Below are positions 1 through 64,000 of a DNA stretch of 64,000 nucleotides, piece after piece; within the stretch, counting starts at the first letter, position 1; each line of letters opens with the position of its first letter. The position numbers were made by a program, and so were the translations under genes. The DNA comes from Clostridia bacterium (lineage in GTDB: Bacteria > Bacillota > Clostridia > Christensenellales > CAG-138): the NCBI GenBank assembly GCA_017547885.1, contig JAFYOP010000001.1, forward strand, positions 1,500 to 65,499. Reading direction: 5' to 3'. A model generated the notes under the pieces. The model ran no database searches and was not told where the DNA came from. It saw only the letters and a program-made list of their open reading frames with translations.

Positions 1-807
1 GCCACGGCAGACCTTGACGACGTGAACATGATCGACCCCTTCCATCTGGATGCATACGGGGTAACTACGGTAAACTACAACCGTGACGTTGAGGTTTTCC
101 CTGTGCTCAATGCCATATTCAAGCGCATATACGGAGAATCCCCGTACAAATCCCCTACGGACATGGGCGTGAATATGATAGGCAGCTGCATAACCGACGA
201 CGAGGTGTGCCGTGAGGCCTCACGGCAGGAGATAATCCGCCGCTACTATGCCGCCATGTGTACCGCCCGTCAGGGCATGAGCGACAGCCGCCCCGCGGAA
301 AAAATACATCTTCTGATGAATCAGCTGGATCTGACCTCTGCCAATCGTCCCGTTGTAGGTGCCGCCATGGCAAAGGCAGAAGAGACCGGCCAGCCTGCAG
401 CCGCCATAGAGCTGCCCAACGGCGAAATAGTTACCGGCAAGACCAGCAAGCTTTTGGGAGCATCCTCCGCGGCGCTGCTGAACGCGCTGAAAAAGCTTGG
501 GGGCATACATGACGACATGCACCTTATCTCCCCCATAGTAATAGAGCCCATACAGGACCTGAAGGTAAACCATCTGGGCAATCACAACCCAAGGCTGCAT
601 GTGGACGAGGTATTGATAGCACTGACCATATCCGCCGCCACCAACCCCACCGCCGAGATGGCAATGCGCCAGCTGGACAAGCTGAAGGGCTGTGAGGCCC
701 ACTCCAGCGTTATACTCTCCGGCGTGGATGCCAGCACCTTCCGCAAGCTGGGCCTCAACGTTACCTGTGAGCCCCGCTATCAGACCAAGAAGCTGTATCA
801 TAAATAG
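1..807 (+). CDS. DUF1846/UPF0371 family protein, C-terminal part (5' end lies outside the window)
   Basis: Reading frame is open to the window start (track ORF 22..807, same frame). Motifs PFHLDAYG..NYNRDVEVFPVL..SPTDMGVNM and QEIIRRYY match my recollection of UPF0371 proteins. Confidence 0.75.
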   Translation, partial: ATADLDDVNMIDPFHLDAYGVTTVNYNRDVEVFPVLNAIFKRIYGESPYKSPTDMGVNMIGSCITDDEVCREASRQEIIRRYYAAMCTARQGMSDSRPAEKIHLLMNQLDLTSANRPVVGAAMAKAEETGQPAAAIELPNGEIVTGKTSKLLGASSAALLNALKKLGGIHDDMHLISPIVIEPIQDLKVNHLGNHNPRLHVDEVLIALTISAATNPTAEMAMRQLDKLKGCEAHSSVILSGVDASTFRKLGLNVTCEPRYQTKKLYHK

Positions 808-910
808 CCCGTTTCTTGACAGCCAAATCGGGCCGAGGGTAAAATTAATAGGGCGGCTCTGCGGTTATGCCGCAGGGCCGCTGTTTATTTTTGCAAAGGA
901 GAATCATGGG

Positions 911-1774
911 ATGAAGAATACCGCCAAAGAAATAATGCTGCGCTATGCCGCCATAATAGCGGGCTGCCTTGTTTACGCGGCGGGCATCGCCATATTCCTT
1001 GACCCTAACGGCCTTGCTCCCGGCGGCGTTACCGGTATCGCAATAATGATATCCTACGCCGCAAAGATACCCACAGGTACCCTGGTGCTGATAATCAACA
1101 TACCTCTGCTTATTATCGGCGCATGGAAATTCGGACGTAATTTTCTCATGTATACCGCGGTGTCCACAGTCCTTTCCTCCCTTATGATAAACTGGCTGTC
1201 CGCAATATCCCTGGGAATAACGGACAAGCTCCTTTGCGGCATAGTGGGCGGCGCTCTTATGGCGGTGGGCATGGGCATAGTGTTCAAGTGCGGCGGCACA
1301 ACGGGCGGCTCGGATATACTGATTAAGCTATTGCGCCTCAGGTACCGCCACCTTCGCACGGGCACCCTTTTTGCCATTACGGATACCATAATAGTGGCGG
1401 TGTCCGCGCTGGTGTTTAAAAATATCCAAAACGCCCTCTATGCGGGCATTGCCCTTGCGGTTTCCAGCATGGTGCTGGACCTTGTGCTGTACGGTCCTGA
1501 CGAGGCCAAGTCCGTAATGATAATCAGCGACAGGTCTGAGGACGTGGCAAAGCGCATATTGGAGGAGCTGGACATAGGCGTTACCTACCTGCAGGGCAGG
1601 GGCGCATACACAGGGGCAGAAAAGCAGGTGCTGCTCTGCGCCATGCGCAAGGCCCTTTTTCCCAAGGTGCGTCAGGTGGTGCAGCAGGAGGACCCCGCCG
1701 CCTTTATGATAGTATCCAGCGCCACCGAGATATTCGGCGAGGGATTTAAGGATCACTTTACAGAAGAAATATAA
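911..1774 (+). CDS. YitT family membrane protein (DUF2179-type C-terminal domain)
   Basis: Track ORF 692..1774. Start moved to ATG 911, which is preceded by AAGGAGA. Multi-TM N-terminal region plus a soluble C-terminal domain (GVTYLQGRGAYTG) typical of the YitT family. Confidence 0.8.
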   Translation: MKNTAKEIMLRYAAIIAGCLVYAAGIAIFLDPNGLAPGGVTGIAIMISYAAKIPTGTLVLIINIPLLIIGAWKFGRNFLMYTAVSTVLSSLMINWLSAISLGITDKLLCGIVGGALMAVGMGIVFKCGGTTGGSDILIKLLRLRYRHLRTGTLFAITDTIIVAVSALVFKNIQNALYAGIALAVSSMVLDLVLYGPDEAKSVMIISDRSEDVAKRILEELDIGVTYLQGRGAYTGAEKQVLLCAMRKALFPKVRQVVQQEDPAAFMIVSSATEIFGEGFKDHFTEEI

Positions 1775-1825
1775 TCAGTTTCGAAAAAGTCCTGTTGGAA
1801 CTTTTTCGAGATAACAGCTTTTGCC

Positions 1826-1960
1826 TAAAACGCTAAAGCGTTTCCGGGCGGCAAAATCTGCAAAGTACGAAAACCTGACGGTTTTCATCCGTTTTGCCGT
1901 ACACGCCACCAAAGCCGGAATGAAAATCAAGGGGGTGCGACCCCTTGATAATCCCCGGAG
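1826..1960. repeat. Family B structured intergenic repeat, copy B1
   Basis: Alignable with 21893..22034. It has a closing helix TTCCGGG/CCCCGGA, hairpin GAAAACC-TGAC-GGTTTTC, helix CATCCG..CCGGAATG and hairpin ATCAAGGGG-loop-CCCCTTGAT. Confidence 0.7.
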
Positions 1961-2027
1961 AATAACTTTTTTAGACAGGCTTGTTATATTGTTTACCATA
2001 CAGTGAATTTTTTCAGGAGGTTTACCT

Positions 2028-3386
2028 ATGAACAGCAAAACCGATCTTTGGATAGACAGCCGCAGGGAGGAGATAATCTCTGCCCTTCAGAAGCTCATCA
2101 CCTTCAAAAGCGTAAGCTGCAGAAGCGATGTGCCCGGAGAGCCCTTTGGCCCCGAGTGCAAAAAGGCCCTGACCCATACCCTGAGCCTGTGCAAGGATAT
2201 GGGCTTTGCCCCTGTTGATATGGATGGCTACATCGGCTATGCGGACTATGGCAAGGGGGAGGAGACCCTTGGCATACTCACTCACCTTGACGTTGTTCCC
2301 GAGGGGGACGGCTGGACAAAGGCAGGCCCCTATGAGGGCAGGGTAATAGACGGATGGATGGTGGGCCGCGGCACATTGGACGACAAGGGCCCCGCAATAG
2401 CCTCTGTATACGCCCTTGCCGCCGTAAAGGAAGCGGGCTATGAATTCCGCCGCAACGTGCGCCTTATATTCGGCTGCGACGAGGAGACCGGCATGGGCTG
2501 CCTCACCCATTACATGGAGCATGAGCGCATACCCGACATCGCCTTCTCTCCGGATGCGGAATACCCTCTGGTAAATTCCGAAAAGAACATATACCACGCA
2601 AAGTTTGCCTGTGAATATCCCTCTGCCATAACATTTAAGGCGGGCACCGTGGTAAACGCAGTTCCCGGCTCCGCTGAAGCCTTTGTTCCCTGCGCCATTG
2701 AAACCGTGCAGGCCGCCATAAATGGCAAAGATGGCCTTGAAGCAAAGGCCGCAGAGAACGGCACGGTGATAACCGCCACAGGCAGCGCCGCCCACGCTTC
2801 CACCCCCGAGTGCGGCAAAAACGCCATACAGATGATGATAGCCCTGCTGTGCGAGCTGCCCCTTCCTGAGGCCGATCTCAGTGCCCTCAGCGCCATAAAG
2901 GCCGCCTACGGCATGGAGTACAACGGCGAATCCGTTGGCCTTGACAAGAGCGACGAATCCGGCCGCCTTACCCTCAACCTTGGCCTTATGGACTGGAACG
3001 ACAAGGGCTATGCCCTCAGCATAGACATCCGCGCCCCTATTTCTGTATTGGAAGATGAAATAAGCGAAAAGCTTGCCGCCTCCCTGCCTATGGCAAAGCT
3101 TGAGGACGTATCCTTCAGCCACGGCCACTATGTGCCTGAGGACAGCGAGCTGGTAAGCGGCCTGCTTAAGGTTTACCGTGAGCGCACCGGGGATATGTCC
3201 GCCCCCAAGCGCATCGGCGGCGGCACCTATGCACGCCATTTCGATACCGCCGTCGCCTTCGGCATAGAGCGTGAGTATCGTGAAAACAGGCTGCACATGG
3301 TGGATGAGGCGCTGAACATGGATGATTTTATTGAGGACGTAAAGATAATGGCGGACGCCATAGTTGAGCTGGCCTGCGTAAAGTAG
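2028..3386 (+). CDS. pepV: M20-family dipeptidase (PepV / Sapep type)
   Basis: 452-aa ORF after AGGAGG. M20 hallmarks HLDVVPEGDGW, GRGTLDDKGP and FGCDEETG. Confidence 0.85.
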   Translation: MNSKTDLWIDSRREEIISALQKLITFKSVSCRSDVPGEPFGPECKKALTHTLSLCKDMGFAPVDMDGYIGYADYGKGEETLGILTHLDVVPEGDGWTKAGPYEGRVIDGWMVGRGTLDDKGPAIASVYALAAVKEAGYEFRRNVRLIFGCDEETGMGCLTHYMEHERIPDIAFSPDAEYPLVNSEKNIYHAKFACEYPSAITFKAGTVVNAVPGSAEAFVPCAIETVQAAINGKDGLEAKAAENGTVITATGSAAHASTPECGKNAIQMMIALLCELPLPEADLSALSAIKAAYGMEYNGESVGLDKSDESGRLTLNLGLMDWNDKGYALSIDIRAPISVLEDEISEKLAASLPMAKLEDVSFSHGHYVPEDSELVSGLLKVYRERTGDMSAPKRIGGGTYARHFDTAVAFGIEREYRENRLHMVDEALNMDDFIEDVKIMADAIVELACVK

Positions 3387-3400
3387 CGGAGGAAATCAAG

Positions 3401-3598
3401 GTGAAAGTAAGGCTCAATGAGGACACCGAAGTTGTCCGCATGGTAAAGGAGGGCCTTGAGGCCCGTGGGGGCTACTGCCCCTGTGTGCGTGAGATCAGCG
3501 AGGACACAAAGTGCATGTGCAAGGAGTTCAGGGAGCAGATAGCGGATCCCGACTTTGAGGGCTACTGCCACTGCATGCTGTACTATAAGGAAAAGTAA
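3401..3598 (+). CDS. Small Cys-rich protein, ferredoxin-thioredoxin reductase catalytic-subunit-like
   Basis: 65-aa ORF with a GTG start 7 nt after GGAGG. Cysteine pattern CPC..CMC..CHC resembles FTR catalytic-domain proteins. Confidence 0.65.
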   Translation: MKVRLNEDTEVVRMVKEGLEARGGYCPCVREISEDTKCMCKEFREQIADPDFEGYCHCMLYYKEK

Positions 3599-3610
3599 AC
3601 AATAAAAGTA

Positions 3611-3645
3611 AAAGGGCTGTGGGAAACCACGGCCCTTTGATATTT
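3611..3645 (+). terminator. Intrinsic terminator after the FTR-like gene
   Basis: Stem GGGCTGTGG / CCACGGCCC with a GAAA loop, followed by TTTGATATTT. Confidence 0.7.
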
Positions 3646-3889
3646 ATCTAATCCCACCCACCACAGAACTAAAGTAATAGTGAATAGTGAAGGAGTATTT
3701 ATTATCTATACCCACCCGCCACCCTTTAAATGTATCTTCGCCTAATGGCGAAGACGGGGGAGGACGGATAAAGCTCCATTAACCGCGAATAACTCCATGG
3801 GGTGTAACCTATCCTGCCGATAGCACGTTTCGCTTCTCCCGCAGGGAGAAGCTTCCTTAAAGGGTGGAGGGTGGGTATAGATAATAAAT
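3641..3889. repeat. Family A quasi-palindromic element, copy A1 (extended variant)
   Basis: The order is a solo arm TATTTATCTAATCCCACCCACCACA, then a GTAATAGTGAATAGTGAAGGAGTATT module, then the full element 3697..3889. The element's arms are ATTTATTATCTATACCCACCCGCCACCCTTTAA and TTAAAGGGTGGAGGGTGGGTATAGATAATAAAT. Subterminal hairpins are TCTTCGCC-TAAT-GGCGAAGA and GCTTCTCCC-GCA-GGGAGAAGC. Confidence 0.85.
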
Positions 3890-3975
3890 GGTCTATCGCC
3901 AAAAAGGGAAAAACGGATTGCCACGGCAGTATGCGGACTGCCTCGCAATGACAAAAGCCAACTTGCTCATCTTAC

Positions 3976-4007
3976 ACAAAAAGCCCCATCCTTCATGGGG
4001 CTTTTTG
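3976..4007. terminator. Bidirectional intrinsic terminator (part of the C1 3'-UTR cassette)
   Basis: CAAAAA-AGCCCCAT-CCTTC-ATGGGGCT-TTTTT. An A-run lies upstream and a T-run downstream. A near-identical hairpin occurs at 35650..35679. Confidence 0.75.
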
Positions 4008-4051
4008 GGCAGCACACCTAAGCATGCTTACACTTGAATCAATTTAAAACT

Positions 4052-4122
4052 TTCGCTTTTCTTTCTCTTTTTGCTTCTTTTTCTTCTTTATTTTCGCGTC
4101 CGAAAAGAAAGAGAAAAAGAAG
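4052..4122 (+). repeat. Family C Py-Py-Pu triplex-type module, copy C1
   Basis: TTCGCTTTTCTTTCTCTTTTTGCTTCTTTTTCTTCTTTATTTTCGCGTCCGAAAAGAAAGAGAAAAAGAAG. Same tracts 1 and 3 as 35724..35794 and the reverse complement of 63642..63713. It starts 11 nt beyond the stop of minus-strand gene 4133..4783. Confidence 0.9.
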
Positions 4123-4132
4123 GTATATCAAA

Positions 4133-4783
4133 TCACTTCCTCCTCACCCGCACCCAAAAGCCGCTGCCGTCCCGGGCACGGAGGAAGCGGGTGTAGCCGG
4201 GAGGGCCGCTGCGGCCCTCTGCGGGAAGGGCGTGAATGAGATAATCCACACCCTTGTGGCGGGACTCCCCCTCAAGATAGCAGCGGTCCGTGCCGGGATA
4301 TTCCACCCGCCGCCAGCGGGAAAAGGGAAAAGCCTGAGGGAAGGGATTCAGTACCGCGTCATCCTGAGGCGGCGGGGGAAGGGGCTGGGGCTGTTCTGCG
4401 GGGAAAAGCTCCGCCGCCTTTTGCAGTATTTCAAGGAGAGCGGCGGAATTGGGCCGCTGGGGCTGCTTGGGCTGAGCTTGCGGCGGCTGCTCAGGGTGCC
4501 GGGGAGCAGGAATAGGCTTTTGAGCCGAAAGGCCCATCAGCAACGCCGTCCGTGCCTTGCCAAGGGCAGCGGAGTGCCCCGCAAGGCAGCCCTGCATGGC
4601 TATCCTGTCTCCATCCGGCACAAAGGCGCCCACCACGTCATTAGGGGCGGATTCCCGCGGGTATACCTTGCCCTGCCTGTCAATAAGGTACAGCTCCTTA
4701 CAGGGAACGGACAGCTGTATTTCCTCCCCCAGCGTAAGAAATGCCCTGCCGCCCGGGCCTGAAAGGGTAATGAGTCTTTTCAT
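4133..4783 (-). CDS. Hypothetical protein with a Pro/Gln-rich central linker
   Basis: Track ORF 4133..4918. Start moved to ATG 4783, preceded by AAAAGGAGA. No family recognised with confidence. Confidence 0.5.
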   Translation of the reverse strand: MKRLITLSGPGGRAFLTLGEEIQLSVPCKELYLIDRQGKVYPRESAPNDVVGAFVPDGDRIAMQGCLAGHSAALGKARTALLMGLSAQKPIPAPRHPEQPPQAQPKQPQRPNSAALLEILQKAAELFPAEQPQPLPPPPQDDAVLNPFPQAFPFSRWRRVEYPGTDRCYLEGESRHKGVDYLIHALPAEGRSGPPGYTRFLRARDGSGFWVRVRRK

Positions 4784-4877
4784 GCCCTGTCTCCTTTTAT
4801 GTTTGTGTTGATATAAAACTATGATATAATTTTGCTGTATAGACTTTGACCATTGCGCCAAAGAAAGGAAGAACCCC

Positions 4878-5588
4878 ATGAAAAACAAAAAGACCCTTTC
4901 GGCCCTGCTTACCGCCATAAGCTGCGTGGCATGGCTGGTGATAATAATCGCCCTGATGTTTACTTTCCTTAGGGGGGAGCTGAAAAACGAGAGCCGCTAT
5001 CTGGCCTTTTATGAGGAATACCGCATAGAGGAGCGTACAGGCCTTACCCCCAAGGGCGCCACCGATGCCCTTATGGCGCTGGTGGATTATATGGAAGGGG
5101 ACAGAGACAGCATACAGCTTACTGTTGAAGAATACGGCGTACCTGTTGAGATGTACTCTGAGGATGAGATACACCACATGGTGGATGTGTATTATCTCTA
5201 TCAGGGCTTTGCAAAGTTTCAGCCCGCGGGCATCGCATGCGCCGTGATAATACTGCTCATCGGCTGGTACGCAAAGAAAAACGCACTGCCCAATATACCC
5301 TTGCGGAGCTTTTTCCGGGGGCTGGGGCTGTTTGTGCTTATAGGGGGCGGCCTTGCCCTGTGGGCGATGCTGGATTTCACCTCCTTCTGGACGGCATTCC
5401 ACCTTGCCTTCTTCAGCAACGACCTGTGGCTGATGGACCCCAGAGTATCCCGCATGATACGCATATGCCCGGAGCACCTCTTCAGCGGCATTGCGGGCCG
5501 CATGGCCGCAAAGACCGCCGCAATGCTGGGCGTGATATGCATTGCCCTCATTACTTACAGCAGACATACCCGCAAAAAGGAAGCGTGA
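4878..5588 (+). CDS. TIGR01906/DUF1461 family integral membrane protein (Lit-like)
   Basis: 236-aa ORF after GAAAGGAAG. N-terminal TM segment, a middle domain with the EDEIHHMVDV motif, and C-terminal TM segments, as in TIGR01906 proteins. Confidence 0.7.
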   Translation: MKNKKTLSALLTAISCVAWLVIIIALMFTFLRGELKNESRYLAFYEEYRIEERTGLTPKGATDALMALVDYMEGDRDSIQLTVEEYGVPVEMYSEDEIHHMVDVYYLYQGFAKFQPAGIACAVIILLIGWYAKKNALPNIPLRSFFRGLGLFVLIGGGLALWAMLDFTSFWTAFHLAFFSNDLWLMDPRVSRMIRICPEHLFSGIAGRMAAKTAAMLGVICIALITYSRHTRKKEA

Positions 5589-5593
5589 GAACC

Positions 5594-6664
5594 ATGAGCG
5601 AAATGTATTCAGCATCCGCGGCAAAAGGACTTGCCGCATATCAGCATAATAAGGACGCACTGCTCCTTGCCATAGAAAGCTCCTGTGACGAAACGGCGGC
5701 CTCTGTGCTGCGGGGGGACAGGGAAGTGCTCAGCATGAGCGTATATACCCAGATACCCCTCCATCGTAAGTTCGGCGGGGTGGTGCCGGAGCTTGCCTCA
5801 CGCAGCCACGTGGAAAAGATAGGGGAAGTGGTAAACTATGCCCTTGAGTCCGCAAAGGTCACCATAGACGACATATCCGCCATAGCCGTCACCTGCGGCC
5901 CCGGCCTTGTGGGGGCGCTGCTGGTGGGGGTAAGCTATGCAAAGGGCCTTGCCTTTGCCAAAGGGCTGCCCCTCATCGGCGTAAACCACCTTGCGGGGCA
6001 TATCGCTGCCAACTACCTTACATATCCCGACCTTAAGCCTCCCTTTATGTGCCTTGTGGCCTCCGGCGGGCACAGCCATATTATCAAGGTGGAGGATTAT
6101 CATAAATTCACTCTCCTTGGCCGCACCCGTGACGACGCGGCAGGTGAGGCCTTTGACAAGGTTGCAAGAGCACTGGGTCTGCCATACCCCGGCGGGCCGG
6201 AGCTTGAGAAGCTGGCCCGTGAGGGAGACCCAAACAAATACCCCTTCCACTCCGCGCTGAATCAAAGCATAGAGGAAAGCGACTTCAGCTTTTCCGGCAT
6301 AAAGACAGCGGTGGTAAACCTGCTGCACAATGCAGAGCAAAAGGGCGAAAGCCTGGATCCTGCGGACATTGCCGCGTCCTTCCAGCGGGCGGTGTGCGAT
6401 GCCCTTACAATGAAATCCGTACATGCCGCAAAGGCCCACGGCATGGACACCCTTGCCCTTGCGGGGGGAGTATCCGCCAACAAGGCCCTCCGGGGCGCAC
6501 TTGAGGCAGAGTGCAGGCGTCAGGGGGTGCGGTTCTGCTGTCCGGATTTCCGCTTCTGCACCGACAACGCCGCAATGATAGCCTGCGCCGGCCACTACGG
6601 CCTTATGGCGGGGCAGCTCAGCGGCCTTGAGCTGAATGCCGTGCCGAATCTGGCGCTGTGTTAG
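5594..6664 (+). CDS. tsaD: tRNA N6-adenosine threonylcarbamoyltransferase
   Basis: Track ORF 5237..6664, start set at ATG 5594. Motifs ESSCDETAASV, GVNHLAGH, SGGHSHI and FSFSGIKTAV are classic TsaD/Kae1. Confidence 0.95.
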   Translation: MSEMYSASAAKGLAAYQHNKDALLLAIESSCDETAASVLRGDREVLSMSVYTQIPLHRKFGGVVPELASRSHVEKIGEVVNYALESAKVTIDDISAIAVTCGPGLVGALLVGVSYAKGLAFAKGLPLIGVNHLAGHIAANYLTYPDLKPPFMCLVASGGHSHIIKVEDYHKFTLLGRTRDDAAGEAFDKVARALGLPYPGGPELEKLAREGDPNKYPFHSALNQSIEESDFSFSGIKTAVVNLLHNAEQKGESLDPADIAASFQRAVCDALTMKSVHAAKAHGMDTLALAGGVSANKALRGALEAECRRQGVRFCCPDFRFCTDNAAMIACAGHYGLMAGQLSGLELNAVPNLALC

Positions 6665-6672
6665 GGGGGAGT

Positions 6673-6730
6673 GTTCTTTTCTTTAAAAGAAAAGAACCAA
6701 AAGAAGCGTACTTTCCTTAAAGGAAAGTAC
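6673..6730 (-). repeat. Family D twin Py/Pu hairpin module, copy D1 (Py-Py-Pu sense on the minus strand)
   Basis: GTTCTTTTCTTTAAAAGAAAAGAAC-CAAAAGAAGC-GTACTTTCCTTAAAGGAAAGTAC, 8 nt after the tsaD stop. Same module as the reverse complement of 62243..62314. Confidence 0.9.
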
Positions 6731-6781
6731 CAAAGGATAAATAACATAATTAAAAAAGTTTGCACAGAAGTGCTGTCAATC

Positions 6782-6809
6782 AAAAAAGCCACTCACGAGC
6801 GGCTTTTTT
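6782..6809. terminator. Bidirectional intrinsic terminator between tsaD and the AI-2E transporter gene
   Basis: AAAAAAGCCACTC-ACGA-GCGGCTTTTTT, flanked by an A-run and a T-run. Confidence 0.75.
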
Positions 6810-6817
6810 GCATATAT

Positions 6818-6860
6818 AATACTTATTCACTATTCATTCTTCACTATTACTTATCTATAT
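6818..6860. repeat. Fragment of the family A flank module plus the start of an arm
   Basis: AATACTTATTCACTATTCATTCTTCACTATTAC-TTATCTATA. This is the reverse complement of the GTAATAGTGAA..GTATT module seen beside A1 and A5, joined to TTATCTATA. It overlaps the stop codon of 6855..8000. Confidence 0.6.
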
Positions 6861-8000
6861 CTCCTGTCCTGCGGCCCGCTTTTCCTCCAGCCGCTTATTT
6901 ACCCATTCCCGCGTCATGGTGTGGATGACCGCCATAATGGGCACGCACAGCAGCGCTCCAAGGAAGCCGAACAAGCCGCCGCCCAAAAGCAGCGCTATCA
7001 ATACCCACAGGGGAGAGATGCCCACGGCGTTGCCCACAACGTGGGGGTAAATAAGGTTGCCCTCGATGGGCTGAATGGTGCATATCAGCAGTATGAACCA
7101 CAGTGCGCTGGGGGGATCCACCACAAACAGTATCACCGCGCCTATGCCTGCGGATACCCATGCGCCTACGATGGGTATCATCTGGCCCAGGCCCACCAAT
7201 ACGCTTATCAGCAGAGCAAAGGGGAACTTGAATATGCTCATGCCGATGAAGCACATGCCTCCCAGTATAAAGCACTCGGTAAGCATGCCGTATACATAAT
7301 TGTGCAGTGAGGTGTTGGTTTCGTCGCCTACGTGTATTATGTAATCTGCGGTGCGCTCATTGAACACGGCCTTGCAGAACTTGCGGGATTGACGGATAAG
7401 TGTCTCCTTGCCGGCAAGGCAGTATATGCTGATGATGAAAGCGAAGGCAAGGTCAACCAATACTCCGGCAAGCCCCATGGTGAACTTTACCGCAGCAGAG
7501 CTTACTGTGGAGATGTATTGGTATATCTCTGTAAGGATATTGTTGCCCATCTCCATCAGCTTGGCTTCCACTTCTTGGTTGAAGTTGAGGCTTTCCCAAA
7601 CGTTGGTGGCCCATTCGGTAAGGCTGGTGGCGTACTGGGTGAAGTCTGCTGCAAGGGTCTTTATGCTTTCCACCAGCTGAGGACCCACCACCAGCACAAG
7701 CGTTATGATTATTGCAAACACAAACAGCATTGCAAGCACAAGGCAGGTGCCCCGCTTTGCGCCGCAGTCCTTCCAGCGGCGGAATACCTTTGTCTCCAGA
7801 AAGTGCATGGGCATGTTTGCGATAAAGGCTATGGCAATGCCTATGAAAACAGGAGTAACAATGCTGACAAAGCCGCCGAGGGCAGAGCGCACCGCTGTCA
7901 GGTTTTCAAGTATTTCGTAAAGTATTATGCCGAAGGCCACAATGAACAGGGAACGTCGGGTGGACTTCCACAGGCTCTCCATGTTTGGTCTATCCTTCAC
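6855..8000 (-). CDS. AI-2E family transporter (PerM-like permease)
   Basis: 381-aa polytopic ORF. The C-terminal region IQPIEGNLIYPHVVGNAVGISPLWVLIALLLGG is typical of the AI-2E/UPF0118 family. Confidence 0.85.
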   Translation of the reverse strand: MKDRPNMESLWKSTRRSLFIVAFGIILYEILENLTAVRSALGGFVSIVTPVFIGIAIAFIANMPMHFLETKVFRRWKDCGAKRGTCLVLAMLFVFAIIITLVLVVGPQLVESIKTLAADFTQYATSLTEWATNVWESLNFNQEVEAKLMEMGNNILTEIYQYISTVSSAAVKFTMGLAGVLVDLAFAFIISIYCLAGKETLIRQSRKFCKAVFNERTADYIIHVGDETNTSLHNYVYGMLTECFILGGMCFIGMSIFKFPFALLISVLVGLGQMIPIVGAWVSAGIGAVILFVVDPPSALWFILLICTIQPIEGNLIYPHVVGNAVGISPLWVLIALLLGGGLFGFLGALLCVPIMAVIHTMTREWVNKRLEEKRAAGQEI

Positions 8001-8649
8001 TTGCTTTCTCCTTTGCCCGCTGATCCTGCCGGTCGAATTTCTCCGCCAGCAGCTTTGCGGAGATGTATGCTGTAATGGCGTCTATCGCTCTGGGGTTCTT
8101 GCCGCCGCCCATCACGGCAAAGTCGGCCTCTTTTATGTATTTGCTTATGTATTCCTCATACATGGGCTTTACCGTGGCAAGGTACTGCTCGGTAATGTTT
8201 TCTATGGAGCGGCCCCGCTTCATCATGTCGCGGCGGACCCGCCTCAGAAGGCATACGTCCACATCCACATGCATGTATACCTTAAGACTCATAATGTCTG
8301 TGAGCCGCTTATCCCGAAACATATGTATGCCTTCGAGTATCAGCACATCCGTGGGATAAATAAGCTCGGGACTGTCTGCCCTTCTGTGGTTGGCGTAGTC
8401 ATAGCCCTTTGTTGTGATGGGCTTGCCCTCCATCAATAGCTTTATGTCCTCATAAAGCTCGTCAAAGTCAAACACATCGGGTTCGTCATAGTTTATATGT
8501 ACCCGCTCCTCAAAGGGAAGGTGGGCATGGTCGCGATAGTAGCAGTCCAGGCCTATTATGCGGGAGGAACAGCTCAAAGACTGGGATATGAGCCTTGCCA
8601 GTGTGCTTTTTCCGCTGCCGCTTCCGCCGCATACGCCTATAACTATCAT
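7990..8649 (-). CDS. udk: Uridine kinase
   Basis: 219-aa ORF. P-loop GVCGGSGSGKST and conserved YDEPDVFDFDEL, LILEGIH and RRVRRDMMKRGRS. Confidence 0.9.
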   Translation of the reverse strand: MIVIGVCGGSGSGKSTLARLISQSLSCSSRIIGLDCYYRDHAHLPFEERVHINYDEPDVFDFDELYEDIKLLMEGKPITTKGYDYANHRRADSPELIYPTDVLILEGIHMFRDKRLTDIMSLKVYMHVDVDVCLLRRVRRDMMKRGRSIENITEQYLATVKPMYEEYISKYIKEADFAVMGGGKNPRAIDAITAYISAKLLAEKFDRQDQRAKEKASEG

Positions 8650-8860
8650 ATGATATCCCCCAAGCTTTTTTTATATTATAACCGTACCCGTGGGAAATGA
8701 ATAGCGGTTTTTACCGAATTTGCTATATTTTCACAGCTCTTTTACGATGCAGAACAGCCATTGTATTCCTGTTTACCGATTGTTTTGTTTTCATGTATAA
8801 TATCTGTGGTATAATGATTTAGCAAAAATCGGCGGCATGCCGCAGACAATAGGAGAAAAC

Positions 8861-10534
8861 ATGAAACGCAGCCGGGGAATGTCCAGCATAACATCAATAT
8901 TAAGGAGCAGCCTGCGCCGTGGGGCAATGTCCCTTCGCCGCTTTAAAAAGCGGGGCGGGATAGGCGGCTTTTTGGGCAGGATTATGCTGAACCTAAGAAA
9001 GGGAAAGCGCAGCACCATAATGGGCTGTGCCGCCTTTGGCCTTGCCCTTGTGCTGTGCATATGCCTGCCCATGATAAAGGGCGGCAGGGAGCCTGAGCCC
9101 GAGATGACCTCTGTTTATGGAGCTTCAGCCGTCAGCGAGGACGGAGTGGTGGACCTTCAGGGAGAGTTTGCGGCGCTGCAGCAAAGCCTTGCGGCGGCAG
9201 AGCCTACTCCTTCACCTACTCCTGTGCCCATTCGCCTTGAGGAGGGCTATGACGGGGATGTGATATACGACATACAGGCGCGGCTCATGGACCTGAGCTA
9301 TATGGATAACGACGAGCCCACCTACCACTTCGGCCCCGCCACAGAGGAGGCCATAGAGCTGTTCCAGCGGCGGCATAACCTTACCATAGACGGCGTAATA
9401 ACCAACGCCGTGTACGATCTGCTGTTTTCCGATGAGGCCCTTAAGTACATGGTATGCGTGGGCATATCCGGCACAGACGTAAAGGAGCTGCAGGGCAGAC
9501 TGCGCGAACTTGGCTACATGGATAAGGCCACGGGCAATTTCGGCGAGGAGACAGAGGCGGCGGTGAAGGAATTCCAGAAAAACAACAAGCTGACCACCGA
9601 CGGCAAGGTGGGGGAGCAGACCCGCGAAATGCTCTACAGCGAGGATGCAATACCCAAGTCCCTTTCCTATGGTGAAAAGAGCGACGAGGTGCGCTCCTAT
9701 CAGAAGCGGCTGCAGCGCCTTGGCTACCTTACCACAGAGCCTGACGGCACCTTTGGCCGTGATACCGTAAACGCGGTTAAGATGTTCCAGCAGCAGAACG
9801 GCCTTATAGTTGACGGCCACATAGGCCCCATGACAAAGGAACTGCTCATGAGCGACCAGGCCCAGTCCAGCGTAATAGGCATAGGCGACAAAAACTCCAC
9901 CGTAACCAAGATACAGTCCCGCCTCAGGGAGCTTGGCTATCTTGACGCAAAGGCCACGGGCTACTTTGGCTCCTCCACAGAGGCGGCGGTGCTGGGCTTC
10001 CAGAAGGAAAACGGCCTGAGCCGTGACGGCAAGGTGGGCAAATCCACCATGCGTACCCTGTTCTCCTCCTCCGCCAAAAAGGCCCCCAGCAACTATGAGG
10101 CTCCTCAGGTGGATAACAGCAGCAGCTCTTCCGCTCCTTCAGGCGGCAGCAGCGGCGGCTCCTCCGGCGGCGGCAGCCTTGACAGGTTCATTGCAGCCGC
10201 AAAGAGCAAGCTGGGCTGCAGATACGTCCGCGGGGCAAAGGGCCCGGATAAGTTTGACTGCTCAGGCTTTGTATACTGGTGCCTCAAGCAGGCGGGCGTA
10301 AATCAGAAATACCTCACCAGCTCAGGCTGGAAGAGCGTATCCGGCTACACCAAGGTCAGTTCCATCGGCTCACTCCGCCGAGGCGATATAATCGTCTTCA
10401 AGGGTCACGTTGGCATTGCCATGGGAGACGGTACCATGATAGACGCTTCCAGCGGCAACGGCAAGGTAGTACACAGAAGCTGCACAGGCGACTGGTCATA
10501 CAGGAACTTTATCTGCGCATGGAGGATATTCTAA
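8861..10534 (+). CDS. Cell-wall hydrolase: signal anchor, four peptidoglycan-binding repeats, C-terminal NlpC/P60 domain
   Basis: Track ORF 8837..10534, start set at ATG 8861 after AGGAGAAAAC. Contains repeated PG_binding_1-like units (LQxRLxELGY..DGxFG..T..AV..FQ) and the C40 motif DCSGFVYW..GHVGI. Confidence 0.85.
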   Translation: MKRSRGMSSITSILRSSLRRGAMSLRRFKKRGGIGGFLGRIMLNLRKGKRSTIMGCAAFGLALVLCICLPMIKGGREPEPEMTSVYGASAVSEDGVVDLQGEFAALQQSLAAAEPTPSPTPVPIRLEEGYDGDVIYDIQARLMDLSYMDNDEPTYHFGPATEEAIELFQRRHNLTIDGVITNAVYDLLFSDEALKYMVCVGISGTDVKELQGRLRELGYMDKATGNFGEETEAAVKEFQKNNKLTTDGKVGEQTREMLYSEDAIPKSLSYGEKSDEVRSYQKRLQRLGYLTTEPDGTFGRDTVNAVKMFQQQNGLIVDGHIGPMTKELLMSDQAQSSVIGIGDKNSTVTKIQSRLRELGYLDAKATGYFGSSTEAAVLGFQKENGLSRDGKVGKSTMRTLFSSSAKKAPSNYEAPQVDNSSSSSAPSGGSSGGSSGGGSLDRFIAAAKSKLGCRYVRGAKGPDKFDCSGFVYWCLKQAGVNQKYLTSSGWKSVSGYTKVSSIGSLRRGDIIVFKGHVGIAMGDGTMIDASSGNGKVVHRSCTGDWSYRNFICAWRIF

Positions 10535-10879
10535 GGGCGTTGCCCTTTCGCGAAAAACCATTTGGGTTTTCCGCGAGTATCCGCTGGGTTGGGGGCGGCC
10601 AAATGCTGCGCAAGTGGCCGAATACAATCCCTTTGGGGGATGCCGATTCCCTCTCGCGGCTGCGGCCGCTCCCGGGCGGGAATCGGGCAGCGGTATCCAT
10701 CCCTTGCGGGATGGTTCCGTTTTCGCCGCACATGTCGCCGAAAACGGATTGAAAGCTTTGGGCATGCTGCCGAATGCGGATTGAAAGCCTCGAAGGTCTA
10801 ATATCCTTCCGATAGCACGCCCTGTTTTTCCGCAAGGAAAAACATACCTTAAAAGGGTGGCGGGCGGGAATAGATAAAT
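10535..10879. repeat. Composite repeat A2: family B-like hairpin series fused to a family A right end
   Basis: The B-like part has TTCCCTCTCGCGG..CTCCCGGGCGGGAA, CCATCCC-TTGC-GGGATGG and CCGTTTTCGCCG-CACATGT-CGCCGAAAACGG. It ends with CCGATAGCACG, TGTTTTTCC-GCAA-GGAAAAACA and TTAAAAGGGTGGCGGGCGGGAATAGATAA. No left arm is present. Confidence 0.75.
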
Positions 10880-10964
10880 ATACCCAAACCTAACTTGCCT
10901 CAGTTGACAAAATTGCACCTGCGATTATGCGGGAGCAAAAATAAAGAACGGAAGTACACACCGT

Positions 10965-11672
10965 ATGGAAACCACACAAAAGAAGATAAAGGGCTGGGGA
11001 GAGCTGGCCTTTGTGCTGGGCACGGTACTGCTGGCCATAGGCGTATCCCTTATGGAAAAGGGCGGCTTTGGCATGTCCATGGTCACCTCCATGTCCTACA
11101 TAATCTCCCTTGGCGTAGAGGCGCTGAGCTTTGGTACGGCGGACTATCTGCTGCAGGGGCTGCTGCTGGTGTTTTATTACATCATCGTGCGGCGCTTTCG
11201 TGCGGTGCATCTGCTGTCCTTCCTGTCGGCCTTTCTCTTTGGCGTTACGCTGGACGGCGTAATGTGGCTGCTCAGGGGGGTGGAGCTCACCTCTGTATGG
11301 GCAAGGATAGCCTTCTTCGGGGTGGGCATGGCAACCAATGCTCTGGGCGTTGCGGTGTTCTTTAAGACCTATCTTCCCCTGCAGGTGTACGAGCTTTTTG
11401 TGGAGGGGCTTTGCGAAAGGTTCAAGTTTCCCCTGTCGAGGGCAAAGACCGGCTTTGATATAGCCTGCTGCCTTACGGCGGCTGCTCTATCCCTGCTGTT
11501 TTTCGGGGAACTGAGGGCACTTGGCATAGGTACTGTGATGTGCGCGCTTTTTAACGGCACCCTTATCGGCATATATCATAAAATAATGGATAAATACATA
11601 GACTTTTCTCCTGCCTGCCCAAAGCTGCATGAAATTTTTGAGGGCTGGAAAAACACGGGGGCAAAGGCTTGA
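10965..11672 (+). CDS. Polytopic membrane protein, YczE/YitT-like (DUF6198-type)
   Basis: 235-aa ORF with about 6 TM segments. The family call rests on recollected similarity only. Confidence 0.55.
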   Translation: METTQKKIKGWGELAFVLGTVLLAIGVSLMEKGGFGMSMVTSMSYIISLGVEALSFGTADYLLQGLLLVFYYIIVRRFRAVHLLSFLSAFLFGVTLDGVMWLLRGVELTSVWARIAFFGVGMATNALGVAVFFKTYLPLQVYELFVEGLCERFKFPLSRAKTGFDIACCLTAAALSLLFFGELRALGIGTVMCALFNGTLIGIYHKIMDKYIDFSPACPKLHEIFEGWKNTGAKA

Positions 11673-11682
11673 TGCGCAAAAT

Positions 11683-11711
11683 AAAAAGGCACACATAATG
11701 TGTGCCTTTTT
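11683..11711. terminator. Bidirectional intrinsic terminator
   Basis: AAAAAGGCACACA-TAA-TGTGTGCCTTTTT lies between convergent genes. Confidence 0.8.
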
Positions 11712-11722
11712 GGTTTGTCGGT

Positions 11723-11923
11723 TTACTTGCTTTCCAGATAAGCGTTGATCATGTTGATGAGTACATCAGCATCGATGCCGTGAACGGCGCAGGCCTGCTC
11801 CAGGTTTTCGCCATGGGCCATTACGCAGCCCAGGCAGTGCATGCCGGCAGAGGTGAGTATCTCGGCAATGCCGATATCGGTCTGAAGGATCTGTTCGATG
11901 GTCATATCTTTGGTAACGGACAT
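11723..11923 (-). CDS. DUF1858 domain protein (hybrid-cluster-protein-associated redox disulfide type)
   Basis: Track ORF 11723..11968, start set at ATG 11923 after GGAGCAAATACA. Motif MHCLGCVMAHGENLEQAC. Confidence 0.75.
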   Translation of the reverse strand: MSVTKDMTIEQILQTDIGIAEILTSAGMHCLGCVMAHGENLEQACAVHGIDADVLINMINAYLESK

Positions 11924-12208
11924 TGTATTTGCTCCTTTTTCGGTGGTTTTTCGGTAATAGTATACCACTTTGGTGGGAATTTTAAATACTTTTTTGGTGA
12001 ATCAAAAACAATATTTAAAAAAACAATAATCCTGCAGTACGCAAACGCTGACAAAAGAGGAGATTTATCAGGAAAACAGCTGAAAAAATCATATCCGGAA
12101 CGGTATGCAGTTTTTTTGACAGTCTATATGTTTATGGTGTAAAATATAAATACACTATATAAATATAGAAGACCTACACAATACATTTTAAAGGATATAG
12201 CTTGAGAT

Positions 12209-14113
12209 ATGGAAAATAACCTGAGAGAGACCGACCTCTACCTGTGGGGAGAGGGTACTAATACACATGCATATCTTACCTTTGGCTGCCACAGGGTAAA
12301 GCACGATGGCTACGATATGTATCGCTTTGCAGTATGGGCTCCCAATGCGGAGGCTGTAAGTGTAGTAGGCGATTTTAACGGCTGGAATACTCAGGCTGAC
12401 CCCATGACTCCCTGCGGAGATACCGGTGTATGGCAGTGCTTTATCGGTATAGTGTCCCCCGGTACCATATACAAATACGCCATCCGTACAAAGGAAGGCG
12501 AAACCATCTACAAGGCAGACCCCTTTGCCTTCCGCAGCCAGCTCAGGCCCAACACCGCTTCAGAGGTATGGGACCTTGATGACGGCTACAAGTGGAAGGA
12601 TGCCGCCTACATGAAAAAGCTGGCCAATAAGGACCACCGCACCTCTCCCATGAGCATATACGAGGTGCACCTTGGCAGCTGGATGGAGGGGCTGGATTTC
12701 CCCGCCATGGCGGAGCGCCTTGTAAAGTATGTCTCCTCCATGGGCTATACCCATGTTGAGCTTATGCCGGTATCCGAATATCCTCTGGATGACAGCTGGG
12801 GCTATCAGGTAACTGGCTATTACGCTATCACCGCCCGCTACGGCACCCCCACCCAGTTCAAGCAGCTGGTGGACAGCTTCCACAAGGCAGGCATAGGCGT
12901 AATAGTGGACTGGGTGCCTGCCCACTTTACCCGTGACGCCCAGGGTCTGCGCCGCTTTGACGGCACCGCCCTTTACGAGCATCCGGATCCCCGCAGAGGC
13001 GAGCAGCCTCAGTGGGGCACCATGCTGTTCAATTATGAAAAGAACGAAGTGCGCAGCTTCCTTATATCCAACGCCGTGTTTCTCATGAAGGAATACCACA
13101 TAGACGGCATCCGCGTGGACGCTGTAAGCTGCATGCTTTACCTTGACTATGGCAAGGAGCCGGGCCAGTGGCTGCCCAATGAATACGGCGGACACGAAAA
13201 CCTTGGCGCCATAGACTTTTTCCGCAGGCTTTCCCAGGTCGTGCATACCGAGTTTCCCGGCCGCCTGCTCTTTGCGGAAGAAAGCACAGCCTTTGCGGGG
13301 ATCACCGCCGACCCCAAGTGGGGAGGCCTGGGCTTCGACTATAAATGGAACATGGGCTGGATGAACGATACACTGGACTATATGTCCCGTGACAGCGTAT
13401 ACCGCAAGTATCATCACGACCAGATAACCTTCTCCATGTGCTATGCCTTCTCGGAGCATTATCTGCTGCCCCTCTCTCACGATGAGGTGGTGCACGGCAA
13501 AAAGAGCCTGATAAACCGCATGCCCGGCGAGTATGTTGACCAGTTCCGTCAGCTGAGGCTGCTGTACATGTATCAGTACGCCCACCCCGGCAAAAAGCTC
13601 ACCTTCATGGGCAATGAATTCGGTCAGTTTATCGAATGGAACTTCCGTCAGTCCCTTGACTGGCTGCTGCTGGAGTACCCTGCCCATGCGGAAATGCAGG
13701 AATTCGTGGCCCAGCTGAATAAATTCTATACTGCCACCCCCGCTCTGTATCAGCAGGATGACGGCTGGGAGGGCTTCCAGTGGATGCAGGTGGATGATGC
13801 GCCTCACAGCGTATTGGCATTTGTCCGCCGGGATGCCAAGGGCAAGGAGCTGCTCTGCGTATTTAACTTTACTCCTGTGGAGCATTATCCCTACCGCATA
13901 CCCATGGCAAGGGAATGCACACTGGATCAGGCCATGTCCAACGTGGACCTGAGGGACATAAAGGGCATAACCACAGAAAAGGACGAAAAAGACAATTTCT
14001 ACGTGGACATTGAGCTGTCCCCCTACGAGGCGGTATTCTACTACCTCAGCGACTCTCCCAAACCCAAAGCTAAAAGCACAAGAAGCACCAAAACAACAAA
14101 AATCAAAGAATGA
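12209..14113 (+). CDS. glgB: 1,4-alpha-glucan branching enzyme
   Basis: 634-aa ORF. GH13 branching-enzyme motifs GYTHVELMPV, DWVPAHF, GIRVDAV, AEESTA and LPLSHDEVVHGK. Confidence 0.95.
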   Translation: MENNLRETDLYLWGEGTNTHAYLTFGCHRVKHDGYDMYRFAVWAPNAEAVSVVGDFNGWNTQADPMTPCGDTGVWQCFIGIVSPGTIYKYAIRTKEGETIYKADPFAFRSQLRPNTASEVWDLDDGYKWKDAAYMKKLANKDHRTSPMSIYEVHLGSWMEGLDFPAMAERLVKYVSSMGYTHVELMPVSEYPLDDSWGYQVTGYYAITARYGTPTQFKQLVDSFHKAGIGVIVDWVPAHFTRDAQGLRRFDGTALYEHPDPRRGEQPQWGTMLFNYEKNEVRSFLISNAVFLMKEYHIDGIRVDAVSCMLYLDYGKEPGQWLPNEYGGHENLGAIDFFRRLSQVVHTEFPGRLLFAEESTAFAGITADPKWGGLGFDYKWNMGWMNDTLDYMSRDSVYRKYHHDQITFSMCYAFSEHYLLPLSHDEVVHGKKSLINRMPGEYVDQFRQLRLLYMYQYAHPGKKLTFMGNEFGQFIEWNFRQSLDWLLLEYPAHAEMQEFVAQLNKFYTATPALYQQDDGWEGFQWMQVDDAPHSVLAFVRRDAKGKELLCVFNFTPVEHYPYRIPMARECTLDQAMSNVDLRDIKGITTEKDEKDNFYVDIELSPYEAVFYYLSDSPKPKAKSTRSTKTTKIKE

Positions 14114-14123
14114 TCCCACTGCT

Positions 14124-14151
14124 GCGGGGCAGGGACGCTCCCTGTCCCCGC
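14124..14151 (+). other. Strong GC hairpin between glgB and glgC with no U-tract
   Basis: GCGGGGCAGGGA-CGC-TCCCTGTCCCCGC, followed by ACAAATCAC. Confidence 0.5.
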
Positions 14152-14249
14152 ACAAATCACATATCCTATCGAGAACGATTTTCCGCGGCAAGCGGCAATA
14201 ATAAATACATATCGTCATAAAAGCCTTTTTATTGACAGGGAGGTAACTT

Positions 14250-15488
14250 ATGGTCAGAAAGAAAGTAGTAGCCATGCTGTTGGCGGGCGGTCAGGGCAGC
14301 CGTCTCAGCGTACTTACAAACCGCGTGGCAAAGCCCGCCGTACCCTTTGGCGGTAAGTACAGGATCATCGATTTTCCGCTGTCCAATTGCGTCAATTCGG
14401 ATATCGATACCGTTGGCGTGCTTACCCAGTATGAACCGCTGGAGCTGAACGCCTACATAGGCACCGGTCAGGCATGGGATCTGGACAGAAACAGCGGCGG
14501 CGTTTTCGTTCTGCCTCCTTATCAGTCCAGCCAGGCAGGCAGGTGGTATTCCGGTACAGCCGATGCCATCTATCAGAACATAGCCTTCATCGACAGATAT
14601 AATCCCGAGTATGTGCTCATACTCTCCGGCGACCATATCTACAAGATGGACTATGCCGCTATGCTGGATGCCCACATAGCCAAAAAGGCAGACCTTACCA
14701 TAGCAGTCCGCCCCGTCCCCATGGAGGAGGCACATCGCTTCGGCATCATGAACACCGATGCCGATGAGCGCATAATCGAATTCGAAGAAAAGCCCAAGCA
14801 GCCCAAGAGCAACAAGGCTTCCATGGGTATATACATCTTCTCCTGGCCGGTACTGAGAAAGTATCTGTGCCTGGACGAGGAAAATCCCGAATCCTCCAAT
14901 GACTTCGGCAAGAACGTTATCCCCGCCATACTCAACGACGGCCTTGGGGTATACGCCTATGCCTTTGACGCCTACTGGAAGGACGTCGGTACCGTACAGA
15001 GCCTGTGGGAGGCCAACATGGACCTTATTTCCGAGGATCCCGAGATACAGCTGGATGATCCCGCATGGCGCATATACAGCAAATCTCCCTGCATGCCTCC
15101 TCACTGCGTAGGCGTTGACGCTGTGATAGAGCGCAGCTCCATTACCGAGGGCTGCTACGTGGGCGGCACGGTAAAGCACAGCGTGCTGTTTGCCGGCGTT
15201 ACCGTAGAGGATGGGGCAGAGGTGCTGGATTCCGTGATCATGCCCGGCGCATCCATACTCAGCGGCGCAAAGGTACACAGGGCCATAATCGGAGAAAACT
15301 CCGTTGTTGGCAAGGATGCCTTCGTGGGCGCAGAGCGTCTGCCCGAGGACGGAGACTACGATACCTCCCTTACCGACGATATCACCCTTATCGCCAGCGG
15401 TACCGAGATAGCCGCAGGCAGCAGGGTACCTGTGGGTATGATAGTCAACACAGGGGTGTACGGCGCAATTGAGGACGAGGAGGAATAA
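14250..15488 (+). CDS. glgC: Glucose-1-phosphate adenylyltransferase
   Basis: 412-aa ORF after GGGAGG. Motifs [24 protein letters not shown] and WYSGTADA. Confidence 0.95.
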
Positions 15489-15491
15489 GCC

Positions 15492-16616
15492 ATGAGAAAC
15501 GACGTATTCGGTCTTATCTATACCGGCGAATCCAGCATGCAGCTCAGAGACCTTACCTATTCCCGCTCCGTGGCCGCGGTGCCCTTTGCGGGCAGGTATC
15601 GCTGCATCGACTTTGTGCTGAGCAATCTGGTAAATACCGGCATATCCAACGTTGGCATAGTGGCCCAGAAGAACTATCACTCCCTGATGGATCATCTCGG
15701 CAGCGGCAAGGAATGGGAGCTCCACAGGAAGCATGACGGCCTGTTCATACTGCCTCCCTTTGTTACCCGCGACAATACCGGTATCTATCGCGGCACCATC
15801 GATGCCTATCATTCCGTAATGGGCTACATCCGCCGCAGCTCCCAGAAGTACATCATTCTGGTGGGCAGCCATACCATATACAGCACCACCTATGACGATA
15901 TGCTCAAAAAGCACATCGAGTCCGGCGCCGCCATAACCCTCATGTACAATGAGGTGGGCAAGCATCATCCCGATGACCAGTTCAACGAGCTGCGCTTTGC
16001 GCTGGAGGATGACGGACGCATAACCGACATACAGCTCAACCCCAACAACCCCGCCACCTGCTATTCCTTCTGCGATACCGCAATAATGGAAAAGACCACC
16101 TTTGAGCACCTGATAGAGGATGCATACTCCAGGGGTGAAACCGACTTTATCCGTGACGTACTCCTCAAGAAGGTAAACGAGATACCCATGTACGGCTGGC
16201 GCTATGACGGCTATGTTGGCTGCCTCAGCTCCCTCTCCAGCTACTTCAACCACAATATGAACGTGCTCAAGAGAGAGGTTCGCGACGACCTGTTCAACCC
16301 CGCCCATCCCATCTATACCAAAACAAAAGACGAGGTGCCCGCAAGGTACGTTGGGGATGCCAAGGTCAAGAATAGCCTTGTGGCAGACGGCTGCGTAATA
16401 GAGGGCGAAGTGGAAAACTGCGTGCTGTTCCGCGGCACCCACGTGGGCAAGGGTAGCAAGCTGAAGAACTGCGTAGTGCTGCAGGCCTGCCATATCGAGG
16501 AGGACTGCGAGCTGAACTACGCCATACTGGATAAGGGCTGTACCATCCGTTCCGGCAGAAAACTGGCAGGATACGACAGTTTCCCCATTATCATCCGCAA
16601 GGGAAGTGTGATATAA
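15492..16616 (+). CDS. glgD: Glucose-1-phosphate adenylyltransferase subunit GlgD
   Basis: 374-aa GlgC paralogue immediately downstream of glgC. It lacks the GGxGxRL motif and has VPFAGRYRCIDF, as in Firmicute GlgD. Confidence 0.9.
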   Translation: MRNDVFGLIYTGESSMQLRDLTYSRSVAAVPFAGRYRCIDFVLSNLVNTGISNVGIVAQKNYHSLMDHLGSGKEWELHRKHDGLFILPPFVTRDNTGIYRGTIDAYHSVMGYIRRSSQKYIILVGSHTIYSTTYDDMLKKHIESGAAITLMYNEVGKHHPDDQFNELRFALEDDGRITDIQLNPNNPATCYSFCDTAIMEKTTFEHLIEDAYSRGETDFIRDVLLKKVNEIPMYGWRYDGYVGCLSSLSSYFNHNMNVLKREVRDDLFNPAHPIYTKTKDEVPARYVGDAKVKNSLVADGCVIEGEVENCVLFRGTHVGKGSKLKNCVVLQACHIEEDCELNYAILDKGCTIRSGRKLAGYDSFPIIIRKGSVI

Positions 16617-16629
16617 TATGCATACTGAG

Positions 16630-16659
16630 GGGCGGGAGCAGGCCTCCCGCCCTTCTTTT
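16630..16659 (+). terminator. Intrinsic terminator after glgD
   Basis: GGGCGGGAG-CAGGC-CTCCCGCCC followed by TTCTTTT. Confidence 0.75.
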
Positions 16660-16709
16660 AATGAAATGGCGTATGTATATATGCCAAATATAACAAAGGA
16701 AACCGATAT

Positions 16710-18497
16710 ATGAGCACCAAGAAGACAGAAACCACCACTGCCCCAAAGACCGAGGCAAAGGCAGCCGCAAAGGCCAAGGCTCCCGCAAAGGCAAAGACCG
16801 GCACAAAGGCCAAGGCCCCCGCAAAGGCGGCCGCCAAGCCCCAGCCCGCACCCGAAAAGAAAAAAGCTGCGGCCGGTAAGGCATCATCCCCCGTGGAAGC
16901 AGCAGCGATAAAGGCGGCAGAGGAAGTAAAGATAAACGCTGAGGAGGCAGCCATGGAAATAAAGCAGGACACCGTAGAGAAGGTAAAGGACACCGCTGTA
17001 GAAGCCGCAGAAGAAATAGTTCCTCAGATACCCGTAGAGCCCCAGCGCCCCCCTCTCAAGGTGCTGTTTGTGGCGTCCGAATGTGCCCCCTTTGTAAAGA
17101 CCGGCGGCCTTGCGGACGTTGTTGGCGCGCTGCCTGCGGTGCTTAAGAAAAAGGGAGTGGATGTGCGCGTTATGCTGCCCCTGTATTCTGCAATAGGCCA
17201 GCAGTATCGCTCCCAGATGAGCTACATCACCAACTTCTACGTACCCATGGGATGGCGCAGCCAGTACTGCGGCATTATGACCATGGAAAAGGATGGAGTA
17301 ATATACTACTTCCTTGACAATGAATACTACTTCGGCCGCAGCTATATCTACGGCGAGTGCAATAACGAAGAGGGCGAGCGCTTTGCCTTCTTCTCCAAGG
17401 CGGCGCTGGATGCTCTTCGTCACCTGAATTTCTATCCCGATGTGCTGCATGCCCATGACTGGCAGGCGGCCATGACCATAGCGCTGCTGCGCATGCAGTA
17501 CAGCAATATTTGGGAATACAGGGACATTGCCACCATGTATACCATACATAACCTCAGGTATCAGGGCATATTCGGCTGGGAGCATATGAATGACATACTC
17601 AACATTGACAAGGCCAGCTTCAATTTCGATACCATAGAGTATTTTAAGGACGTAAACTTCACAAAGGGCGCCCTGTCCTTTGCCAATGCCATCACCACCG
17701 TAAGCCCCACCTATGCCAAGGAGATACAGACAGCCCAGTATGGCGAAAATCTGGACGGCCTCCTCAGAAAGCGCAGCTGGGATGTGCACGGCATACTTAA
17801 CGGCATAGACGAGGACCTTTTCAATCCCGAAACCGACAGCAACCTGCCCTTCAACTTCAGCGCGGCAGACATTTCCGGCAAGGCAAAGTGCAAGGAAGCC
17901 CTGCGCACAGAGTTCTGGCTGGATAAGGACGATTCTCCCCTTGTGGGCATAGTTACCCGCTTCACAGGGCAAAAGGGACTGGATATAATCGAATACGCCA
18001 TCGATGCCCTTATGGAAAAGGGTATTCAGCTGGCAGTTCTCGGCAGCGGCGATACCCGCTATGAGCATCTGTTCAGCTGGGCCTCCTGGAGATACGGCGG
18101 AAGGATAGCGGCGCGCCTTACCTACAGCAATTCCATTGCCAACAGGATATACGGCGGCTCTGATATGTTCCTTATGCCTTCTCAGTTTGAGCCCTGCGGC
18201 CTTGCCCAGATGATAGCCCTCCGCTACGGCACTCTGCCCATCGTTCGCGAGACCGGCGGCCTTAAGGACAGCATTACTCCATATAACAAGTTCACCGGCG
18301 AGGGCCTTGGCTTTACCTTTGCCAATTACAACCATCTGGATATGCTGGGCGCTGTGGACAGGGCCATCGAAGCCTACCGCAATAAGGACGCATGGCAGAA
18401 GCTGATACAGAACGCCATGGGCGCTCACTTTACCTGGGATATTTCCGCAGACGAATACATAAACCTTTACAACAGGATAAAGTACAGAAAGTATTAA
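16710..18497 (+). CDS. glgA: Glycogen synthase with a ~115-aa Ala/Lys/Pro-rich N-terminal extension
   Basis: 595-aa ORF. The canonical GlgA start KVLFVASECAPFVKTGGLADV appears only at residue ~117. The preceding part is AKAAAKAKAPAKAKTGTKAKAPAKAAAKP low complexity followed by an acidic segment. Confidence 0.9.
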   Translation: MSTKKTETTTAPKTEAKAAAKAKAPAKAKTGTKAKAPAKAAAKPQPAPEKKKAAAGKASSPVEAAAIKAAEEVKINAEEAAMEIKQDTVEKVKDTAVEAAEEIVPQIPVEPQRPPLKVLFVASECAPFVKTGGLADVVGALPAVLKKKGVDVRVMLPLYSAIGQQYRSQMSYITNFYVPMGWRSQYCGIMTMEKDGVIYYFLDNEYYFGRSYIYGECNNEEGERFAFFSKAALDALRHLNFYPDVLHAHDWQAAMTIALLRMQYSNIWEYRDIATMYTIHNLRYQGIFGWEHMNDILNIDKASFNFDTIEYFKDVNFTKGALSFANAITTVSPTYAKEIQTAQYGENLDGLLRKRSWDVHGILNGIDEDLFNPETDSNLPFNFSAADISGKAKCKEALRTEFWLDKDDSPLVGIVTRFTGQKGLDIIEYAIDALMEKGIQLAVLGSGDTRYEHLFSWASWRYGGRIAARLTYSNSIANRIYGGSDMFLMPSQFEPCGLAQMIALRYGTLPIVRETGGLKDSITPYNKFTGEGLGFTFANYNHLDMLGAVDRAIEAYRNKDAWQKLIQNAMGAHFTWDISADEYINLYNRIKYRKY

Positions 18498-18514
18498 TAA
18501 ACTGCCGGATAAGT

Positions 18515-18545
18515 AAAGGCGGCTGCTCCGGCAGCCGCCTTTTTC
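18515..18545 (+). terminator. Intrinsic terminator after glgA
   Basis: AAAGGCGGCTGC-TCCG-GCAGCCGCCTTTTT. Confidence 0.85.
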
Positions 18546-18677
18546 TGCGCAAAAGTTGTGAAAAACGGTAGTAAAAGTAAACTTTTAAGCAAAGCTATTC
18601 ATTTATCCGTAATATGATGATATAATCTACTTGCGTCATAGTTTGACGCTATTTTAACGAAACCTGGAGGCGGGACA

Positions 18678-19280
18678 ATGGTAAAAAACGTATGTATTTT
18701 CGGCGCATCATGCTCCAGCATAGACCCCGCCTATTTTGACGCTGCATATCGCACCGGCGCTCTCCTTGCAGAGCGGGGCATCGGTATGGTGTTTGGCGGC
18801 GGCAATACCGGCCTTATGGGGGCGGCCGCCCGTGGAGTGCACGAAAACGGCGGCAGGCTTATCGGCGTTATACCCGAAAAGCTTCACCAGCCCGGCATTG
18901 CCTATCCCCACTGTGATGAGCTTATAGTTACCCCGGATATGCATACCCGCAAGGCCACCATGGAAAAGCTGAGCCAGGGGTTTATTGCCCTTCCCGGCGG
19001 CTTTGGTACCCTTGAGGAGCTTATGGAAGTGCTGACGCTGAATCAGCTTGGTTACATTGCGTCTCCCGTGGTGATACTCAATACCCGGGGGTTTTACGAC
19101 AGGCTGATAGATCAGCTTAAGTATTGCGTATCAGAGGGTTTTACCTCTCCTGCCTGCCTTGCGATATTTGCCGTGGCAGAAACCCCGGAGCAGGCGGTTG
19201 GCATGATATCCCAGATGAAGCCTGCAGAGCTTCCCGATAAGATAAAGGACGCGGTGCGTTCTGCCCAAGGAAAGGCGTGA
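18678..19280 (+). CDS. LOG family / TIGR00730 Rossmann-fold nucleotide-binding protein
   Basis: 200-aa ORF. Motifs GGGNTGLMG and LPGGFGTLEEL. Confidence 0.85.
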   Translation: MVKNVCIFGASCSSIDPAYFDAAYRTGALLAERGIGMVFGGGNTGLMGAAARGVHENGGRLIGVIPEKLHQPGIAYPHCDELIVTPDMHTRKATMEKLSQGFIALPGGFGTLEELMEVLTLNQLGYIASPVVILNTRGFYDRLIDQLKYCVSEGFTSPACLAIFAVAETPEQAVGMISQMKPAELPDKIKDAVRSAQGKA

Positions 19281-19287
19281 TTGAAAA

Positions 19288-19665
19288 ATGGCTGAATGGA
19301 ACAACATAATGGTGTGCGTCACAGGGCAAAAAACCTGCGACAAGCTTATTGCCAGAGGTATGGAGCGCAAGGAAAACGCGGATATCCAGGTGGTACACTG
19401 CGTTGAGACAGGGCGCAACTTTATGGGCTCTCCCTTTGAGGGGGACGCTGTGGAGTATCTCTTTACGGCGGCACAGCTGGCAGGTGCGGAGCTTATACTG
19501 CTCCGTGCGGATGATGTGGAGGATGCCCTTGTAAACTACGCCGAGACCAAGCATATCAATACCATCATCATGGGGGCCAGCCCCTCAAACGGCAGCGATA
19601 AGGAATCCATGGAGGTAAGGCTGCAGCGCAGGCTTCCCAAGGTGGAGTTTGATATAGTAAGATAG
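19288..19665 (+). CDS. Universal-stress-protein-like (KdpD Usp-domain-like) protein
   Basis: 125-aa ORF. Resembles an Usp/adenine-nucleotide alpha-hydrolase fold (IMVCVTGQKTCDKLI..IIMGAS). Weak call. Confidence 0.5.
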   Translation: MAEWNNIMVCVTGQKTCDKLIARGMERKENADIQVVHCVETGRNFMGSPFEGDAVEYLFTAAQLAGAELILLRADDVEDALVNYAETKHINTIIMGASPSNGSDKESMEVRLQRRLPKVEFDIVR

Positions 19666-19729
19666 GTTTATATTGCTAACCCAAAGGGCCGTAATCGGCC
19701 CTTTATTCAAAATATTTGGAGGATACACC

Positions 19730-21514
19730 ATGGCCGCAGAGCTTAAAAGCAGAAAAGATATGGATGCCAGCTTCATGTGGGATCTAAAGGATATATTCGC
19801 CGCAAAGCAGGACTGGGAGCAGGCCTGCGCCGCCCTTCAGGCGGAGATACCCCAAATGGGGCGCTTCTCAGGCACACTGGGTACCCTTGAGGGGGTAAAG
19901 ACCGCCCTTGATTATTTTTACCGGGTGTCGGAGCAGGCTACCCTTATCTACCTGTATGCAGAGCTTCTCAAGTCCGGCGACAACGGCGATCCCGAGTATC
20001 AGGCCATGAACCAGCAGGCCATGATGCTGCTGGTGCAGATGGATTCCGCCATGAGCTACATTACCCCCGAGCTGGCCGCCCTGCCCACCGAAACGCTGGA
20101 GAACTACCTCAATGAGCCAGACCTTGCTGAATACCGCCATCAGATAGGCGACATAATACGTGTGCGCAGGTACGTTTTGAGCCCTGAGCAGGAAAAGATG
20201 CTTTCCATGCTTCAGGATGCAGCCCAGACCCCCGACAACAGCTTTACCATGCTGGAGAGCGTGGACATGACCTTCCCCGCCATAGTGGACGAAAAGGGGG
20301 AGGAGGTTCAGCTGACCCACGGCAACTTCGGAGTGTTCCGGGAAAGCGCTGACAGAAGGGTGCGCAAAGAATCCTTTGAAAAGTACTTTGGCGAGTTTAA
20401 AAAATACATCAACACCTTTGCGGCAATGTACGGCGGCAGCGTAAAGTTTGACAACTACTTTGCGGATGTCCGCGGCCATGAAAACGCCCTTGTACACGGC
20501 CTTTACGGCAACGCGGTGCCGGTCAGCGTATACGACAGCCTTATCGAGGCGGTCCACGGCGCGCTGCCCGCAATGGGCAGGTACATCGACCTTCGCAAGC
20601 GGGTGCTGAGCCTTGACGAGCTGCACATGTACGACCTGTACAACCCCATGGTGGAGCAGCAAGACGAGGTGTATACCTATGACCGCGCCAAGGCCATGGT
20701 AAAGGAAGCCCTTGCCCCATTGGGTGAGGAGTACGGCAAACTGCTGGATCGCGCCTTTGATGAGGGCTGGGTGGACGTATACGAAAACAAGGGCAAAACC
20801 ACCGGCGCTTTCTCCTGCGGCGTGTACGGCGTGCATCCCTATGTATTGCTGAACTATACCGATACTCTGGACGATGTATTCACCCTTGCCCATGAGCTGG
20901 GTCACGCAATGCACTCCTACCTTTCCGACCATGCCCAGACCTTCGCCAATCACGATTATTCCATAATGGCGGCGGAGGTGGCCTCCACGGTAAACGAGGT
21001 GCTGCTGCTGAAGCACCTTATGGCAAAGGAGACCGACGAGAAAAAGACCGCATACCTGCTCAATCACTTTATCGAGGGCTTCCGCACCACCCTTTTCCGC
21101 CAGACCCTCTTTGCGGAATTTGAAAAGCAGGCCCACCTTATGGCAAAAGAGGGCACACCTCTTACCGCCGACAGCCTCAATGCCCTTTACAGGGGGCTCA
21201 ATGAGCTTTATTATGAAGGTGCGATGATAGATGAGCTGCAGGATATCGAGTGGGCAAGGATACCCCATTTCTATCGTGCGTTTTACGTATACCAGTACGC
21301 CACGGGCTATTCCGGTGCCGTGACCATTGCGGAAAACATACTTTCAACCGGCGACCCTTCCGCATACCTTAAGTTCCTTACCACCGGCGGCAGTGATTAT
21401 CCCATTCCGGAGCTTCGCATCGCGGGGGTGGATTTTGAAAAGCCTGATGTGGTGGCCCGGGCGCTGAAGGAATTTGAAAACGCTGTGGATCGCTTAAGCG
21501 AAATACTCAAATAA
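19730..21514 (+). CDS. pepF: Oligoendopeptidase F (M3B)
   Basis: Track ORF 19673..21514, start set at ATG 19730 after GGAGGA. Contains HELGHAMH zinc motif. Confidence 0.9.
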   Translation: MAAELKSRKDMDASFMWDLKDIFAAKQDWEQACAALQAEIPQMGRFSGTLGTLEGVKTALDYFYRVSEQATLIYLYAELLKSGDNGDPEYQAMNQQAMMLLVQMDSAMSYITPELAALPTETLENYLNEPDLAEYRHQIGDIIRVRRYVLSPEQEKMLSMLQDAAQTPDNSFTMLESVDMTFPAIVDEKGEEVQLTHGNFGVFRESADRRVRKESFEKYFGEFKKYINTFAAMYGGSVKFDNYFADVRGHENALVHGLYGNAVPVSVYDSLIEAVHGALPAMGRYIDLRKRVLSLDELHMYDLYNPMVEQQDEVYTYDRAKAMVKEALAPLGEEYGKLLDRAFDEGWVDVYENKGKTTGAFSCGVYGVHPYVLLNYTDTLDDVFTLAHELGHAMHSYLSDHAQTFANHDYSIMAAEVASTVNEVLLLKHLMAKETDEKKTAYLLNHFIEGFRTTLFRQTLFAEFEKQAHLMAKEGTPLTADSLNALYRGLNELYYEGAMIDELQDIEWARIPHFYRAFYVYQYATGYSGAVTIAENILSTGDPSAYLKFLTTGGSDYPIPELRIAGVDFEKPDVVARALKEFENAVDRLSEILK

Positions 21515-21535
21515 AAACACAAAAGGAGAAAAGCT

Positions 21536-21850
21536 ATGCAGTACGATGTTGACATGAATGCCATGAAGGCCTATATAATCGAAAAGTTCAAGGCAGAGGG
21601 AGATTTTGATTTCCTCAAGGAAGGCCTGCTGGAAGAAATGGTGAGCGAGATGCTGTCCCTTGACCAGGCATACATGGCAAAGCTTTCCGAAGATGACGAA
21701 TACGACGATGACGACGTATACGATATCCTCTTTTCCGCCATGCAGAAGAAATATCCCGATTACAAGATGTTTGCAATGCGCCTTGCAGAGGACTATCTGG
21801 ACTTTGCCGAGGAGTATCTGGTAAGCGTGGACGCAATAGAGTGGGATTGA
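21536..21850 (+). CDS. Small acidic hypothetical protein
   Basis: 104-aa ORF after AAAAGGAGAAAAGC, probably co-transcribed with pepF. No family recognised. Confidence 0.5.
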   Translation: MQYDVDMNAMKAYIIEKFKAEGDFDFLKEGLLEEMVSEMLSLDQAYMAKLSEDDEYDDDDVYDILFSAMQKKYPDYKMFAMRLAEDYLDFAEEYLVSVDAIEWD

Positions 21851-21860
21851 TAAGGATGTC

Positions 21861-21886
21861 AAAAAAGCGGCGAATGCCGCTTTTTT
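21861..21886 (+). terminator. Intrinsic terminator
   Basis: AAAAAAGCGGC-GAAT-GCCGCTTTTTT. Confidence 0.85.
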
Positions 21887-21892
21887 GAGTTT

Positions 21893-22034
21893 TGCAGGAT
21901 TTCCCTCTCGCCTTGCGGCTCCCGGGCGGGAAAGCCTGTAAAGAAAGAAAACCTTATGGTTTTCATCCGTTCTGACGCACATGTCGTCAGAGCCGGAATG
22001 AAAATCAAGGGGTGCGCCCCTTGATGATCCCGGA
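21893..22034. repeat. Family B structured intergenic repeat, copy B2
   Basis: Has TTTCCCTCTCGCC..CTCCCGGGCGGGAAA, then GAAAACC-TTAT-GGTTTTC, CATCCGTTCTGACG-CACATGT-CGTCAGAGCCGGAATG and ATCAAGGGG-TGCG-CCCCTTGAT, and closes with TCCCGGA. Confidence 0.75.
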
Positions 22035-22047
22035 ATTTATGATGAAA

Positions 22048-22079
22048 TAAAGCCCCGAAGCTGCTGCTTCGGGGCTTTT
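22048..22079 (-). terminator. Intrinsic terminator of minus-strand gene 22093..22545
   Basis: AAAGCCCCGAAGC-loop-GCTTCGGGGCTTT. On the minus strand it is followed by TTTATTTC. Confidence 0.7.
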
Positions 22080-22092
22080 GTGTGCTTACGGG

Positions 22093-22545
22093 TCATTCTT
22101 TGGATTCTTTCAGACGGGCATAGGCTGCTTTGTTTGCAAAAAATAATGCTGTGCCGATCAGGACAAAGGTTCCCATCATAATTGCCGCTGCACCCCATGT
22201 CCACATGCCGAAAGCCTTTTTAATAAGGATAAGCAGCATCAGCAGCAGACTGAAAATCAATCCGCTGATAATATAGCTCAGGATGTATCTCATAAAAGGC
22301 TTGAGATTTTTTTTCTGCTCCGCAAGCTCGTCCTTTGCGCTGCGGTTGGTGTGCTGAAGGGACATTACCGCCGCTTCTATAATCAGGATGATGAGGAGGT
22401 TACCGGACAGCTTTTCGGGCAGCGGCATATATTTATTGATGAAGGCAAGGCAGGGAAGGCATAATATGAGGGACAGCACAAGGTATTCCGCAAAGCCTGT
22501 GAGAAACCTTTTGCGCTTGCTTTTTATCAGATACAGGTGCAGCAT
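22093..22545 (-). CDS. Hypothetical membrane protein (about 4 TM segments)
   Basis: 150-aa ORF after AAAGGAGG. More AT-rich than its neighbours. No family recognised. Confidence 0.5.
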   Translation of the reverse strand: MLHLYLIKSKRKRFLTGFAEYLVLSLILCLPCLAFINKYMPLPEKLSGNLLIILIIEAAVMSLQHTNRSAKDELAEQKKNLKPFMRYILSYIISGLIFSLLLMLLILIKKAFGMWTWGAAAIMMGTFVLIGTALFFANKAAYARLKESKE

Positions 22546-22590
22546 GTGGGCCTCCTTTCTGCGGGTGCCTGTGGGGCAAGAGAAATGGCG

Positions 22591-22771
22591 TATTTATCTA
22601 TACCCACCCACCACCCTTTTAATGTGCTTTTTCCCTTACGGGAAAAAGGGCAGGGTTGTTCGCAAGCCCGTTCTGATATGCAATGATTTAGATGCGTGTC
22701 ATTGACAGCACCCTCGGCTTTTCCGCAGGAAAAGCTACATTAAAAGGGTGGCGGGCGGGATTAGATAATTA
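22591..22771. repeat. Family A quasi-palindromic element, copy A3
   Basis: Arms are TATTTATCTATACCCACCCACCACCCTTTTAATG and CATTAAAAGGGTGGCGGGCGGGATTAGATAATTA. Subterminal hairpins are CTTTTTCCC-TTAC-GGGAAAAAG and GCTTTTCC-GCA-GGAAAAGC. Confidence 0.9.
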
Positions 22772-22830
22772 TCCGTAAAACAACATCGATGACGTATACC
22801 ATGTACACGTCAGCGATTTATTTATGTGTG

Positions 22831-24411
22831 TTAGATATTCAGCAGGTCGCTGTAAACCTTCAGCGCGCCGTCGGTATCGTGTGCCAGTACCCGCTTTGCC
22901 AGTACCTTGCCCAGCTGAACGCCTTCCTGGTCAAAGCTGTTCAGGTTCCATGCGAAGCCCTGGAACATGACTTTATTTTCAAAGTGGGCAAGCAGTGCGC
23001 CAAGGGCGGCAGGGGTCAGCTTATCTCCGATGATGATGCTGGAGGGGCGGCCGCCTGCAAAGTTCTTGTTGAGGTCATCGTCCTGCTTGCCGCAGGCAAA
23101 GGCGATTATCTGGGCAGCAACGTTTGCGTTGAGCTTCTGCTGGCTGGTGCTGCCCTGAATGTCTATGTCGGTGGCCATCTGGCTGTTCTTAAAGCCTACG
23201 AACTGCAGGGGAACTATATCCGTGCCCTGATGCAGCAGCTGATAGAAGGAGTGCTGGCCGTTGGTGCCGGGCTCGCCGAAGATAACGGGGCCGGTAACGT
23301 AGTCCACAGGCTGGCCGAAGCGGTTTACGCTCTTTCCGTTGGATTCCATATCCAGCTGCTGAAGGTGTGCGGGGAAGCGGCTCAGAGCCTGGGAGTAGGG
23401 CAGCACGGCGGTGGTGGGATAGCCCAGCACGTTGCGCTCATACAGGCCTATCATGGCGTCCAGCATGGCGGGGTTCTCAAGGAGATCGGGGCTGGTTGCA
23501 AGCTGGTCTGCTTCTGCTGCGCCTGCAAGGAACATATCGAATACCTCGGGGCCAAAGGCAAGGGACAGCACTGCGCCGCCTACGGAGGAGGTGGAGGAGT
23601 AGCGGCCGCCGATGTAGTCATCCATGAAGAAGGCCGCAAGGTAGTCGGGGCTCTTTGCCATGGGGGAGGTCTCGCTGGTTACCGCCAGCATATGGCGGGA
23701 GGCGTCCAGACCGGCATTCTTCAGGGCATCACGAACGAAGGACTCATTGGTGAGGGTCTCAAGGGTGGTGCCGGACTTGGATACCACGATAAACAGGGAA
23801 TGGGCCATGTCAACACGGGCAAGGACCGCCGCTGCGTCATCGGGGTCAACGTTGCTGACGAACTCAGCCTTCATCTTGCGGCAGCCGTTTACCTGCGCCC
23901 AGTTTTCAAGGGCCAGATACATCGCCCGGGGGCCAAGGTCGCTGCCGCCGATACCTACCTGAACCACGGTGGTGAAGGGCTCGCCTGCGGCGTTTGTGAT
24001 CTCGCCTGCGTGTACCCTGTTGGCAAAGTCGGCTATCTTGCTCTGCTGCTGGGTGTAGAAAGCCCTCTTGTTTGTGCCGTCGGCAATAACGTCATTGCCC
24101 AGCTGGCCGCGGGTAAGGTGATGGAGAACAAGGCGCTTTTCGCCGGTGTTGATGACGGCGCCGTTGTAAAGCTCTGCAAACTTTTCCGTGAGCTGCGCTT
24201 CTTCTGCAAGGGCAGAGAGGGCTGCAAGGATGCTGTCATCCACGGGCCTTGCGCCATAGTTGAAGGCGAGGCCTGCGCCCATGGGAACGGTATACTTCCT
24301 TACGCGCTCTGCGCCGCCTTCGCCGCTCATTGCGGTGGCAAGGCAAATGGGAGAGACCTTGGTGAGGGCCTGATAGGAGGCCAATTTATCCATGTTGGTC
24401 CAGCTGATCAT
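22831..24411 (-). CDS. pgi: Glucose-6-phosphate isomerase
   Basis: Track ORF 22831..24453, start set at ATG 24411 (MISWTNMDKL). Long-form PGI motifs VGIGGSDLGPRA, SKSGTTLET and GEPGTNGQHSFYQL. Confidence 0.9.
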   Translation of the reverse strand: MISWTNMDKLASYQALTKVSPICLATAMSGEGGAERVRKYTVPMGAGLAFNYGARPVDDSILAALSALAEEAQLTEKFAELYNGAVINTGEKRLVLHHLTRGQLGNDVIADGTNKRAFYTQQQSKIADFANRVHAGEITNAAGEPFTTVVQVGIGGSDLGPRAMYLALENWAQVNGCRKMKAEFVSNVDPDDAAAVLARVDMAHSLFIVVSKSGTTLETLTNESFVRDALKNAGLDASRHMLAVTSETSPMAKSPDYLAAFFMDDYIGGRYSSTSSVGGAVLSLAFGPEVFDMFLAGAAEADQLATSPDLLENPAMLDAMIGLYERNVLGYPTTAVLPYSQALSRFPAHLQQLDMESNGKSVNRFGQPVDYVTGPVIFGEPGTNGQHSFYQLLHQGTDIVPLQFVGFKNSQMATDIDIQGSTSQQKLNANVAAQIIAFACGKQDDDLNKNFAGGRPSSIIIGDKLTPAALGALLAHFENKVMFQGFAWNLNSFDQEGVQLGKVLAKRVLAHDTDGALKVYSDLLNI

Positions 24412-24539
24412 GGTAAAATCCTTTCTGTGATGTGGATTTGGGCATACATTCATATAATAATACTACCTCTAATATATTTAAACTGCAAGGAGCTTAAGGA
24501 GCAAAAAGAAAATTATATTCCTGAAAAAGAAAACATGAT

Positions 24540-24568
24540 AAAAGCCGCTCAGCTGCCGAGCGGCTTTT
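24540..24568 (-). terminator. Intrinsic terminator of the DUF1015 gene
   Basis: AAAAGCCGCTC-AGCTGCC-GAGCGGCTTTT. Confidence 0.8.
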
Positions 24569-24595
24569 GATATGGTATGCTGTGTTTTTGTTTTA

Positions 24596-24632
24596 CGTTA
24601 TTCTTTGGTTCTTTTCTTTTAAAGAAAAGAAC
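24596..24632 (+). repeat. Family D module, single-hairpin variant D2
   Basis: ACGTTATTCTTTG-GTTCTTTTCTTTTAAAGAAAAGAAC, 6 nt beyond the stop of minus-strand gene 24639..25973. It equals D3 with the hairpin-b segment deleted. Confidence 0.85.
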
Positions 24633-24638
24633 GTATAA

Positions 24639-25973
24639 CTACTTAGTGATGCTCCTGCACTCCAGATAGTACCTCTTCTCGTGGGCTTCGCCCATGGAGA
24701 AGGTCTTGCGGGGCAGGGCGCCGTCGAAGATAACTGTGGGGAAGAAGGCGGCCTTATCCATGGAGGGGAGCAGGAAGCCCATGTTGCCTTCCTTGCTTCC
24801 AAGGTCGTTTACAACGTCCGCGCCGTGGATGTAGTCTATGGTCGCGCCCTCGGTCTCCTTGATGAGGATATCCAGGGCGTTCTGGAGGGTGCCTACTTCC
24901 AGCTGAGCAACAGGATTTTCAACATGCAGGCAGCCCACGCCTTCCTTGCTTACGAAGGGGATGATATGTCCGGCCTTGCCGGCGGTCTCAGCCTTGAGCT
25001 CTTCGAAGGAGGAGAAGGCGTGCACTTCGCAGGAACCGTTCTGCTCTATGAGCTTATTCTTTATCCATTCAAGGGCACCGTCTCCAACGTTGAAGATTAC
25101 GCGGTGGATGGGCTCGAAAATGATGCCTTCATCGTGAACGTTTTCCAGTTCAACCAGGCAGTAGCGGGCGGGATGCTCATCGGAGGCGGACAGGCCTTCC
25201 TCTGCCTTTACCCGCTCCCAGTTTGCCTTGGCGGTGGCGAAGGAATGGTTGCCGTCGCCCATGGCGAAGAGCAGGGGAGCCTGATCGGTTTCGTACTTGG
25301 CGGCGTAGGCGTCCTTTTCAATGAGGGCCTCAAGGGCAGCGATAACGCCCTTTACCTGAGCCTCGTCCTTTACAAGGTAGCCCTCGATGTGGCCGCCCTT
25401 CTGCATAAGGTCAAAGTCATAGAGCTTTTCGGTCTTATCAAGGGCTTCGCCGATGGGCTCGATAACGGTGCGGGCGGGGTCGTCTATCAGCACCAGTATG
25501 TGGGGCATCTCAAGGGGAGCGTCCTTGCGGATGCGCAGGCGGGGAGGTATGCGCTCCACAATGGTGCCTTCGGTGGCGCGGATAAGGGTGGTGGAACCCT
25601 TGGTATAGTCGTAATTTTCAAGGTCAAGGGCCACTATAAGGCCCTTGCGGGTGCGGCCCTCAACGGTGCGCAGAACGTAGGCAAAGCCCTCGCCCTTGTT
25701 TTCCAGTACGCCGTTTTCAACGTACTGCTTCATGTGGGAGTTTATGGAGACTATGCGCTCTGCCTCGTCGGGCTTGTCAAGGTAAAGCTCGGGCAGCATT
25801 ATGCGGAGGGTGGAGGGGGCGTCCCCAACTATGGACTCGGTCTCGTTCCAGTAATCCGGCTGGGAGGTATACTGGTCGCAGGCAACAACGGCCCACTTGG
25901 TCATGTCAACGGCGGAATTGGGCAGCAGCAGTTCGGGCACCTTAACGCCTATGGAGTTAGCATACTTAGTCAT
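24639..25973 (-). CDS. DUF1015 domain-containing protein
   Basis: 444-aa ORF after ACGGAGG. The N-terminal pattern LLLPNSAVDMTKWAVVACDQYTSQPDYW and the overall length match DUF1015 proteins as I recall them. Confidence 0.8.
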   Translation of the reverse strand: MTKYANSIGVKVPELLLPNSAVDMTKWAVVACDQYTSQPDYWNETESIVGDAPSTLRIMLPELYLDKPDEAERIVSINSHMKQYVENGVLENKGEGFAYVLRTVEGRTRKGLIVALDLENYDYTKGSTTLIRATEGTIVERIPPRLRIRKDAPLEMPHILVLIDDPARTVIEPIGEALDKTEKLYDFDLMQKGGHIEGYLVKDEAQVKGVIAALEALIEKDAYAAKYETDQAPLLFAMGDGNHSFATAKANWERVKAEEGLSASDEHPARYCLVELENVHDEGIIFEPIHRVIFNVGDGALEWIKNKLIEQNGSCEVHAFSSFEELKAETAGKAGHIIPFVSKEGVGCLHVENPVAQLEVGTLQNALDILIKETEGATIDYIHGADVVNDLGSKEGNMGFLLPSMDKAAFFPTVIFDGALPRKTFSMGEAHEKRYYLECRSITK

Positions 25974-26228
25974 GAAACAGCCTCCGTTTTTAGTTTTGAT
26001 AATTTTGCTGGATAAAGTTATTTAGTGTAGATTTGCTGTGATGAAATTGCACCTAAAAAATTTTTAGGCAACATGTCTTTTTTTATATGATATAACGTTA
26101 ACCCTCTCAGGTCAATGAATCTTTTTGGCCTGAGGAATATTTTTTTAAAACTTTTTTGCATTTTATCGCTTTAATCTGCTAAAGTATGGTGGTATAATCT
26201 TTATATACTGAAAAAATGGAGGCGGCAC

Positions 26229-26516
26229 ATGTACAAAAGCAAGCTGATGACAGAGGATACCGAGGCCTTTTTCAATGCCATACTGTCCCTCAGGACTACC
26301 GAAGAATGCTGCCGCTTCTTTGAAGACGTGGCAACCATAGGAGAAGTACAGGCTATGGCACAGCGGCTGCAGGTTGCAAAGCTGCTGGCTCAGGGGCTGA
26401 AGTATTCGGACATTGCCCGGCAGACCGGCGCCTCCACCGCCACCATTTCCCGTGTCAGCCGCTGCCTTGGCTATGGCGCAGACGGCTACAAGCTGGTGCT
26501 GGAGCGCATGGAATAG
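26229..26516 (+). CDS. YerC/YecD family TrpR-related protein
   Basis: 95-aa ORF after TGGAGG. Motif RLQVAKLL..G..Y.DI...TGASTATISRV. Confidence 0.85.
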   Translation: MYKSKLMTEDTEAFFNAILSLRTTEECCRFFEDVATIGEVQAMAQRLQVAKLLAQGLKYSDIARQTGASTATISRVSRCLGYGADGYKLVLERME

Positions 26517-26530
26517 CAAAAACACATTTC

Positions 26531-26563
26531 AACAGGCAGGCTTTACAGCCTGCCTGTTGTTTA
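26531..26563. terminator. Bidirectional intrinsic terminator
   Basis: AACAGGCAGGCT-TTAC-AGCCTGCCTGTT followed by GTTT, between convergent yerC-like and spoIID genes. Confidence 0.75.
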
Positions 26564-26591
26564 GCCTGAATGGATTTAGCCATGGTTTTCT

Positions 26592-27587
26592 TTATTGTGC
26601 GGCCATAGAGCAAGGGGGCTGATCCATTTTGTCTATCTCCACCCCGGTATAGTAATGGGTCAATATCTCCCTGTAGTCTGCGCCGCCGAGTGCCATGGCC
26701 CGTGCGCCGTACTGGCTCAAGCCAACGCCGTGGCCGTAGCCCACGGTGCGTATGAGTACGGTGTCGGATATATCTATGGTGAAGTTTGCGCTGTTAAGGT
26801 TCAGCAGCTTGCGCATCTCCTTGCCGGATACAGTGATTTTGTTGAGCCTCAGCGTTTCCACCTGCCCGCTGTCATAGCGGGAGAGTATCTCCACCTGGGA
26901 AGAGAGCTTTTTGCGGTCCAGCTTGGCCTTGGGCCATTTTTTATTTACCGCCGCGGCAAATTCCCGGGGGGTGTATTGCTTTTCCCCGTGATACTTGCTG
27001 CCCTCCTCGCCGGGGCTTTCCACCCCCACAAGGTAGGGCAGAGCAGAGGAAAAAACATTCTGTGCATCTTCCGTCCGCCCGCCTGCGGAGGAATGGTACA
27101 GGGCCTCTATGGGGGAATCGTTGTAAAGTATCACTTCCCCCTCTGTGGAGTATACCGCCTCTGTCAGCTTATCCATGTAGCGGCGGGCATTATCGCCCCA
27201 GTTGGCCCTTAGCTCTTCGGGGGCGGTATACGCCTGACAGCAGGAGCTGTCGGTGCATATGTCCGCGCCATCCTTGCCGCAGCCTTTTCCGCCGTAGCAG
27301 GCCATGCGCCGTACCGCGTATGTGCGGGCAGCCACCGCCTGTGCCTTCAGCGCCTCAAGGGGGAATGAGGCAGGCATTTCGCCGCCAACCACCCCTATGA
27401 GGTATTCGTTCAATGACATCACCAGCACCTCCCCGTCGCTAAAAACGGCGATATCCGGAGAGGTGACAGGAGCATGCTGCTGTTCCCGGGATATGGCGCA
27501 TCCCCTTATGCCTGCGATCAAAAGGCACAGGGCAAATGCGGCAAGCAGCGTGCACGGATAAATACTTTTGACAGAATGGCGCTTCAT
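26592..27587 (-). CDS. spoIID: Stage II sporulation protein D (SpoIID/LytB domain)
   Basis: Track ORF 26592..27743, start set at ATG 27587 (MKRHSVK.., signal anchor). Motifs ALKAQAVAARTYA, CTDSSCQAY and GYGHGVGLSQYGA. Confidence 0.85.
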   Translation of the reverse strand: MKRHSVKSIYPCTLLAAFALCLLIAGIRGCAISREQQHAPVTSPDIAVFSDGEVLVMSLNEYLIGVVGGEMPASFPLEALKAQAVAARTYAVRRMACYGGKGCGKDGADICTDSSCCQAYTAPEELRANWGDNARRYMDKLTEAVYSTEGEVILYNDSPIEALYHSSAGGRTEDAQNVFSSALPYLVGVESPGEEGSKYHGEKQYTPREFAAAVNKKWPKAKLDRKKLSSQVEILSRYDSGQVETLRLNKITVSGKEMRKLLNLNSANFTIDISDTVLIRTVGYGHGVGLSQYGARAMALGGADYREILTHYYTGVEIDKMDQPPCSMAAQ

Positions 27588-27696
27588 AGCATATCTGTAT
27601 GCGGGGCTGCCCTGCGAAATACGTTGCGGAGCATGGCGGGGGTGGATTATAATAATATATGGAAAATGCGGTATTTTGTCACATCGGAGGAAAAAC

Positions 27697-28461
27697 ATGT
27701 CAGCTGAAAAGACAGAACTTAGGGAAATACTGGAAAACAACATAGGTGATGTATATAAAAACGCCCTTTCGGCCCTGAAGGATCAGACCGCCGCCAAGGA
27801 GGTTACCCGCCGTGTAATGGCGCTGCTGAAGCGCACATTTGAGGCGGGCCTTTCGGTGACCCCTGATACCGTAAAGCGGCTGACGGAGGACTGCTGCAAA
27901 GAGCAGCTCAGCTATAACAGCAAAAAGGCTGCCTTTCGTGACGGCGTCATCGCCGACATGCCGGACTTTGATACTGCCATAGCCTCAATAACGGGGGAGG
28001 AAGTGCGCGCAAAGGCCCGAAGCGACGCGGAGGATAAGGCCGCCGAAGCCCACAGGGCCATCCGCCAGGCAGAAGCATTGGAGGGCAGGACTATAACCGC
28101 GGCTGAGTCCGTTTGGGCTATACCTGAGCAAAGGCAGGTCAGCGCCGTGGATGAAGCAAAGGCCCGGGTGGAAAAGGTGTGGGCGGAGCTTGATCTTGAC
28201 GATGATGACGATTACGATGATGACGATTGCGACGAATATGATGACGATGACGATGAAGAGTACGAGCCTCTGTTTGAAAAGAAAGAGAGGCCTCCGGTAC
28301 TGCCCCTGATAGGTATATGGGCGCTGATAGTGCTGCTGGCCTTAGTGGCGGTTTGCCTGATGGTGATGCTGATGCAGCGCAACGTACTGCCCGGCGGATC
28401 AAGTCCCTTTGTGCAGAATTTTACCGCTTGGTTCAATTCACATCTTTTCCCACTGTTTTAA
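27697..28461 (+). CDS. Hypothetical protein with a poly-Asp tract and a C-terminal TM anchor
   Basis: Track ORF 27568..28461, start set at ATG 27697 after GGAGGAAAAAC. Contains DLDDDDDYDDDDCDEYDDDDDEEYE followed by one TM segment. Confidence 0.5.
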   Translation: MSAEKTELREILENNIGDVYKNALSALKDQTAAKEVTRRVMALLKRTFEAGLSVTPDTVKRLTEDCCKEQLSYNSKKAAFRDGVIADMPDFDTAIASITGEEVRAKARSDAEDKAAEAHRAIRQAEALEGRTITAAESVWAIPEQRQVSAVDEAKARVEKVWAELDLDDDDDYDDDDCDEYDDDDDEEYEPLFEKKERPPVLPLIGIWALIVLLALVAVCLMVMLMQRNVLPGGSSPFVQNFTAWFNSHLFPLF

Positions 28462-28543
28462 CGGTTTGTACATATTTTCTCAATTGGATTATGCTATCAT
28501 AATATTGAAGACATATCCGTACAATATAATTCGAGGTGATATT

Positions 28544-29047
28544 ATGGAATCCGTAACTCAATACATTTTAGGCTGGAACACCCCCGCTGTAATATGCCTC
28601 GTTGCAGGCATGGTGCTGATGGCCATAGAAATATTCACACCCGGCATGGGTGCGCCCGCCATATTCGGCAGCATTTCCCTGATAGCCGCAATAATACTCA
28701 GGGCAGACAGCATAGAGACTGCCCTCATCACCCTTGTGCTGATACTTATTCCCCTGCTGCTGGGTGCAGGCATTGCTATTCGTTCCTTTTCCAGGGGCGC
28801 GCTGAACCGCTCTCCCGTGGTATTGAAGGACAAGATAGAAGGCAGCTCCACCTCCCTTTCGGATGCCGAGATGCAGCAGCTGGTGGGGGCAGAGGGCGTA
28901 GCCCTTACCGCACTTCGCCCCGCAGGCAACGGAGTATTTGACGGCAGAAGGCTGGACGTTGTAACAAGCGGTGGATTTATTGCCAAGGACAGCCCTATCC
29001 GCATCGTTGCCATTGAGGGTCTTCGCATAATGGTGGAAAAGGTATGA
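28544..29047 (+). CDS. NfeD family membrane protein (short form, no protease domain)
   Basis: Track ORF 28409..29047, start set at ATG 28544 after GAGGTGAT. TM-rich N-terminus plus an NfeD-type C-terminal beta domain (GVALTALRPAGNGVFDGRRLDVVT). Lies upstream of floA. Confidence 0.75.
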   Translation: MESVTQYILGWNTPAVICLVAGMVLMAIEIFTPGMGAPAIFGSISLIAAIILRADSIETALITLVLILIPLLLGAGIAIRSFSRGALNRSPVVLKDKIEGSSTSLSDAEMQQLVGAEGVALTALRPAGNGVFDGRRLDVVTSGGFIAKDSPIRIVAIEGLRIMVEKV

Positions 29048-29289
29048 GCCTGAAATTCTGCAAAACCTGCGGCACTCTTTACGACGAGGCCAAGGTGGAA
29101 TGCCCAAAGTGCGCCGCAAAGGCGCTGGAGCCCGATTATGATGAGCTGACCTATGACCGGGAAATGGACAAGGCGGAAGCGGACAGGCTTCGCAGAAAAA
29201 GCTGGATACAGCTGATAATAGGAGTGCCCGCGTTCATAGGCGTATTGTATCTTGCGGGATACCTTATAAAGATGTTTGTTTTAAAATAG
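29044..29289 (+). CDS. Zinc-ribbon protein with a C-terminal TM helix
   Basis: 81-aa ORF overlapping the nfeD stop (ATGA). Contains CKTCG..CPKC followed by one TM segment. Confidence 0.55.
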
Positions 29290-29311
29290 TAAACATAGAG
29301 AGGAGAAAAGT

Positions 29312-30280
29312 ATGGACTTTATCGTAGTAATATTCCTTGTAGTGGCAATTATAATCTTCCTTGCGCTGTTCTTCAGCTTTGTGCCCATCGGCCTGTGGAT
29401 CTCCGCCACAGCTTCCGGCCTGAGGGTGGGCCTGTTCCAGCTGGTGGCCATGCGCATCCGCAAGGTTGTTCCCAGCCGCATAATCAACCCCGCCATCAAG
29501 GCCACCAAGGCCGGCATGGAAGTGCCCCTCAACAAGCTTGAGGCTCATTACCTTGCGGGCGGTAATGTTGACCGCGTTGTAAACGCACTTATCGCCGCAC
29601 AGCGTGCCGGCATCCCTCTGGACTTTGAGCGTGCCTGCGCAATAGACCTTGCGGGCCGCGATGTGCTCAACGCCGTGCAGATGAGCGTTAACCCCAAGGT
29701 CATCGAAACTCCCGTTATCGCAGCCATTGCAAAGGACGGCATAGAGCTTCGCGCAAAGGCAAGGGTGACCGTTCGTGCCAATATCGACCGTCTGGTTGGC
29801 GGCGCAGGCGAGGAGACCATCATCGCCCGTATCGGCGAGGGCATCGTTACCACGGTAGGTTCTTCCACCAGCCACAAGGACGTACTGGAGAACCCCGACC
29901 TTATCTCCCAGACCGTGCTGAACAAGGGCCTTGACGCAGGTACCGCCTTTGAAATTCTCTCCATCGACATTGCGGACGTGGACGTTGGCCGCAACGTTGG
30001 CGCACAGCTGCAGATAGACCAGGCAGAAGCCGACAAGCGCATCGCCCAGGCAAAGGCGGAAGAGCGCCGTGCCATGGCGGTTGCTCAGGAGCAGGAAAAC
30101 AAGGCAGAGGTACAGGGCATGCGCGCACGCGTTATCGAGGCGGAGGCAGAAGTTCCCAAGGCCATCGCCGCCGCATTCCGGGACGGCAAGCTGGGCGTAA
30201 TGGATTACTACAACATGCAGAATATAATTTCGGACACCCGTATGAGAGACTCCATTGCCGGAGAGGGCAAGAACTCCTAA
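29312..30280 (+). CDS. floA: Flotillin-like protein FloA
   Basis: 322-aa ORF after GAGAGGAGAAAAG. Start is UPF0365/FloA-typical ([30 protein letters not shown]). Confidence 0.9.
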
Positions 30281-30316
30281 TGCCCTGATTATTTCCCGGG
30301 AAAGGAGGGAGCTTAA

Positions 30317-30871
30317 GTGGATGGTTTAATATTCCTTGCCATACTTGCAGTGGCAGCCAAGTACGCCATAAAGGAAGGGCAGAAGAATGCTGACAAGCAA
30401 AAGGCAAAGCAGCGGCAGGCTCAGTGGCAGCAAAGCCATCAGGCAGAGCAGCCGCAGCCCCGTCAGTATCATCCCGCATTTGACACGGAAGAGGTACAGC
30501 CTGTAACCATGCAGGACCTTATGCGCCAGGCGAAAAACGCGGCGGGCGCCGTAAAGGAAAAGGTAACACAGCACCGCCCCGCGGCGGGCAGCATGGTCTA
30601 TGATTCCTCCGAGGGGGAGGGGCATATCGACGGCGATTACCGCTTTGAGGAGATCACTCCACATTCCGATGACCACGTGGTAAAGCCCCTAACCGAAACA
30701 AAGCACATACACACCGAAAGCACTATAATGGGCTCTGAAAAGTGTGAGCCTGCGGACAAGGACGTATACGGGCAACCTGCGGCAGTTGCAGCCGAGGCGG
30801 AAATGTCCGACATCCGCAAGGCCATCATCTGGAGCGAGATAATCGGCAAACCAAAGGCGCTGAGAAGGTAA
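30317..30871 (+). CDS. Hypothetical membrane-anchored protein
   Basis: 184-aa ORF with a GTG start 7 nt after AAAGGAGGGA. N-terminal TM segment then a Gln/Lys-rich segment. No family recognised. Confidence 0.45.
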   Translation: MDGLIFLAILAVAAKYAIKEGQKNADKQKAKQRQAQWQQSHQAEQPQPRQYHPAFDTEEVQPVTMQDLMRQAKNAAGAVKEKVTQHRPAAGSMVYDSSEGEGHIDGDYRFEEITPHSDDHVVKPLTETKHIHTESTIMGSEKCEPADKDVYGQPAAVAAEAEMSDIRKAIIWSEIIGKPKALRR

Positions 30872-30920
30872 AAGCAGCCTACCGACATCCCAAACTCAAC
30901 AGGGAGTAAAGGAGGAAGGC

Positions 30921-31655
30921 ATGAAGACAAAGCTCAAGCTGACGCCCGGGCGGATAGTGACCGCCTTGCTGTGGATAGCCGGCATTGCCTTTCTTATCTG
31001 GCGGACGGGCTGGTACAACGACTATGTGGCAAGCCTTCCGGAATTTGAGACCGAGGGCAATGTGCTGAAAAGATACAATGGAAACAGCGAGCACGTTGTT
31101 ATAGGCCATGGCATTGAGGAGATAGGCAGCGGAGCATTCGCTGACAATCGCGAAATAAAGTCCGTGGATATACCCAACAGCGTCACCTATATAGGGCGGA
31201 GTGCTTTTGATGGCTGCATATCCCTTGAAAGCGTAAGTTTTTCTGTCAATCTTAAGGAAATAGGACCCTGGGCCTTTTATGGGGCAGAATCCCTGGGGCA
31301 TGTGGAATTCCCGGAGGGGCTTGCGATTATACACTTCAGTGCCTTTGAGGACTGCAAAAGCCTCACCTTTGACAGCCTGCCTCAGTCCCTTGGGGATATG
31401 AGCGCAAATGTATTTAAGGAATGCGACAGCCTTGAAACGGTGGTGATACCTGAGGGCGTGCGGTCGATACAGGACTGGGCCTTTGGCAACTGCGACAGTC
31501 TTACGGATGTATACGTGCCGGATACGGTGCGGGAAGTGGAAGAGCTGGCTTTTGAGAACAGCCATAATGTGGTGATACACACCATAAACTCTACGGTGGC
31601 CAAGTTCGCCAAAGAGGCAGGACTGCCGCTGGATTACGACATGACGGTGGATTAA
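30921..31655 (+). CDS. Leucine-rich repeat (BspA-type) protein with an N-terminal anchor
   Basis: 244-aa ORF after AAAGGAGGAAGG. Repeated units of the form IP.SVT.IG..AF..C.SL. Confidence 0.75.
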   Translation: MKTKLKLTPGRIVTALLWIAGIAFLIWRTGWYNDYVASLPEFETEGNVLKRYNGNSEHVVIGHGIEEIGSGAFADNREIKSVDIPNSVTYIGRSAFDGCISLESVSFSVNLKEIGPWAFYGAESLGHVEFPEGLAIIHFSAFEDCKSLTFDSLPQSLGDMSANVFKECDSLETVVIPEGVRSIQDWAFGNCDSLTDVYVPDTVREVEELAFENSHNVVIHTINSTVAKFAKEAGLPLDYDMTVD

Positions 31656-31665
31656 TCACAATATT

Positions 31666-31697
31666 AAAAGCTCCGCACATTATTGTGCGGAGCTTTT
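31666..31697 (+). terminator. Intrinsic terminator after the LRR gene
   Basis: AAAAGCTCCGCACA-TTATT-GTGCGGAGCTTTTGTG. Confidence 0.85.
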
Positions 31698-31716
31698 GTG
31701 TGCTTTCATTCAAACC

Positions 31717-31820
31717 GGGAATACCTTACCCACACAGGCAACACCGGCCTTTGGACAGAGCATCCCTTTTTCCCGCAGGGAAAAAGTACATTGAAGGGCG
31801 GTGGGAGGGAATAGATAATA
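31717..31820. repeat. Family A element, truncated copy A4 (right half plus a degenerate left arm)
   Basis: GGACAGAGCATCC, then CTTTTTCCC-GCA-GGGAAAAAG, then TACATTGAAGGGCGGTGGGAGGGAATAGATAATAAG. The left side has only a TACCTTACCCACACAGG remnant. Confidence 0.7.
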
Positions 31821-31830
31821 AGCCGCAAAT

Positions 31831-31863
31831 AAAAAGCCTTCCGGTTAAACTCACAGGAAGGCC
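31831..31863 (-). terminator. Intrinsic terminator of minus-strand gene 31883..33253
   Basis: On the minus strand, GCCTTCC-loop-GGAAGGC followed by TTTTT. Confidence 0.65.
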
Positions 31864-31882
31864 TGATCCTTTGGTATGCTGC

Positions 31883-33253
31883 TTAATATATGGGATATCC
31901 GCTTATGAACATCCACAGGTAGATGAGCATGGATGCTGCAAGGAGCAGCAGCGCGGCTGCCCGCAGGAACTTTTTGCCCTTGGTAAGCTCTGCAATGCCG
32001 AAGGCCAGAGGGAAGCACACCGCAAGGTACCTTGGGCCGCTTAAGAGCCATGTGCAGCCGATGGTCACGGCAAAGTATACCAATGCGTAGCCGCTGTATG
32101 CGGGGCGCAGCTTTTTCATGGAGGGGATAAGCAGGCCAAGGAAGCCGAAGGCGCAGAGGAGATTTGGCAAAAACAGCCCGTATGCCATCTTTGCGTCCCC
32201 GGTGATAATATTCTTCAGCAGCAGGTCTGTCTGGTAGGCGGCTGTGCCGAAGAAGGGGCCCAGCTGCTGGCTCCAGTGCTCGCTCTGATATTTAAGGAAG
32301 GTAAAGGCAGAGCCTGTTACAAGATGGTTGATAAGGAGATATCCCGCGGTGCCCAGGGCTATCATGGCTGTGCCGCCCAGTCGGGAGGCTATGGCCCTGG
32401 AGGAGAGGGGCTTGTTGCGGACGTGATCCGTAAGTGCCTCTATAAATATGGGAGCTATCAGAAGCAGGCCAACCGAGCGGGTGAATGCCGCAAGGGCGCC
32501 GAATCCTCCCGAAAGGAGATACTTCTTTTTGCGGGCGCAGAACAGACAGCTCAGGGAAAGCAGCAGGAAAAGGCTTTCCGTCATGGGGGCCGCAAGGAAA
32601 AAGCTGCCGGGGAATACCGAAAGCAGGGTGGACGCAAAGAGGGCGTCCTTTCGTTCCATGTCAAGGGCAGCCAGCTCATAAGCCATAATGCCTGCGCCTA
32701 TGGCGCAAAGGTTGGAAATCACCATGGCGGAGGCAAAGTAATTGCCCACGGCAAAATTAAACAGCTTTGTCAGCAGGGGATACAGGGGAAAGAATACTAT
32801 ATGTAAGCGGGGATCCCCCTCGGTAACGTACCAGTTTTGTGCAATGCCCTGATAGTGGGGGGCATCGGTGCGGTTCCACAGCCTTGCCATGGTGTCCAGC
32901 ATGCCGCCGGAGTAGCCGTTTTTCGCAAGGTCAAAGCTGTATGCGGCGGCGTAGAGGATAATGTGCAGCAGTATTACCCTCAGGGCGATGACCGCCCAGG
33001 GATGCCGCCTGTCAAAGCGGGAGGCGCGAATGCCGGGATCCGGCAGGAGGGCTTCTTCACCGGTAAGGCCGGTGTGCAGTGCGGGAAAGAACCTTGCAAT
33101 GCAAAGGCCGAAAAGCCCTGTACTGAGGGCTGCTGCAGCTATGGCCATAGCGGAATAGCCTGCGCCAAAGGCCCAGACTCCAAACCAGCCGCCCAAGCCT
33201 ATGAGCAATATGGGCGGAGCATATTTAATAAGTATTTTTTCGATCATATTCAT
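31883..33253 (-). CDS. Polytopic membrane glycosyltransferase-like protein (mannosyltransferase / PIG-V-like)
   Basis: Track ORF 31883..33373, start set at ATG 33253 (MNMIEKI). More than 10 TM segments. The family call is by recollected resemblance only. Confidence 0.5.
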   Translation of the reverse strand: MNMIEKILIKYAPPILLIGLGGWFGVWAFGAGYSAMAIAAAALSTGLFGLCIARFFPALHTGLTGEEALLPDPGIRASRFDRRHPWAVIALRVILLHIILYAAAYSFDLAKNGYSGGMLDTMARLWNRTDAPHYQGIAQNWYVTEGDPRLHIVFFPLYPLLTKLFNFAVGNYFASAMVISNLCAIGAGIMAYELAALDMERKDALFASTLLSVFPGSFFLAAPMTESLFLLLSLSCLFCARKKKYLLSGGFGALAAFTRSVGLLLIAPIFIEALTDHVRNKPLSSRAIASRLGGTAMIALGTAGYLLINHLVTGSAFTFLKYQSEHWSQQLGPFFGTAAYQTDLLLKNIITGDAKMAYGLFLPNLLCAFGFLGLLIPSMKKLRPAYSGYALVYFAVTIGCTWLLSGPRYLAVCFPLAFGIAELTKGKKFLRAAALLLLAASMLIYLWMFISGYPIY

Positions 33254-33529
33254 GTAAGCATTATAACACGGTACATATGCTAAAGGAACAGCGAGAAAAG
33301 AAGGATAAGGAGAATAAAGATAAAATGCAGAAAAGTTCCAGTAAAAAAATATGGGACAACAGCTGCCAACCATTACAAACTCTCATGGCTGATATGAATA
33401 TACTGTGGATTGTGCAGCGCCAAAACATATGGCCCAATATATTGAAAAACCTTATGCCGTCTAAGTAAATTCCATTATTTACATGTGTGCGGCAAGCAGA
33501 TATATGCCCGTCATGAATAGGTTATAATA

Positions 33530-33558
33530 TTGACAAGCGTTCACAATGTTGTTACAAT
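33530..33558 (+). promoter_or_regulatory. Consensus sigma-A-type promoter for 33681..34580
   Basis: TTGACA, a 17-bp spacer, then TACAAT. It leaves a ~115-nt leader before the start codon. Confidence 0.65.
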
Positions 33559-33680
33559 ATTAACGTTGAATGGACTGGGAGGTCGTGTATGCTTTCCCAT
33601 AGGGGAAATGAGAAAGCAGGCATGGGCAGCCCGGAAAGTTCGGACTCTTCAAAACTATTTTTTATTGGAGGATTTCTTTA

Positions 33681-34580
33681 ATGGTACTGGCTCTTCAGAT
33701 CATTCTGGGCATCTGCTTCGTAGGCATCGCTGGCATGCTGATCGTAGACATCAACAAGAACCACAAGGGCGAGCTCAAGTCCGCTGGCGGCAAGAAGTGG
33801 GCACAGGGCATGTTCGTAGGTATTCTGTGCAACTTCCTGGATACCCTCGGCTGCGGCTCCTTCGCTCCTTCCACCTTCCTTTACAAGGTATTCAAGAATG
33901 TTGAAGACATCAACATCCCTGGTACTCTGAACGTCGGCGATACCTTCCCCGTTATCTTCGAGGCTCTGATCTTCACCACCAGCGTAGAGTGCGAACCCGT
34001 ATTCCTGGTAGCTATGTGCGTAGCCGCCATGGTCGGTGCTTATGCATTTGCTGAGATCATCACTAAGTGGGAAATCAACCAGATCCGTCTGTGGCTCGGC
34101 TGGGCAATGGTAGCTTGCGCTATCATCATGGTTTGCAAGAACCACGGCGTTGGCCCCTTCGGCGCTGTAGGCGAAGGTGCTGGCTTCCTGCCCAATCAGT
34201 GGCAGTTCTGGGTAGCTGTTATCCTGAACGTTCTCTGGGGTGCTCTCATGGACGTTGGCTTCGGTCTGTATGCTCCCTGCATGGCAACCTGCCTGCTCCT
34301 CGGCTGCTCCGGTGGTACCTGCTTCCCCGTATTCATGGGCTCCTGCGCTCTGCTGATGCCTGCTAACTCCATCGTATTCATCAAGAAGGGTCGTTACGAC
34401 GCCGTTGCCACTCTGGGCAACTTCATCGGCGGCTGCATCGGCGTATTCATCGCTTGGAAGATCATCACCAGCCTCCCCATGTACTGGCTGATCAACCTGG
34501 TATGCGTAGTTCTGCTCTGGACTGCTTACACCATCCTCAGCGCACGCTCCAAGGCCCTCAAGGAAGCAAAGGCTGCCTAA
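33681..34580 (+). CDS. Polytopic permease of uncertain family (TSUP-like two-half architecture)
   Basis: 299-aa ORF after TGGAGGA, ~8 TM segments, with repeated LGCGSFAP / LGCSGGTCFP motifs. Uses ATC rather than ATA for Ile throughout, unlike most neighbouring genes. Confidence 0.6.
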   Translation: MVLALQIILGICFVGIAGMLIVDINKNHKGELKSAGGKKWAQGMFVGILCNFLDTLGCGSFAPSTFLYKVFKNVEDINIPGTLNVGDTFPVIFEALIFTTSVECEPVFLVAMCVAAMVGAYAFAEIITKWEINQIRLWLGWAMVACAIIMVCKNHGVGPFGAVGEGAGFLPNQWQFWVAVILNVLWGALMDVGFGLYAPCMATCLLLGCSGGTCFPVFMGSCALLMPANSIVFIKKGRYDAVATLGNFIGGCIGVFIAWKIITSLPMYWLINLVCVVLLWTAYTILSARSKALKEAKAA

Positions 34581-34607
34581 TAGGGTGATCGCTTAACAAG
34601 CAAAGCA

Positions 34608-34640
34608 AAAGGACGTTCCTTCGGGAGCGTCCTTTCTTTA
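34608..34640 (+). terminator. Intrinsic terminator after the permease gene
   Basis: AAAGGACGTTCC-TTCG-GGAGCGTCCTTTCTTT. Confidence 0.8.
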
Positions 34641-34664
34641 TGTTCCGGGGGAAAGGAATGGAGG

Positions 34665-34916
34665 AAATTTATCTATACTCTGCCCGTAAATGAAGCTGCG
34701 GGTAATAATGAATGGTGAGAGAGTATTGATTATCTATTCCCACCCACCACCCTTTTAAGGTATCTTCGCCTGCCGGCGAAGACGGGACAGGTATGATAAA
34801 CCTCCGGCCTTTGCTAATAACCCAAAGGATAATGTACCGCATTATCGATGGAATGCTCGGCTTTTCCGTAGGAAAAGCTACATTAAAAGGGTGGCGGGTG
34901 GGATTAGATAATAATT
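34665..34916. repeat. Family A quasi-palindromic element, copy A5 (extended variant)
   Basis: The order is a solo arm start AATTTATCTATAC, then a GGTAATAATGAATGGTGAGAGAGTATT module, then the element. Its arms are GATTATCTATTCCCACCCACCACCCTTTTAAGG and CATTAAAAGGGTGGCGGGTGGGATTAGATAATAAT. Hairpins are TCTTCGCC-TGCC-GGCGAAGA and GCTTTTCC-GTA-GGAAAAGC. Confidence 0.85.
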
Positions 34917-35067
34917 ACCTTTTCACTGTTACCGATAACTTTGTTTGCGGGCGGGTATGGATTGGATCCTATATATAATCCCATAAGTCCTAAAATAATG
35001 GACGAAACAGCCGTATTGTGATATTATTATTGTAATTACGGCCATATGGCCATATGGAGGATATGTA

Positions 35068-35595
35068 ATGTTTGAAAATCAATATGTAATGGATATAAAG
35101 CGCTATCGCCGCTGGACTGCTCCCACCTTCTATAAGGTAAAGAGCTTCTGGCCCTGGATGGTAATATTTGCAATCGGCCTGTATGGCGCTATCTTTTTCC
35201 GCAATGAAAATACTAAGCTCAATTGGGAGTCTCTGGCATACATGCTGATGCTGGTCAGCGTATATCGTTCCGTATTCTTCCGCTACATGCTTGCAGGCAA
35301 GCAGTTCAAGATGATGCGCGTGCAGTACGGCAAAAAGCAGTGGGACTGCAAGGTGGTCGTTGGTAATACCATTCGCCTGTTCATGGACGGCGAGCCCAAC
35401 AACGAAGTATTCTGGAAGCAGGTTAAGAAATGCGTTGAGGCCAAGAGCTACTTTGACCTGAGCGTGGACAATGACTTTGTGCGCCTGGATAAGAACGGCT
35501 TTACCAAGGGCGATGCGGACAGCTTCAAGGCATGGGTACAGGCCGAACATCCCGAGATCCCCTGGGAGAAGGAACTTCCCGAATTTGATAAGTAA
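35068..35595 (+). CDS. YcxB-like family protein
   Basis: 175-aa ORF after TGGAGGA. Two N-terminal TM segments plus a C-terminal domain. Family call by recollection. Confidence 0.55.
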   Translation: MFENQYVMDIKRYRRWTAPTFYKVKSFWPWMVIFAIGLYGAIFFRNENTKLNWESLAYMLMLVSVYRSVFFRYMLAGKQFKMMRVQYGKKQWDCKVVVGNTIRLFMDGEPNNEVFWKQVKKCVEAKSYFDLSVDNDFVRLDKNGFTKGDADSFKAWVQAEHPEIPWEKELPEFDK

Positions 35596-35649
35596 CACGG
35601 TTTTGCATTCAGCCGCTGAGGAGCAATCCTCAGCGGTTTTTGCTTATAC

Positions 35650-35679
35650 AAAACGCCCCATCCTTCATGGGGCGTTTTT
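35650..35679. terminator. Bidirectional intrinsic terminator (part of the C2 3'-UTR cassette)
   Basis: AAAACGCCCCAT-CCTTC-ATGGGGCGTTTTT. Same hairpin as 3976..4007, with an A-T to C-G compensatory change at the stem base. Confidence 0.8.
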
Positions 35680-35723
35680 AGATAGCACGATCAGGCTTGC
35701 TTATTATATTTATTTGTTTAACG

Positions 35724-35794
35724 TTCGCTTTTCTTTCTCTTTTTGCTTCTTTTTCTGCTTTCTTTTCGCGTCCGAAAAGAAAGAGAAAAAGAAG
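35724..35794 (+). repeat. Family C Py-Py-Pu triplex-type module, copy C2
   Basis: TTCGCTTTTCTTTCTCTTTTTGCTTCTTTTTCTGCTTTCTTTTCGCGTCCGAAAAGAAAGAGAAAAAGAAG, 11 nt beyond the stop of minus-strand gene 35806..36750. Confidence 0.9.
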
Positions 35795-35805
35795 AATATC
35801 CTCCA

Positions 35806-36750
35806 TCAATAAAACGTTGCAACTTCCTTTTCCGGCTTTTGTGCAGGCTCAACATCTATAACGTGGAGCACAGGGCCGCGGCCGCCGTAGATGCGGTTAA
35901 AGCGTACCTCTATGGAGGCGGTGACTATAACCCACTGGCGCTGGGTCAGGGTGTCTGCCTTGTCCCACTTGCACACAAGGCCGCTGTATTCGATATCGTC
36001 CACACAGCAGGTCATAACGTGACGTCCGGCAATGAAGGTATCTTCGGGCAGGCGGGCGTTGCGGGCAACTATGCCCTTAAAGCGAACGGTTTTGCCTGCG
36101 TACTTTTTCAGCTCCTCGGACATATCCCGATACCATATGGCGTAGTCGTTGTCGCCGATTTCGATAACCGGAGCATCAACGTCAAAGGGGAGGGGGTCCT
36201 CAATATCGTCGTATTCCACATGGCCGTCGGTGTATTCGTAGGCGATGTTGGCACGGCGGGATACACCGCGGATTATCTTGTGTATCTCCTCTTTGTTGAG
36301 GGTGTCGTCCGCACGGTTCAGCACAACCAGCTCCGCCGTCATCAGCTTGTCCACCATAAGGGAGCGCATGTTGGTGTTGTAGGGAATGAAGGTTTTGGCG
36401 TCCACAAACATGAACTCCTGATACACTGTCCATTCCTTGGGGAAAACACGGGCAAGGTCGCTGAGCAGCCACATGCCGTTGTACTCTATCAGCACGCGAT
36501 CCGCCTGATATTTCTTGACCAGCTTGGTAAGGTCTTCGGAGGTGACCTCTTCGATATCCTCTATGGTTTCGATGTAAACGTATTTGCTGGGGAACTTTGA
36601 AGGATCCAGCTCCTCAATGCCCTCCTCGCACATCAGCACAAGGGTGCGCTCCCCGTCATTAAAGCGCTTATCGCACAGGGTCTCCTGCATAAAGCGGGTC
36701 TTGCCGCCCTCCAGAAACCCCGTGAACATATATACAGGAATCTGTTTCAT
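35806..36750 (-). CDS. G3E-family GTPase-like N-terminal domain fused to a DUF1980/TIGR03943-like C-terminal domain
   Basis: 314-aa ORF. N-terminus VYMFTGFLEGGKT (P-loop-like). The C-terminal segment GRHVMTCCVDDIEYSGLVC resembles YcgQ/DUF1980. Confidence 0.65.
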   Translation of the reverse strand: MKQIPVYMFTGFLEGGKTRFMQETLCDKRFNDGERTLVLMCEEGIEELDPSKFPSKYVYIETIEDIEEVTSEDLTKLVKKYQADRVLIEYNGMWLLSDLARVFPKEWTVYQEFMFVDAKTFIPYNTNMRSLMVDKLMTAELVVLNRADDTLNKEEIHKIIRGVSRRANIAYEYTDGHVEYDDIEDPLPFDVDAPVIEIGDNDYAIWYRDMSEELKKYAGKTVRFKGIVARNARLPEDTFIAGRHVMTCCVDDIEYSGLVCKWDKADTLTQRQWVIVTASIEVRFNRIYGGRGPVLHVIDVEPAQKPEKEVATFY

Positions 36751-36753
36751 GTA

Positions 36754-37902
36754 CTATACTCCAAACAGCTCCATAAGGGCGGATTCATTCAGCTTTGCGC
36801 CGATTACGCACAGCCTGCCGGTAACGCCTGCGCTGCCTTCGCGAACGTTTATCTCGCCGGGTACAAAGTCAAAGTGTATCCAGGCATTTTCGCCCTTCAG
36901 TATGCCCTTTGCCCTGAGTACCGCGCCGTACTTTTCCTCGTCCTCAAGGGCGGCAAGGGCAGCGGCGATACCTTCCGCAGAGAAGGCCTTGGCAGTTTCA
37001 ACGCCCCAGCTGGTGAATACTTCGTCAGCGTGATGATGGTGATGATGTCCGCACTCGCACTCGTGGTCATGCTCGTGATGATGGCCGCATTCGCACTCAT
37101 GGTCATGCTCGTGATGATGGCCGCATTCGCACTCGTGGTCATGCTCGTGATGATGGCCGCATTCGCACTCATGGTCGTGTTCGTGATGGCCGCACTCGCA
37201 CTCGTGGTCATGCTCGTGATGATGTCCGCACTCGCACTCGTGCTCGTGATGGTGGTGGTGATGATGCTCGCTTTCTGCCTTCAGGTGTGCAAGCTCCTCA
37301 TCAAGGGTGTCGCGGCGCTCCATGGCGGTGAGTATCTGTGCGCCGGTCAGCTCATCCCAGGGGGTAGTGATGAGGGTGGCATCGGCGTTGTGCTGACGGA
37401 TAAGCTCAACGGTGGCGGTGAGCTTGTCCTCGGATATGCCTGCGGTGCGGGAGAGGACTATGGAATTGGCGTGCTCTATCTGGTCGTTGAAGAATTCACC
37501 AAAGTTCTTCATGTACATCCTGCACTTGTTGGCGTCAACGATGGCGGTAAAGCTGTTGAGCTGCAGCTCCTCTGCTCCCACGTCCTGTACGGCGCGGATA
37601 ACGTCGCTGAGCTTGCCTACGCCGGAGGGCTCTATCAGTATACGGTCGGGGGAGTACTGCTCCAGCACCTTCTTGAGGGCCTCGCCAAAATCGCCCACCA
37701 GGCTGCAGCAGATGCAGCCGGAGTTCATTTCGGTAACCTCAATTCCGGCTTCCTCAAGGAAACCGCCGTCAATGCCTATTTCACCGAATTCGTTTTCTAT
37801 AAGTACCAGCTTTTCCCCGCCAAATGCCTCGGGGATGAGCTTCTTGATGAGAGTAGTCTTGCCTGCGCCCAGGAAGCCGGAAAAAATATCTACCTTTGTC
37901 AT
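36754..37902 (-). CDS. CobW/COG0523 family GTP-dependent metallochaperone with a long His/Cys repeat insert
   Basis: Track ORF 36754..38055, start set at ATG 37902 (MTKVDIFSGFLGAGKTT); ATG 37914 is an alternative. Has the CICCS motif (CxCC), the ILIEPSGVG switch and a CobW C-terminal domain. The insert is (HDHECECGHHHE)n. Confidence 0.85.
   Translation of the reverse strand: MTKVDIFSGFLGAGKTTLIKKLIPEAFGGEKLVLIENEFGEIGIDGGFLEEAGIEVTEMNSGCICCSLVGDFGEALKKVLEQYSPDRILIEPSGVGKLSDVIRAVQDVGAEELQLNSFTAIVDANKCRMYMKNFGEFFNDQIEHANSIVLSRTAGISEDKLTATVELIRQHNADATLITTPWDELTGAQILTAMERRDTLDEELAHLKAESEHHHHHHHEHECECGHHHEHDHECECGHHEHDHECECGHHHEHDHECECGHHHEHDHECECGHHHEHDHECECGHHHHHHADEVFTSWGVETAKAFSAEGIAAALAALEDEEKYGAVLRAKGILKGENAWIHFDFVPGEINVREGSAGVTGRLCVIGAKLNESALMELFGV
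37030..37268 (-). repeat. Coding tandem repeat, 36-bp unit x about 5.5, inside the COG0523 gene
   Basis: Units GCCGCATTCGCACTC(A/G)TGGTCATGCTCGTGATGATG begin at 37048, 37084, 37120, 37156 (33 bp) and 37189. They encode HHHEHDHECECG repeats flanked by His runs. Confidence 0.9.
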
Positions 37903-38113
37903 GGTTTGATGCATCTCTTTTCGTTGTATTTTGAGAAGGAAGACTGCAAAAGGCCATCCCTCCACAACTGTATTATAGTCAGACAGAAGCGGATATACAA
38001 GGGCACACGGGCATTTTCTTGCTATGTTCACAGGTAAGGAGGAATTTCGCCACAAATTATGAACAAATGCGTATTATAGGTGAACTGAATAAAAAATATG
38101 GTATAATAGGCCT

Positions 38114-38857
38114 ATGGAAAAGCGGGATAGAAAAGAAAGAAAGAACGCAAAGGTCATACGTCGTATTTTGACGGGCATTATCTGCGCCGCGCTGATATTT
38201 ATCGGGGCGTTTTTATGGTTCTTTGTGTTTGAGGTTACCCCGCTGCCCAAGGCAATAAAGCAGGAAGCTGTGGAAACCACTTCTGCGCCGACTGCAGCGC
38301 CTGAGCCTGCACCTGAGCCTGTGCCCACGCTGTACATACCCAAGCCGGAGGTGAACACATACACCGCAAAGCTGTGGGCAAAAGAGGAGACCATTAAAGG
38401 AAGCATGCGCCTCCACTACATAAACAACGGAGCGGATACCCTGTATTCCGTGCCTTTCCATCTCTATCCCAATACCGTTACCCCCGATGCCATTACGGTG
38501 GATAGGCTGTCCCTTGACGGCAAAGAAGCCTATTACGTGGTGGATAATGATAAGCTGAACGTACCCCTTGCGGTGGAGCTGATGCCGGGAGAGGATTGCG
38601 TGATATTTGTGGAGTTTACTGTGAACCTGTATAAGGGGCAATACGGCTCTGACGGTAAGCTCATGTATCTGCTGCCTGCCGCGGCGGTGTATGAGCATGA
38701 CTGGCTGCTGGATGCCCGGCCTGAGGATGTGAATTATACCGCACCTGCTACATACAGCATAATAATAGAGGGAGAAGCCTCCTGCGGCATGCCACAGAGC
38801 GAGGAAGGTCACTATTACGGCGAAAATATGCAGGGCCTGACCGTAATATTGCATTAA
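38114..38857 (+). CDS. Hypothetical membrane-anchored extracytoplasmic protein
   Basis: 247-aa ORF. Basic N-terminus, one TM segment, a Pro/Ala linker and a beta-rich domain. No family recognised with confidence. Confidence 0.5.
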   Translation: MEKRDRKERKNAKVIRRILTGIICAALIFIGAFLWFFVFEVTPLPKAIKQEAVETTSAPTAAPEPAPEPVPTLYIPKPEVNTYTAKLWAKEETIKGSMRLHYINNGADTLYSVPFHLYPNTVTPDAITVDRLSLDGKEAYYVVDNDKLNVPLAVELMPGEDCVIFVEFTVNLYKGQYGSDGKLMYLLPAAAVYEHDWLLDARPEDVNYTAPATYSIIIEGEASCGMPQSEEGHYYGENMQGLTVILH

Positions 38858-38863
38858 AAAATC

Positions 38864-38890
38864 GAGAACCCGCAAGGGTTCTTTTTATTT
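38864..38890 (+). terminator. Intrinsic terminator
   Basis: AGAACCC-GCAA-GGGTTCT followed by TTTTATTT. Confidence 0.8.
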
Positions 38891-39017
38891 GTAAAAATAT
38901 GGAATTGCGTCCATGTTTTTGATGCTGTCCTTTATGAAGAATAAACTTATATGTGCTGGGAATACTAAACCTCAAACACCGCATACGCGGAAAAATCAAG
39001 GAGGAAATATCCACAGC

Positions 39018-39515
39018 ATGAAGAAAAGAGTATCTTTGGCCGTGATGGCCATGCTTGTCGTGGCAGCTATGCTGATGGCGGTGGGCTGCGCAAATAACAC
39101 ACCTGAACCTGCACCCAGCCCCTCACCCATGGCTACCGTAAGCCCCAGCCCCGATGCGCCCATGGTAGAAGTAAATCCCAGCGCCGGGCAGCCCCCCATG
39201 GCGGGCGGAGTGATCCAGAACTTTGTGGAGGGTGCGGTTATCGAGCTGACCCAGCTGCCCGCAGAGATCTCTGACGCAATCAAGAAGGAATACGCCGACG
39301 CAACCGTTAAGAGCGCATCCTATGCCACCTATGAAAATCAGCAGATGTACAAGGTGACCATCCAGCGGGCCGAAGATGACGCCACCGAGGACGTATATGT
39401 TACCTCCGAGGGCAGGATCATCCCCGCCAAGGCCACCGCGGCATCACCATCACCCACTGCAGGCGGCTCCGGCAGCACCGAAACCCCTGCCGGCGGAGTG
39501 GAAAGCGGCAAATAG
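39018..39515 (+). CDS. Lipoprotein with a PepSY-like C-terminal domain
   Basis: Track ORF 38913..39515, start set at ATG 39018 (MKKRVSLAVMAMLVVAAMLMAVGC, a lipobox). A Pro/Ser linker follows, then a YKVTIQ..VYVTSEGRII segment. Confidence 0.6.
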   Translation: MKKRVSLAVMAMLVVAAMLMAVGCANNTPEPAPSPSPMATVSPSPDAPMVEVNPSAGQPPMAGGVIQNFVEGAVIELTQLPAEISDAIKKEYADATVKSASYATYENQQMYKVTIQRAEDDATEDVYVTSEGRIIPAKATAASPSPTAGGSGSTETPAGGVESGK

Positions 39516-39534
39516 CAGAATACATTCAAAGGGA

Positions 39535-39567
39535 ATCGATAACGGAAAAAACCGTTATCGATTTTTT
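39535..39567 (+). terminator. Intrinsic terminator after the lipoprotein gene
   Basis: AATCGATAACGG-AAAAAA-CCGTTATCGATTTTTTG. Confidence 0.85.
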
Positions 39568-39600
39568 GAATAATAGAATAATTGGATTAGGGATATGAAT

Positions 39601-39782
39601 TTAACAAATGGGCAGCCCTGTGCTATTATAGACACAAGACATAGTAATGATGCTGCCTTTGGCAGGGCAGTACAAAGAATACCTCCTCTTAAATAAATGG
39701 ATTCGGTTCGGGCGAAGGGATAGCGCCCGAAAAACAGCGGGAAAATCAGCATTATCGGAAAGTTCGATAATGCTGATTTTTT
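39601..39782 (+). promoter_or_regulatory. Promoter plus a ~150-nt terminated leader or small RNA upstream of sdaAB
   Basis: TTAACA, a 17-bp spacer, then TATTAT (39601..39629). Internal hairpins are CTGCC-TTTG-GCAG and TTCGGGCG-AAGGGATA-CGCCCGAA. A strong terminator AAAATCAGCATTATCG-GAAAGTT-CGATAATGCTGATTTTTT lies at 39742..39782. Upstream GTAATGATGCTG can pair with the terminator 5' arm CAGCATTAT. Confidence 0.45.
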
Positions 39783-39881
39783 GTGCGGGCAGGTGCGCGG
39801 AGATGCTGTGGATTTTTGTTATATTTGGCTGTATAATTACATTACCAAAATGCGGCTTGGCCGCTGAAAGGATGACCGGCG

Positions 39882-40565
39882 ATGGCTGATATTTTTGATA
39901 TTCTGGGGCCCATAATGGTTGGCCCGTCCAGTTCACATACGGCAGGCGCTGTGCGTATAGGCAGCATGGCCCGCACCCTGCTTGGGGAAAGGGTGGTCAG
40001 CGCGGATATACTGCTGCACGGCTCCTTTGCGGACACCGGCCACGGCCACGGTACAGACAGGGCGCTGCTGGCAGGCCTTCTTGGCATGGATCCCGCAGAC
40101 CTTCGCATACCAAATGCCTTTGAGGAGGCAGACAAAGTGGGGCTGAAGTATACCTTTGGCGAAATAGAGCTTATGGATGCCCACCCAAACTCCGTGGTGA
40201 TGGACATAGTGGGGGAATCCGGACTTAGGCTCAGCATAAGGGCGTCCTCCATAGGAGGGGGCCGCATAATGGTAAATGAGCTGGATGGCATTGAGGTGGC
40301 CTTTGACGGCAGCTTCAATACCCTTGTGATACACCATGTGGATGAGTTTGGCACCATTGCCGAGGTATCAAGGCTGCTGTCAAATTATCGCATAAACATA
40401 GCAAATATGCGCTTGTCCCGCCATCGCAGGGGCGGAGAGGCACTTATGATAATAGAAACGGACCAGACCGTGGAACGCAAGATAATAGACTGGATACGGG
40501 AATTCCACGGCATAGCAAAGGTGACCTATTACGATAAAAACAAGGAGGCCGAATATGAGGCTTGA
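39882..40565 (+). CDS. sdaAB: L-serine dehydratase, iron-sulfur-dependent, beta subunit
   Basis: 227-aa ORF. Starts IFDILGPIMVGPSSSHTAGA and has a C-terminal ACT-like domain. Confidence 0.9.
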   Translation: MADIFDILGPIMVGPSSSHTAGAVRIGSMARTLLGERVVSADILLHGSFADTGHGHGTDRALLAGLLGMDPADLRIPNAFEEADKVGLKYTFGEIELMDAHPNSVVMDIVGESGLRLSIRASSIGGGRIMVNELDGIEVAFDGSFNTLVIHHVDEFGTIAEVSRLLSNYRINIANMRLSRHRRGGEALMIIETDQTVERKIIDWIREFHGIAKVTYYDKNKEAEYEA

Positions 40566-41430
40566 TTCCATGGAGGCCATTTGCCTGGGGGCAAAAGAAG
40601 CCGGTGCGCAGTTCTGGGAGGCTGTGCTCCTTTATGATATGGAAGAGCGTCAGTGCATCCGTGAGGAGTCTATGGCAAAGATGCTGACCGTGTGGACGGC
40701 TATGGTAGAGGCCTCCGACAGCTATACGGGACAGCGCCGCTCTGTAAGCGGCCTTGTGGGGGGCGATGGCCTTAAGATGCGCATGTACAATCGCCGGGGA
40801 GAATCTCTTTGCGGAGATTACGTGGGCCGCGTAATAGCAGAGGCTTTGTCCATGGCGGAATCCAATGCCTGCATGCGCCGCATAGTGGCTGCTCCCACGG
40901 CAGGCTCCTGCGGCGTATTGCCTGCGGTGCTTATCCCCCTGTGGAATCAGCAGAAACTGACCCAGCGTCAGGTTATAGAGGCCCTGTATACCGCCAGCGG
41001 CATAGGGGCTGTGATAGCCTCCAAGGCCGGCATATCCGGTGCGTCCGGCGGCTGTCAGGCGGAGATAGGTTCTGCTGCGGCAATGGCTGCCGGAGCCCTT
41101 GTGCATATACAGGGGGGGGATATGGATATGATATGCAACGCTGTCGCAATAGCGCTGAAAAACCTTATGGGTCTCATATGTGATCCCGTGGCGGGCCTTG
41201 TAGAGGTGCCCTGCGTAAAGCGCAACGTGGCGGGAGCCATGACGGCGGTAAGCGCTGCGGATATGGCCCTTGCAGGCATAGAGAGCCGGGTACCTGTGGA
41301 TCAGGTAATACAGGCCATGGGCGAGGTGGGGCGGCACATGCCCCTTGAATTCCGGGAAACTGCCCTTGGAGGCCTTGCGGCCACCCCCTTTGGCAAGGAG
41401 ATAAAGCAGAGACAAAAGGAAAGGGAATAA
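40555..41430 (+). CDS. sdaAA: L-serine dehydratase, iron-sulfur-dependent, alpha subunit
   Basis: 291-aa ORF overlapping sdaAB by 11 nt. Motifs AAPTAGSCGVLPA, SGASGGCQAEIGSAAAMAA and LICDPVAGLVEVPC. Confidence 0.9.
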   Translation: MRLDSMEAICLGAKEAGAQFWEAVLLYDMEERQCIREESMAKMLTVWTAMVEASDSYTGQRRSVSGLVGGDGLKMRMYNRRGESLCGDYVGRVIAEALSMAESNACMRRIVAAPTAGSCGVLPAVLIPLWNQQKLTQRQVIEALYTASGIGAVIASKAGISGASGGCQAEIGSAAAMAAGALVHIQGGDMDMICNAVAIALKNLMGLICDPVAGLVEVPCVKRNVAGAMTAVSAADMALAGIESRVPVDQVIQAMGEVGRHMPLEFRETALGGLAATPFGKEIKQRQKERE

Positions 41431-41445
41431 ATGCATATCGATTAT

Positions 41446-41472
41446 AAAAACCGCGGCATGACCGCGGTTTTT
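41446..41472 (+). terminator. Intrinsic terminator after sdaAA
   Basis: AAAAACCGCGG-CATGA-CCGCGGTTTTT. Confidence 0.85.
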
Positions 41473-41616
41473 ATATTGTTTGCCGTATAATTGATAAAAT
41501 CGATATATGACCGAACAATATCGTATTTTTGAATTGGACTGCATAGACAGTGAGTATTTATACTTTGAATAATACTGGGGTGTTATGCGGCTGTGTCGAC
41601 CGCGGGAGGAACAGTA

Positions 41617-42360
41617 ATGGAAGATCTGATTCTGCGCGTAACGGATATTCGGAAAGATTACGGACATATACAGGCGCTGCAAGGCGCTTCTTTAAGTGTG
41701 AAAAGGGGAAGTATAACCGCAGTTGTTGGCGACAATGGCTCGGGAAAATCCACCCTTATAAAGATACTGTCCGGCAACATAAAGCCCGATGGCGGCAGCA
41801 TACAGGTGGGACAGGAAAGCTATGGCAGCCTCAGCATCAAGAATGCAATGGAGCTGGGCATACGCACGGTCTATCAGGATCTGTCGCTGGATAATTATAA
41901 AAACAGCTTTGAAAACATATTTCTTGGGGCAGAGCTTACCAGGGGGCCGTTCCTTGATCGCAGAGCCATGAAGGAGGAGGCCGGGGCCATACTTGAGCGC
42001 ATCAATGTGGCTATACCTGACCTGGAGGAGCCGGTGGGAAACCTTTCGGGAGGTCAGCGTCAGGGGGTGGCTATAGCAAGGGCACTAAGGACCCCGGGAA
42101 AGATACTTCTGCTGGATGAGCCCACCGCTGCCATGGGTATACATGAGAGCCACAGCGCCATGAACATACTGCGCAGCCTCAAAGAGCAGGGAATGAGCCA
42201 GCTTATAATAAGCCATAACATACATCAGGTATTTGACATTGCAGACTACATATGGGTCATGCGTCTGGGGCGCTGTATCGCGGGAGTAGCCACTGCGGAT
42301 ACCACACCTCAGCAGCTGCAGGAGCTTATCCTCAGCAGAGAAAATCAGGAGGTACAGTAA
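41617..42360 (+). CDS. ABC transporter ATP-binding protein (single NBD, sugar/CUT2-like)
   Basis: Track ORF 41593..42360, start set at ATG 41617 after GGGAGGAACAGTA. Walker A GDNGSGKST, signature LSGGQRQ, Walker B LLLDEPT. Confidence 0.85.
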   Translation: MEDLILRVTDIRKDYGHIQALQGASLSVKRGSITAVVGDNGSGKSTLIKILSGNIKPDGGSIQVGQESYGSLSIKNAMELGIRTVYQDLSLDNYKNSFENIFLGAELTRGPFLDRRAMKEEAGAILERINVAIPDLEEPVGNLSGGQRQGVAIARALRTPGKILLLDEPTAAMGIHESHSAMNILRSLKEQGMSQLIISHNIHQVFDIADYIWVMRLGRCIAGVATADTTPQQLQELILSRENQEVQ

Positions 42361-43317
42361 ATGAGCTCCTTTAAAAGATGGTGCGTAAAGCAGTCCACCG
42401 CGCTGCTGCTCATACTGGTATGCCTGCTGATGATGGCGTTTTTATCGGTTGAAACCAGGTCGTTTTTTTCGGTAAAGAATGTTGTAAATATACTGGAGGC
42501 GAACTCCTATCGCCTGATATTGGCCGTGGGAATGATGTGCGCCATAGCCTCGGGAGCAATAGACTTGTCCATGGGCTCAATACTTTCCTTCAGCGCCATA
42601 TGCATGGCAAAGGCAATGAAGGCAGAGTGGTCTGTAGCGGGAAGCATAATGCTTTCTCTGGCGCTGGGCATGCTTATGGGCGCCGTAAACGGCTCGGTAA
42701 TACACCTTACCCGCATAAACGCTTTTATAATTACCCTTGCAACATCCATGCTGTACAGAGGATTGTCCCTTATAGCCACTCAGGGCATACCTATAACCAA
42801 GCTGCCCCAGCTGTTCAGAGAAATCGGCTGCGGAGATATATTTGGGATGGAGTCCGGCGTTACAATGGCGATAGTCATTACTGTGCTGCTGATACCATTG
42901 TTTTATCACACCAAGTGGGGCAGTTACGTAATGTCACTGGGCGGAAATCCCGAGGCGCTGAAGCGCAGCGGCGTGCCCATAGGATTGTATAGAGTATCCG
43001 TATTTGTGCTGACAGGGCTGCTGTCCGCTGTTGCCGGAATAATAGTGACCGCAAGGCTGAATTCCGCAGAGGCTAACGCAGGGCTCAGCATGGAGATGGA
43101 CGCAATATGCGCCGTTGTTATGGGAGGCACCGCCATGAGAGGCGGCAGCGGAAGCCTCTTGGGCACAGTTGTTGCGGTGTTTTTGATGGGCCTTATACGA
43201 AATGGCCTTACGATAATGAGCGTTTCTTCCTATTATCAGCAGTTCATTACCGGTGCCATGATGCTGTGCGCGGTAATAATTGCCGAAATGAGGGAACGCC
43301 GTACCCGTATAGGGTAA
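42361..43317 (+). CDS. ABC transporter permease (RbsC/branched sugar type)
   Basis: 318-aa polytopic ORF starting at the stop of the ATPase gene. Motif GGNPEALKRSGVP typical of the RbsC family. Confidence 0.85.
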   Translation: MSSFKRWCVKQSTALLLILVCLLMMAFLSVETRSFFSVKNVVNILEANSYRLILAVGMMCAIASGAIDLSMGSILSFSAICMAKAMKAEWSVAGSIMLSLALGMLMGAVNGSVIHLTRINAFIITLATSMLYRGLSLIATQGIPITKLPQLFREIGCGDIFGMESGVTMAIVITVLLIPLFYHTKWGSYVMSLGGNPEALKRSGVPIGLYRVSVFVLTGLLSAVAGIIVTARLNSAEANAGLSMEMDAICAVVMGGTAMRGGSGSLLGTVVAVFLMGLIRNGLTIMSVSSYYQQFITGAMMLCAVIIAEMRERRTRIG

Positions 43318-43381
43318 ATATTTTTTGCATATAAGGTACATTTCCTTATAAATAAAATCATTTTAACTGGAGGAATTTCCA

Positions 43382-44503
43382 ATGAAGAAGATCATGGCAT
43401 TTGCACTGGCTCTTGTTATGGCTATGTCCATGGCAGCCTGCGCTAAGCCCGCCGAAGCTCCCGTTGCTCCCGTTGAGGAAGCCCCCGTTGCTCCCGCTGA
43501 GGAAGCCCCCGTCGCTCCTGCTGAAGAAGCTCCCGCCGCTCCCGCAGTATCTGCCACCGTACAGAAGCTGTATGACGAGTTTGACGCCGCTATGGCTGAG
43601 CAGCTGGGCGCAATGCCCGAAAGCTTTGCTGAGCTGAAGGTCGGTGCTGTTGTTATCTCCCTCACCAATCCCTTCTGGGCAAACATGAAGGACTGCTATG
43701 AGGCAGCCGGCGCTGAGATGGGCGTTGCCATTGACGTTCAGACAGGTACCACCGAAGGCGATACCGCTTCCCAGCTGGATGTTCTCATGACCATGGCCGA
43801 TATGGATTACGATGTGATCATCGTTTCCCCCATTGACGGCACCAACCTGATCCCCGGCATCGTAAAGTGCAACGAAAATGGCGTTAAGGTTATCAACCTT
43901 GGCCCCGGCGTTGATACAGCCGCTCTGGAAGAGGCAGGCGGACATCTGGATGCCAAGATCACCGTTGACTTTGCCGAGCAGGGCGAAACCTGCGCTAACG
44001 ACATGATCGCACGTCTGCCCGAAGGCGGTCAGGTGGCTATCATCTCCGGTCTTGCAGGCGCAGGCCAGAGCGAAGGCCGTACCGCCGGCGCTAAGGAAGT
44101 TCTGGAAGCCGCAGAAGGCTTTGAGCTGGTAGCTGTACAGAACTGCGACTGGGATGCCACTCTGGCATACGATGCCGCAAAGGCTCTCATCACCGAGTAT
44201 CCCGAGCTGAAGGGCGTATTCTGCTGCAATGACACCATGGCTCTTGCCGTTAAGGAAGCTATGGCAGCCGAAGGCAAGGAAGGCGTTCTCATCTATGGCG
44301 TAGACCTTACCGATGACGCCCGCGCAGCCATCTCCGAAGGCACCATGACCGGCTCCATGTCTTACTCCAGCCAGCGTTACACCAAGGCCGCTCTCCAGAT
44401 GGCCGTAATGCTCAACGAGGGTCATGTATTTGAAAGCTTCGTATACCTCCCCCTGACTCTCGTTCACGTTGACAACGTAAACGACATGGAAGGCTGGAAG
44501 TAA
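43382..44503 (+). CDS. ABC transporter substrate-binding lipoprotein (RbsB/periplasmic-binding-protein type I)
   Basis: 373-aa ORF after TGGAGGA. Lipobox MSMAAC, a linker with (EEAPVAPA)x3 repeats, then a PBP type-I fold (VISLTNPFW..IIVSPIDG..FCCNDTMALA). Confidence 0.85.
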   Translation: MKKIMAFALALVMAMSMAACAKPAEAPVAPVEEAPVAPAEEAPVAPAEEAPAAPAVSATVQKLYDEFDAAMAEQLGAMPESFAELKVGAVVISLTNPFWANMKDCYEAAGAEMGVAIDVQTGTTEGDTASQLDVLMTMADMDYDVIIVSPIDGTNLIPGIVKCNENGVKVINLGPGVDTAALEEAGGHLDAKITVDFAEQGETCANDMIARLPEGGQVAIISGLAGAGQSEGRTAGAKEVLEAAEGFELVAVQNCDWDATLAYDAAKALITEYPELKGVFCCNDTMALAVKEAMAAEGKEGVLIYGVDLTDDARAAISEGTMTGSMSYSSQRYTKAALQMAVMLNEGHVFESFVYLPLTLVHVDNVNDMEGWK

Positions 44504-44505
44504 AG

Positions 44506-45279
44506 ATGAAATTCCTTGTGGAAACCTGCCTGCTTACTCATGGGCTCAAGTCTGTTACGGACGAGCTGCTCCTTGCGGAATGGCCCAAGGATATTGACTG
44601 TATAGCATGGGTAGATAGAGGCAGGGCCCGCATAGGCGGCGTTGAGGAATATATACCCTTTCGCAGCAGAGAGGACATAATCCGTATAGACAGGGACAAG
44701 CTGCCCATGGCCCTCTCCCAGGGCATGTCCGGCCCCCTTACCGCCTCAGGCACAATGGCCCTGGCTGAGAGCATGGGAATATCCCTTGCGGTCAGCTGCG
44801 GCATAGGCGGCCTGTGCGATATAAGGGGCGAAGAGCTTTGTCCTGACCTTCCCGCCATTGCAGAGATGCCGGTAACGCTGCTTGCCACCGCCTTTAAGGA
44901 TATGCTGGATATATCCGGTTCGGTGGAATGGCTGCGTAGCCACGGCGCAAAGGTGCTGGGCGTAAACAGCGGCCGCTGCACAGGATATCTGTTCAGCAGT
45001 GCTGATGTTCAGCTGGACGGTGTGCTGGAAAATGATACTCTCCCTCAGTGTGGCGGTATGCTTGTGCTGAATCCTATTCCCGAAAAGGACAGGATTCAGG
45101 ATATATCCCTGCTTCAGCAGGGCATAGCTGCCGGCAAGGCTGAGGAGGCCAGAGGAGGATACTATCATCCTGCTGCCAATGCAGAGTTTGACAGGCTGAC
45201 TGATGGGGAAATATCCCGCATACAGCTTCGCTCTATTATTGCAAACGCACAGCTTGCGGGCAAGCTTATTCAAGGATAA
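44506..45279 (+). CDS. Divergent, shortened pseudouridine-5'-phosphate glycosidase (PsuG/IndA) family protein
   Basis: 257-aa ORF. Alignable by eye to E. coli YeiN blocks: VETCLLTHG vs LESTIISHG, SCGIGGL vs TGGIGGV, LLATAFKDMLD vs VVCAGAKSILD, GGMLVLNPIPEK vs GGLVVANPIPEQ. Confidence 0.6.
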   Translation: MKFLVETCLLTHGLKSVTDELLLAEWPKDIDCIAWVDRGRARIGGVEEYIPFRSREDIIRIDRDKLPMALSQGMSGPLTASGTMALAESMGISLAVSCGIGGLCDIRGEELCPDLPAIAEMPVTLLATAFKDMLDISGSVEWLRSHGAKVLGVNSGRCTGYLFSSADVQLDGVLENDTLPQCGGMLVLNPIPEKDRIQDISLLQQGIAAGKAEEARGGYYHPAANAEFDRLTDGEISRIQLRSIIANAQLAGKLIQG

Positions 45280-45298
45280 CGCTTAACAGCAATCGCGG

Positions 45299-45331
45299 CG
45301 CCCCTGCCCAAAATGGCAGGGGCGTTATATT
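45299..45331 (+). terminator. Intrinsic terminator after the ABC/PsuG-like operon
   Basis: CGCCCCTGCC-CAAAAT-GGCAGGGGCG followed by TTATATT. Confidence 0.7.
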
Positions 45332-45473
45332 GTAAGGGGGATCCTCTGCGTGATAAAATTCCCTGTCAAAATATCGCAGAAAATACTTGCTTTTTCTCTG
45401 CTGCTGTTGTATTATATTTAAGTCCGCAATGCGGAAAACAAAATAGCAAATATCCTTAGACCTAGGAAATCGT

Positions 45474-45564
45474 GGAGAGATGGCTGAGTTGGTCGAAGGC
45501 GCACGACTGGAAATCGTGTAGTGCAGGAATGTACTCAAGGGTTCGAATCCCTTTCTCTCCGCCA
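45474..45564 (+). tRNA. tRNA-Ser (anticodon GGA), class II with a long variable arm, CCA encoded
   Basis: GGAGAGA acceptor pairs with TCTCTCC. The anticodon loop is CTGGAAA. The T-arm is AAGGGTTCGAATCCCTT, and the 3' end is GCCA. A possible promoter TTGCTT-17-TATTAT lies at 45387..45415. Confidence 0.9.
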
Positions 45565-45568
45565 AACA

Positions 45569-45598
45569 AAAAAGACACTACAAGAGAGTGTCTTTTTT
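45569..45598 (+). terminator. Intrinsic terminator after tRNA-Ser
   Basis: AAAAAGACACTC-TACAA-GAGTGTCTTTTTT. Confidence 0.85.
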
Positions 45599-45626
45599 GT
45601 ATGTAAAGAGCAATATTCAAGAAAAC

Positions 45627-45658
45627 TAAAACACCCTGCTGTGGGCAGGGTGTTTTTT
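45627..45658 (-). terminator. Intrinsic terminator ending the pur-guaB-fhs gene string
   Basis: AAAACACCCTGC-TGTG-GCAGGGTGTTTTTT, usable in both directions. Confidence 0.8.
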
Positions 45659-45672
45659 GAGTATGTACGGCT

Positions 45673-47340
45673 TTAGAACAGGCCGGTGATGGTGCCGAAT
45701 TCGTCCACGTCTATCTTTTCTGCGGCGGGCACCTTGGGAAGACCGGGCATGGTCATAATATCGCCTGTGAGGGCCACAAGGAAGCCCGCGCCGGCGGATA
45801 CCTTAATGTTGCGTACGGTAACGGTAAAGCCCTCGGGAGCGCCCAGAAGGGTCTGATCATCGGAGAAGGAGTACTGGGTCTTTGCCATGCAGATAGGCAG
45901 CCTGCCAAAGCCCTGAGCCTCCAGCTGAGCCATCTGCTTCTTTGCGTTGGCGATCAGCTGTACGCCATCCGCCCTGTATACGCGGGTGCAGATGTCGTTA
46001 AGCTTCTTTTCAATGGGATCCTCCGCATCGTAGGCAAAGCGGAAATCATTGGGCTGCTCACAAAGGCGTACCACTTCCTCTGCAAGGGCAATGCCGCCCT
46101 CGCCGCCCTTTGCCCATACTTCGGACAGGGCAACGTTTACGCCCAGCTCACGGCACTTATCCTCCACCAGCTTAAGCTCGGCGGCGGTGTCGGTGGGGAA
46201 TGCGTTTATGGCTACTACGCAGGGCAGGCCGTATACATCCTTGATGTTGGATACATGGCGCAGCAGGTTTGGCATGCCGGCTTCCAGAGCTCGGAGGTTT
46301 TCATTGTTCAGCTCAGCCTTGGGTACGCCGCCGTGATTCTTAAGGGCGCGCACAGTGGCAACTATAACTACCGCGTCAGGCTTGAGCCCTGCAAGGCGAC
46401 ACTTGATGTCCAGGAATTTTTCAGCGCCAAGGTCAGCGCCAAAGCCGGCTTCGGTAACGGTGTAATCCGCAAGACGCATCGCGATGCGGGTGGCCATTAC
46501 GGAGTTGCAGCCGTGGGCTATATTGGCAAAGGGGCCGCCGTGTACAAGGGCGGGAGTGCCCTCAAGGGTCTGAACAAGGTTGGGCTTAAGGGCATCCTTG
46601 AGCAATGCTGTCATTGCGCCGTCTGCCTTAAGGTCCTTTGCGGTTACGGGCTTATCCTCAAAGGTATAAGCCACCACCATGCGGCCCAGACGTGCCTTCA
46701 GATCCATAATGTCAGAAGCAAGGCAAAGCACTGCCATTACCTCGGAGGCAACGGTAATATCAAAGCCGTCCTCACGGGGAACGCCCTGCATCCTGCCGCC
46801 AAGGCCGTCTATAACGTTTCTCAGCTGTCTGTCGTTCATATCCACGCAGCGCTTCCATACTATGCGCTTTACGTCGATGCCAAGCTGATTACCCTGCTGA
46901 ATGTGGTTGTCCAGCATTGCGGCAAGGAGGTTGTTGGCTGCGCCTATGGCGTGGAAGTCACCGGTGAAGTGCAGGTTGATATCCTCCATGGGAACGACCT
47001 GAGCGTAGCCGCCGCCGGCCGCGCCGCCCTTAACGCCGAATACGGGGCCAAGGGAGGGCTCGCGGAGGGCTACCATTACGTTTTTATTCAGCTTCTTCAG
47101 GCCGTCTGCAAGGCCAACGGTGGTGGTGGTCTTGCCTTCCCCTGCGGGGGTGGGGTTGATGGCGGTAACAAGTATCAACTTGCCGTCGGCGTTGGTGTTT
47201 TCACGGAGCAGACGGTAGTCTATCTTTGCCTTGTGGTTGCCGTACAGCTCAATGTACTCGGGAGCAATGCCCGCGGTCTCTGCTATCTGGGTAATATGAC
47301 GGGGCTTACATGCCTGTGCTATCTGGATATCGGTCAACAT
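45673..47340 (-). CDS. fhs: Formate--tetrahydrofolate ligase
   Basis: Track ORF 45673..47493, start set at ATG 47340 (MLTDIQIAQ). Motifs [15 protein letters not shown] and [24 protein letters not shown]. Confidence 0.95.
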
Positions 47341-47360
47341 GCGATGGTTCCTCCTTATAT

Positions 47361-48869
47361 TTAAGACTGGCTGCCGGTGGTGGTGCGCAGTGTTACGTCG
47401 TGATAGCCGCCCTCTACGATGGAGGTGGCGGATACACGGGTTATGCGGGCCTCTGCCTGCAGCTGAGGTATGGAGGTAACGCCGCAGTTGCACATGGTGG
47501 ACTTTACCTTGTAAAGGCTCTTTTCAACGTTATCGTGGAGGGAGCCTGCATAGGTAACGTAGGAGTCAACGCCCTCTTCAAAGGCCAGCTTGTTTTTGCC
47601 GCCCAGATCGTAGCGCTGCCAGTTGCGGGCGCGGTTGGAGCCCTCTCCCCAGTATTCCTTAACGTATACGCCGTTTACAAGGAGCTTGTTGGTGGGGGAT
47701 TCGTCAAAGCGGGCAAAGTAGCGGCCCAGCATCAGGAAGTCAGCACCCATTGCAAGGGCAAGGGTCATGTGATAATCATGTACGATACCGCCGTCGGAGC
47801 AGATGGGTACGTAAATGCCGGTCTCCTTGAAGTATTCGTCACGGGCAGCGGCAACCTCTATTACAGAGGTGGCCTGACCGCGGCCGATGCCTTTGGTTTC
47901 GCGGGTTATGCAAATGGAACCGCCGCCGATGCCAACCTTTACAAAGTCTGCGCCTGCTTCTGCAAGGAAGCGGAAACCATCCTTATCAACAACGTTGCCT
48001 GCGCCGATCTTAACGGAATCGCCGTACTTTTCACGGACGAAGTCGATGGTCTTCTTCTGCCAGAAGGAGTAGCCCTCGGAGGAATCGATGCACAGCACGT
48101 CAGCTCCGGCCTCAACCAATGCGGGGATACGCTCTGCAAAGTCGCGGGAGTTTACGCCTGCGCCGACAAGATAGCGCTTGTCCGCATCCTGCAGGCTGAG
48201 GGGGCGCTCCTTATGCTCGGAGTAGTCCTTGCGGAATACGAAATACATAAGGCAGTCGTTTTCATCCACTATGGGCAGGGAATTGAGCTTGTTATCCCAG
48301 ATGATATCGTTTGCTTCCTTAAGGGAGGTGCCTGCGGGGGCAACGATAAGCTTCTCACGGGGAGTCATGAACTCGCGGACGGGCACATCGGTGCTCATGC
48401 GGGATACGCGGTAATCACGGCCGGTAACGATGCCTAAAAGCTTGCCGTTGGGCTCTGCGTTTTCGGTTATGGCTACGGTGGAGAAGCCCTTTTCTTCCTT
48501 AAGCTTCAGCACGTCCGCAAGGGTATGGTCGGGGGTAAGGTTGGATGCGCTTACAACAAAGCCTGCCTTGTGGCTCTTTACCCTGCGAACCATAGCAGCC
48601 TGAGACTCTATGGACTGGGAACCGAATATAAAGGAGATACCGCCTTCCTTGGCAAGGGCTATCGCAAGAGTGTCGTTGGACACGGACTGCATTATGGCGG
48701 ATACCATGGGGATATTAAGGCTGATGGGGCATTCCTCCTGACCCTTGCGGTACTTTACCAGAGGGGTCTTAAGGGATACCTTATCAGGTACGCAGTTTTC
48801 ATCGGTATAACCGGGCACCAGCAGATACTCGCTGAAAGTATGGGATGGTTCGGGATAGTAGTATGCCAT
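47361..48869 (-). CDS. guaB: IMP dehydrogenase (CBS-pair containing form)
   Basis: 502-aa ORF after AAGGAGGAG. Motifs [22 protein letters not shown] and CSDGGI. Confidence 0.8.
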
Positions 48870-48885
48870 TTAATGTATCTCCTCC

Positions 48886-51800
48886 TTATTTAAAGTATTT
48901 TACGGCGGAAGCAAACAGCTTCATATCAAATTCGCCGGGTACATTTTTGTAAAGGTTTGCGCCAATGCGCTCGGAATGGCCCATCTTGCCCAGTACTCGT
49001 CCGTCGGGAGAGGTGATGCCTTCAATGGCGCATACAGAGCCGTTGGGATTGTAGGCGGTCAGCATGGAGGGCTTGCCTTCCATGTCCACATACTGGGTGG
49101 CTATCTGGCCGTTGGCCTCAAGCTGCTTCACCAGTTCATCGGAGGCGATGAACCTGCCCTCGCCGTGGGAAATGGGTATGGTGTAAACTTCGCCCACATT
49201 CAGGCTGCTGAACCAGGGGGACTTGGCGGAGCATACGCGGGTACGCACAAGGCCGGACTGGTGGCGGCCGATGGTGTTATAGGTAAGTGTGGGGAAGGAA
49301 GCATCGGTATCCAAAATCTTTCCGAAAGGCACGAGACCCAGCTTGATAAGGGCCTGGAAACCGTTGCAGATGCCCAGCATAAGGCCATCACGCTGATCCA
49401 GCAGAGTCTGTACCTGTTCCTTTACAGCGGGGCTCCTGAGGAATGCGGTGATGAATTTGGCAGAGCCGTCGGGCTCGTCGCCGCCGGAGAAACCACCGGG
49501 CAGTATCAGCATCTGGGATGCCTTAAGGGCTTTTGCAAAGTCCTCTACGCTGCTGCTTACATCGGATGCGGTAAGGTTGCGTATTACGAATATCTCAGCC
49601 TCGCCGCCTGCTTCCATAAGGGCACGGGCGGTGTCGAATTCGCAGTTTGTGCCGGGGAATACAGGGATAAGGGCCTTGGGCTTTGCAAGCTTCACATTGG
49701 AAGAAATTGCGCAGGGCTTGTCATATGCAAAGGCGGGTACTTCGCCTTCGTCCTTTGTCCTGGTGGGGTATACGTCCTCCAGCACTGCCTCGTTGATGGC
49801 AAGCAGCTCCTCTGCCTTTGCGCTGTCATTGCCGATAGTGATCACGCTGTCATCGGCGGTAACGCCCAGCAGGGATGCGCAGGGTACGGATACTTCTTCG
49901 GCAAGCTCTGCTATGATGGCGCCGGGCATGGGAGCGTACCAGTCAAGGTCAGCCTTGGCGGCAAAGCCTATGCCGTTGCCGAATGACATTTTCATAATGC
50001 CTTCGCTTACGCTCTGCTCAACAGCCCATGCGGACTTTACCTTGCCGGCCTTGCAGAGCTCATGGAAAGCTTCCCATGCAGCCTTGGTGTCTTCGCCTGC
50101 AAAGAGGTATACGGGATGGCCCGCATCTTTAAACTCGGGGCTGATCACATCCTCAGCCAGCACAGGACATACCGCAAAGGAGATAAGCGTGGGAGGAACA
50201 TCCATATCCATAAAGGAACCGGACATGGAATCCTTGCCGCCGATGGCAGCTGCGCCCAGTTCCAGCTGAGCATCCAGAGCGCCAAGGAGTGCGGCAAAGG
50301 GCTTGCCCCAACGCTCAGGCTTATCCTTCAGCCGCTCAAAGAACTCCTGGAAGGAAAGGTATGCCTTGGTATAGTCTGCGCCTGCGGCAACCAGCTTTGC
50401 CATGGAGGTGTAAACTGCGCCGTGTGCTCCGTCATAGGGAGATGTGGAAAGGGTCTCGGGATCACAGCCCCATGCCATCAGGCTGCCCTGAGAGGTATGC
50501 CTGCCGGGGAGCACGGGCAGCAATGCTGCCATTGCCTGGGTGGGGGTGCGCTGGGTCTTGCCGCCAAAGGGCATAAGCAGAGAGCCCGCGCCTATGGTGC
50601 TGTCAAAGCGCTCCATAAGGCCTCTGCGGCCTGCACAGGCGAGGCTGCCCGCCATGTCACGGAGGGAGGTGAACCTGGGGGCGGTAAGGCCGCTGCGCTC
50701 TACTGCGGCAACAGCTACGTTTGCATGTTTTACTGCGCCATTGGTGCTGAGGAATTCGCGGGAAAGGTCTGCAATGGTGCTGCCCTTCCACTTCATCACC
50801 ATGCGCTCCTCTTCGGTAACGGTGGCTACAACGTATGCCTCAAGGTTTTCCTTCTGTGCGGCAGCTATGAATGCATCCACATTCTCGGGAGCCACTACAA
50901 CAGCCATGCGCTCCTGGGATTCTGAAATAGCCAGCTCGGTGCCGTCAAGGCCCTCGTACTTTTTGCGCACGGCATCAAGGTCGATGGTAAGACCGTCTGC
51001 CAGCTCGCCTATGGCAACGCTTACGCCGCCGGCGCCAAAGTCGTTGCAGCGCTTTATAAGGCGGGTAACATCGCCATCGCGGAACAGGCGCTGTATCTTT
51101 CGTTCTTCGGGGGCGTTGCCCTTCTGAACTTCGCTGGCCATGGTGGTCAGGGACTTTTTATTGTGGGATTTGGAGGAGCCGGTGGCGCCGCCAATGCCGT
51201 CACGGCCGGTGCGGCCGCCCAGCAGTATAACAACATCGCCGGGGGCGGGGCGTTCACGCACTACGTTTTCCGCGGGGGCTGCGGCAACTACCGCGCCGCA
51301 TTCAAGGCGCTTTGCCACATAGCCGGGATGATATACTTCCGCAACGTGGCCGGTAGCAAGGCCTATCTGGTTGCCGTAGGAGGAGTAGCCCGCCGCGGCA
51401 GTCTGGGCCAGCCTGCGCTGGGGCAGCTTACCCTCAAGGGTATCCTGCAGCGCGGTGCGGGGGTCGCCGCCGCCGGTAAAGCGCATTGCCTGATGCACAT
51501 ATGCTCGGCCGGAGAGGGGATCACGAATGCAGCCGCCGATGCAGGTGGCCGCTCCGCCAAAGGGCTCTATCTCTGTGGGGTGGTTATGGGTCTCGTTTTT
51601 GAACATCAGCAGCCAGTCTTCATCCACGCCGTCAACCTTGGCGTTTACGCGGATGGAGCAGGCGTTTATCTCTTCGCTCTCGTCCAGCTCAGGCAGCATG
51701 CCCCTCTTCTTGAGGGTCTTTGCGCCTATGGTTGCGATGTCCATAAGGGTCTGGGGGCGCTTTGCGGCCTTCTCCTCACCGTATACCTCTATCCTTGCGT

Positions 51801-52554
51801 CAAGATAGCGCTGATATGCGGCCTTAACAGCCTCATCCTCAATGGAAATGCTGTCCAGATGGGTGGAGAAGGTGGTATGGCGGCAGTGATCAGACCAGTA
51901 GGTATCCACCAGACGTATCTCGGTAATGGTGGGATCACGGCGCTCGGTGTCACGGAAATAGCCCTGCAGGAAGCGCAGGTCGTCAATATCCATGGCAAGG
52001 CCAAGGGTGCTGAGCAGCTCGGCAAGGCCGTTGTCATCAAGGGCGGTAAAGCCTTCAACGGTCATAACGGAATCCGGCTGAACATAGTCCACATGCAGGG
52101 TCTCGGGCTTGTCCAGAGAGGCCTCACGGGATTCTACGGGGTTTATCATGTGGCGGCGTACAGCATCCAGCTCCTGCTGAGAAAGCTCGCCATAGAGGGC
52201 GTATACCTTTGCGCAGCGCACTGCGGGGCGCTCGCCCTGGCTCAGCAGCTGTATGCACTGGGCGGCAGAGTCTGCACGCTGATCAAACTGACCGGGCAGT
52301 GCTTCCACCGCAAACACGGCAGCCGCATCGGAAAGGTCCATTTCTTCAGAACATACATCCACAGGAGGCTCGGAAAAAACGGTGGTTTTAGCATAGTCAA
52401 ACAGCTCCTTATCAATGCCCTCTACGTCATAGCGGTTGAGAACACGGATAGAAGTTAGGCCGGATATGCCCAGAAATCCACGGCACTCGTTCAGAAGGCC
52501 TGAGGCTTCTGCGGATATTCCGGGCTTCTTTTCTACAAATACTCTGAATACCAT
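48886..52554 (-). CDS. purL: Phosphoribosylformylglycinamidine synthase, single-chain large form
   Basis: Track ORF 48886..52575, start set at ATG 52554 (MVFRVFVEKKPG). About 1220 aa with a C-terminal glutaminase domain (GICNGFQ..HSER). Confidence 0.95.
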   Translation of the reverse strand: MVFRVFVEKKPGISAEASGLLNECRGFLGISGLTSIRVLNRYDVEGIDKELFDYAKTTVFSEPPVDVCSEEMDLSDAAAVFAVEALPGQFDQRADSAAQCIQLLSQGERPAVRCAKVYALYGELSQQELDAVRRHMINPVESREASLDKPETLHVDYVQPDSVMTVEGFTALDDNGLAELLSTLGLAMDIDDLRFLQGYFRDTERRDPTITEIRLVDTYWSDHCRHTTFSTHLDSISIEDEAVKAAYQRYLDARIEVYGEEKAAKRPQTLMDIATIGAKTLKKRGMLPELDESEEINACSIRVNAKVDGVDEDWLLMFKNETHNHPTEIEPFGGAATCIGGCIRDPLSGRAYVHQAMRFTGGGDPRTALQDTLEGKLPQRRLAQTAAAGYSSYGNQIGLATGHVAEVYHPGYVAKRLECGAVVAAAPAENVVRERPAPGDVVILLGGRTGRDGIGGATGSSKSHNKKSLTTMASEVQKGNAPEERKIQRLFRDGDVTRLIKRCNDFGAGGVSVAIGELADGLTIDLDAVRKKYEGLDGTELAISESQERMAVVVAPENVDAFIAAAQKENLEAYVVATVTEEERMVMKWKGSTIADLSREFLSTNGAVKHANVAVAAVERSGLTAPRFTSLRDMAGSLACAGRRGLMERFDSTIGAGSLLMPFGGKTQRTPTQAMAALLPVLPGRHTSQGSLMAWGCDPETLSTSPYDGAHGAVYTSMAKLVAAGADYTKAYLSFQEFFERLKDKPERWGKPFAALLGALDAQLELGAAAIGGKDSMSGSFMDMDVPPTLISFAVCPVLAEDVISPEFKDAGHPVYLFAGEDTKAAWEAFHELCKAGKVKSAWAVEQSVSEGIMKMSFGNGIGFAAKADLDWYAPMPGAIIAELAEEVSVPCASLLGVTADDSVITIGNDSAKAEELLAINEAVLEDVYPTRTKDEGEVPAFAYDKPCAISSNVKLAKPKALIPVFPGTNCEFDTARALMEAGGEAEIFVIRNLTASDVSSSVEDFAKALKASQMLILPGGFSGGDEPDGSAKFITAFLRSPAVKEQVQTLLDQRDGLMLGICNGFQALIKLGLVPFGKILDTDASFPTLTYNTIGRHQSGLVRTRVCSAKSPWFSSLNVGEVYTIPISHGEGRFIASDELVKQLEANGQIATQYVDMEGKPSMLTAYNPNGSVCAIEGITSPDGRVLGKMGHSERIGANLYKNVPGEFDMKLFASAVKYFK

Positions 52555-52555
52555 A

Positions 52556-53824
52556 TTACTTCTCCAATTCTGCAAGTGCTCTGTGTCCTATATCGCGGCG
52601 GAAATACGCGCCTTCAAAGCTGATATTCCCAACCATCCTGTACGCTTCTGCCACGGCCCTGTCAAGGGTGGGGGCGGTTGCCGTTACGCCCAGCACTCTG
52701 CCGCCGCCTGTTACAAGGCCATCCTCTGTGACCTTTGCGCCGGCCACATAGGTGTGTGCCCTGGCCTCGTCATCCATGCGAATGGCAAAGCCTGTGGGGT
52801 ATTTACCGGGATAGCCGCCGGAGGCCATTACCACGCAGCAGGCACACTCATCGCTGAACTCAACCACGGTGTCCTTAAGGGTGCCGTTGGTCACGGCCTG
52901 CATAACTGTGAGCAGGTCGCTCTTAAGCAAGGGCAGTACTACCTGAGTCTCGGGATCACCGAAACGGCAATTATACTCGATAACCTTGGGGCCGTCCTTG
53001 GTTATCATAAGGCCAAAGTACAGACAGCCCTTGAAGGTGCGTCCTTCAGCCTTCATTGCCCTGATGGTGGGCAGGAATATCTCATCCATGCAGCGGGCGG
53101 CAACCTCATGGGTATAGAAGGGATTGGGGGCTATGGTGCCCATACCGCCGGTGTTGAGGCCGGTGTCTCCCTCCCCTGCCCGCTTGTGATCCATGGAGGA
53201 TACCATGGGAACTACTGTTTCGCCATCCGTAAAGCTAAGGACAGATACCTCGGGTCCGGTGAGGAACTCCTCGATTACAACGCGGCTGCCGCTTTCGCCG
53301 AATATCTTGTCCTGCATCATGGAGGATACAGCCTCCATGGCCTCCTCACGGGTCTCGGCGATTATAACGCCCTTGCCAAGGGCAAGACCGTCCGCCTTTA
53401 TTACCACGGGAATAGGGCTGGTCTTAAGGTATTCCTTGGCGGATTCAGCGTCGGTGAATATCTCGTATGCGGCGGTGGGGATATTGTATTTTTTCATAAG
53501 GTTCTTGGCAAAGGCCTTGCTGCTCTCTATAATGGCAGCTGCCTTGTCAGGGCCAAAGCAGGGTATGCCGGCCTGTGTCAGGGCGTCAACGGCGCCCATC
53601 GCCAGGGGATCGTCAGGGGCTACCACGGCGTAGTCTATTGCATTCGCCTTGGCAAATTCCACCTGAGCCGGGATATCCTTCGCGCCAATGGCAACACACT
53701 CAGCGTCCATGGCAATGCCGCCGTTGCCGGGCAGGCAGTATATCTTTTCAACAGTGGGATTCTTTTTCAGCGCCTTGACGAGGGCGTGTTCCCTTCCGCC
53801 GCCGCCAATTACCATTATTCGCAC
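52556..53824 (-). CDS. purD: Phosphoribosylamine--glycine ligase
   Basis: Track ORF 52556..53884. Start set at GTG 53824, 8 nt after GGAGG (VRIMVIGGGGREHA). ATG 53815 is the alternative. Confidence 0.9.
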   Translation of the reverse strand: MRIMVIGGGGREHALVKALKKNPTVEKIYCLPGNGGIAMDAECVAIGAKDIPAQVEFAKANAIDYAVVAPDDPLAMGAVDALTQAGIPCFGPDKAAAIIESSKAFAKNLMKKYNIPTAAYEIFTDAESAKEYLKTSPIPVVIKADGLALGKGVIIAETREEAMEAVSSMMQDKIFGESGSRVVIEEFLTGPEVSVLSFTDGETVVPMVSSMDHKRAGEGDTGLNTGGMGTIAPNPFYTHEVAARCMDEIFLPTIRAMKAEGRTFKGCLYFGLMITKDGPKVIEYNCRFGDPETQVVLPLLKSDLLTVMQAVTNGTLKDTVVEFSDECACCVVMASGGYPGKYPTGFAIRMDDEARAHTYVAGAKVTEDGLVTGGGRVLGVTATAPTLDRAVAEAYRMVGNISFEGAYFRRDIGHRALAELEK

Positions 53825-53850
53825 TTTTGTTTCCTCCCGTATATTGATCT

Positions 53851-55029
53851 TTAGTGGTGGAACAGACGCATGCCGGTAAAGCACATTGCCATATCGTACT
53901 TGTTGGCGGTCTCTATAACGTTATCGTCACGGATGGAGCCGCCGGGCTGTGCGATGTACTTAACGCCGCTCTTCCTTGCCCGCTCTACGTTATCGCCAAA
54001 GGGGAAGAATGCATCGCTGCCAACGGTTACGCCGCTCTGGGTGGCTATCCATGCCTTCTTTTCCTCAGCGGTGAGGGGCTCGGGGCGGAACTTGAATACG
54101 TTCTGCCATGCGCCGTCGGCAAGTATGTCTTCATATTCGTCGGAAATGTAGATGTCTATGGCGTTGTCCCTGTCGGGGCGGCGAACGTCATCCACGAAGG
54201 GCAGTGCCAATACCTTGGGATTCTGGCGGAGATACCAGTTATCCGCCTTGCCGCCTGCGAGACGGGTGCAGTGTATGCGACTCTGCTGGCCTGCGCCGAT
54301 GCCTATGGCCTGTCCGTCCTTAACGTAGCAAACGGAATTGGACTGAGTGTACTTAAGGGTGATGAGAGACACGATCATGTCGATCTTTGCCTCGGGGGAA
54401 AGCTCCTTGTTTTCGGTTACGATGTTTTCAAGGAGGGATTCGTCTATTTTGAAGTTGTTATGACCCTGCTCAAAGGTGATGCCGAATACATCCTTGCACT
54501 CCTGCTCGGCGGGTACATAGTTGGGGTCTATCCGGACGATATTGTATGCGCCCTTCTTTTTGGTCTTGAGAATCTCAAGGGCTTCGTCGGTATAACCGGC
54601 GGCGATAACGCCGTCGGATACTTCAAGCTTAAGGTAGTTGGCGGTATCCGCATCGCATACGTCGGAAAGGGCTGCCCAGTCACCAAAGGAGCAGAGCCTA
54701 TCGGCGCCTCTTGCCTTGATGTAGGCGCAGGCTATGGGAGAAAGCTCCTTGTCGCTTTCTACGAAGTAAATCTTCTTTTCCACATCGCTTAAGGGAGTGC
54801 CCACTGCGGCGCCTGCGGGGGATACGTGCTTGAAGGAAGCTGCGGAAGGAATGCCGGTGGCTTCCTTAAGCTCCTTTACCAGCTGATAGGAGTTGAATGC
54901 GTCCAGAAAGTTGATGAAGCCGGGCTTGCCGTTGAGCACCTCTATGGGCAGCTCGCTTCCGTCCTTCATGTATATGCTTGCAGGCTTCTGATTGGGGTTG
55001 CAGCCGTATTTAAGTTCGAATTTTTCCAT
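53851..55029 (-). CDS. purH: AICAR formyltransferase (stand-alone AICARFT domain, no MGS/IMPCH domain)
   Basis: 392-aa ORF starting LKYGCNPNQ. Motifs SFKHVSPAGAA, GIGAGQQSRI and VGSDAFFPF. Confidence 0.85.
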   Translation of the reverse strand: MEKFELKYGCNPNQKPASIYMKDGSELPIEVLNGKPGFINFLDAFNSYQLVKELKEATGIPSAASFKHVSPAGAAVGTPLSDVEKKIYFVESDKELSPIACAYIKARGADRLCSFGDWAALSDVCDADTANYLKLEVSDGVIAAGYTDEALEILKTKKKGAYNIVRIDPNYVPAEQECKDVFGITFEQGHNNFKIDESLLENIVTENKELSPEAKIDMIVSLITLKYTQSNSVCYVKDGQAIGIGAGQQSRIHCTRLAGGKADNWYLRQNPKVLALPFVDDVRRPDRDNAIDIYISDEYEDILADGAWQNVFKFRPEPLTAEEKKAWIATQSGVTVGSDAFFPFGDNVERARKSGVKYIAQPGGSIRDDNVIETANKYDMAMCFTGMRLFHH

Positions 55030-55041
55030 TGTGCTTCTCCT

Positions 55042-55752
55042 TTAGCGGTTCTTGTTGAGTATGCGCTGCTGAGTTTCGCCGGTCTTAAGGTTGGTATAGC
55101 GCACAAAGAGGGAGATCTTGTTATCCTGATTCAGATTGTCCCACAGCAGGGCGGTAAATTCATCGATATCGCCGCTGATGGCTACCCGCTCAGGCTCACC
55201 GGTGAAGGTGGGGATGGGATCGCCGTCGCATACGTAGGTATGCAGGAAACGGCCCTGACCCTTGATGGCGGGATACTCAAAGAAAATGCGGGCACATGCG
55301 CTGCCTTCGGGATCTGCGGACTTGAGGATGGACATTTTATAGCTTCCATCGGGACACAGCAGGCCGGAAATGCGGGGGGTCCAGTTGGGGCCGTCCGGCT
55401 CAAACTCGCGGGTTCTGAGAGCCTGCTCCAGAGTTTCGCCCCGCTCCATAAAGTCACGGATGGTATCGGTCTGGTCGCCGTTGGTCACGATAAGGCTGCG
55501 GCCCATCTCACGTACGGGATGATAGATGATGAGGCTGGGGTCAGACAGCTTGGAAGGGTCGAATGCCTCGGTGCGGATACCGTCGGGTTCTTCCACAAAT
55601 ACGCGGTTGCGGCTGTTTACGCTGCGGCCCATGATAAAGTAGGCGGCAACTGCGGTTTCGCCGTCCTCAGAGGTGCCGAGGATTATGCCGCGGCCGGGAT
55701 AGGTGTTGTCCTTGAGAAGGAATGCTATATCATAAGTTTCATATACGTTCAT
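55042..55752 (-). CDS. IMP cyclohydrolase, PurO-like family
   Basis: Track ORF 55042..55776, start set at ATG 55752 after AAGAGG. Start YPGRGIILGTSEDG..AAYFIMGRS matches the PurO-type IMP cyclohydrolase family. Confidence 0.75.
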   Translation of the reverse strand: MNVYETYDIAFLLKDNTYPGRGIILGTSEDGETAVAAYFIMGRSVNSRNRVFVEEPDGIRTEAFDPSKLSDPSLIIYHPVREMGRSLIVTNGDQTDTIRDFMERGETLEQALRTREFEPDGPNWTPRISGLLCPDGSYKMSILKSADPEGSACARIFFEYPAIKGQGRFLHTYVCDGDPIPTFTGEPERVAISGDIDEFTALLWDNLNQDNKISLFVRYTNLKTGETQQRILNKNR

Positions 55753-55756
55753 TGGT

Positions 55757-56371
55757 TTAACCTCTTTCTTCTGCAATGCTGCGGCTCACAAGCTCTGCCG
55801 CCCTGGGCAGCAGTATCCATTCCGCCTGCTCCATAACACGCCTCTGCAAAGTCTGAGGTGTGTCGTCGTCCATTACTTCCACGACCTTCTGGAATATTAT
55901 CCTGCCGCCGTCGGGTATCTCGTTTACAAAGTGTACGGTGGCGCCTGTCACCTTTACGCCCCGCTCAAGGGCAGCCTCATGGACCTTAAGGCCGTAATAG
56001 CCCTTGCCGGCAAAGGCGGGAATAAGGGCGGGATGCACGTTGATGATGCGCTCCGGCCAGCGGGAAGTAAAGCTTTCGCTGAGAATGCTCATAAAGCCCG
56101 CAAGTATGATAAAGTCGATATTATACTCACTGAGCAGTGCGGATATGCCCGCTTCAAATGCTTCCTGAGAGCCTGCTTCTTTGCGGTTTACCACCCTGCC
56201 GTCCACCCCGGCGTTTTTGGCCCGCTCAAGGGCATAAGCGCCATGCTGAGAGGAGATAACAAGGCATATTTCACCATGGGCAAGCTCCCCGCGGCTCTGA
56301 CTGTCGAGCAATGCCTGAAGGTTGGTGCCGCCGCCGGATACCAGCACCGCTATGCGAGCCTTCTTTAGCAT
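55757..56371 (-). CDS. purN: Phosphoribosylglycinamide formyltransferase
   Basis: 204-aa ORF. Motifs IAVLVSGGGTNLQAL, LAGFM and NVHPALIP. Confidence 0.9.
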   Translation of the reverse strand: MLKKARIAVLVSGGGTNLQALLDSQSRGELAHGEICLVISSQHGAYALERAKNAGVDGRVVNRKEAGSQEAFEAGISALLSEYNIDFIILAGFMSILSESFTSRWPERIINVHPALIPAFAGKGYYGLKVHEAALERGVKVTGATVHFVNEIPDGGRIIFQKVVEVMDDDTPQTLQRRVMEQAEWILLPRAAELVSRSIAEERG

Positions 56372-57408
56372 AATTCCACCTTTTCCTCGCCCTTGACCAC
56401 TTCGCCAAGAACATATGCGTCAATGCCGTTTGCCTTGAAGGAAGCGATTGCCTTATCACAGTCTTCCTTTGCGGCAACAACAGCCATGCCAACGCCCATG
56501 TTGTAGGTGTTGAACATATCCCTCTCGGGTATATTGCCGAGGCGCTCTATCATATCGAATATGGGCAGGGTGCGGATAGCGGCCTTGTCCACCTTTGCGC
56601 AGAGGCCGTCAGGCATGCAGCGGGGAATGTTTTCGTAAAAACCGCCGCCGGTGATATGGCTTACGGCGCTTATGCGAGCCTCCTTCATGGCGGCCAGCAC
56701 AGGCTTTACATACAGCTCGGTGGGGGTTAGCAGTGCTTCGCCAAGGGTCATGCCCAGCTCAGCGTGATATACATCCAGTCCGCCGTTTTCCACATCGAAC
56801 ACCTTGCGTACAAGGGAGAAGCCGTTGGAATGTACGCCGGAGGAGGGCAGAGCGATTATGACATCGCCTTCGCACATGGACTCGGGGTCGATGATATCCG
56901 CCTTGTCCACGATACCTACGGAGAAGCCCGCAAGGTCGTAATCGTCAGCGGCCATAACGCCGGGGTGCTCTGCGGTCTCGCCGCCGATAAGGGCACATCC
57001 GGAGCGCACGCAGCCTTCGGCTACGCCGGATACTATATCCGCTACCTTTACGGGGTCATTTTTGCCGATGGCGATGTAATCCAGGAAAAACAGGGGCTTT
57101 GCGCCGCAGCAGATAATATCGTTTACGCACATGGCAACGCAGTCGATACCGATGGTGTCGTGCTTGTCCAGCAGCTGGGCAATGCGGATCTTGGTGCCCA
57201 CGCCGTCGGTGCCGGATACCAGCACAGGCTCCTTCATGCCGGCGATGTCAGGCTGAAACAGGCCGCCAAAGCCGCCTATGCCGGACACTACGCCGGGGAT
57301 AACGGTGCGTTTAACGTGCTTCTGCATGAGCTTTACGCCTTCATAGCCTGCGGTGATGTCAACGCCGGCTGCGGCGTAGGAAGCGGAGTAGGATTTATCT
57401 TTATTCAT
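56365..57408 (-). CDS. purM: Phosphoribosylformylglycinamidine cyclo-ligase
   Basis: Track ORF 56365..57462, start set at ATG 57408 (MNKDKSYSASYAAAGVDI). Motifs DGVGTK, GGETAEHPG and HSNGFSL. Confidence 0.95.
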   Translation of the reverse strand: MNKDKSYSASYAAAGVDITAGYEGVKLMQKHVKRTVIPGVVSGIGGFGGLFQPDIAGMKEPVLVSGTDGVGTKIRIAQLLDKHDTIGIDCVAMCVNDIICCGAKPLFFLDYIAIGKNDPVKVADIVSGVAEGCVRSGCALIGGETAEHPGVMAADDYDLAGFSVGIVDKADIIDPESMCEGDVIIALPSSGVHSNGFSLVRKVFDVENGGLDVYHAELGMTLGEALLTPTELYVKPVLAAMKEARISAVSHITGGGFYENIPRCMPDGLCAKVDKAAIRTLPIFDMIERLGNIPERDMFNTYNMGVGMAVVAAKEDCDKAIASFKANGIDAYVLGEVVKGEEKVELC

Positions 57409-57415
57409 GGCTTGG

Positions 57416-58840
57416 TTATTCCTTTCCGGTCCAGCAGTAGGTGCAGACCTTGTCCGGGTCAATGCCTATGGCCTTGAGCAGGCCGTCCAGGGACTGATAA
57501 ACAAGGGTATTGAATCCAAGTTTTTCGCAGATGGCCTTGCGCATGCACTTTCCTCGCTCGGTGGAGGGGTCCGCGTATTCGTCCACATGTTCCTGGCCCA
57601 TGTTGCCCTCAAGCTCCTGTATTACCCTGCGGGACAGCAGATCCATATCGGAATTGCTGCGGGAGAAGTTAAGGTACTTGCAGGCATACATTATAGGAGG
57701 GCAGGCGGAGCGCATATGAACTTCCTTTGCGCCGCTGTCGTAGAGAAACTCTACGGTGCCCTGAAGCTGTGTGCCGCGCACTATGGAGTCGTCAAGGAAC
57801 AGCAGTTTTCTGTCCTTTATAAGGGCACTTACGGGTATCTGCTTCATCTTGGCAACCTGGCTGCGCACGTCCTGATTGGCGGACATAAAGGAACGAGGCC
57901 AGGTGGGGGTGTATTTTATGAAGGGGCGGGCAAAGGGCTTGCCGCTGCGGTTGGCGTAGCCTATTGCGTGGGGGAGACCGGAATCCGGCATGCCTGCCAC
58001 CCAGTCCACATCCGGAATAGTACCTTGCTCCATTTCCATTTCTGCCATTATGGAGCCGTTTTTGTAGCGCATTACTTCTACGTTTATGCCTTCATAGCAG
58101 GAATTGGGATAGCCAAAGTAGCTCCAAAGGAAGGAACATATACGCATTTCCTTGCCTGCAGGGGCGAGACTTTGATAGCCATCAGCCGTCAGTTTTACTA
58201 TTTCGCCGGGGCCCAGCTCATAGGCATCGGCGTAGCCCAGCTTTTGATAGGCAAAGGATTCGAAGGATACACAGCATCCCTCGTCGTTTTGGCCGATGAG
58301 CACAGGCAGCCTGCCTACCTTGTCGCGGGCGGCGATTATTTCGCCTTTGTCATTGAGTATCAGCAGGGTAAGGGAGCCTTTTATCAACTCCTGCGCGTTG
58401 TGTATGCCGGATACTATGTCGTCCTTAAGGTTTATCAGCGCCGCAACCAGCTCGGTAGCGTTTACTGCGCCTGAGCTCATTGCCATAAACTGGCGGCCGT
58501 GGTCTGAGAAGTATTCTTTTATCAGTTCCTCGGCATTGTTTATGATGCCTACGGTGGTTATGGCATACAACCCCAGATGGGAACGCACCAGAAGGGGCTG
58601 GGGGTCGGTATCGCTTATGCAGCCTATGCCGCTCATGCCGCGGAAGTCGCTCAGGTCGTTTTCAAACTTGGTGCGGAAGGGAGTGCTCTCGATGTTGTGT
58701 ATCTGGCGCTTGAAGCCTGCTTCCTGATCGTATATGACCATTCCGCCCCGGCGTGCGCCCAGGTGAGAGTGATAGTCCACACCAAAGAAAATATCAAGCA
58801 CACAGTCCCTTTTGGAGACTGCTCCGAAGAAGCCGCCCAT
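57416..58840 (-). CDS. purF: Amidophosphoribosyltransferase
   Basis: 474-aa ORF. Ntn-type start MGGFFG. PRTase motif LLFLDDSIVRGTQ and a C-terminal Cys cluster. Confidence 0.9.
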   Translation of the reverse strand: MGGFFGAVSKRDCVLDIFFGVDYHSHLGARRGGMVIYDQEAGFKRQIHNIESTPFRTKFENDLSDFRGMSGIGCISDTDPQPLLVRSHLGLYAITTVGIINNAEELIKEYFSDHGRQFMAMSSGAVNATELVAALINLKDDIVSGIHNAQELIKGSLTLLILNDKGEIIAARDKVGRLPVLIGQNDEGCCVSFESFAYQKLGYADAYELGPGEIVKLTADGYQSLAPAGKEMRICSFLWSYFGYPNSCYEGINVEVMRYKNGSIMAEMEMEQGTIPDVDWVAGMPDSGLPHAIGYANRSGKPFARPFIKYTPTWPRSFMSANQDVRSQVAKMKQIPVSALIKDRKLLFLDDSIVRGTQLQGTVEFLYDSGAKEVHMRSACPPIMYACKYLNFSRSNSDMDLLSRRVIQELEGNMGQEHVDEYADPSTERGKCMRKAICEKLGFNTLVYQSLDGLLKAIGIDPDKVCTYCWTGKE

Positions 58841-59520
58841 TACGCAAAGAACAGCTTGGACAGAGTCATGGGATCTACGTATTCGCCGTCCTTGTAGACC
58901 CTCATATTGCCGGAAGCGATCTCGTCTATGAGCATAACGTTGCCTTCAGCATCGTAGCCGTACTCAAACTTGATATCGTAAAGCACAAGGCCCTTCTCAA
59001 GGAGGTCGTCAGCAACTATCTTGGTGATCTGCTGGGTCATGAGCTTCATGTCCTCATACTGCTCATCGCTCATAACGCCCAGAGCCACAAGGCCGTCCTT
59101 GGTTACAAGGGGATCGCCCAGTTCGTCGTTCTTGAAGGTGGTTTCAACGTAGGCGGGCAGGTCTGCGCCGGCTTCAATATACTGGCCATAGCGGCGGATA
59201 AAGCTGCCGACTGCCTTGTGGCGGCAGATGACCTCCAGACCCTGACCGAATACCTTGGCAGGGAGAACTTCCATGGTGGTGTTGTTCAGGTCTGCGCTGA
59301 CATAGTGGGTGCGGATACCTGCGGCGTTGATCTTCTCAAAGAAGTAGATGGACATGCGAAGGTTTACGTCGCCAACTCCGTCGATGGTGAGACCTACAGA
59401 GTTCTCGCCGGGATCGAATACGCCATCCTTGCCGGTGCAGTCGTCCTTGAACTTGAGCAGGTAGTTGCCGTTGTCCAGTGCATAAACGTCCTTGGTTTTT
59501 CCGGTGTAAACGTGTTTCAT
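58840..59520 (-). CDS. purC: Phosphoribosylaminoimidazole-succinocarboxamide synthase
   Basis: 226-aa ORF. Start YTGKTKDVY and motif LYDIKFEYG. Confidence 0.9.
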
Positions 59521-59564
59521 AATATAAATTTGACCTCCATTAAGGTTTTTAACGTGATTGGTGA

Positions 59565-60053
59565 TTAGTTGAAGCGTGCCATGGTCTCGGCGTCTGCCTT
59601 AAGCACGGCGGCGCGGCCCTCTTCACGGGCCCTGTTGAGCTTGTCCGCAAGGACGGGATCTGTGATTGCAAGCATTTCTATTGCAAGGAGGGCGGCGTTC
59701 TTTGCGCCGTCTACAGCCACGGTGGCAACGGGTATGCCTGAGGGCATCATAACGGTGGAAAGCAGAGCGTCCATGCCGTCAAAATTGGCGGATCTGCAGG
59801 GAATGCCGATTACAGGCAGGGTGGTGTTTGCGGCGAGAGCGCCTGCAAGATGGGCGGCCATGCCTGCGGCAGCTATGAGCACGCCAAAGCCCCTTTCCCG
59901 GGCAGCGGCGGCAAATTCCCTTGCCTCATCGGGGCAACGATGTGCGGACAATACCCGCACCTCGGTTTCCACGCCGTATTCTTTCAGCACCGCAATGGCT
60001 TTTTCCACTACGGGAAGATCGCTGGTGCTTCCCATGATGACTCCAACTTTCAT
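59565..60053 (-). CDS. purE: 5-(carboxyamino)imidazole ribonucleotide mutase
   Basis: 162-aa ORF after AAGGAGG. Motifs [24 protein letters not shown] and IGIP. Confidence 0.95.
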
Positions 60054-60083
60054 GTACTAACCTCCTTGAAGATTAAAAATTAA

Positions 60084-60203
60084 CAAACAAAAGGGCAACC
60101 CGATTCACATACTCAAATGAGAATCAGCTTGCCCAGGCGGTCGGCTTATTGCGTACGGTTCCCTTGTGGTAAGCCACTTCCGCCAGTAGCCGTACGAGTA
60201 GTA
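60084..60203 (-). promoter_or_regulatory. ZTP (pfl motif) riboswitch with a terminator expression platform, upstream of purE
   Basis: The minus strand reads CGUACGG-CUACUGGCGGAAGUGGCUUACCACAAGGGAA-CCGUACG-CAAUAAG-CCGACCGCCUGGGCA. This contains the conserved ACUGGCGGA, GUGG/CCAC and CCGACCGCCUGGGCA pseudoknot blocks. The GGGCA overlaps the 5' arm of terminator GGGCAAGCUGAUUC..GAAUCGGGUUGCCC-UUUUGUUUG. Confidence 0.9.
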
Positions 60204-60216
60204 TTCATCTGTAAAA

Positions 60217-60245
60217 ATTGTAGCAAAAACGGCACATTTAGTCAA
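60217..60245 (-). promoter_or_regulatory. Sigma-A-type promoter of the pur operon
   Basis: On the minus strand, TTGACT, a 17-bp spacer, then TACAAT, about 15 nt upstream of the riboswitch P1. Confidence 0.65.
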
Positions 60246-60323
60246 TGTGGCAGGGGACGATTTTGCGATATTGCGATATATTTTAAGGATTTTCACCAAA
60301 ACCAGCAGGGGCGGGAGACGGCA

Positions 60324-60359
60324 AAAAGAAAAAAAGGCCCTCCGCAAGAAGGGCCTTTT
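60324..60359 (-). terminator. Intrinsic terminator of the uracil permease gene
   Basis: On the minus strand, AAGGCCCT-TCTTGCGG-AGGGCCTT followed by TTTTTTCTTTTT. Confidence 0.8.
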
Positions 60360-60378
60360 GCAGTAATCCGCGCTTTGA

Positions 60379-61704
60379 TTATACCTTGAAGTTTACAGAG
60401 GTGGAGCCCTGCTCTTCCTGAGCAAAGTCATAGTCCTTGCCGGGCAGGATGGCGTTGAGCATGATGCCTACGATGGAGGCAACAGCCAGACCGGACAGGG
60501 AGGCGATGCCGATGGAGATGGAGCCGGCGGCGGAGTTTGCAATACCAAGGGCCAGCACCATGATGAGGGCGGCGATGATAACATTGCGGGAGGAGGTGAA
60601 GTCCACCTTGTTTTCAACGATGTTGCGTACGCCAACGGCGGAGATCATGCCGTAAAGCACAAGGGATACGCCGCCGATGGTGGCGGTGGGCATTACGGAG
60701 ATGAGGGCCGCAAACTTGGGGCTGAAGGAGAATACGATGGCAAGAACCGCGGCAATGCGGATCACGCGGGGGTCATATACCTTGGACAGGGCCAGAACGC
60801 CGGTGTTTTCGCCATAGGTGGTGTTGGCGGGGGCGCCGAAGAGGGATGCAAGAGCGGTGGCAAGGCCGTCGCCCAGCAGGGTGCGGTGGAAACCGGGATC
60901 CTCCATGAAGTTCTTTTCGCAGGTGGAGCTTATGGCGCAGATGTCGCCGATATGCTCTACCATGGTGGCGATGGAGAGGGGAGCGATGGTCAGAACCGCG
61001 GTGAGCAGCAGAGAGGTGTCAACTTCGCCTGCAAACAGGCCGAATACGGTGTTTTCAAACTGGAAGGGAGCGCCGATCCATGCGGCTTCCTTAACGGCGG
61101 TGAAATCAACCAGACCGCATACGGCAGCAACTACGTAGGATACTACAAAGCCCATCAGTATGGGGATGATCTTTATCATGCCCTTGCCCCAGATGTTGCA
61201 TACGATAACTACGGCTATTGCCAGTATGGCTATCCACCAGTTGGCAGCGCAGTTATTGATGGCGGAGGAGGACAGGGTCAGGCCGATGCAGATGATGATG
61301 GGGCCGGTAACGATGGGAGGGAAGAAGCGCATTACCTTCTTCATGCCGAATACCTTGAAGCAGGCTGCAAGGATTACGTACATGAGGCCGGCGATCATAA
61401 CGCCAAAGCAGGCATAGGGCAGCAGGTGAGCCTCGCCATTGGGGGCGATGGCAGCATAGCCGCCGATAAAGGCGAAGGAAGAGCCCAGGAATGCGGGAAC
61501 CTTGCCCTTGGCCAGGAAGTGGAACAGCAGAGTGCCGAGGCCTGCAAAGAGCAGTGTGGCGGAAACGCTGAGGCCGGTGAGGGCGGGAACCAGTACCGTT
61601 GCGCCGAACATGGCGAACATGTGCTGGAAGCCCAGTACGAACATTCTGGACTTGCCCAGAGTACGGGCGTCGTAAATGGCGCCGTTTACGGAGTTGTTGG
61701 ACAT
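60379..61704 (-). CDS. uraA: Uracil permease (NCS2 / uracil-xanthine permease family)
   Basis: 441-aa ORF after CAGGAGG. Close block-wise match to E. coli UraA: QHMFAMFGATVLVP, GKVPAFLGSSFAF and NTTYGENTGVLA. Confidence 0.8.
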   Translation of the reverse strand: MSNNSVNGAIYDARTLGKSRMFVLGFQHMFAMFGATVLVPALTGLSVSATLLFAGLGTLLFHFLAKGKVPAFLGSSFAFIGGYAAIAPNGEAHLLPYACFGVMIAGLMYVILAACFKVFGMKKVMRFFPPIVTGPIIICIGLTLSSSAINNCAANWWIAILAIAVVIVCNIWGKGMIKIIPILMGFVVSYVVAAVCGLVDFTAVKEAAWIGAPFQFENTVFGLFAGEVDTSLLLTAVLTIAPLSIATMVEHIGDICAISSTCEKNFMEDPGFHRTLLGDGLATALASLFGAPANTTYGENTGVLALSKVYDPRVIRIAAVLAIVFSFSPKFAALISVMPTATIGGVSLVLYGMISAVGVRNIVENKVDFTSSRNVIIAALIMVLALGIANSAAGSISIGIASLSGLAVASIVGIMLNAILPGKDYDFAQEEQGSTSVNFKV

Positions 61705-61967
61705 TGGGTAACCTCCTGTGAATGAATAATGTATAATTTATCTCCCCGAGCATGCATCGGGATACGATGCAGTCCGACAAAATTACGGACAAATCTTCAT
61801 TATACTACCACGGCAAGGGGGGATTCGCAACAATAAATTGAAGCTTTTTTATGGCATCAGCCCCTTAATTTACGCATGAATGACAGTACAAAATCCGATG
61901 GAAAAAATGGAATGGGAAGGGAGGGCAAACCTGTTGAAATAATAGAAAAAGACGGGCGGCAAAGGAG

Positions 61968-62153
61968 TAATTATCTATCCCCACCCGTCACCCTTTTAAT
62001 GTATATTCGCCTTACGGAGAAGAAAAAGGAGTATAAATTATATGTAAACCTGAAAAGCATGCACTGACATTATCCGGTGTCAGCGTAAGCTTATCCTTTT
62101 TTCCCGTAAGGGAAAAAGTACATTGAAGGGTGGAGGGAGGGAATAGATAATTA
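61968..62153. repeat. Family A quasi-palindromic element, copy A6
   Basis: Arms are TAATTATCTATCCCCACCCGTCACCCTTTTAATG and CATTGAAGGGTGGAGGGAGGGAATAGATAATTA. The right subterminal hairpin is CTTTTTTCCC-GTAA-GGGAAAAAG. Confidence 0.85.
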
Positions 62154-62179
62154 AAAAGCTCACTTTTTGCCAAAACCAC

Positions 62180-62208
62180 AAATTCGGCCTCCCATCGAGG
62201 CCGAATTT
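62180..62208 (-). terminator. Intrinsic terminator of serS
   Basis: AAATTCGGCCTC-CCATC-GAGGCCGAATTT. On the minus strand it is followed by TTTGTGGTTTTGG. Confidence 0.75.
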
Positions 62209-62242
62209 GGATAGCATATGTATGGTTTTTAATAGGTTATTT

Positions 62243-62314
62243 TACGCTATTCTTTGGTACTTTCTTTTAAAGAAAGTACGCTTCTTTTGGTTCTTTTCTT
62301 TTAAAGAAAAGAAC
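62243..62314 (+). repeat. Family D twin Py/Pu hairpin module, copy D3 (Py-Py-Pu sense on the plus strand)
   Basis: TACGCTATTCTTTG-GTACTTTCTTTTAAAGAAAGTAC-GCTTCTTTTG-GTTCTTTTCTTTTAAAGAAAAGAAC, ending 8 nt from the serS stop codon. Confidence 0.9.
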
Positions 62315-62322
62315 ATACAAAA

Positions 62323-63591
62323 CTACTTAATGTACTCACAGCCCATATACTTCACCAGCGCATCCGGCACCTTAACGGAGCCGTCGGGCTGCTGATAGTT
62401 TTCAAGGATAGCGGCAACGGTGCGGCCCACAGCCACGCCGGAGCCGTTGAGGGTGTGAACCAGCTCGGGCTTTGCGCCCTTTTCGCGGCGGAAGCGTATC
62501 TGGGCGCGGCGTGCCTGGAAGTCCTCAAAGTTGGAGCAGGAGCTTATTTCAACGTAGCGGTTGTAGCTGGGCATCCATACCTCGATATCGTAGGTTTTGG
62601 CGCTGGAGAAGCCCAGATCGCCGGTGGACAGGGTAACCACACGATAGGGAAGGCCAAGGCCCTGCAGCACACGCTCTGCGTCGGCGGTGAGGGACTCAAG
62701 CTCTGCGTAGGAATCCTCGGGCTTTGCAAACTTTACCAGCTCTACCTTGTTGAACTGATGCTGGCGGATAAGGCCGCGGGTGTCACGTCCTGCGCTGCCT
62801 GCCTCGCTGCGGAAGCATGCGCTGTATGCGCAGTACTTGATGGGCAGCATATCGCCGTCAACTATTTCGCCGCGAAGCATGTTGGTTACGGGTACCTCTG
62901 CGGTGGGGATGAGGAAGTAATCGGTATTGGTCACCTTGAAAGCATCCTCCTCAAACTTGGGCAGCTGACCGGTGCCTGTCATGGAGGCGCGGTTTACCAT
63001 GTAGGGAGGCAGAATCTCGGTGTAGCCGTTTTCGCTGTGGGTATCCAGGAAATAGCTGATGATAGCACGCTCCAGCCTTGCGCCAAGGCCGCGGTATACG
63101 GTAAAGCGTGCGCCGGTTATTTTGCCTGCGGTGGCAAAGTCCAGTATGTTCAGGCCTTCGCCGATGTCCCAGTGTGCCTTGGGCTCGAAATCAAAGGATG
63201 GCACTTCGCCCCAGCGGCGCATTTCAACGTTGTCCTGATCGTCTGCGCCTTCGGGTACGGATTCGTGGGGGATGTTGGGAATGGACAGCAGCATGCCGTT
63301 CATTTCCTCGTCCATGGCGGCAATCTGATCGTCCAGCTCCTTTATCTGAGCGCCGACCTTTTTCATTTCCGCCATCAGCTCGGTGGTGTCCTGACCTGCC
63401 TTCTTCATGGCAGGGACCTTGGCGGATTCTTCGTTGCGGCGGGCCTTGAGCTGCTCTGCCTCCTGCATGAGCTCACGGCGCTTTGCATCCATTTGGATAA
63501 GGCCGGATACGTCCGCGCCCTTGCTGCGGCGCTTTCTCATGGCCTCGGTCAGTGCTTCGGGGTTCTGGCGTATGCGTTTGATGTCCAGCAT
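62323..63591 (-). CDS. serS: Serine--tRNA ligase
   Basis: Track ORF 62323..63693, start set at ATG 63591 after AGGAGGAAAACAATA ([12 protein letters not shown]). Class II motifs [21 protein letters not shown] and GSGVAVGRT. Confidence 0.95.
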
Positions 63592-63641
63592 TATTGTTTT
63601 CCTCCTGATAGAGTGTGAAGTTCGATTTTTTGTTTTATTCT

Positions 63642-63713
63642 CTTCTTTTTCTCTTTCTTTTCGGACGCGAAAAGAAATGAGAAAAAGAAGCAAAAAGAGA
63701 AAGAAAAGCGAAA
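63642..63713 (-). repeat. Family C Py-Py-Pu triplex-type module, copy C3 (sense on the minus strand)
   Basis: The reverse complement reads TTCGCTTTTCTTTCTCTTTTTGCTTCTTTTTCTCATTTCTTTTCGCGTCCGAAAAGAAAGAGAAAAAGAAG. It lies between the stop of 63745.. and the serS start. Confidence 0.9.
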
Positions 63714-63744
63714 GGTTGAAAATGGATGATGTATTAAGGGAACT

Positions 63745-64000
63745 TTAGCTGATCTTTGAAAGCTCTGCGCCCATATCCGCAAAGAAGGCGGTAAGGGCTG
63801 CCTCGTCAGACCAGTCAACTTCATTATAGAGAAGGAACAGCCCAGATGCGGAAACCGCATTATCCTCGCCCGGGGTGAAGGTAATGGCGGCAGAAGGGCA
63901 GTTGTCGAATACGTAGAGATATATTACGCTTTCTGTCAGCGATTCGTCAACAAAGGTCTTTCCTGCGGCGCAGACGGCGGAGGCGGCCAAATTCTGCGCC
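63745..64000 (-). CDS. Hypothetical protein, C-terminal part (gene continues beyond the window end)
   Basis: The frame of track ORF 63745..63990 stays open to the window edge. No family recognised. Confidence 0.4.
   Translation of the reverse strand, partial: AQNLAASAVCAAGKTFVDESLTESVIYLYVFDNCPSAAITFTPGEDNAVSASGLFLLYNEVDWSDEAALTAFFADMGAELSKIS

Follow-up and report, generated by a model that had tools for sequence, protein, structure and literature searches.

The structured element C3, which lies just upstream of serS in the 64,000-nt stretch of Clostridia bacterium DNA analyzed here (the window), belongs to a repeat family that is dispersed through intergenic DNA, turns over fast, and is confined to a narrow clade of uncultured gut Clostridia. 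Because it is a scattered repeat copy with a triple-helix match always kept across three tracts, we regard it as a lineage-specific insertion, not as a dedicated serS control element. On balance, we favor the reading that the family is a triplex-competent intergenic repeat that acts next to open reading frames (ORFs) in the manner of REP sequences, without serine-responsive or serS-specific switching. Bacterial single-strand triplex repeats are known from 2000 and 2015 (Hoyne et al. 2000; Holder et al. 2015, PMC4666352), and the best-studied such family is G/C-rich, with little informative variation and no demonstrated function. The family presented here provides the missing comparative evidence: it has many sequence subtypes, some of them at one orthologous site in closely related strains, and between subtypes the three tracts change jointly.

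On the minus strand, positions 63642-63713 read 5'-TTTCG-[CTTTTCTTTCTCTTTTT]-G-[CTTC TTTTTCTC(A)TTTCTTTTC]-GCGTCC-[GAAAAGAAAGAGAAAAA GAAG]-3', which resolves into tracts A, B, and C as the original prediction had it (Table 1). The coordinates also bear out its claims that the pyrimidine sense lies on the same strand as both flanking genes and that the element is about 30 nt from the upstream stop codon and about 50 nt from the serS start; C3 begins 31 nt past the former and ends 50 nt ahead of the latter. The three tracts satisfy 17 of 17 triads. With folding tools that use Watson-Crick pairs only, the predicted RNA hairpin is at -26.5 kcal/mol, and tract A stays single-stranded. The single-G linker is common to all long, short-form, and D6/D8 modules; a G-run family mini-module has a 7- to 8-nt spacer in its place. 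With an A content of 76% and its G residues isolated, the tract has a composition known to fit the purine motif poorly (PMC4666352); from triplex chemistry, the pyrimidine motif, of which RNA is capable, would therefore be favored.

Table 1. Coordinates of the serS region, of the parts of C3, and of the other two near-identical copies in the window
Feature	Position	Strand	Remark
Copy C1	4048-4122	+	Hairpin end 10 nt from stop codon of convergent ORF 4133-4918
Copy C2	35720-35795	+	Hairpin end 11 nt from stop codon of convergent cobW-like gene 35806-36750
serS terminator	62179-62209	-	Downstream of the two tandem short modules
Tandem pair of short modules that share the three-tract design (TTCTTT-G-GTAC.. 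and TTCTTTT-G-GTTC..)	62237-62320	+	12 nt past serS stop; purine sense in serS mRNA
serS, 422 aa	62323-63591	-	ATG at 63589-63591
Native serS leader remnant, including Shine-Dalgarno sequence (SD)	63592-63641	-	Final ~30 nt match bare argS-serS spacer of relatives
serS SD	63600-63606	-	
C3 tract C, GAAAAGAAAGAGAAAAA + GAAG clamp partner	63642-63662	-	Purine strand
C3 hairpin loop GCGTCC	63663-63668	-	Predicted C-G and G-C closing pairs, CGUC tetraloop
C3 tract B, CTTC clamp + TTTTTCTC(A)TTTCTTTTC	63669-63690	-	Watson-Crick partner of tract C
C3 tract B 1-nt bulge, extra A	63678	-	
C3 linker, invariant single G	63691	-	Between tract A and clamp
C3 tract A, 5'-CTTTTCTTTCTCTTTTT-3'	63692-63708	-	Candidate third (Hoogsteen) strand; parallel complement of tract C
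C3 conserved TTTCG	63709-63713	-	
C3 5' flank, TTTCG + ~30-nt weakly conserved extension (..CTTAATACAT..TTTcAAC)	63709-63744	-	Occupies gap to upstream stop codon
3' end of predicted lipoprotein gene, ~209 aa, without Pfam match	63745-64000	-	Stop codon 63745-63747

Three near-identical copies, C1, C2, and C3, are present in the window. C1 and C2 are 93 to 97% identical to C3 with their pyrimidine sense on the opposite strand, and both are antisense to the convergent genes that they abut, as predicted. Approximately 30 long family copies were recovered from related metagenome-assembled genomes (MAGs) and gut metagenomes; nine exact matches are in three Clostridia MAGs, and additional copies are in camel and human gut metagenomes; gut samples with this clade include those behind ERZ28019155 and SRR12529255. 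The IMG/VR database contains one true family copy, on a 4.6-kb contig, and its other 26 matches are chance coding sequence; a phage association of the family was rejected on this count. No transposase was found near any family copy among the neighboring genes and ORFs. Beside the short-form copies of MAG JAUNBP01, an IS200/IS605-type or other transposon was also rejected: the 1.1- to 1.3-kb stretches on the A side, which have no confident genes, hold no long shared ORF. Mutual homology of these loci spans only ~130 to 200 nt, and the Rfam matches near them are limited to signal recognition particle (SRP) RNA, a T-box, and Gut-1.

The three-way match was assessed in an alignment of 29 long copies. 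Tract A is the exact parallel (Hoogsteen-type) complement of tract C in all 29, and the match holds over three variable features: a first base of G or A, a G or A at position 10, and an A-run of 5 or 4. These base changes and the 1-nt length change affect all three tracts jointly, and shorter modules with different sequences obey the same rule. The 4-bp clamp is complementary in every copy despite the variants CTTC, GTTC, CTGC, CTAC, and TTAC. Tract B is perfect in none of the 29 copies, with an extra mid-tract nucleotide of variable identity in 26, and the hairpin loop occurs in 12 variants. The candidate Hoogsteen tract is kept more exactly than the Watson-Crick tract. Ten distinct (A, C) types of 7 to 17 triads were distinguished, all parallel-perfect and none antiparallel-perfect; a direct repeat in place of a mirror repeat was rejected, as the antiparallel A-to-C match is imperfect in 10 of 10 types. 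Joint tract change is hard to explain without selection on three-strand folding itself, and no templated copying generates a mirror repeat. The only B-C substitution seen places A opposite G and is uninformative, by G.U-versus-A.C asymmetry, on which strand is selected as RNA.

At serS, the element is an insertion polymorphism. It is present upstream of the gene in the window and in L011, L015, and L155, with differing subtype, loop, and bulge; in L012, L013, L014, and L016, with SerS 84 to 93% identical, the argS-serS spacer is bare and 38 to 92 nt long. The lipoprotein gene between argS and serS is a further insertion, found in the window's lineage only and missing from L012 to L014, L016, and L155. 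At a second orthologous site, three strains have three different matched types. Element loci are hypervariable between close strains overall, with subtype swaps, one or two modules after serS, and the lipoprotein gene present or absent between flanking modules. The element probably inserted ahead of serS solely in the clade with SerS at least 96% identical, with subsequent replacement or conversion between subtypes. For annotation, structured DNA before an aminoacyl-tRNA synthetase gene need not be a leader, and repeats of this family break up metagenome assemblies around essential genes.

Family copies follow a placement rule: the hairpin end is either 7 to 23 nt from a convergent stop codon or 24 to 52 nt from an SD and start codon, and the third tract of every copy faces away from the ORF. 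Approximately 17 loci are of the first kind, like C1 and C2. About 10 independent copies are of the second, in pyrimidine sense as at serS, so C3 is not special by its orientation as had been proposed. The mRNA of the adjacent gene carries the purine sense in roughly 60% of loci. Over the sixteen 4-kb bins of the window, GC skew keeps one sign except in a single bin, and a replication-strand bias was rejected because C1 and C2 are opposite to C3 despite this near-constant sign. Element orientation tracks the neighboring ORF, not the direction of replication. This strict placement by start and stop codons points to a role at the mRNA level.

The transcription context given for serS in the original prediction stands. 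No intrinsic terminator was detected between the upstream gene and serS, and the sole promoter match between C3 and the serS ATG, TTCACA-18-AATAAT, overlaps the start codon. The 50 nt before the ATG offer no room for a credible promoter, and any transcript entering serS would have to carry C3 in pyrimidine sense; the ancestral argS-serS arrangement, with a spacer of just 38 to 50 nt, also suggests cotranscription. C3 itself was rejected as an intrinsic terminator: such a terminator has a G+C-rich hairpin directly ahead of a U-run, and C3 has an A/U-rich stem without a U-run after it in either sense. A T-box was correctly said to be unrecognizable. No Rfam family matches C3 at the gathering threshold, and E ≤ 1 yields only subthreshold miRNA-precursor hairpins. 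The T-box model works in this clade, given that it detects one elsewhere in a related MAG. C3 shares with the T-box (RF00230) a position upstream of an aminoacyl-tRNA synthetase gene; it differs in that the covariance model, which comprises the specifier loop, the T-box sequence, and the terminator/antiterminator, does not match, the serS leader is only 153 nt long, and the ancestral spacer after argS was short. C3 may influence serS translation or mRNA stability.

On the reading that we favor, the selected property would be the capacity of the pyrimidine-sense single strand to make two successive folds. First, a hairpin of ~21 bp would form between tracts B and C; the 5' tract A, joined to B via one G and the 4-bp clamp, would then enter the major groove of this hairpin as a third strand, in the parallel orientation of the pyrimidine motif (T/U.A-T/U and C+.G-C). 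Such an RNA fold is chemically plausible near neutral pH because the tracts are A/U-rich with isolated G. Several points weigh against this reading: the four C+.G-C triads require cytosine protonation, the mid-B bulge would break a continuous stack, and the TMECO triplex was detected on a single strand in vitro but neither in duplex DNA nor in vivo (PMC4666352). A pyrimidine-motif RNA triplex is also impossible at the loci where the mRNA is purine-sense, so it cannot be the only selected function. At serS, any transcript reading into the gene would include the element, in its pyrimidine sense, as part of the 5' untranslated region. Its most likely role would be that of a very stable structural bumper by the ORF, the hairpin possibly capped by the third strand, shaping mRNA processing and decay.

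REP/BIME sequences of Enterobacteria are, like the family, short structured repeats in intergenic or intercistronic space, often within ~15 nt of stop codons, which vary in number and orientation by strain and form mosaics with other modules. They are defined by an imperfect palindrome whose tetranucleotide head is conserved and by a cognate RAYT (Y1 transposase) encoded in the genome, and REP hairpins are barriers to mRNA decay. In the family, a palindrome and an extragenic mosaic are observed. The family differs from REP/BIME in having no GTAG-type head and no sequence similarity, and its third tract lacks a REP counterpart. No RAYT/Y1 transposase was found among the Pfam-annotated neighbors of L011 and L014 to L016 or among ORFs next to the copies.

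The BoxC/TMECO intrastrand triplex repeats appear to be the closest known kind, of which the family would be an A/T-rich, longer variant compatible with RNA triplex formation. Both have three consecutive blocks on one strand; the pyrimidine-rich strand falls in a pyrimidine-motif class, and its complement in the class II purine motif (Hoyne et al. 2000; PMC4666352). Both are multicopy and strictly intergenic, occur in both orientations and at times as inverted pairs of different subtypes, and have stems better conserved than loops; the loci of both are hypervariable between close strains, with no associated mobile-element gene known. The family differs in being A/T-rich (76% A.T triads, versus the G/C-rich TMECO) and in its 16 to 17 triads (versus 9 in TMECO). 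Its first loop consists of one G together with a 4-bp clamp that covaries, the Watson-Crick pyrimidine tract has a near-constant extra base, and the many sequence subtypes display explicit three-way covariation. Placement is tight and polar at ORF boundaries, whereas TMECO has no preferred distance; the hosts are uncultured Clostridia, not Proteobacteria or Cyanobacteria; and the composition favors the pyrimidine motif, which RNA can also form. C3 has no resemblance to the BoxC/TMECO consensus, 5'-CCCTCNCCC N3-6 GGGNGAGGG N3 GGGNGAGGG-3' (PMC4666352). In the ITxF intrastrand triplex motif, Hoogsteen, pyrimidine, and purine blocks are consecutive on one strand, the third block is parallel to the purine block and makes T.A-T and C.G-C triads, and the limits are a stem of 6 to 15 nt, at most one mismatch, and loops of 1 to 6 nt (Holder 2015, PMC4666352). 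All 29 copies have this block arrangement exactly, as pyrimidine motif class IV and as class II on the complement. Their loops of 1 nt (5 nt if the clamp opens) and 4 to 6 nt are within the limits, the stem of 16 to 17 nt is above the ceiling of 15, and tract B is bulged. Overrepresentation relative to scrambled sequence, as in ITxF, was also found.

It is possible, though unlikely, that the element acts at the DNA level only and that C3 transcription is incidental. It would then adopt a non-B structure that stalls replication or repair and promotes local rearrangement, be it H-DNA built on the mirror repeat of A and B, a B/C cruciform, or an intrastrand triplex where the DNA is transiently single-stranded; alternatively, it would be a structure-specific, attC-like recombination site that moves neighboring genes. 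The attC sites have R''/L''...L'/R' arms with RYYYAAC...GTTRRRY cores and extrahelical bases, and they belong with an integron integrase. The family resembles them in that one arm has a conserved extrahelical base and in that copies lie just past stop codons. An integron attC site was rejected nonetheless: the R'/R'' cores are absent on inspection, and neither an integrase nor a transposase was found nearby. Assembly breaks within the element and the presence of a triplex class on both strands, class IV on one and class II on the other, are in line with DNA-level action, as is the hypervariability of the loci, which agrees with that of TMECO loci reported by Holder et al. (PMC4666352). The tight polar placement at ORF starts and stops, whatever the direction of replication, has no obvious DNA-level cause, however, and an A-rich tract is expected to form a weak purine-motif DNA triplex. 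For TMECO, a single strand forms the triplex in vitro, but none was detected in duplex DNA or in vivo (PMC4666352).

Another reading, which we consider rather improbable, is that the pyrimidine-sense transcript forms a self-contained RNA triple helix of 16 to 17 U.A-U and C+.G-C triads that protects the 5' end or switches by pH or Mg. The 5' tail of the hairpin would re-enter the deep groove through the 1-nt link and 4-bp clamp, and an element directly ahead of an SD would shield the 5' end against decay by 5'-to-3' exonucleases. Such capping would require a third strand on the side away from the ORF, and the placement rule, by which it is on that side in every copy, supports it. Alternatively, the structure would act as a pH- or Mg-sensitive switch, which is conceivable because tract A, when free, is able to pair with the purine-rich SD.

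RNA major-groove triple helices are found in telomerase, in the SAM-II and preQ1-II pseudoknots, and in the ENE plus A-rich tract of MALAT1 and PAN. C3 has the same order and polarity of a 5' U-rich Hoogsteen strand, a U-rich Watson-Crick strand, and an A-rich strand, a match to ENE- and pseudoknot-type strands that is one of sequence-level compatibility only. Further likenesses would be U.A-U triples with isolated C+.G-C triples between them, a very short deep-groove crossing that leaves a few base pairs uncovered, like loop 1 of an H-type pseudoknot, and a mid-stack interruption comparable to the MALAT1 reset. The architecture differs: in the known cases, where the triplex is demonstrated in RNA, the U-rich strands are the two sides of a stem-flanked internal loop (ENE) or loop 1 and stem 2 of an H-type pseudoknot. 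C3 would instead fold as a plain hairpin that has a 5' tail, without a pseudoknot or internal loop, and only the G and the clamp stand between A and B, with no stem. The element is also predicted in a bacterial mRNA untranslated region, versus eukaryotic or viral noncoding RNA for the known cases. To our knowledge, 16 to 17 triads exceed those of any natural RNA triplex; if formed, this one would be the longest and the first triple-helix element in a bacterial mRNA.

The original prediction had gone further and suggested that C3 could act on serS translation or stability; as a cis-regulatory serS leader, it would tune these through a pH- or Mg-dependent pyrimidine-motif RNA triple helix, a reading that we find quite doubtful. 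It is consistent with pyrimidine-sense transcription together with serS, with no intervening promoter or terminator; with occupancy of the site in four lineages, the three-way match intact; and with the other copies similarly spaced upstream of an SD and start codon. Complementarity between the C3 pyrimidine tracts and the purine-rich region of the SD also allows an alternative pairing, part of which is present in the minimum free energy (MFE) fold. The special tie to serS does not survive, however. The element is a dispersed repeat that is not serS-specific, relatives manage on the bare spacer, subtypes are interchangeable in closer strains, and the same element follows unrelated genes in the opposite sense. 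The hairpin stops ~35 nt short of the SD, which is not occluded, and nothing connects the element with the sensing of serine or tRNA-Ser.

Very little probability attaches to a portable expression signal, either an outward promoter in the 5' extension serving the hairpin-side gene or an unconventional terminator or insulator placed beside bidirectional terminators. Upstream of many copies lie a bidirectional terminator, TTTTTGGAYAGCAC, and an AT-rich box, and a promoter-like TAGATA-17-TATTAT lies upstream of C2. A promoter in the extension (TTGGAYAGCAC, ~17 nt, AT-rich box) is plausible by eye, but it was rejected because the 29 copies have no excess over shuffled controls: matches at ≥9 of 12 promoter positions were found in 2 of 29 copies, versus 2.2 expected, with none at C3. 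The hairpin has no U-run in either sense, and TMECO showed neither promoter nor terminator activity (PMC4666352). In the window, the TGGAYAGCAC motif is marginally enriched (14 matches, versus 7.4 expected).

A scan of the window recovered 5 three-tract modules, two with 17 triads; it misses C1 because exact seeds are required and the C1 B tract has a mismatch. In 100 dinucleotide shuffles of the window, the mean was 0.01 modules and no module exceeded 7 triads, and zero three-tract modules were found in 200 shuffles of the intergenic DNA alone or in ~550 kb of unrelated metagenome contigs chosen for carrying the A tract. The purine tract by itself does recur by chance in lysine/glutamate-rich coding DNA, and at its 19 chance occurrences in viral DNA the other two tracts are absent. 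A chance purine/pyrimidine match in low-complexity sequence or an assembly artifact is already refuted by these counts and by the three-way match; the recurrence of the same elements in independent NCBI, ENA, JGI, and Logan assemblies also speaks against it.

The minus strand of C3, the copy of the dispersed three-tract repeat that precedes serS, reads 5'-TTTCG, CTTTTCTTTCTCTTTTT (tract A), G, CTTC-TTTTTCTC[A]TTTCTTTTC (tract B), GCGTCC, GAAAAGAAAGAGAAAAA-GAAG (tract C)-3'. Tract C pairs with B in Watson-Crick fashion throughout, save for one additional A in B. Over 17 positions tract A is the parallel complement of C, with T facing A and C facing G, and A is thus the mirror image of B. The pyrimidine-sense three-tract layout of the original prediction is therefore borne out, and by sequence it is what a one-strand pyrimidine-motif triple helix needs, namely a third strand parallel to the purine strand with T.A-T and C+.G-C triads. 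Holder et al. (PMC4666352) define such motifs in their introduction, and on those definitions the pyrimidine strand is class IV and the opposite strand class II. The predicted secondary structure is a 22-bp hairpin with tract A left unpaired. For the 83-nt core the folding energy is -26.5 kcal/mol (0 of 200 shuffles fold as well) and for the entire 153-nt intergenic RNA upstream of serS -34.3 kcal/mol (z = -4.5), showing a very stable predicted hairpin ~35 nt upstream of the serS SD.

The predicted distances of C3, ~30 nt from the upstream stop and ~50 nt from the serS ATG, were correct. A scan of the region between C3 and the ATG found no terminator and no usable promoter, and an Rfam search at C3 found no family, including the T-box. 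Any RNA reading into serS thus includes C3 in the pyrimidine sense, as proposed. The element is neither a T-box, an intrinsic terminator, nor an attC site.

C1, C2, and C3 are mutually 93-97% identical across ~75 nt. A 21-nt loop-spanning probe of 185,579 species genomes recovered 9 further copies in 3 "Clostridia bacterium" MAGs. A tract-A probe found more in camel and human gut metagenomes, amid ~100 unrelated chance matches, and viral contigs held only 1 genuine copy. The surroundings of the copies showed neither a transposase nor an integrase. Most contigs with nearly identical (97-99%) SerS are 1.4 to 2.5 kb long, and one (L001, 1-30) begins inside the element's loop, as expected for short-read assembly of a multi-copy repeat flanking serS on both sides; the repeats appear to break such assemblies there.

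Coordinates and states of features in the window and at related loci (L numbers, loci on MAG or metagenome contigs carrying copies or SerS homologues)
Feature	Location	Strand	Remarks
Copy C1	4048-4122	+	
Copy C2	35720-35795	+	
Copy C3	63642-63713	-	
Stop codon of ORF upstream of C3	63745-63747	-	
serS SD	63600-63606	-	
serS ATG	63589-63591	-	
Short tandem modules, window	6669-6739; 24588-24638; 62237-62320		
Short tandem modules, relatives	L011 4600-4650, 6797-6850; L015 9100-9170, 11283-11313		
G-run family	3829-3888; 10822-10881; 22713-22772; 31763-31822; 34856-34915; 62095-62154	G-rich on +	
G-run family, inverted copies	3634-3675; 3692-3733; 22584-22625; 34720-34761; 61961-62002		
Gut-1 RNA	L003 1894-1965	-	MAG JAUNBP01; Rfam, 68.7 bits; ~1 kb from short-form element
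T-box leader	L007 3498-3734	-	MAG JAUNBP01; Rfam
SRP RNA	L009 3216-3482	-	MAG JAUNBP01; Rfam
argS-serS interval, SerS 93%	L012, L013		38-nt spacer, element absent
argS-serS interval, SerS 88%	L016		92-nt spacer, element absent
argS-serS interval, SerS 84%	L014		complete 2.44-Mb genome; 50-nt spacer, element absent
argS-serS interval, SerS query	window		lipoprotein gene, type 1 element, bulge A, loop GCGTCC
argS-serS interval, SerS 97%	L011		lipoprotein gene, type 1 element, bulge G
argS-serS interval, SerS 97%	L015		lipoprotein gene, type 3 element, loop GATAC
argS-serS interval, SerS 96%	L155		369-nt spacer, other repeats, type 3 element, bulge absent, loop TTTA

Tract A matches C exactly in all 29 aligned long copies. 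Tract C varies at its first base (G/A), at position 10 (G/A), and in its distal A-run (5 or 4), and A and B each carry the mirrored counterpart of every change. The clamp, 4 bp at the foot of the hairpin and not covered by A, also co-varies (CTTC/GAAG, GTTC/GAAC, CTGC/GCAG, CTAC/GTAG, and TTAC/GTAA), the lone G joining A to the clamp is invariant, and the loop has 12 variants. Tract B is perfect in none of the 29, and 26 carry one extra mid-B nucleotide of any identity. All 10 distinct (A, C) types match perfectly in parallel and imperfectly in antiparallel orientation, perfection within the detected span being partly built in by a module finder that seeds on exact 6-mers; A therefore mirrors B, and a direct repeat of B is ruled out. 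Informative despite the seeding are the concordance of variable positions, the variety of types, and the absence of modules in controls. Dinucleotide-shuffled windows gave 0.01 three-tract modules per window, shuffled intergenic DNA and ~550 kb of unrelated contigs sharing tract A gave none, and the 19 purine tracts met by chance in viral DNA lacked partner tracts. The short modules pair GAAAAGAAA with CTTTTCTTT, AAAAGGAAA with TTTTCCTTT, AAAGAAAA with TTTCTTTT, GAAGAAAA with CTTCTTTT, and AAGAAAA with TTCTTTT; although different in sequence, all obey the same three-tract rule with G and a 4-bp clamp. Because no templated copying process generates a mirror repeat, the three-way match points to selection on three-strand pairing, or exchange among copies so selected, as what probably maintains the A/C relation.

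Single copies were also altered. In one (L017, 5136-5250), A and C are intact, but a G+C-rich insert of 53 nt, which contains two small hairpins, takes the place of most of B; in another (L099, 5930-5990), B has lost half its length and A and C still match. The bulge-free copy upstream of serS in L155 (3120-3205) has flanks (CTTTATC ... GAGATAAA) predicted to pair, so that tract A would form an internal loop with a stem on either side. This predicted, ENE-like arrangement is absent from the other copies.

In most copies checked the hairpin (C) end is close to where an ORF starts or stops, and tract A is directed away from the adjoining ORF. At ~17 independent loci, including C1 and C2, the hairpin end is 7-23 nt from the stop of a convergent gene, with the mRNA in the purine sense. 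At ~10 other independent loci, including C3, an SD and start codon follow the hairpin end at 24-52 nt, with the mRNA in the pyrimidine sense. The orientation of C3, earlier taken as an exception to C1 and C2, is instead the family's second common context. The L007 copy departs from this close placement (stop codon 73 nt off), and ORF scans near the L003, L017, and L026 copies gave no boundary. A weakly conserved A-side extension of ~35-45 nt (..GCTTATACA..TTTAAAC-TTTCG) is followed in many stop-proximal copies by a bidirectional terminator and then TTTTTGGAYAGCAC, which places the element within the 3' UTR, between stop codon and terminator. Of the sixteen 4-kb bins of the window, fifteen have positive GC skew, yet C1 and C2 face the other way from C3, so orientation tracks the neighboring ORF and not replication. 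Short modules are placed likewise, two lying 12 nt past the serS stop, before the serS terminator (62179-62209). These modules have the A-G-clamp-B-loop-C design with 7-8 triads and directly follow the stops of argS, serS, and other genes; their number varies by strain (one or two after serS), and G-to-A changes are mirrored across all three tracts (AAGAAAG versus AAGGAAAG).

Where SerS is at least 96% identical, the element lies 42-52 nt upstream of the serS ATG. Three of these lineages carry a predicted 209-aa lipoprotein gene with zero Pfam matches between argS and serS; L155 lacks it. The final ~30 nt before the serS SD are identical across loci with SerS identity of at least 93% and differ in L014 and L016. 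One further orthologous site follows a sigma-70 family gene; there L011, L015, and L155 carry three different matched types. Bare spacers in relatives and differing subtypes at serS indicate, by sequence comparison, that the element is a recent, lineage-specific arrival that turns over faster than its flanks, always keeping the three-way match. The ancestral argS-serS layout implies co-transcription. Of the proposed serS leader, pyrimidine-sense transcription with serS stands; the sequence itself is a generic, recently inserted, interchangeable repeat.

By sequence logic, the family is to be grouped with the intrastrand triplex motifs that Hoyne et al. and Holder et al. (PMC4666352) described. 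Like these, it is intergenic, multi-copy, in both orientations, at hypervariable loci, and in inverted pairs of unlike subtypes (here L004, 2484-2541 and 2605-2665). It differs in composition, in length (above the 15-nt ceiling of the ITxF motif search), and in its G-plus-clamp junction, B-tract bulge, abundant three-way co-variation, and fixed ORF-end position. Identity with TMECO/BoxC is rejected, as its consensus is not matched. The broader phenomenon is a triplex-type repeat family of gut Clostridia whose A/U-rich tracts co-vary three ways and whose copies abut ORFs.

That copies are placed in a polar manner relative to translation signals, whichever way replication runs, suggests a function or constraint acting on mRNA. 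In function, REP/BIME elements would be the nearest analogues; their ORF-adjacent hairpins modulate processing and decay. A pyrimidine-sense strand could bring its 5' tract into the deep groove of its own hairpin. The telomerase, SAM-II, and preQ1-II pseudoknot triplexes have the same strand order (Hoogsteen, Watson-Crick pyrimidine, purine) and likewise a short link across few uncovered base pairs; in them, one or two nucleotides span the deep groove of 6-7 bp. The tracts are 76% A.U with isolated G residues, a composition that would suit the pyrimidine motif, accessible to RNA, and not the purine motif, which RNA reportedly does not form (PMC4666352). A DNA-level role, for instance transient single-strand folding in replication or repair that would lead to local instability, is a serious rival. 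Such instability is observed at element loci here and is reported for TMECO, and a purely RNA-triplex function is opposed by the purine sense of the adjacent gene's mRNA at ~60% of loci and by the TMECO triplex, seen on the isolated strand only and not in duplex DNA or in vivo (PMC4666352). Neither promoter nor terminator activity was found for TMECO (PMC4666352).

The G-run family, a second dispersed family of the window, is built of a short hairpin followed by ACATTAAAA, GGGTGGNGGGNGGG, and ATAGATAAT in order, often in inverted pairs. The G-runs of GGGTGGNGGGNGGG are conserved and its single-base spacers variable, resembling a G-quadruplex; several copies have a promoter-like TTAAAA/TTGAAG...GATAAT match whose 17-18 nt spacer contains the G-run. 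The C-rich strand holds a 7-triad mini-module (CCCTTTT / TTTTCCC / GGGAAAA). Another repeat family (..CGCACATGTCGCCGAAAACGGATTGAAA..) occurs at 1844-1934, 21922-22012, and 10727-10786 and in the argS-serS spacer of L155 (3060-3095). In the related MAG JAUNBP01, the short-form element sits within a mosaic repeat of ~130-200 nt. A ZMP/ZTP riboswitch (RF01750, 53 bits) at 60124-60200 (-) has a purE-like gene (59565-60053) downstream of it and a permease-like gene (60379-61704) upstream. Seven tandem 36-nt repeats (one of 33 nt) at 37007-37296 within a cobW-like gene (36754-38055) encode a His/Glu/Cys-rich run (HHHEHDHECECG..).
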